This document shows, piece by piece, positions 1-32,647 of a DNA stretch of 32,647 nt. A program made the position numbers and the translations under genes. Under the pieces are notes generated by a model. It searched no databases. It was not told the origin of the DNA and saw only the letters and a program-made list of their open reading frames with translations. Location: positions 1-32,647 of the forward strand of contig JAUCBJ010000890.1 in the NCBI GenBank assembly GCA_032718475.1, given 5' to 3'. This stretch comes from Nemertoderma westbladi (Eukaryota > Animalia > Xenacoelomorpha). Positions within the stretch are counted from its first letter, which is position 1. Every line of letters starts with the position of its first letter.

Positions 1-1924
1 ATATGTCTGTAGTAAATGGGCCACTCTTAAAAATTACTACAGTTTTCTATGGATGAAGTTCAAACCTACCGAAGTACAAAGACAACAGATATCCGCGAAA
101 AGTATCGCGAAAGGTATACAAGTAGAACATATATGATAATCACATATTAACAGGGCATGTTAACATTAACAGGCCAGGGCAGTTTTTGTTTCGGCACGAA
201 CGCTTTGAAGGGTCTAAGCGTCTAGGGTCTAGGCGCATATCTGCCTTGCATCCTTGAATGGTAGCTAAATGAGTATTGGAGTTTCCTCTGGGGAGTATAG
301 TTCTGGGGGGACCGCACTGGAAATAAGTCGTCAGACTTTATGTGTAATCCCTGGTCTCACGGCCGACGAAAATTTACTTTAGGCCCTTCTCTACTTTTCA
401 CAGTTTTAAGGACCGTGTGTCACGAAAAGTATACAAGTAGCACATATTTGGTAATCGCATAAAGCATTAAGAAATCAACCTGATTTTGATTTTATTGCCT
501 TATGTGTTTTCCGTGTAGCTGAATTCGTATATGACACGTTCGTTTCTGATTGATAGTGGTATTTTAAATATGTCCCATTGAGTGCCGAAAAATGCAAGTA
601 GCTCAGTAATATGACATTGTCCCCAACTTCTATTTCATTTGCTCATTTTCACGAAGCATTTAACAACGGATTATTCCCCAAAAATAAAACTGAAACGTCT
701 TTTCTATTTACTTCAGTTTATTGTTTTGGTTAGAATGACGCGCCAAAGTTAAACTGACCCTTTCACTAAATAGATATTTTAACATTTCGGTGATAATTTA
801 AATTGCCGATAGGGGTTGCGTTAAGTTTTCCCCTGTCTCACAAATACAAAAATATATGCGTGTAGCAAATGGGCCACTACAAATTTTATTTCTGAACTGA
901 AAATAAACATACGGAGCCCATACAGGAAATTAAATAGTCTTTTTTTTGCTAAGTCGTGCGAACGACTTACGATCTCTAATCTGATACAGTGTAATACAGG
1001 GCCAAATCGGCGCTGCCCGTGTCTGTATGTCACGTGCTTCTGTTTTTCTGGTTGTCTCGCTCACACCAATATCACAGCTATGACTCGGTGAATTTTTTTG
1101 AAATTTATTATGTATGTAGTAGAGAAAAGGTTTAGAAAGTTTAGTTGTAGATTTTGGCGCCCTGCAATTTCATGGGATGCCGTTAAGTGGCGCTAAATAT
1201 CTTATTTTCAAGGCTTAATAACTTATGAAGGACCTTTTTATTAAAAGATTTTAACGATAAATTATACATACTGTACATAATTCACGAAGTGGGGCCTTCG
1301 CGCTAGTGATACCGACCATACAAAGACATAGGGTGCATTCTAGTTCCTATGTGACAATTTTCAGCTAGAACAGATCATAAATGACTGAATAGGTCAAAAA
1401 ATTCACTTTCAGACATGTCGTCCTCTAGCGGCAGACTAAAGAACTGCAGATAGTCTTAAGTTAGCCATTATTGAGTTTCAACTGCAGTATTGTATATTGA
1501 ATTTAAAAACCCGCTATTGTTTTTTTTTTATTACTACAGTAGAAATGGCCAATCAAAACATAGTTAGTTAAGTGGTTCGCATGTCTTAGTGAGTCGTTCC
1601 AACGAGTTAGTTAAGTCGGTCGAACGACTTTAGTATAAATCTGTACAAGTCGGCCTACCTGAACGTTTTTCCTTCTGTGTTCTGTGTATGAGAATCCTCG
1701 TCCATCGTAAAATAATGTATAATTCTTTATTTAATATTCAGAAATAAAAGATAGAAATGATTTTCTATGTTTTAGGGTCATTTTATTTTATTTATTTATC
1801 AATATTAATATATACAGTATAATGATTATATACTTTTCCGAACGCCATTTCTTATAATTTGTTTTATTTATATTAATCCATGACTACTTAACAATTGGCA
1901 ACAAATTTATTTGTTTCGTTAATA
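1..1924. repeat. ~1.9-kb interspersed repeat, copy 1 (runs off the window start); non-coding, possibly Helentron/DINE-like composite
   Basis: Colinear with 9925-11853, with scattered substitutions and small indels. Contains a TGTC-type microsatellite-like tract (~1015-1060). No credible ORF. The family guess rests on general resemblance only. Confidence 0.9.
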
Positions 1925-2139
1925 AATTTCGTTTACACAATTGTACCCCCCCCCCCCCCCCCCACCCCGTCAGTGCTTTACTGCGTGGGTGGTTCTCTCC
2001 AGGTGCTCTCGTAATGTTGCCTAGCAATAATTTGATAAAGGTAAATAGTCTGACAGGGCGGGAAATTTAAAAATAGTTAATGCTACCTTGATTTGGATGT
2101 TTATTTATTGGCTGACCTACAGACAATATACATTTAGCT

Positions 2140-3650
2140 CAAGAGTGCTGCTGCCTGCAGTAGCGCGTACCGGTAGCCATCTGACACAGTTTAAGAATTT
2201 GCTCTATGTGGTCTCTCGCCGTTTCACGAACTTCGAAGAGATGAGCTTCATAAAGAGCTGAACTGCGTTGGTACAGGAGGAATACCCCCCACGTTGTAAA
2301 GAGAAGAGTCGTGGACATACCGAGCTCGACAAGGTGAACTTGAATCAGTAGGCTGTCCCTATCTAGGTTGAAAACCTCCACTCCGTATAATGCAGAAGGA
2401 ATGATCACAAGTTGGTAGAGGCACATCGCTGACGACAGTGAGACCATTTGCAGGTATACTTTGATGGATAGACTGATGGTGCCAGCAATGGCCTTTCTGT
2501 AGCGATGTTTTAGGTGTCCAGAATTCGAGTTAAATGCAGCATACCAAGGTAGTTGAAACTATAAACAAATTTGATTTGCTTATTGTTATATGTAAGCTTG
2601 TCAGCAACAGCCAATCAGCCACCACGGCGGAATTTCACAGCCTCTGCCTTTGCAATGTTGACAGACAGCGAGTTATTTCTACAGTATGATGACAGTCTAT
2701 TAAGTGCATCCTGTGTTTGCTCGATGGTATCAGTCACTATCACTAGATCGTCAGCATACATGAGCACTAGCACTCCCGTAAAAATCAACGCAGCGGGGTG
2801 ATCAGCGACGAAAAGTGCGAATAAATGAGGGGACATTTTGTCACCCTGAAGGACATCAATTGTCTGGGTAATAGGAGAAGTAACAAGTGAACCAATGACA
2901 ACCAAGATACAAATTTACACAAATAATAGTCCAAAGAGCTTTCAGGAACTTTGTACTGATAACAAGTTTGTGAAGTTTAATTATAAGCTTGACTCAGTTC
3001 ACTTTGTCAAACGCCTTTTCAAAGTCTACAAAGACACAATACTTGTGACCCTTTGGTTCACCCAAAGAATTTGAGATTTGCTGTACAGGATTTTTGTAGC
3101 TTTGATTTTTGACCTTCCTACTATGAACCCAAATTGTTCAGCTGGAAATATCAAATTACGCTCAGCCCACGAGTAGAGACGTGAATCTAGCATGGCTGTG
3201 TATGTTTTTAGAAGAAAAGCTCATTAGAGTGATACCGCGATATGAACCTGGTAGTCTTAGGCTACCCTTCCCATTATATAGGGGAATTAAATAACTAGTT
3301 GACCACTGAGTCGGAATGATAGCGTTGTTGAAACAGAACGACAACAAGGCGACTAGGAAGACATTAAATATTCCATACCCCTGTTTGAGACACTCGTTGG
3401 TTATGCCATCAGGGCCGCCAGCTGCCTTGCCATTGGCTGATTTCGAAATATTGCTGGTTATTTCAGTGGCCGAGATTTCAGCATCCATGTCCTCGACAAC
3501 AATGTCTTCAATGACTGGGAAGCTCGGTATTTTTTCACTCCCAAGCAGACCACCGAAATGCGATTTCCAATCTTCACTCGTAACCTGCTGTATCCGATCT
3601 GTGCTTGGTTTGCATTTGAGTATGACAGGTCCTCAGCAGGAGTTGATGTG
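2140..3650 (-). mobile_element. Decayed non-LTR retrotransposon (LINE) ORF2, reverse transcriptase region
   Basis: Minus-strand RT motifs in the expected order across frameshifts: KAAGGPDGITNECLK, LIPLYNGKG...SYRGITLMS, CVFVDFEKAFDKV (~3001-3040), VLQGDKMSPHLFALFV, LMYADDLVIV, LSVNIAK. Confidence 0.92.
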
Positions 3651-3729
3651 ATGTCAGGAAGCTTGAAATGCACAATGTACAATTAGATAGATAAAGAATA
3701 TATAGTACATCTAGCGTGGCTTGTAAAGC

Positions 3730-4680
3730 CAAGACCATAAAAATATATTTTAGTTTTTGTAAAATAAACCACCAGTTTTTGAGATTTTCTTAATTATGTG
3801 CAGTTTCCAGGAGAGATTGTTGTCAACGGAACTGCCTAAAAATTTGGTTGAGTTTTTGAACGTAATAGGGGAGTTATTTATCCGGATTTGGTGATCTGGG
3901 GGATTAAAACGTTTGTTAGAAATTATAGTAAATTCGGTTTTAGTTATATTTAGAGAAATTTTTTTATCAGACAGCCAATCAGGAGAGTGTTGAGTTCCAA
4001 GTTGACAAAGTTGATTAGTTGGTGTAAGTTAGTATATCAGCTGTGTATAAAGTGGTGTCATCAGCAAAGAGAGTTGTGAAAAGCTGAGTAGCGTTAGGGA
4101 GGTCGTTGATATAAAGAAGGAATAGTATCGGGGATAATGTGGCACCTTGAGGGACGCCGGTGTTGAGGGGATGATAAGAGGAAGTATTATTACCGATGGA
4201 AACGCATTGGGAGCGAGCTGTAAGATAGCTGGAGAATAGTTGAAGGGGAAGGCCGCGAATACCATAGCAAGATAGTGTTTTGAGAAGGATATCGTTGTTA
4301 ATAGTGTCAAATGCTTTTTTTAAATCAATATAAATTACACATGAAAATTTTTGGTCGTCTATGGATTGGTTTAGTTTTCAATGACAGATAACAGAGCATG
4401 GGTGGTGGATGTTTTAGGACGAAAACCATACTGACAGGATGATATGATAGAGAGTTTATGTAGGTATGATAGAAGCTGAGAGTTAATTATCTGTTCGATG
4501 TATCTGTTCAATGGGCAAGAGGGAAATAGGACGATAGTTGTTCAGGGAAGAAGCCGTGAGATATCGATAAAGTGAAAAGGTAACTAAGGATGATAGATAG
4601 AGTTTTCGCGGCCAGAGTGAGTAAGCTGGTTGGAAATGGGACATTGGAGGTAGTGTGAGGGTCTAGCTGTAGTAATTTGA
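3730..4680 (-). mobile_element. Second decayed LINE RT fragment (CR1/L2/Crack-group-like)
   Basis: Manual minus-strand translation gives NNYRPISLLP, QYGFRPKTSTTHAL, IYIDLKKAFDTINNDILL..L..YGIRG, SYLTARSQCV, GVPQG, LFLLYINDL, LFADDT and KFLG..VDNNLSWKLH. Frameshifted, so the ORF track misses it. Confidence 0.9.
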
Positions 4681-5639
4681 GTTCAACTTCAACTGGGAAG
4701 GTTTCAATTAACCCCTACATATGATAATTTACCTGTCAATTATATTGAGCCATACTAGCACTTTTGGAGCTACGGCTCAAACATTATAATGAATATAGTG
4801 TCCTGTCTATAATGAATTTAATAAACAGGAATTTGAATTGAGTTGAACTTATTGAAAGGTCAATAATTATGTACCGCCTTCTGTTCATTAACTCTTAGAG
4901 AACATAATAATGGTCATATTGATATACATTATTGCTGTATATACATTATTTTGAGTGAAACTTGAACGAAGGGGTGCACAGTTGAACACGTTCGTGGGGC
5001 GCAAGCACCACCGGCAGTTATATATGTTTGTACCAATTATTGTTATCCTAAGTTGTACACTCACTATATAATTGTGCTTGTATCTAGTATCTTCTTCATC
5101 TTCTTGTACTGTACCTTATTTGTCTGTTGGTTGGTTAATTTGACTTGAGTTAATGTGGAAAATAATTAATATGAATCTGAATCGGACAGAATTAAACTAA
5201 ATTAAATTAAAATTATTATATAATAATATCGTGATCAAACAATGACCTCAGCACTGTGATAAAATAAATAGCATGGATAGCATAGTTGTACGAATTAATA
5301 AACCCCGAAGTCTATGAGGCTTGTACTGCACTGTTTTCGATCGTGGTATTGTTGTACAGCACAACAGATGCAACTCATTAGCGTTGTTGCAAATAACCTC
5401 ATATACTACTGCATACCAACAAAGTTTGAAGATATTTAACAAATCAATAGGAATTATTTAAAAGAATATACATAAGAGTCCTTTATCCTGAACGTAATGG
5501 GTAGATGTAATGTAATAAACATGAATTTCAACCAACAAAGTAACTCAGCATCCACCGGCAGCTACTATCCTCCTCTCGAGAAATAATAAACAGCGGCAGA
5601 TCATAATTAATGGCGTATACGGAACAGAGACTCAAAAAG

Positions 5640-5840
5640 GGCGTAAACGCTACGCCGACAACCGACAGCCGACAACCACTGCCGACAACAGCAAATATGA
5701 AAATGTAACCTGAGTTTGTCACGTCACTCTCGTGTATTGTATTGGTTAGAAAAACATTCCACTGTAACCTGTTCCTTTCCCTCAATTCACAATTAACATT
5801 AAGTAGCTTTAATAATGGTTGTTGGCGTAGCGTTTACACC
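5640..5840. mobile_element. 201-bp MITE with 24-bp TIRs
   Basis: GGCGTAAACGCTACGCCGACAACC (5640-5663) is the inverted match of GGTTGTTGGCGTAGCGTTTACACC (5817-5840) with 2 mismatches. Both sides are flanked by AAAG. Internal GCCGACAAC subterminal repeats. Confidence 0.75.
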
Positions 5841-6079
5841 AAAGCAAAAGCATATTTCTAAGAATTATGAATTTCACTGTTGATTCCCACACAAGTTGAA
5901 TCCATTGCGGCTGAAATTAAATGTACTAAAGGTCTGCCTTTTTTCTGTACATTTTTGTGCAGTAGGGGCATAGTGATAGCTGGTTAGGAACCAGGCTATC
6001 CCCAATTGCATAAGCCTACAATGATCACGACTATGTGTTGTGATCTACTTTTGTATAGAGCCTACTCTCAAAGGCATTG

Positions 6080-6640
6080 AGGCCATCAAAAATTTAGAGA
6101 CTGGTATTTTACACGTAGATCGTTTGAGAGGGGGCACACACACAAAACGTGCAAATCATCTTGAACAGGGTTATTGTCACAGACAAACGTTCGGTTCAAT
6201 CTTGGTATTCTGGACCACAGGCCAGTTTCTTTCTGTTCGCAGTCTATGAATCACTCATTAATCTGATCCATGTAAAAGCTACGCATTGGTAATCCGGAAT
6301 ATACAGTTTGGAATATTTGTATATTTATTTGGGTGTAATGATAAGTTGTCGTTTATAACGGAGCGCGCGGCAAGTAAAACACATTGTCGTGGATTCTGGT
6401 TTATTTCAAACACGGGATTTATTATACTGGCAGAAGAGAAATGGGAAGCGGCACAGAGTTTTGTGATTTGCAGAGTTGAAACGCCTGTCTAATGGGTATT
6501 TCAGGATCGCTGTGAAGCAATTTCAATGAAAATTGCATTCTATATTTAACTATAAGTTGTTTAATATAATTAATATACCCAATTCAATCAGACAGTATCA
6601 GTTGGATTTGATAGCGAACACTTGCTAATTTCTTGACCAT
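6080..6640 (-). mobile_element. 3' end of a LINE ORF2 (C-terminal Cys/His domain), decayed
   Basis: Minus-strand translation across frameshifts: YIPDYQCVAFTWIRL..HRLRTEETGLWSRIPRLNRTFVC...VQDDLHVLC. This fits the RLSSHxLxIETGRW...C..C...DExH..C pattern at LINE ORF2 C-termini. Confidence 0.65.
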
Positions 6641-6659
6641 GTGTGTACAATTTTTCGAT

Positions 6660-7939
6660 AATGTTAAAGTCCTTTGTCTGTCAGGAAGGATTCTGAAGCA
6701 CTCAGAAACTGATTAAGTCTCATTACAGATCTATAGACAGGCCGTGATGACATACTCCACAACTCTTCAAGCGATTCATGGGCTCCAGCTAACAATAGTA
6801 GCCCAATAAAAGCCTTGATCAATATAAAATCAACCATTGTCCAAACTTTTGGTATTCGATCTGGGTGACCATCATTCCAATAAGTTATGTCTTCTACAGC
6901 TCGAACGGTTGGTTTCCCGGACAACTATGGAAAGAATTTCGTCATTGATGAAGAGCTCAAAGCTTTCCTTTATTGACTGAACTGTCTTTGCTTCCCCCCT
7001 AACACCAGATTGTTCTTTGATCACATTAGAACTGATTGTTCTCGAACTGTTAGTTTGGTTGGACTGTAAACTCCATTTACGACCACTTTTACAATCTATA
7101 GATATTTCACTCTGGCCACCACTAGTTCCACATCTACTTCTAGTACTATTATCGACCCTACTTCTCTTGTGAGCACGTCAGCTTTCAAAAGTGGAATTCC
7201 CTTCATCGATTTCGGAATCTGTGGCTGGTTCAGTATCATCATCCGATTCTCCCAAAATCAAAGACACCAAATTCTCAACATGTTATAATCCCCATCACTC
7301 ACAGTATCAGCTGCCTCAGTTATCACACCTGCATACACATACAGATACAGATATAGATAGATATATATATATATATCATATATAGATAGATACAGATACA
7401 GATATATCCATATAGTCACTATCGGAAAACGGTTCATCATCACTAAGGAGATCATATAGTGGTTCTACATCTTCAATATCACTATCCATTATGGAACACT
7501 ACACAACTATTGATCTTCACATATAATACTCAACTACAGTAATAACAAAACGGACAGATAGAGAAACATACAGACAGCTAGTGACAGACAGACAGACAGT
7601 GCCAATTTGGAAAATACTACAAATGAATGCATTTGGCTTCTTGGCTCCCCATGCAACTTTAAGGGCTAGTTACTGCTGTACAGGTAATGACTAACAGTTA
7701 CTGGTATTCGATTTTATCAGTGGGGTCATTATTGACCCCAGGTGGTCACAGCGAGTGTTGCTCAGAAAGAGGTTTGAATTTTTATATCAAATAGCTAAAC
7801 AAAACAATTGTATTTCATAGAATTACATGTGCTAGGAAGGTACTGCCAAGTTCAGAACCCCACATACAACTATTGAAGAACAATTAGAGATTTAGTTCAC
7901 TGGGGTTGTTTTCGACCCCAGTGTACATAGGAAGGTTAA
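6660..7939 (-). mobile_element. piggyBac transposon remnant (one terminus plus the N-terminal part of the transposase)
   Basis: TTAA at 7936-7939 followed on the minus strand by CCTTCCTATGTACACTGGGGTCG. Two GGGGT...ACCCC subterminal palindromes (~7720-7740, ~7900-7920). Acidic N-terminus MDSDIEDVEPLYDLLSDDEPFSDSD from the ATG at 7489. Also IKAFIGLLLLAGAH.ESLEELWS...RPVYRSVMRLNQF, typical of PGBD transposases. Truncated; other end not found. Confidence 0.8.
7335..7412. repeat. Compound microsatellite (ACAGAT/AT/AGAT) inside the piggyBac ORF
   Basis: Directly visible simple repeats interrupting the acidic N-terminal coding region. Confidence 0.85.
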
Positions 7940-7959
7940 GTATAAACCAATATATTACC

Positions 7960-8365
7960 GATTAATAAGGGGCACACACATTTATGAGACGGACAAACAT
8001 TAATGAGGGGCACCCATTAATTTAGGGCACATACATTAACATATGGACACAGACATAATCAGGAATGCAAATATTAATATTGGGCACAAATATTTATAAG
8101 GGGAACAAACATTAATAGGGGACAAAAACATTAACCATGGACACTAAAATTAAATTGGGATACAACCATTAATTGAGGGACACACATAACCATTTTCACA
8201 AACATTAATCAAGGTCACAGGCACTAATGTGGGACACAAACATTAATGAGAGATAGACATACATTTATCAGACGCACAAACATTAATAGGGGACAAAAAC
8301 ATTAATCATGGACACTAAAATTAATTTGGGACACAAACAATAATGAGGGATACACATTAATCAGG
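7960..8365. repeat. Degenerate minisatellite, ~19-21-bp unit (consensus near GGGACACAAACATTAAT)
   Basis: Roughly 20 diverged units. A higher-order duplication is visible (ACAAACATTAATAGGGGACAAAAACATTAA at ~8105 and ~8276). Confidence 0.85.
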
Positions 8366-8869
8366 GGTGTCGTCGCTTTTGGCAACAGTCGCGATTCGAC
8401 AGAAAAAGTAGCGTTTCGGCAAAAGGTTGCAATTCGGCAAAATCATTTCTTTATTGCATGAGATGAGAATACACTGTACGTATATACTATCAACAATACA
8501 AGTAAAAGTGAAACAAGCAAAACATACTCAAACGTAACACTAACTCAATCGTTGTGCTGTTTGTATATTTGTGAATCTCTTCTAGTTGTGTTTTGTGTTA
8601 TATTAAAAAAAATGGAATATATTACTTTTAAAACACAAATTCACTGTTAATACCTGCCTTTCATCAATCTTCTGTGCGCCTGTGCAGATTAATAGGGAGG
8701 TTGAAGGGTGGGGGGGGGGGGGGGGGGGGGGGGGGTTTATTCACCATTCTTTGATTTATTGGTGTTTTGTTAAACTTATTAAATACCGAGTTTTTGTGAT
8801 ACAGTAGAATCGCTCAATATTAATCTGTATCTCATAACTGAGCCTCGTGTGCGCGAAGGCCCCATGAAC

Positions 8870-9260
8870 TTATGTATTACTTACGTATTACAGTATGTGA
8901 GACAACAATTATCTCGAATATTGGAGTTTTACAGGAGGGTGGACCAAATAGTTGTCGCATGTTTACAATCTATGTCGATCCCTTAATTTCTGGCATAAAG
9001 GAGATGGGTCAAGGAGATAAATTGGTTAAAGTATTTGATTGTATTTCTTTAATTTAACGACACTATCATTCTACAGTAGCTACCAACAGACATGAAATGA
9101 ATCGTAAACTCAATGTTTTTGTGGTTGAAGCTAAGAAATTAAACATGGAACTAGGCGAAAAGATATCATTATTTATGGCAGATTAACACAAGTGACATTT
9201 AACCTTTCATTATTGACTACATGACTATTCCACCAACTGATTCATATATCTGATCTATTA
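8870..9260 (+). mobile_element. Small decayed LINE RT fragment
   Basis: SNIGVLQEGGPNSCRMFTIYVDPLI resembles GVxQGxxxSxxLFxxYxD. It is followed by a degenerate DDT-region (DTIIL) and RHEMNRKL. Confidence 0.6.
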
Positions 9261-9269
9261 TCGCACTAC

Positions 9270-9596
9270 TAAATCGCACCCAGGATCCAAGTTTGCATCT
9301 AAGATCTAAACTCGCACCTGTAGATCGCACACAGGATCTAAGTTCGCGTCTAGGATCAAACGATCAAGATCATTTTTTCCCACTGCCTGGTTCCCACCCG
9401 AGATCTAAGTTCCACATAGAGTCGAATATTATTGGCTTTAAAAACTCGTTTCAGGTCGTTTTAGCTCTTTTTCCCTTTTAGGAAGTACCAGATATTATGA
9501 TCACCATACGGGCCTGATTGGCTTTAAAAGCTCGTTTCCGCTCGTTTCAGCTCGTTTCAGGTGATTTCAGCTCTTTTACCCTTTTAGGAAGTACCT
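9270..9596. repeat. Cluster of short degenerate repeats, probably a transposon subterminal region
   Basis: GATCTAAG/TCGCAC-type units at 9270-9420 and CTCGTTTCAG 10-mers. A block from ATTGGCTTTAAAA to CTTTTAGGAAGTACC occurs twice (~9431-9489, ~9517-9595). Confidence 0.55.
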
Positions 9597-9924
9597 ATCT
9601 TACTAGCCTCCGCAACCACCACTAATTTATTTATTTATCTATTTTTGTTTTATTTATATTAGTGAAATACACATAAACTATATGAATTGTATAAAGTATT
9701 GGGTTAATTACCAATTTGGTACAGCTATTTATATATATATGTCTATTCCTCGCAGCTTTTAGGCCACTGGCCCTTTCATAGGCCATTGTGGAATAACTTT
9801 GGTATGTATACGAAATAGTTATACATATATATAGTTGAAAAAGTTTAGCGTCATCTAGCGGGTAACTATGAAATTTCCTATGTTAAATACATAATATATA
9901 TACTTTTTGAATGCGCAATTAGCC

Positions 9925-11853
9925 ATATGTCTGTAGTAAATGGGCCCTTCTTAAAAATTACTACAGTTTTCTATGGATGAAGTTCAAACCTACCGAAGTA
10001 CAAAGACAACAGATATCCGCGAAAAGTATCGCGAAAGGTATACAAGTAGAACATATATGATAATCACATATTAACAGGGCATGTTAACATTAACAGGCCA
10101 GGGCAGTTTTTGTTTCGGCACAAACACTTTGAAGGGTCTAAGCGTCTAGGGTCTAGGCGCATATCTGCCTTGCATCCTTGAATGGTAGCTAAATGTGTAT
10201 TGGAGTTTCCTCTGGGGAGTATAGTTCTGGGGGGACCGCACTGGAAATAAGTCGTCAGACTTCGTGTGTAATCCCTGGTCTCACGGCCGACGAAAATTTA
10301 CTTTAGGCCCTACTTTACCTTTCACAGTAAGGACCGTGTGTCACGAAAAGTATACAAGTAGCACATATTTGGTAATCGCATAAAGCATTAAGAAATCAAC
10401 CTGATTTTTATTTTATTCCCTTATGGGTTTTCCGTTTTGCTGAATTCGTATATGACACGTTCGTTTCTGATTGATTGTGGTATTTTAAATATGTCCCATT
10501 GAGTGACGAAAAATGCAAGTAGCTCAGTAATATGACATTGTCTCCAAATTCTATTTCATTTGCTCATTTTCACGAAGCATTTAACAACGGATTATTCCCC
10601 AAAAATAAAACTGAAACGTCTTTTCTATTTACTTCAGTTTATTGTTTTGGTTAGAATGACGCGCCAAAGTAAAACTGACCCTTTCACTAAATAGATACTT
10701 TAACATTTCGGTGAAAATTTAAATTGCCAATAGGGCTTGCGTTAAGTTTTCCCCTGTCTCACAAATACAAAAATATATGCGTGTAGCAAATTGGCCGCTA
10801 CAAATTTTATTTCTGAACTGAAAATAAACATACGGAGCCCATACATGGACATTAAATAGTCTTTTTTTTTGCTAAGTCGTGCGAACGACTTACGATCTCT
10901 AATCTGATACAGTGTAATACAGGGCCAAATCGGCGCTGCCCATGTCTGTCTGTCACGTGCTTCTGTTTTTCTGTCTGTCTGGCTCACACCAATATCCCAG
11001 CTATGACTCGGTAAATTTTTTTGAAATTTGTTATGTATGTAGTAGAGAAAAGGTTTAGAAAGTATAGTTGTAGATTTTGGCGCCCTGCAATTTCATGGGA
11101 TGCCGTTAAGTGGCGCTAAATATCTTATTTCCAAGGCTTAATAACTTATGAAGGACCTTTTTATTAAAAGATTTTAACGATAAAAAAATTAATCATACAT
11201 ACTGTGTATAATTCACGAAGTGGGGCCTTCGCGCTAGTGATACCGACAATACAAAGACACAGGGTGCATTCTAGTTCCTATCTGACAATTTTCAGCTTGA
11301 ATTGATCATAATTGACTGAATAGGTCAAAAAATTCACTTTCCGACATTTCGTCCTCTAGCGGCAGACTAAAGAACTGCAGATTGTCTTGAGTTAGCCATT
11401 ATTGAGTTTCAACTGCAGCAGTATTGTATATTGAATTTAAAAACCCGCTATTGTTTTTTTTATTACTACAGTAGAAATGGCCAATCAAAACATAGTTAGT
11501 TAAGTGGTTCGCATGTCTTACTCTTGAGTCGTTCCAACGAGTTAGTTAAGTCGGTCGAACGACTTTAGTATAAATCTGTATAAGTCGGCCTACCTGAACG
11601 TTTTTCCTTCTGTGTTCTGTGTATGAGAATCCTCGTCCATCGTAAAATAATGTATATTCTTTATTTAATATTCAGAAATAAAAGATAGAAATGATTTTCT
11701 ATGTTTTAGGCCCATTTTATTTTATTTATTTATCAATATTAATATATATAATGATTATATACTTATCCGAACGCCATTTCTTATAATTAGTTTTATTTAT
11801 ATTAATCCATTACTACTTAACAATTGGCAACAAATTTATTTGTTTCGTTAATA
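9925..11853. repeat. ~1.9-kb interspersed repeat, copy 2
   Basis: Direct repeat of 1-1924. The true left end may lie further upstream (~9830), which cannot be compared because copy 1 is cut by the window edge. Confidence 0.9.
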
Positions 11854-11959
11854 TATGTTGTACGAACTCCACTCTTAGGGTCGTCGCCATGATTGGATTG
11901 ATTGGCACTCGAGCGGTGTGCGAGCCTACAGCGCTAATAAAAACCCTCAAATAAGCAGA

Positions 11960-12700
11960 CCATCAACCAGTTACTACATAAAGACCGAAACTCGTTTCCT
12001 TCGTACCGGAACCTGCGGTAAATGAGCATTGGGTTGATCTGGTAGTCCCCGCTGTCAAAGTCAACATCTTCGTTTATCCCCAACCAGAATGTCTGGAGGA
12101 TCTATGTGAATTCATCTTCTCTCAGCTGCGACACCAATCGATATACGAATGAATCTCTCTGAATATCAGTTCGTTATAACAAACTCTGACATTTGAGAGC
12201 GCGATATAGAGTATATTAAACTACCTGAGGAAATAATGGCATCCTGAACAAAGGGTTGAATTGGTAAATCCCAATCGACAGGACGCATAAAGAATGCCAA
12301 TTAGTGTCACATCCACAAAGACGCTCTATGAGGCCCAGGTACAGAGACTAAATAAGATATACTAGATCCAACAGGAAACAATGTTTGGTGATACGGTTCC
12401 AAGCAAGGAAGTAAAAATAACTGTCCCGCAATGATACACCGAACTTATGCGGCAATGTTGAATGTCAAACTGCTCGCATGGGGTAACTATTTCCCACAAT
12501 GCGGAAAAGGTGACCAATACTGCCTTCTGGAGTCAAGCAAACCGACCATAATTGACAACCCACAAAGATGATTCCGCCTGAATGTACATGGTGTGTGGTG
12601 CAAGGTATGGGGACACAGCAACCATGCCTGTCCGAAATATGCTTGTCTCCTGTCCGAAATGTTTGTTGCATGGGCATCACCTAAAAGCCATTGCCGATGT
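11960..12700 (+). pseudogene. Possible decayed retroelement gag with two CCHC zinc knuckles
   Basis: With one small frameshift each, 12582-12697 reads CTWCKVWGHSNHAC and CPKCLLHGHHL-SHC (CX2CX4HX4C-like). The upstream sequence is coding-like but has many stops. Confidence 0.45.
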
Positions 12701-15300
12701 AGTAATAAGTAAAACATAATAATAACGACCATATGCTGCCTGGCACAATGGTTACTGTGTCCTGTATCTTGTTTGGGGAAATTGGGTGAGAGAATTCCCA
12801 AGTCCACGCATATTTTCTTACTGAGGATTAAAACCTTGTTTCCAATGAGATCACTATCTCCGTTGTGGTTATATATCCCCATATTGGATGGTGGTTGGGT
12901 AGCAGCCATGATGGGTTTGGTTGGGCAGACCATCCACTGCCACCAAATCTAGGTCGGAGGAGGGAAGTAGAGATGCGTCGAGGCCCCCCCAACTTGTGAT
13001 AGACATCATCATAGTAGCCACCAGGCCACTGTCTGGTGGTGTGTGGTGTACTGTACCCAGAATATTATGCCGGCCAAAGGTTGGAGTACTGCAGGATCGA
13101 CTGGGCAATGTTGTTAATGCCAGTTGGGTGAGGAGGTCCAATAACCAAGCATTGGTTCGGGTCTGTTGCTCCGCCATACGTGCCTTGGTCTGCTCGAGAG
13201 GCTTGGTCAAGCCTGTTGTTTGGCGAGGAGCATTGCCAAATCCTGAGCATGAGTTACTACGGGGTATCATCCTCAACTGCTGCAATCAATCATTTGCGGA
13301 GGTTCTGGATAGAAGTACGGCCATTGTGCAGAACTCACAACAATCACCAATCCACAATTGACAACAATCAACAATCGCATCCGCACAATATTGTAACAGC
13401 GACCAGTGGCCCAGCTGCTGTATTTCCTCCATGGTGAGGTCCAGCCATTCAGTGTCGCAAGCATCCGTCATTGCATCATTGTCTGAAGTCTATATTGAGC
13501 CCCGGGCGGCAGATAGAACTACTCGCAGCGCCATGTGGTAATAAGTAAAACATAATAATGATGTCATTCATGTCAGCATCTGGCTGAACAGGCTGTATGT
13601 AATAGGATAATAATATAACTGCGACAGCAGTATACATGCAGACAGGCTTATAAGACCGTATGAGCAATGAGGAGTGTTCAATATGTATATCACCAGAACC
13701 GGTACTTCAGTATATATATGGTGCTAGCCATGTAGTGTAGTGCTATATGGGGAGTTCAGTTATCCCTACAGGCCCTGAACCCAGGACATGCAGGCCAGAT
13801 TATCTTATTGCCAAGCAAATATAATTATACGAGTTCTTGGCATGGATCACTAATGACCACTCGATGCTCAAATCCTCTTTGTATGGAACGTATGATACGA
13901 AACTCAAACTGGATACCACCAGACAGTCATGTGTAAAGCCGCCCATCCCGAAGTCGGTCCTGCTAACCTCCAAACCTGGTTACTCCAATACATACCCCAT
14001 CAACCATGGGTATTGTTAATCGAAGGATGTGCTACTGAGTTCACCTACAACTATGTTCCCCAGACCGATATTGTCGTATTGCCCACTAACATGGAAGTCA
14101 CATCTCGTAAATGGAAGTTCATCCTCAAAAGCATTCTGAGCAAATCCGAGATGTATGATAAGTCTGGGATGATGTTCTAGAACGTGCCCCTACCGACTCA
14201 GACAGTGAATATAACCAACTGCAAGTAACCATTTGTAGGTTATGTCATCTCAGCATGTTGCATACATTGCTTGAGTGTTCGCAGACCTACAAATGGAGAA
14301 AGCATGGGTGATGGTCTAGGGATGTTGACAGGATGATGGATCGATAAACTCATTTCGAGGAATAAACTTGTATTGACACCATTTTAGAGTCAAGTGTCAA
14401 ATCTATGAATACAAACTATTTATATACTGATAATGAGAGATTGTGTTCGATGATCATCTTTCTTGCAGAAAACAAACTATAAATTATAACAAGCTGATGT
14501 CGATGCAGTTGAATAAACTCTTGAGATTCAATATAAACTCGAGGATGCCCTCGATTTTATTTTGGTCCTGATATTAACTTCTATCGCCCTCAAGAACTCT
14601 AGATATAGTAATATCATTGTCAATTTATATAAACATGGATTGAGCTTTTCCACATGCCAGGGGAGGGACATTGTCCTGTAAAAAGAATTGTACATATCGG
14701 AAACTGAAAGTTTTATTTTAAAAAATACATAAAAGGAACAAAATAAATATTAATAAAACTGAAAATTCCGATTTAGGTATAAATAAATTAATAAATTGAT
14801 AAATTGGTGTGCGATATGATTTTTCAACATAGAAACCTGGATATTTTTTCTAAATTTATATTTATCTTTTTAGTTTTTTTTCAACAATAACCTATGACAT
14901 TATTTTTACGCGAACCACTTCAAAGACTAAAGGAAACTTATATTATTTTATTATTCAGTTGAAATCTACTGTATATTTGTATTTATCTTGGAAGACATTA
15001 GTTAATCAATTAAAAATTGGCCAATCGGAAGTATATAAGTATAAAAAAAGGTGCCGACAGAGAAAATTGTTTCAGTTCACTTATTGCCGTCCTTGAGACT
15101 GTCCGTAATGTTTCCACCGATATTAGTAGTAACCAAGTCGAAGTTTGTTCTCAACGCTAAAGTTTCCAAGTAAAGCGAGAAAGGATAAATCAGTATTTTA
15201 CAGTCTTCCTTTTAAGACCTAATGTTTTATGGTCTTCACAAAGCCCTTTATAGTCTGACTATATTATGTTATTATAATTTTACCAAAAAATTTATACTAT

Positions 15301-15742
15301 AATTATTGTCTGTTCGAGAACGGAATATAGGGATATACACCATGTCCCGTAATATAGTGTCATTTTCTGGTGACACGGACCCCCCCCCCCCCAGATTTTT
15401 CTACAAATCTTTATCATATTGCTTGAAATTTGAAACACAACTAGTTCCACTCACCGTCGATGACCCAATGAAGCCGGAATTTTCGATTTTGCCTTCGATT
15501 CCGGCTTCATTGGGTCATCGACGGTGAGTGGAACTAGTTGTGTTTCAAATTTCAAGCAATATGAGAAAGATTCGTAGATAATGTCCGTGTCATCAGAAAA
15601 TGACTATATTACGGGACATGGTGTAATACCTGAAGCAAATTAATCTGTATAACTACTGAGGCCGTTGGCCGAAGTAGTTATACATGATTTATTTGCTGAA
15701 GGCATTATAGCCTTATATTCCGTTCTCGAACAGGCGATAATT
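15301..15742. mobile_element. Short palindromic (foldback) element, interrupted by a MITE
   Basis: Removing 15338-15625 leaves a ~155-bp imperfect palindrome: AATTATTGTCTGTTCGAGAACGGAATATA... / ...TATATTCCGTTCTCGAACAGGCGATAATT, centred on GAGGCCGTTGGCCGAA (~15658-15673). Confidence 0.8.
15338..15623. mobile_element. Tc1/mariner-type foldback MITE with TA target duplication
   Basis: TA|CACCATGTCCCGTAATATAGT...ACTATATTACGGGACATGGTG|TA. Almost the whole element is self-complementary around a short loop at ~15481-15497. Confidence 0.85.
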
Positions 15743-15985
15743 AGTTTATCATTTATTCGAGCTGTTTGCTGAGGGTGGGTTAGAAATTGGATACTTCATG
15801 CGCTCGAGTTTTGCTCTGCAGTACTTCAGTATTTATTAACATAATTGTGGAAATATCTCACTTAGATTGCTATTTGTACATTAGTTTTACTTAAAAACTT
15901 TAAAAATTTCGATACATTTGCTTTGATTCTACGATTTAGTTTAAAAACTGTATATTTACCATATCTAATATATTTTGGCACTCAT

Positions 15986-16065
15986 ACAGCACCTGGTCCA
16001 ATAGCCCGGTAGGTTAGCGCGTAGCTCGTGCGTATATTAGGTCAAGGGTTCAAATCTCATTTGGT
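15986..16065 (+). mobile_element. tRNA-derived SINE head or tRNA pseudogene
   Basis: Pol III A-box-like TAGCCCGGTAGG (~16001) and B-box-like GGTTCAAATCT (~16047) at tRNA-like spacing. No clean cloverleaf. Confidence 0.45.
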
Positions 16066-17381
16066 AAATTTGTATTTTTGCACATTATTTCGATTTAGTT
16101 AAAAATAGCTGAACCAATAGCGTGCGTACAACAAATAGAACTGATTAGCTGGGCCAATGATATGTGTTAACTAATTTATTGGGCCAATGCGAGCTCATGG
16201 AATGTTGTAGAAGGTTCCAGTGCGATTCCATGCCTCGGATTTACTATATAAGGTGCCATTTGCCCTTGCCCCGGGACGCTTGGTCCAAATTCAATGGGGT
16301 TTTTATCATCGCCGTTCAAAAGTTCTATAATTTTACCAATTTCAAATTTCGTGAGTGTTCCTGCTGTTCGGCAGGTACTCCAAGGCACTTGATAACACTC
16401 ATAAGAGTTACAGACAGACTAGTAACGGCATCTGTAGGTCAGCCTCCTATAAAAGCCTTGACAGTGAAATATTGCTTCCAACACTGCCCCCAAGACAGTG
16501 TTCACCCCCCCCCCCCCCGTACAATTAATTACATTAACATCTCGAACACCAAGTGCGCTGTGGTAGTGGGCTATAATAAAAACTGCAGTTTTATTATACC
16601 TACTTCACTCAGCGGTTTCCGTGTAAGTAAACTACTTCAATTACGTGTAGAACTAGTGTTGTGTTATTTGCACATGTTTTTGTTTTATTTGCTATTGAGA
16701 AGTGAATGCTTTATCGACGAATTGTTAAGGGATTTGAAACATTACATTGTTCCCTATGCGTTAATTCTCCAAAAATGTTTAGCAGTAAGACTTACATCCC
16801 CTGCGAGAGGTGTATTCCAAAAGCTAGCGATACGTGAAGCGTAAAATTGCCTAACTGGGAGAGCATCAGTGACAAAAGTTAATATAGACAATCCCGCGAT
16901 TATTTGGTGTGATACTGTAGTTTGGTTTGATGTGTTATAGTATTATAATAACATTGGCGAATTCTGTTGTGGCATTGTGCGAGTGCAACTATTACAGGTG
17001 CATTTCCATTTTAATTTTTCCGAATTATTGATTAGATCAGAGAGTTTACTTGTGTGACTGTAGTTTAATTTGACATTATTAGTCGTACGTTTTCGTACGT
17101 GTTTTTTTACATGATAAAACTAGCGAATTTAGGCGGCGCAAATAGAATAACTTCTTTGGTGATTAATTATTTATTTTGCAGAATAAATACTTAGTTGACA
17201 CCTCTTTATAGTTACGACATACTATTTGTGCATAGATTACATTAACTTAACATCATGTCTGAGTCAAATATTGACACTGAACCCTTTGTTTACCACCCAT
17301 CGGTTACAGCTGCTCCCCATACTATCATTCCCCCTTCCATTGACCAGGTTGCACCACATGTTCCCGGCATGCAATCTTGGG

Positions 17382-17440
17382 ACAGGTCCCGCATCAGAAG
17401 TAGACAATTTTCAGGTCCCGCATCAGAAGTAGACAATTTT
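17382..17440. repeat. 29-bp tandem duplication in the gag 5' region
   Basis: CAGGTCCCGCATCAGAAGTAGACAATTTT x2; the length is not a multiple of 3, so it shifts the frame. Confidence 0.9.
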
Positions 17441-17677
17441 ACGGAGGGATTGTAGACAACTTAAATGTAGATCCACCCATAGTTAGTTTTGTACAAACTG
17501 GAGTGAGCTCACCATCAATACTACTAATGGACACATCCCCCATTATGTTTGCCCCCTCACCCAACAGCAATGCGGAATTGCACCCCCCGTTAGACCCCAG
17601 CCTACATGACGTTGACCGTTATGTACAAAATATCAGGCAACCCAAACCCCCGAACAACGACGACACTCGAGAAATCA

Positions 17678-17766
17678 TTGATTCTTTATTACAAAGAAAT
17701 GATTCTCTATTACAAAGAAATGGTTCTTTATTACAGAGAAATGATTCTCTATTACAAAGAAATGAT
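17678..17766 (+). repeat. 21-bp x4 coding heptad repeat (DSLLQRN)
   Basis: In-frame repeat in ORF 17503-17862, consistent with a coiled-coil expansion. Confidence 0.9.
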
Positions 17767-19238
17767 GACTTAGAGCAACAAATTACCTTAATGCAATATC
17801 ATATCACCCTAACAAATAAGAAAGTAAAGAAAAGAAAAATATATAAGAAAGAAAAATTATAAAACGTGCCTCCGATGTGAGTGGTATTCCTGGTATTCAT
17901 GCCGAGAATACAGTACATCAGAACCACCAAAGCTCATATCTAATCGACCTTTTACTAAATTCTTCAGCAGCTCAAGCCGACCTTACCCGACATATGGCTA
18001 GAAATGAGGCCCGACTGTGCGTCTCTGCAGGTCAAATTCTAAAGTTCGACGGTGACGAGCTAAAATGGTTACCCTTTGTGGAGTTCTGTAAGGATAGCAT
18101 TCTAGACTCACCATTGAGCGAGCATGAGAAGCTTAGATATTTGATTAGTTGTCTGGAAGGACCCCCTAAACAGATGGCCGCGAATTATATGGGCCATGTG
18201 GATGGCTTAAATACTGTTTGGGATACTCTAAAGGAGCGGTATGGCGATGAAGAAAGCCTGGCACGCAATATGTATGATCGACTAATCTCTAAAAATAGAT
18301 CTGCCCAAAGTGAGATAGTAGAGTTTAGAGATGAAGTAGAGGAAATTTGCCGCCAACTTGATTGGCTAGGACAAAAACAAGTGTACGATACATCCATGAC
18401 AGTACAATTCGTTTCCAGTGCACTCCCAAAGGGCTCCATTGGAACCAGATGGGACCGATACTCTTAGAATTACAAACTTAAACACGGATGTTTCCCGGAT
18501 ATGGACTCGTTTAGAGGTTTCCTGAAAGCTGAAGCGTCCACATATCTCATAACAATAAACCGGGAAAGAAGCACACATTCCAACACAAAAACATCAGATA
18601 AAATAATGACTAAGAAACGGTATGCTTATGTCACTAGCTATGAGGAACGCACTTCGCAATGCACTGATTCAGAGATGGAAGGACACGACAGTGTATATCT
18701 TAGTGATACGAGCTCAAAGGGACAGAGAAAACATAGATGTAAAAATGCAAAGATGCATACTGTAAGCACCCCCATAATTCAAAGGTGTCTCCTTTGTAAA
18801 ACCACCACACATTCCCTTGTAAAATGTCCTGTTTTCCTGAAAAAACCACCTAAGGAAAGACGACAGACAGTAAGAGCTTTATTGGCGTGCTCCCTGTGCC
18901 TTAGACTAGAACACATAAGACGTAAATGTCACTTAAAGAACATTAAAGCATGCCCCGTGTGTCAAGGCCCTCACCACGCTTTGTTACACTTAGATCAGGC
19001 TCCAAAGGGAGAAGTAGACCAACACATGCGTACATTTCACTGATCACGAGACAGACTCGTCCGATAAAGGGCCAGATAAATTCTACCCTGGAGAGTTTAC
19101 AGATGACGACGAATGCTGTAACCATGTTAGTCGTATGAGTCCTTCACCTATGAGGAACCCGCATCGGAAGATTGTTTCAAAGTTGAGAACAATCCCAATA
19201 CCTGGTCATCCCAGGATGCAGGAGTTAAAGAGTTTCCG

Positions 19239-20566
19239 GTGCTTCAAGTCAGACTACACGCGGGAAGCAGTAGCGTAGTGGTAAATGCATTGATGGATAC
19301 CGGAATTACGGGAACCTTCATAGACGCAGACTTAGCCGATTCCTTGTTCACCAGGGAACAGGGCCACAACATGAAATTAACATTATCTGGGATAATGAAA
19401 CGTTGGCAATCCACAATTGAGACCAAGTATTATAAAGTATCACTGTCCACCCCGCAAGATACCAGTGGCCAGGACAGGGTCTCTAACATCAAGATGGTTG
19501 TCATCCGGAATTTTACCAAAAGTCAGGCCAAGGCCTACGACTGGGATGATTGACGCCCTTGTACGTAATCATAACATTCCCCGTTTCACCCCAGACTACC
19601 CAGGCGAGCAGATGTTGATAGGCCAAAATGTACCTGAGGCTTTAGAAATTCTGGAGAAACGACCCAGACATCCAGAACCAATGTCAGCCTACGCCTGTAG
19701 GATGAGAGTGGGATGGTTCTGTACTGGGCCTTCCCGGAAAACTCTATTAGAATGGAAAGGACCGACAAATACAGACACCGACACATAATTTAGTGGCCCA
19801 CCTCTGAAATGAGATCATAGAGACTGAAGAGGACATATTGACTACCCCTGATCAAACTGACAGTGATAATGACGCACCCCTATCCTCAGACCAAGACTGT
19901 TTCCTTACTGGGTACAGTGAACCCGACAATATGTCCCCTATGACTGACCGAAAGTTGCATACCACCCCATTGGAATCATGTAACATATTAAATACAACAC
20001 CCGACTTGCGACTACATCGGGCGGCTGATGACCATAGGGATGAATTTCCACCTCCAGTCATAAATAGTATCAAACGGGATATTTACATAGACGACAACCC
20101 GAAACCAGCCCCGACAGTAAAGGAAACCATAGACATTGCTCAAGGGACAGTAAACTGCCTGAAACTTGGAGGATTTCGCCTAACGAAATTCATAAGCAAT
20201 TCACGTAAGTTTTTAAAGGCCATACCCCTGTCGAGCGTGTCGATACCGAACTAGACTTAAATAAGGACGGCCTACCGGAGACTAAGCCATTAAGTCTTTG
20301 TTGGTTTATAAAAGCTGACATCATGGTATTTAAAGTGAAGTTAAGAAAGGGTGATACTCAAACCAAATGCATTCACCTAGACGTACTCAGTGCCTATTTC
20401 GACCCCCTAGTATTCAGCAGCCCAGTTATATTGCGGGCTTGAGACTCGTTCCACATATATGGAAGGAGAATGATAGTAGAAACACGCGTCAGCGCGGATG
20501 GCCTGGTAAGATCAGTGGATCTCGTAGTGCTGAGGGAAAAGGCAAGGCCACCTCTGCCTGCTAGAA
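19239..20566 (+). pseudogene. BEL/Pao pol remnant: aspartic protease, partial RT, integrase C-terminal tail
   Basis: VNALMDTGITGTFI (protease), MLIGQ...MRVGW, IKRDIYIDD and LKLGGFRLTKFISNS (RT), LSLCW...SAYFDPL, then an abrupt jump to IVETRVSADGLVRSVDL...LCLLE (DUF5641-like tail). The RT N-terminal half, RNase H and the integrase core are missing. Confidence 0.88.
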
Positions 20567-22058
20567 ATGGCATGCAAAGAATCTGGCAACTATGGCAAGC
20601 AAGAAGTCAAGCTAACAGACTTGGCATATTTTTATTGTACTAGTCAGATATGTATAGTAGAGTTGACCGTACGTCCTCTGGCCACATTGCGTTTCAAGAG
20701 TGCGGTTGGAACTTTAAGGAAACCAATTGCGAGACGTATTCCAGAGTCTATGGCTTGGAACGTTTTAGTGCGCTGATGAGTGTTTGATAGCGCCACCACA
20801 GCGTTTTCCCAGCCTTGACCAGCTTATCAACGCCGTGCGAGACATCAACAGTTTGTTAAAGCGGAGGCTTACATCAACACACGGCCAGACGCAGCTTTAT
20901 TGCCGTAACCTGTAATGAACATTTTCTTGGACAAATCAGTTTATAAACTCGGTTCAGCCATATATCGAGATTTGACAGATGATTTCCCTATCATCCATGA
21001 CATACCATATCCCTTTGTCAACACCCAAACCATCCTTCCTTGGGCGCAACCCCGCGGCTTCTTCCAGGTTATGTATCGACGCAACGCTAAAGATATGTAT
21101 AGTAGAGTTGACCGTACGTCCTCTGGCCACATTGCGTTTCAAGAGTGCGGTTGGAACTTTAAGGAAACCAATCACGAGACGTATTCCAGAGTCTATGGTG
21201 ACTCATATTTGCCTTATTACTTTCAAGGACCGCTCACCCCCCCAGGCGCTGTATATAGCTTTATGAGCATCCCCTTGCGCCCCTCATTAGCGATATACCT
21301 CATTCGAGAACCAAGCGTTATCAGGATGGCTTGCGGACGTCTGTAGCCGCACGTTGAGAACGCACCCGTTGTTGTTGGGAACCCAACTCGCCAAACTCGA
21401 TGAATTTGGTAAATTCCTGAACTTCAAATGCTTTTGGCGTTTCTTAACCCCCTTCGCCAATATTGACAGTCAGTCAGTTCGCCAATACTGACAGACAGAC
21501 AGTCAGTTACATCGCTCCGCAGCGGATGAGGTAGCCAGCGGTGGCTTTGCCATATTCCGGGACGTATGTAATACCAATCTCCATCAATCGGTGATCGAGA
21601 GGCCCATTATTAAACCTGGTTTCTCGGTTGGACAAATACTAACTGAAGTTATGGACACCCCCGACCAAACGGAGGAATCAATCCATCTAGAAGCGACCTC
21701 AGCAGCTGCCCCTCTCGTGCTCACCCGGTTTGGTGTCATTACCCAAACTGCCCCCTCCGGACCAGTGCAAGCTGCTGTGCGGAAGCACTTAGCTGTTCCT
21801 CCAGGATTAGAGATCCGTCGACCGGCTGTCGACTCGGGCGCAACGAGACCGTTCGAGTTCCTGTCCTTGCCCGGCACATCCACCGGGACATACATACTTC
21901 CGATTTCACCGACACCAGACACGGTATATATACACCCGGATCCCAATGAGACGCTTTCAAGCGACAACCTGACGTTACCCGCGCCCCAAACGCCTACAAA
22001 GAAGATGAAACGACTCTTTATGCGAAATACCCCTAAACACCCCAAGAGAAAGCGATAA
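20567..22058 (+). pseudogene. Unidentified extra coding region downstream of pol (env position)
   Basis: Several sense-strand ORF pieces (20567-20776, 20915-21346, 21591-22058) in sequence with higher GC than the flanks. The last is Pro/Thr-rich and ends in a basic tail (KKMKR...KHPKRKR). No family recognised. Confidence 0.45.
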
Positions 22059-24239
22059 TATAAGATTGTTATTAGTTAGCTAGTAAAGTCAAACTTTATA
22101 AAATCCCTGTACTCATTCGTCAACAGCTAAGTATGTTATAAAACTATCATATTTGTAAATAATGAATAATCCGTATTTCTTACTGTAAGAATGAAACTCA
22201 ATATATTGGTTGAATTTATGTATTTTTATATTTGAAGGATAATATGACTCAATATTTACCTACTTACGTCGAATAATTTACCTACCTACCATATTTGTAA
22301 ATACTTTAAACTCTAATATTGTTTGAAAGGTCGTTTAATACTTATTTAGTCTTACCGGAAGTGACTCAACGAACTTTATTGTTTTATATGAGAAAGTTGA
22401 TCTACCTTAATTAATTTCGTTTAATTTTAGTTAGATTGTTTATCACATTTAATTGTATGTAGCGAGTATTTGATATTGACGTAACCTTTGATTGTTGAAA
22501 GATTGTATATGCCCTTCTCCATGGAAATTTCCGAAAAAACTCAATGTTGTGTTTCTCATAGAACGATTGTTGAACTTGTACGTAATTTTAGGGAATGGTT
22601 TTGCTGCACATGCTAACTGCATATCGAAATCTTATATTTTTATCAGAGAATCATTCATATTCTGTGTGTATAACATTTATGCCTAACTCGTGTTGTATAA
22701 CACCGTGAACCTTGTTTATATGTTTCCTAGCAGCTGTTGTGGTAGTGCTGAACTCTCATTGGTAACTACCGGTGCAGGTATTCTTGCGTCCTATTGGCTG
22801 TTCTATTTTGCAGTATTACTTGTTTATATAGTCCTATGTTCATCCCATTACTCTCAGGCGTAACCTAACTACATATTAGCCTGTTGCGAGTCATTGTATC
22901 TACCGCACTCGTTATATTTCACCTTGTTGCATATATTATTGCATTATCATTATTTACTATTATTGCTTTACTATTGTTGATGAATATACAAGACGAGAGA
23001 TCAAACCAACTCGATTTCCACACAGTTATTGCTGACTGCGCCCTGTCTGTAATAGATTCGGTTCATTTTAGTGCGAGTGTGTGCGTCCATAGTACTGCAA
23101 TATTATTCCCCAAGATAATATATATATACATACATACTTTCGTGAGTGTTCCTGCTGTGCGGCAGGTACCCCAAGTCACAATCAATTGAACTATTGAATG
23201 GACTGCTGAATGGACTATTGAATTGAATGGAATTCGTGCTGGCACCAAAATATAGCTAGCTAGCAATAATAAATAATAATACATTATACTACTACTACTA
23301 GGTCGAGCGAACTCGGACAGTGGAAATGAGATCCTTCCAGGCTTCCTGATTCTACATTATACATTATATAGGCCTAATATAATACATAATGGCGTTCTAG
23401 AAAAAAATTAATTTCTTGTTATTTTTTTTACATTTTGTCTTTTGACTTTGACTTTGACTCGGTAGTGTGAACGCGACCTAAGTAATGAGTGAGTAATAAT
23501 ATAAGTGTGCATGGTGTACATGGGATATTGAATGTAGAATATGAGGTTGTGGATCTTATCTTATCAATCTTAACACATTCAAAGAGTTCATATTAAGCAA
23601 ACATATAATAATACAATATGAATGAAGTTCATACAATTAATAATACAGTATCTATTGTTGTATAATTAAGTGTGGTCTTTCCAGAGGTTGATGTATAATA
23701 TAAAGGCACATGTTCGTAATTGCAGATACCCATATACGCCACACTGCAATATAACTAACTACCCAGTAAAATATTTGTCTTACAGTTGAATAATAACGAA
23801 TTCTGCAATATATTAAATTCGATGCACATCTGCGCTCAAACCATTCTACTTTTAAACTGTGTAGGCTTTACTGTGAACTGAACAGCTCTCTTCAACCAAC
23901 CCACAATGTATAATTAATACCTATCTATCTGATTGAAGGTTGCACAAAAATTAAAGGAATTGAAAAATTATAAATTGAACAATTATTACAATTAGTATTA
24001 TAGTTAAATTATTGTTATAGTTATTTATTATACTAAAATTATAGTCTACAGTTTAGAATTTAGAGATTAATATATTTTTAATACCTCCTAATTGAACTAG
24101 AATACTTTTTCAATCTATCTTATTGTATATCTATATCATATAAATATAAAACAATAATTAAAATACATCATTTGTAGATGGCACTATAAAAGGGCTGTAT
24201 CAAAAGGTTACCCTATGAAACATTATCGATTGAAACAGA

Positions 24240-25600
24240 GAGCACGTCGTAATTGCTAAAAGTAAATATGAAGTAAACTGGTTTGGTTGTTAGGCTAGGG
24301 ATTTCAATCAAATTCGGGTGATGGTTTTCATGGATATTTCCAGTGCAGTTCCCCAGAAATATACTCTCCAGAGGAAACCAGATGTATAACAGCCCTGCTA
24401 TATTCATAATTAATTAAACGAATCTTTCCTCTATGCGCTGTCAGAGATCAAGCGATTAGCACTAACGCGAGGTTACTTTTCTCCCTCCCACCAAATAAAC
24501 TCGACCTGAGGATTATCTCCCGCCTTTCGAACGGTTGTTTAATGATGTTCGAAGAGAACCTAATAATTTGGATAAATAACTTTTCCGAACTCGCCTTAAA
24601 GATATCGCACTTTCCGCTTATACGAGACATAGTATATCGAGATATTTATTTATATAGAGATATAGTATATAAGACTAGCAGACTATCAGACTAGCAGACT
24701 ATAGTATATAGCTAATGATACATTTTCTTTCGATCAAGAAATTGTTCACTTAAAATTAATAAAAAAGTTTATATGATTAGTTATGATATAAAATTGCTTT
24801 ACACAAATATTCCGGATTTGATATTCCTGGACAAGAAAATAGCAATATTTCTGATGTTCATTAATAACATTTTTTCATTTAACAATAATTTAGATGGACT
24901 TGCTATGGGTTCCCCACGTTGTGCTGTTGTTGCTAACGCCTTCCCTTCCTGCCATGAAGTCCGCTGGTTAGATAAATGTTTAAAGAATTGTTTAAACCCC
25001 TTTTCTACCGTTCGTATATATATGGACGATACTTTCGTCATTTTTGAAACTTTTAATAAACCTAAAAACTTTATGGATTATATAAATCACCAACCCCACA
25101 TATTAAATTTACTATGTGGGAAAGTTTCCGTTTTGAAACATCAGTATACCGTAAGCCGATTAGTAGAGGCTTATATACAAACTATCATAGTTTTATTCCC
25201 TTCCAAAATAAATTCGGTTTAATATTAACCCTTTTTTCTCGAATTTTTAGAATATCTTAGTACATTGTCTTAGAGATACCTTACATACGAATGTCTATCC
25301 ATCCATTGCCGTTTATTGATAGTGCTTTAAGAATCGTTCTTTCTGGAATATTCTAACCTCATGATACTAATATTTATACTAATAGTTCAGACAAGCGTAC
25401 GATAAACCTTATTTTACCCTTTACTAGTTCACACGGTTTTATAGTTAAAGCGAGATTAATTAAACTTTTCCGATCTTCATTTTCTTGTAATATTGAACTG
25501 AAAGTTATTTTCATGCCTTCCTACCGCTTACTGTCAATTATTGCATTGATAATGGTAAATGATTTTCTACCGAAACGTCTTCAGTTTTATATTATCGACT
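24240..25600 (+). mobile_element. Penelope-like retroelement remnant
   Basis: MISYDIKLLYTNIP, DGLAMGSP..VVANAF, YMDDTFVIF and, in another frame, VYRKPISRGLYTNYHSFIP. The 3' signature TGATAATGG...CCGAAACGT lies at ~25547-25578. No GIY-YIG endonuclease seen. Confidence 0.85.
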
Positions 25601-25749
25601 ATTAAACTATAACTAATATGTTTAAACTAAAGATTTTTTCGCTGGCCTTAATTTCCTTTTAATGTACATTACAAACAAATCTGAAACTAACAAGCTGACT
25701 CTGAAAACAAACAATTACATTTACACTACAATACTACTCTATCCGTCAG

Positions 25750-27298
25750 ACCCTGGAACCTAAAAAAATTCGAAATTTTCGAATTTTTTGTATTATTTTT
25801 CATATTTTTGAAAAAAATGTCAAAAATTTGGGATTTTTTCCTAAAATACAAAGAATGATGATGAGTTAACTATGCTATTAGAGGTTCCAGTTAAGCGCCA
25901 CACCGCCATGGATCACGTGTCAAAATTTCAAGAAATTTCATCGAGCCGTTCTCGAGATAATGGGGCATTTGTAACGAAAATAACATGAAAAATTGAAGTA
26001 GGAGAAAAATGCATTCAAAGTTTTCAAACCTTCCCGCCAATTTTTATAAATGGGAGAATTTTCATGCATACCATTATTGTCAAATTTTGAAAGGACATTT
26101 TTTCTAACAAAAATTAAAACTTTCGCTATGGGCTTTTCTTGTTCCGTGATTTCACTTCCGATGTTAGTTTTCACGATTGACGGATTCTAGTCTGTCTGTC
26201 CGTCTGTCTGTCTTTTGGTTTGTCCGTCAAAATATAAAAAAGCATACAACACTCAAATAAAATTTTCTTATGGGGTTTTCCTGGTCTGTGACTCCATTTC
26301 CAAAGTCAGTTTTCACGATTGACGGATTCTAATATGTCTGTCCGTCCATTCTGTCTGTCTTTTGGTCCGTCCGTCATAATTTAAAAAAGCACACAACAAC
26401 TAAATAAAATTTTGTTATGGGGTTATTCTGGTCTGTGATTTCATTTCCAATGTCAGTTTTCACTATGGATGGATTCTAGTATGTCTGTCCGGTCCGTCCA
26501 TTCTGTCTGTCTTTTGGTGTGTCCGTCAAATTTAAAAAAGCACACAACACCTAAATAAAATTTTGCTATGGGGTTTTCCCGGTCTGTGATGTCATTTCCT
26601 ATGTCTGTTTTCACTATTAATGGATTCTAGTATGTCTCTCCGTCAATTCTGTCTGTCATTTGGTCTGTCCTTGACGGACAGACCAAATGACAGACAGACA
26701 GGCGGACAGACAGGACGAATAATCCGTAAATCCTAGAAACTGATACCAGAAACGAAATCACAGACCAGAAAAACCCCATAGCAAAATTTTTAGTTAGGTC
26801 TGGTGTATTTTTTATATTTTGACAGACAGACTAAAAAGACCGACAGACGGACAGATAGGACTAGACTCCATAAATTGTAGAAACTGATACCAGAAACGAT
26901 ATTACAGACCAGAAAAACCCAATAGCAATATCTTTAGTTAGGTCTGGTGTATTTTTTTATATTTTGACAGACAGACTAAAAAGACAGACAGACAGACAGA
27001 CGGACAGATAGGACTAGACTCAATAAATTTTAGAAACTGATACCATAAATGAATCTCAGAACAGGAAAACCCCATAGCCAAAAGTTTTAGCTCAATGTAG
27101 TGAGATTTTTTACACTGTATTTTCACAAACAGACAAAAAACAGACTAACCGACAAACAGACAGAGTTTCAAGCGGTTTGGTCTCATGATATGGTTTTAAA
27201 GTGTCAATATCCATAATCTACGGAAAATTGTGTTCTTAAACAACTAAAAAAAAAAAATCTCAAAAATTTTATTTTTTTGAAAATTTTAAGGGTTCCAT
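25750..27298. mobile_element. Non-autonomous foldback element with inverted arrays of ~140-150-bp GTCT/GTCC-rich units
   Basis: About 4 direct units (marker GTTTTCAC at 26167, 26309, 26456, 26607), then about 3 inverted units, with a hairpin centre at 26671-26675. Weak terminal inverted similarity: CTGGAACCTAAAAAAATTCGAAA versus TTTGAAAATTTTAAGGGTTCCAT. Confidence 0.7.
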
Positions 27299-27299
27299 C

Positions 27300-27931
27300 T
27301 ACGGTGGCTGAATGTGGCCAATTTAATTAATTTTAAAATGGGAAATATAAAAGGAAATTAATGAAATATAATTCCTTAAAACAGGAATTAATCAAATATA
27401 ATTCAACCCAAAACAGGAATTAATCAAATATAATTCAACCCAAAACAGGAATTAATCAAATATAATTCAACCCAAAACAGGAATTAATCAAATATAATTC
27501 AACCTAAAACAGGAATTAATCAAATATAATTCAACCCAAAACAGGAATTAATCAAATATAATTCAACCCAAAACAGGAATTAATCAAATATAATTCAACC
27601 CAAAACAGGAATTAATCAAATATAATTCAACCCAAAACAGGAATTAATCAAATATAATTCACCCCAAAACAGGAATTAATCAAATATAATTCAATCATTT
27701 TGGAGGGAAATTTAAAATATTGTCTCAGTGCAGTGCAGCAAATTGTCATTCCCTTTTCAGTCTATCAGTGCAGTACTGCAGTACCGGTTGCCCGTAGCTC
27801 TGTAAGCTTAGTTCTGTGGTTAGTTGTTAATCATTTAATCACTACTGAATACCGATCTACAGCCAACCCGGCAGCTTTCTTTTACCAATCTTCAGAAAGA
27901 TCGGTAATACCGTAGGATTAGTTAGTTCAGT
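27300..27931 (+). repeat. Left TIR (~632 bp)
   Basis: Reverse complement of 31964-32644. Essentially identical in the outer ~500 bp apart from array copy number, then diverging with indels over the inner ~130 bp. Confidence 0.95.
27378..27694 (+). repeat. 32-bp tandem array in the left TIR (10 copies)
   Basis: Unit AAAACAGGAATTAATCAAATATAATTCAACCC; ACAGG recurs every 32 bp from 27381 to 27669. No spacers. Confidence 0.97.
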
Positions 27932-28206
27932 AGTTTTAAAGGCTTATGGAACTATGAACTGTAGCATCGGCACTGATAGAGATGCTTGGCTCAGCGCAAT
28001 TTCTAAATTCCGGCATCTGGTGAAGGATTTCTTACTACCAGTGTAGCTTTTGCACAAGCCGCAATAAAACTTTTAAATAGGCTGGGCTGCTGGGTAGCAG
28101 GTGGTAGTCCTACGACGCCTACCGGTATAGTACTGTAGTAGCAGTAGATGTAGGGTGTTAGGGTATTCTATTGATATTGGCCCAATTGATTTAATTACGA
28201 ATTATA

Positions 28207-29379
28207 ATGCCCCAAGATTTTGAACTAGAATCACTTTTGGATCACTACTATTGGTTGGGGTACACACACAGCGAGATTTCAACATTGATGGATAGAAATG
28301 AAGGAATTCAAATATCAGTACGAACAATACGAAGACGTTTAAATTCTACTGAGCATCGTAAGGTTTTTGACCCAAGACAATTTGATGCGGTAGTTACGGC
28401 TTTAGAATTAGAGTCAATCAATAGGAAAACGGCTGGATATAGGCAATTACAGTATATTTTAATGGACGAGTACAAGCTTTTTGCGCCAAGGAAATTAATA
28501 GCTGCAGTAATAAGTATCATTGATTCAGTTGGTAGACAGTGCAGAATTGGGTCCAGATTAATTCGTAGAACCTATTTTTCCCAGGGCCCAAATTTTTTGC
28601 TTCATGTCGACGGATGGGATAAGCTAAAGCCCTTTGGCTTAACTGTACACGGCGCTATAGATGGTTTCAGTAGGAAGCTAATGTGGTTGAAAGCCAGCAG
28701 AACAAATAATGATCCATTTGTTACGGCACAATACTACTTAGACATGGTTGATGAAATTGGTGGCGTTCCTCACATTGTTAGATGCGATAGAGGTACTGAA
28801 AATGTGAATATTGAAACAATTCATCGATACCTACGACTTTGTGAAGAAAACTCTTTCATGACTACAACCAATTCAAATGTACCATTCATTTATGGTAAAA
28901 GTACGCGTAATCAACGCATAGAATCGTTCTGGTCCAAATTCCCAGTTTTAGGTATGTCAGAATGGATTTCTCATTTTACAGAATTGGAGCTAAGTGGAGA
29001 GGTAGACCTATCATTAACTCTGAATAAAGAAATCATTCGATATGTTTACTTAGATTTTCTCCAAGAAGTTCTGGACGGAATTCGAGTTCGCTGGAACAGT
29101 CATCGTCTTCGTCGCAGCGGATTAGCGGCCCCACCGGGAAAACCGGACCTACTTTATCTTCAAGAGCCAAACTTCGTACACAACGTTATACAAAGCGATA
29201 AGGAATTGATGAGACCTTTGGCGATTGCTAAACCAAAATGCAGTTATTTGATAGGAAATCTATTTAAAGACTACATTAATCTCGCTGGCCATGCAATAAA
29301 CCTTCCTAATGATTGCCATTCATTGCAAGACTGCCGTAGAACTATGTTGTATTTACTTCATGATGGGTTTGAACATTGA
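28207..29379 (+). CDS. DDE transposase, integrase-core/IS3-like fold (IS3EU-type), 390 aa, intronless and intact
   Basis: N-terminal HTH-like ISVRTIRRRL, then GYRQL and RLIRRTYFSQGPN. Candidate catalytic residues D135 (HVDGWDK), D194 (VRCDRGTEN) and E239 (NQRIESFW). Also HGAIDGFSR, WNSHRLR and PPGKPDLLY. Confidence 0.93.
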   Translation: MPQDFELESLLDHYYWLGYTHSEISTLMDRNEGIQISVRTIRRRLNSTEHRKVFDPRQFDAVVTALELESINRKTAGYRQLQYILMDEYKLFAPRKLIAAVISIIDSVGRQCRIGSRLIRRTYFSQGPNFLLHVDGWDKLKPFGLTVHGAIDGFSRKLMWLKASRTNNDPFVTAQYYLDMVDEIGGVPHIVRCDRGTENVNIETIHRYLRLCEENSFMTTTNSNVPFIYGKSTRNQRIESFWSKFPVLGMSEWISHFTELELSGEVDLSLTLNKEIIRYVYLDFLQEVLDGIRVRWNSHRLRRSGLAAPPGKPDLLYLQEPNFVHNVIQSDKELMRPLAIAKPKCSYLIGNLFKDYINLAGHAINLPNDCHSLQDCRRTMLYLLHDGFEH

Positions 29380-29708
29380 ACAGCTGTAGCCTGAAGGTTA
29401 TAATTAACTATTATAACCAGATTATCTAAGATTCCTGTTATGTTATGGAACCGCCCTCAAATATACAAATATCAATGATAAGTTCATATTATTTGTTATA
29501 TACAATCATTCAAACATGTTAACTATAGATTATACCAAATGAAATGAAATGAAAGCTGCATTATTATTTATTGCATGGTCTTATCATTACTTATTTACAA
29601 AAGTATCAACAATTAGCTAAATGTAAAAACTTGACTAAAACGTAAACCTAAAACGTATTAAAAAGTATTATAGCTTGAGTTTTTACTTGAGTTTTAAAAC
29701 TTGATTTT

Positions 29709-31879
29709 TTACTGCGTTGTAAATGTTGTCACCATAGATAAAGTGTGAGACATTCTATTTTTAAATAGTTCATAACTTGTAAGTATGGGTAAACTAATAG
29801 TATTTGAACAGGTATTTGCATGCGGTAGTCCAACAGTAAACGGGTTATCCTGTTCCTCTGGGTGAAGGAAAGTAACTGATGGCGTGGGATCGAATCCCAG
29901 CGGTGGGATCTCGTCAGCTCCTGTTACAAACGTGAGGACATCACTGAGTCCAATTATATCAGCTGATTCGGGAATCGTTATCTTTTCTAAATAAAAAAAT
30001 ATATAGTTAATTATAATAAATACGCCCTCAATATATATGTAATAATATAATAATAATAATATAATTATTATTATTATTATATTATATTGTATATTATATA
30101 TCAAAAGCAAACAGCACAAATTTGATTTATTTTAATATTTATTAATATATTTAATATTTATTCTATTATTAATTATTATATAATGATAACATTAGGGATG
30201 TCCCGGAATCGATATTTTGATTCCGGCCGGAACCGGAACCGGAATTCAACATGCCGGAATATTCCGGCCGGAACCGGAATTTTCTATAATTAGTGAAATA
30301 CACTAAATGACCCAAGAAACTTTATACATTTTTTGTGAAACAAATGTTTTTTTTAAATTTCTACAGCTAAGTTTGTTAATAATTATGTAAGATATCATAT
30401 GAGCAGCCTTGAAGTAAGTATTGTTAATTACACCTGAAAGTTTAAAATTACAACACATTAGTATACAATGGCCGATTTTGTAATACTATAATTTATTACA
30501 AATATAGTATATTTATTTATTTGATCATGGATTTAACAACCCTAAATAACATACTATTGTAATCCAGATTCAGTAACTTAGATGTTTCTCCTCCGATAAA
30601 GATTGGTAGCCCACTTATTTGGCGCATTGCTAAACGCATAAATTCTCTTTGAGGTCCCCCGGCGTCGATTCCTTCTTCACCTGCAAACTTTACGTCCAAA
30701 GTATACCATGGATTGAATTTCGGACGGGCAAAAGCGCGGAAACCACCATCTAGTACATCATCCCTTGTAACATTTACAATGTTTTTATATTCAGCAGATT
30801 CAATACGGTTCTCAAGTCGTTCCAGAATGTTTGTCAAACTATCGCTACAACAGAATAAATTAATGAAATTACATTAATGTTAATAAAACCAAATTAAATA
30901 AATAAATCGAAAACTGGGCAAGAATATCGAAGCACTATAAATAAACATCGCAATGCAAATAACTAAACTTATTATAAAGTAATCCTTACCTTAATGGTAT
31001 GTCATTCATTTGCGGAGTTGGTAAAGACGATGGTGTCTCTGGGTTCCAATCTACAGTGCCATTTGGAATAGGATAGGCAGTATTATCATCAGTACCAAGT
31101 GACTCGTTTGGAGGGATCTCCGAACTAATAGAGATAACATCAATATCAGACGAGACAACATTTTCGTTTATGTGTATATCTAAAGCTGTGTCCTCTTTAG
31201 ACATAGCAGTACCCAATATACATAAATGTGGAATTCCAACCACGCATTTATCTTTGATATAATCCATGATAGTATGGTATGTTTCGATAGATTCATCGCA
31301 AGCATCATGTATGGTAAATTCGTAATCAGCGCGTTTATTTGGTTTGCCATTCTTCTTTAATATAGGACTTACCCCTCCAGCATCACAAAATAGTTTATCA
31401 AGAACTTCACCTTTCACATTATCCAACCCTTCCTCAACGTTGGTGTATAATTTGACTTTATTTGATGCGCCAAGAGGCTTTTTAAGTAAAACTTTGCTTC
31501 GGCCACGTCCAGCGTAATCGAATTTAATCGTGAAGTTAACAACTCTGCTGTTCTCGCGTGGTCGACCACGGCCTACATGACGACGTGTAGCAGCCGCTCG
31601 AGATGCTATAGCCCTTCGACTATTACTATTCCCAAATGTAACTGATGCTGATTGTCTTCGTTGAGTATCAGTGTGAGTACCGTCATTACCAGTTTCAGGT
31701 CTACCATCTGCAGAAATCATCCTATTGCTGCCAGTGGGAGTACCGGCACTGGTACGTGATGGAGTCCATGACGGTGACCCAATACGACCACTTATCTCGT
31801 TTAATCTATTGTTAATTCGATGGCGCAGTTCAGCCAGTTCTGATCGAGATAAGTCAGGTGTATTGTCCTCGTCATCCAT
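29709..31879 (-). CDS. HECT-domain E3 ubiquitin ligase (G2E3-like), predicted exons 31879-30990, 30844-30555 and 29986-29709, ~485 aa, internally shortened HECT
   Basis: Exon 2 has the HECT start VNVTRDDVLDGG...LDVKFAGEEGIDAGGPQREFM. Exon 3 has the C-lobe VLTFVTGADEIPPLGF...LPHANTCSNTISLP (Cys codon 29808-29810) and Phe at -4 (FTTQ*). Splice sites AG|GTAAGG...TTGTAG| (phase 2) and A|GTATGT...TTTAG| (phase 1) join the exons in frame (890+290+278 = 1458 nt). Confidence 0.82.
30194..30282. mobile_element. Single hAT-like MITE terminus within HECT intron 2
   Basis: TAGGGATGTCCCGG followed by clustered CCGGAA/TTCCGG subterminal repeats, a GC-rich island in a very AT-rich intron. No matching opposite end found. 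Confidence 0.6.
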
Positions 31880-31963
31880 TTTCAATAGACTATGCCTGCC
31901 TATAGGCCTACTTCATATGTCTTACCTGCAGTACAGTACAGTTCTATATTATACAACTACGGA

Positions 31964-32644
31964 ACTGAACTAACTAATCTTACGGAATTACCGGTCTTTC
32001 TGAAGATTGGTAAGGTAAAGCTGCCGGGTTGGCCGTAGTCAGGTCGTATCGGTCTGTCGGTAGTCAGTAATGATTAAAAGATTAACAACTAACCACAGAA
32101 CTAAGTTTACAGAGCTACGGGCAACCGGTACTGCAGTACTGCACTGATAGACTGAAAAGGGAATGACAATTTGCTGCACTGCACTGAGACAATATTTTAA
32201 ATTTCCCTCCAAAATGATTGAATTATATTTGATTAATTCCTGTTTTGGGGTGAATTATATTTGATTAATTCCTGTTTTGGGTTGAATTATATTTGATTAA
32301 TTCCTGTTTTGGGTTGAATTATATTTGATTAATTCCTGTTTTGGGTTGAATTATATTTGATTAATTCCTGTTTTGGGTTGAATTATATTTGATTAATTCC
32401 TGTTTTAGGTTGAATTATATTTGATTAATTCCTGTTTTGGGTTGAATTATATTTGATTAATTCCTGTTTTGGGTTGAATTATATTTGATTAATTCCTGTT
32501 TTGGGTTGAATTATATTTGATTAATTCCTGTTTTGGGTTGAATTATATTTGATTAATTCCTGTTTTAAGGAATTATATTTCATTAATTTCCTTTTATATT
32601 TCCCATTTTAAAATTAATTAAATTGGCCACATTCAGCCACCGTA
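31964..32644 (-). repeat. Right TIR (~681 bp) including an 11-copy 32-bp array (~32218-32566)
   Basis: CCTGT recurs every 32 bp from 32239 to 32559; inverted copy of the left TIR. Confidence 0.95.
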
Positions 32645-32647
32645 GTT

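Follow-up and report, generated by a model that had tools for sequence, protein, structure and literature searches.

A HECT-type ubiquitin ligase as a probable standing component of IS3EU/GingerRoot-type DNA transposons related to an element of Nemertoderma westbladi

Positions 27300..32644 of the window (the whole stretch of 32,647 nucleotides analysed) are occupied by what its ends and genes identify as a young IS3EU/GingerRoot DNA transposon of 5345 bp, to which no strand was assigned, and in which a transposase gene and a gene for a HECT ubiquitin ligase face each other. The ligase is very likely a standing component of this element family and not a host gene. With a probability of roughly 0.55, this convergent ligase would work in trans, attaching ubiquitin to a host protein that would otherwise silence or block the element; from the window copy, the middle of the ligase would have been lost through a deletion beside a MITE.

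The element starts with TACGG and ends with CCGTA, in agreement with the TAYGG..CCRTA termini of IS3EU/GingerRoot elements and with the termini given in the text available from PMC12730594. The left TIR (27300..27934, + strand, 635 bp) carries 10 copies of a 32-bp unit at 27378-27694 and the right TIR (31956..32644, - strand, 689 bp) 11 copies; aligned to each other over 635 columns they show 623 matches and 12 mismatches, the first of them at 27806. An earlier note on this DNA had reported TIRs of more than 600 bp with TAC..GTA ends, enclosing exactly two convergent genes, and had assigned the element to IS3EU; all of this was borne out, the assignment by the TA..TA ends, the TIRs and an integrase-like DDE transposase without HHCC motif. 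The same ends, the same type of transposase and two proteins, matched here by the two convergent genes, are described for IS3EU/GingerRoot in the accessible parts of PMC10045372, PMC6839031 and PMC8232023, the last of which, citing Kojima 2019, gives two proteins per autonomous element. In contrast to the window element, GingerRoot TIRs are reported there at 100-150 bp, and the second protein, here a HECT ligase, is not named in the portions of the IS3EU/GingerRoot literature seen. A 6-bp TSD, as in that literature, was found in the relatives L075 and L017. In the window copy, the 6 bases of the left flank (TCCATC) do not fit a 6-bp TSD with GTT on the right, an 8-bp TSD being compatible with these 3 bases, the only right-flank bases inside the window.

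The transposase gene (28207..29379, + strand) is a single intact exon of 390 aa, as the earlier note had it, matching Pfam rva_4 with an E-value of 5e-29. Its catalytic residues D135, D194 and E239 are unchanged in 36/36 aligned relatives, the first of them lying within 100-300 aa of the start; no zinc finger or HHCC motif was matched, and the signal for an N-terminal HTH is weak. In the transposase tree, the window protein sits on a long branch (2.65).

Related elements were located by homology of their transposases, which are 31-43% identical to that of the window. At 29 of 80 such loci, a HECT gene lies downstream on the opposite strand, tail-to-tail with the transposase; none was found at other positions, with a thin upstream control (58 kb vs 178 kb, only 5 loci having at least 2 kb upstream). 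Among the 32 loci with at least 2 kb of downstream sequence, 22 carry HECT, 26 carry a second enzyme gene (HECT or kinase) and 6 carry neither; clustered at 70% transposase identity, 19/27 clusters have HECT. A profile from which these loci had been left out matched all 29 at E ≤ 0.01, Pfam matched 24 of them, and reversed-peptide controls gave 0 HECT matches. A kinase replaces HECT at 4 loci of one clade; kinase labels derive from Pfam scans of 150/174 downstream opposite-strand frames, the remaining frames having been covered by the HECT and N-domain profiles only. The TAYGG-type end pattern was matched by 20 of the 80 loci, and 7 pattern matches in viral contigs yielded 0 relatives. L075 is a complete element of 9394 bp with a HECT gene between its TIRs, and L038 has both element ends and no 6-bp TSD. 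L017, likewise complete and flanked by a perfect 6-bp TSD, carries the transposase only. The proposal that the ligase is a standing component of the element thus gains support from the linkage, from the HECT gene between the TIRs of L075 and from dN/dS values well below 1 (given below); absent linkage, dN/dS near 1 and a single host-gene copy, named beforehand as outcomes that would speak against it, were not encountered.

The partner gene is, as far as these comparisons of sequence go, modular and not fixed, its catalytic module having apparently been exchanged between elements; the loose agreement of the trees and the replacement of HECT by a kinase in one clade lead to this view. With L009 and L036 (short) and L070 (truncated, no catalytic Cys) excluded, trees of the C-lobe (109 columns) and the transposase have 3/24 splits in common, with Mantel correlations of 0.52 (27 rows) and 0.45 (23 rows). 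The two trees, whose comparison the earlier note had suggested, agree only loosely and do not demonstrate co-evolution. The HECT and kinase versions have a common N-terminal domain. In 11 of its members, Pfam gave 4 isolated weak matches and otherwise no family; the PDB gave 0 matches, and the Atlas only unnamed eukaryote clusters. The domain in exon 1 of the window gene resembles it only weakly (hhalign probability 2-6%) and gave no match to its profile; a search with the window domain returned 37 candidates and 0 homologs, and its single-sequence fold (pLDDT 35) is too poor to use. A UBX domain was found in L004, L035 and 4/25 relatives and was not found in the N-terminal domain of the window protein.

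In the mechanism we propose, the transposase would bind the 32-bp TIR repeats and move the element, while the ligase gene would be transcribed from the right TIR and then spliced, in line with the contig of run X4 described below. In intact versions of the ligase, a host E2 would hand ubiquitin over to the catalytic Cys, the target would be chosen by the N-terminal domain, and in versions with UBX, p97 would pull the tagged protein away. As the two genes converge, the 3' ends of their transcripts may overlap and form double-stranded RNA. The window copy, having lost the middle of its ligase through a deletion adjoining the MITE, would move by its own transposase and borrow ligase from intact copies. 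That the target is a host protein we put at even odds. A host-directed and dispensable role is suggested by the transposase-only L017 with its perfect TSD, by the swapping of the catalytic module between elements, with a kinase instead in one clade, and by fungal IS3EU elements, which carry TET/JBP and for which the text seen of PMC12730594 proposes an escape from methylation silencing.

The ligase might instead act on its own transposase, tagging enzyme left on the DNA after strand transfer for stripping by p97 (through UBX) and repair, much as ClpX acts on MuA, or capping its level. Although we consider this less likely, it would account for the near-constancy of a second enzyme gene (26/32), for the UBX domains, and for the way in which N-domain identity follows transposase identity (Mantel 0.68-0.80); L021, moreover, retains an L035-like N-domain together with a HECT from another clade. 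Against it, C-lobes follow transposases about equally (0.67-0.71), so that shared descent explains the correlation; transposases 74-78% identical are paired with HECTs only 30-32% identical; the transposase-only L017 has a perfect TSD; and a term search in the available text of the GingerRoot paper gave no second conserved gene.

The HECT gene of the window copy lies on the - strand. Exon 1 (30990..31879, 296 codons) encodes a low-complexity N-terminus followed by a domain at aa ~110-230, and is separated by intron 1 (30845..30989, 145 bp, GT..AG) from exon 2 (30555..30844), which encodes the start of the N-lobe. Intron 2 (30434..30554, 121 bp, GT..AG) is followed by a 56-bp remnant of exon 3 (30378..30433); the break in this copy lies at position 30378, where the exon is cut. 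The last exon (29709..29986, stop codon at 29709-29711, acceptor placed from the sequence alone) encodes the C-lobe, which matches PF00632 with an E-value of 3e-9 and has the catalytic-Cys motif PHANTC, an FTTQ-stop end and Phe at -4. Compared with the relatives P0127 and P0129, ~160-170 aa of the N-lobe are missing, leaving no complete N-lobe with E2-binding part. Reading on through the exon 3 remnant meets a stop at codon 437. By phase, exon 2 could be spliced in frame to the last exon, giving a product of 485 aa (worked out by hand) that lacks the same N-lobe stretch; the earlier note was probably based on this product. Of the spliced, open HECT frame that had been reported, the C-lobe, the Cys, the -4 Phe and introns 1 and 2 are thus upheld, and its intactness is not; the break and the missing stretch speak against a functional frame. 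The ligase of the window copy is very likely dead, and because it is broken the copy makes a poor reagent.

Contigs from two other studies extend beyond the break. One of them, from run X4, bridges both introns and continues past 30378 in frame as HECT, its 30-base loose end translating as HRGPCPRFFS where the family pattern is HGGPxPxFFS. The run (word share 0.77) is recorded as 'DNA?', so that this contig could stem from a processed copy in the DNA. On the other side of the break, the exon 3 remnant adjoins, with a 3-base overlap, one end of a high-copy MITE (30193..30380, + strand, 188 bp, terminus TAGGGATGT), which we take to be hAT/Ac-like; it is met in many loose-ended contigs, and the other MITE end is absent from the element. 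That the assembly created the junction at 30378, the ligase being intact at the real locus, seems rather unlikely to us; this question bears on the state of the window copy only. Contigs of runs X1, X2 and X3 cross 30378 without interruption and go on for 174 bases in a different sequence, and the junction is absent from the contig pieces listed, possible source run included, with 706 further pieces beyond these. However, Logan contigs lose rare variants, the 3-base overlap is compatible with a real microhomology deletion, and a k-mer assembler would not be expected to join on 3 bases.

In intact copies, the ligase is likely to be catalytically active. The intact relative P0127 is modelled with both lobes of a HECT complete (pLDDT >90 for most residues between 121 and 480), and for this fold Foldseek returned Smurf2 and NEDD4 at an E-value of 6e-14, and the family profile aligns across the whole NEDD4 HECT (E 5e-25). 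The E2-binding part is helical in this model and aligns poorly to NEDD4, so that the use of E2 may differ. In vertebrate G2E3, the closest family with a name, the HECT is non-functional according to the text available from PMC3673628, a point against our favoured explanation. Retention of the HECT domain for a non-catalytic role, as a scaffold or as a decoy that titrates, for instance, E2 enzymes or ubiquitin, would fit that precedent, the great divergence of the class described in the same source and the apparently altered E2-binding region of the P0127 model. It is nevertheless improbable, as the Cys and the -4 Phe are retained across elements only 20-30% identical and dN/dS of the C-lobe is far below 1. 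The catalytic Cys is kept in 28/29 locus HECTs (26/26 aligned C-lobes and 2 short ones) and lost in L070; in alignment A2, 43/48 rows have the Cys (3 gaps) and 41/48 the -4 Phe (5 gaps). In the closest pairs, after exclusion of those with saturated dS, dN/dS is 0.056-0.20 for HECT and 0.10-0.16 for the transposases, with equal dS in L023/L035. The HECT is under purifying selection in the relatives, the earlier note's check having turned on a value near 1. A single capture event, in which a host HECT gene was taken up and has since been decaying as a Pack-type passenger, would fit the broken ligase of the window copy and the gene fragments captured by 22/77 GingerRoot elements in the part of PMC6839031 seen, and is largely refuted by the same position and orientation in 29/80 loci with transposases as distant as noted above, by the purifying selection, and by the PHD/RING fingers of host G2E3 being found in 0/25 scanned relatives.

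In molluscs and fish, close relatives of the window HECT carry the annotation 'G2/M phase-specific E3 ubiquitin-protein ligase-like'. By database names they can be likened to the class IV HECT families G2E3, GL-Metazoa and GL-Bikonta, which the available text of PMC3673628 describes as highly divergent, too; unlike G2E3, the present proteins keep the Cys and have no PHD/RING-like fingers, either in exon 1 of the window gene or in 25/25 scanned relatives. In that text, a search for 'transpos' gave 0 matches. We tentatively suggest that the divergent animal 'G2E3-like' (GL-Metazoa) HECTs are the second protein of IS3EU and not host genes, a modular effector in which a targeting domain without a name precedes a swappable writer (HECT or kinase), disabling host silencing or stripping transposase via p97; the host G2E3 HECT may be a domesticated copy. 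Many 'G2E3-like' gene models of mollusc and fish annotations would then move to transposons, altering HECT family counts.

The literature found, in the portions available, says that IS3EU encodes two proteins and not what the animal second one is. Within this scope no link between HECT and IS3EU was found; Repbase entries, Kojima 2019 and bioRxiv supplements lie outside it and may already note the domain. The TET+ IS3EU elements of rust fungi, in the text seen of PMC12730594, have the same termini and likewise an enzyme gene (an alpha-kinase there) opposite in orientation to the transposase; the slot here holds HECT, or a Pkinase-family kinase in 4 relatives, and TET/JBP is absent. The swap of HECT for a kinase behind a common N-domain points to a target that either mark would switch off. 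Naming the animal second protein as a HECT with intact Cys and under selection would open a direct test of transposon use of the host ubiquitin system.

Accessory domains of the ubiquitin/SUMO system occur in other transposons, namely OTU/Ulp1 in Ginger1, Dada and Zisupton, and Harbinger carries a second protein. They have in common with the present elements an accessory protein beside the transposase, under selection, and differ in that these are mostly tag-removing proteases or DNA-binding partners, whereas a HECT ligase would add tags.

The remainder of the window, which had been described as decayed, consists of short retrotransposon and piggyBac pieces only; of the 74 frames scanned, the longest of 227 aa, 6 gave a Pfam match.

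The pairing of a HECT ubiquitin ligase with the IS3EU element is real at the level of the family. Metagenome contigs yielded at least 555 confirmed transposase relatives, and HECT profiles were run on all 7826 six-frame pieces of the best 80 of these loci. HECT was present in 29 of these 80, always downstream of the transposase, on the opposite strand and 0.6–3.5 kb from its end, and at no other position in the same 80 loci, for which upstream sequence is scarce; a reversed-peptide control gave 0 matches. Where at least 2 kb of downstream sequence was available (32 of the best 80 loci), 22 loci carried HECT and 4 a protein kinase; both were absent from the other 6, one of which (L068) contains a LINE. 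After clustering at 70% transposase identity, HECT was found in 19 and the kinase in 4 of 27 clusters. HECT-linked transposases are 31–43% identical to that of the window. Locus L075 is a complete 9394-bp element with TACGG ends, a 6-bp TSD and HECT inside, and together with the other linked loci it bears out the earlier note's proposal that the ligase is a standing component of the element. L038 has both ends without a TSD, and in L035 and L069 inverted repeats flank both genes. Among the loci negative for HECT and kinase, L017 (296–3180) is a complete element: it measures 2885 bp, belongs to IS3EU, has a 6-bp TSD and encodes only the transposase. The catalytic Cys is kept in 28 of the 29 linked HECTs, an intact relative of the ligase is predicted to adopt the full HECT fold, and NG86 dN/dS in the four closest HECT comparisons is 0.056, 0.071, 0.157 and 0.204, not about 1 (corresponding transposases, 0.10–0.16).

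The ligase partner is modular. HECT and transposase trees, whose comparison had been proposed before, agree only loosely (Mantel 0.45–0.52; 3 of 24 splits shared). Transposases of L013 and L014 are 78% identical and their HECTs 32%; for L052 and L064 the values are 74% and 30%. With midpoint rooting, one side of a branch (92/91, not starred) nested among the HECT elements consists of the four kinase elements. In these (L031, L054, L062, L071), a Pkinase-family kinase occupies the ligase slot, downstream on the - strand, and in L031 and L071 it bears the N-terminal domain of the HECT versions. This domain of about 120 aa (L035:6644–7048 and equivalents in 10 other loci) occurs in 9 HECT and 2 kinase loci and in 10 further proteins; it had no Pfam or PDB match, and in the Atlas matched only unnamed mollusc and cnidarian clusters. 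A weak resemblance suggests that it may also be present in exon 1 of the window's ligase. Several HECT versions have an added UBX. Between L009 and L013, dS is 1.1 for the transposase and 0.24 for HECT (53 codons), which points to recombination between the arms of elements.

The defining features of IS3EU are TA..TA ends and TSDs that are mostly of 6 bp, and it makes up a single lineage with GingerRoot (PMC10045372); two encoded proteins are reported for it (PMC8232023, PMC10853768), and it is described as little studied (PMC11934779). In fungal IS3EU, an alpha-kinase lies in opposite orientation to the transposase (PMC12730594); a term search of that paper's supplement gave no link to HECT. 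No prior description of the IS3EU-HECT pairing was found in the literature searched, whose reach ended short of Kojima 2019 and Repbase; the link was absent from the passages seen of PMC6839031, PMC6431247, 10.1101/2021.09.26.461848, PMC9547173, PMC11353290 and PMC4455052, and the searchable part of PMC5718144 gave no term matches. Close ligase relatives in Argopecten, Haliotis, Patella, Clarias, Lampris and Xyrauchen are annotated as G2E3-like but lack the zinc fingers of G2E3.

The IS3EU element in the window spans 27300–32644 (ends TACGG..CCGTA) and, as described earlier, carries two convergent genes, a + strand transposase and a - strand HECT gene, between TIRs exceeding 600 bp. These measure 635 and 689 bp, agree in 623 columns and differ in 12, and hold 10 copies of a 32-bp unit in one arm and 11 in the other; as mismatches are few and the first lies 506 bases in, the insertion is young. 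The right flank comprises 3 bases, which fit an 8-bp but not a 6-bp TSD. The 390-aa DDE transposase (28207–29379, +; Pfam rva_4, E 5e-29) is intact, as claimed, with D135, D194 and E239 invariant in 36 of 36 aligned rows; 577 of 5349 candidates were relatives at E ≤ 0.001, those named coming from brachiopod, mollusc, echinoderm, fish and insect genomes. The remaining 27 kb, rightly called decayed, hold only LINE, piggyBac and BEL/Pao-type fragments.

The ligase frame of this copy, by contrast with the earlier claim, is broken. Its exons (31879–30990, 30844–30555, 30433–30378 and 29986–29709, -) lack about 160–170 residues of the intact relatives P0127 and P0129, and exon 3 ends at 30378 against a 188-bp MITE end (30193–30380), 3 bases being common to both. 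In the predicted model of P0127, the absent stretch corresponds to the helical middle of the N-lobe, the part of HECT domains where E2 is known to bind. Over window 30175–32200, contigs were compared from four runs covering three samples and three studies (X1 possibly being the source run and X2 coming from the same sample). Those of X1, X2 and X3 extend 174 bases beyond 30378. A 2595-base contig of X4, a run recorded only as 'DNA?' and inferred to be RNA-derived, has both introns joined out at GT..AG and 1296 bases identical to the window; its loose end at 30378, translated by hand, reads HRGPCPRFFS, the family pattern after exon 3 being HGGPxPxFFS. The joined introns and the contigs passing 30378 indicate that an undeleted, spliced form is present in the organism. 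The window junction is very probably a real deletion, an assembly error at 30378 being the less likely reading.

An intact ligase would presumably be active and work in trans. Its target may be a host factor restraining the element (probability about 0.5), a reading favoured because the enzyme is exchangeable and diverges faster than the transposase, because it is missing from a complete TSD-bearing element, and in view of the TET/JBP of fungal IS3EU, for which an anti-silencing role has been proposed (PMC12730594). The element's own transposase is a less likely candidate target.

Contigs of all four runs carry the TIR over window 31934–32096 and diverge into other sequence at 31934; they represent a family, sister or non-autonomous, that has the element's ends. 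X3 contigs break near 31635–31691, one with a different base, which suggests that this sample contains a variant copy or one with an internal deletion. Judged by length, the spliced X4 contig may reach the last transposase codons with its 3' end (window 29240–29709), and by this estimate the convergent overlap could yield double-stranded RNA. Four gene models (P0140, P0151, P0149, P0239) fuse HECT to CARD-caspase, SIX1, THAP or a retroviral-type integrase; these are probably neighbouring genes merged in annotation, or else real post-insertion fusions. Elsewhere in the window, decayed reverse transcriptase, piggyBac-type transposase and BEL/Pao-type gag and protease pieces lie at 2618–4377, 6667–6924 and 17400–22000, a 2-kb direct repeat (94–100% identical) recurs about 9.9 kb apart at 1–1930 and 9925–11860, and units of about 145 bp in both orientations are arrayed directly left of the element (26061–27112).
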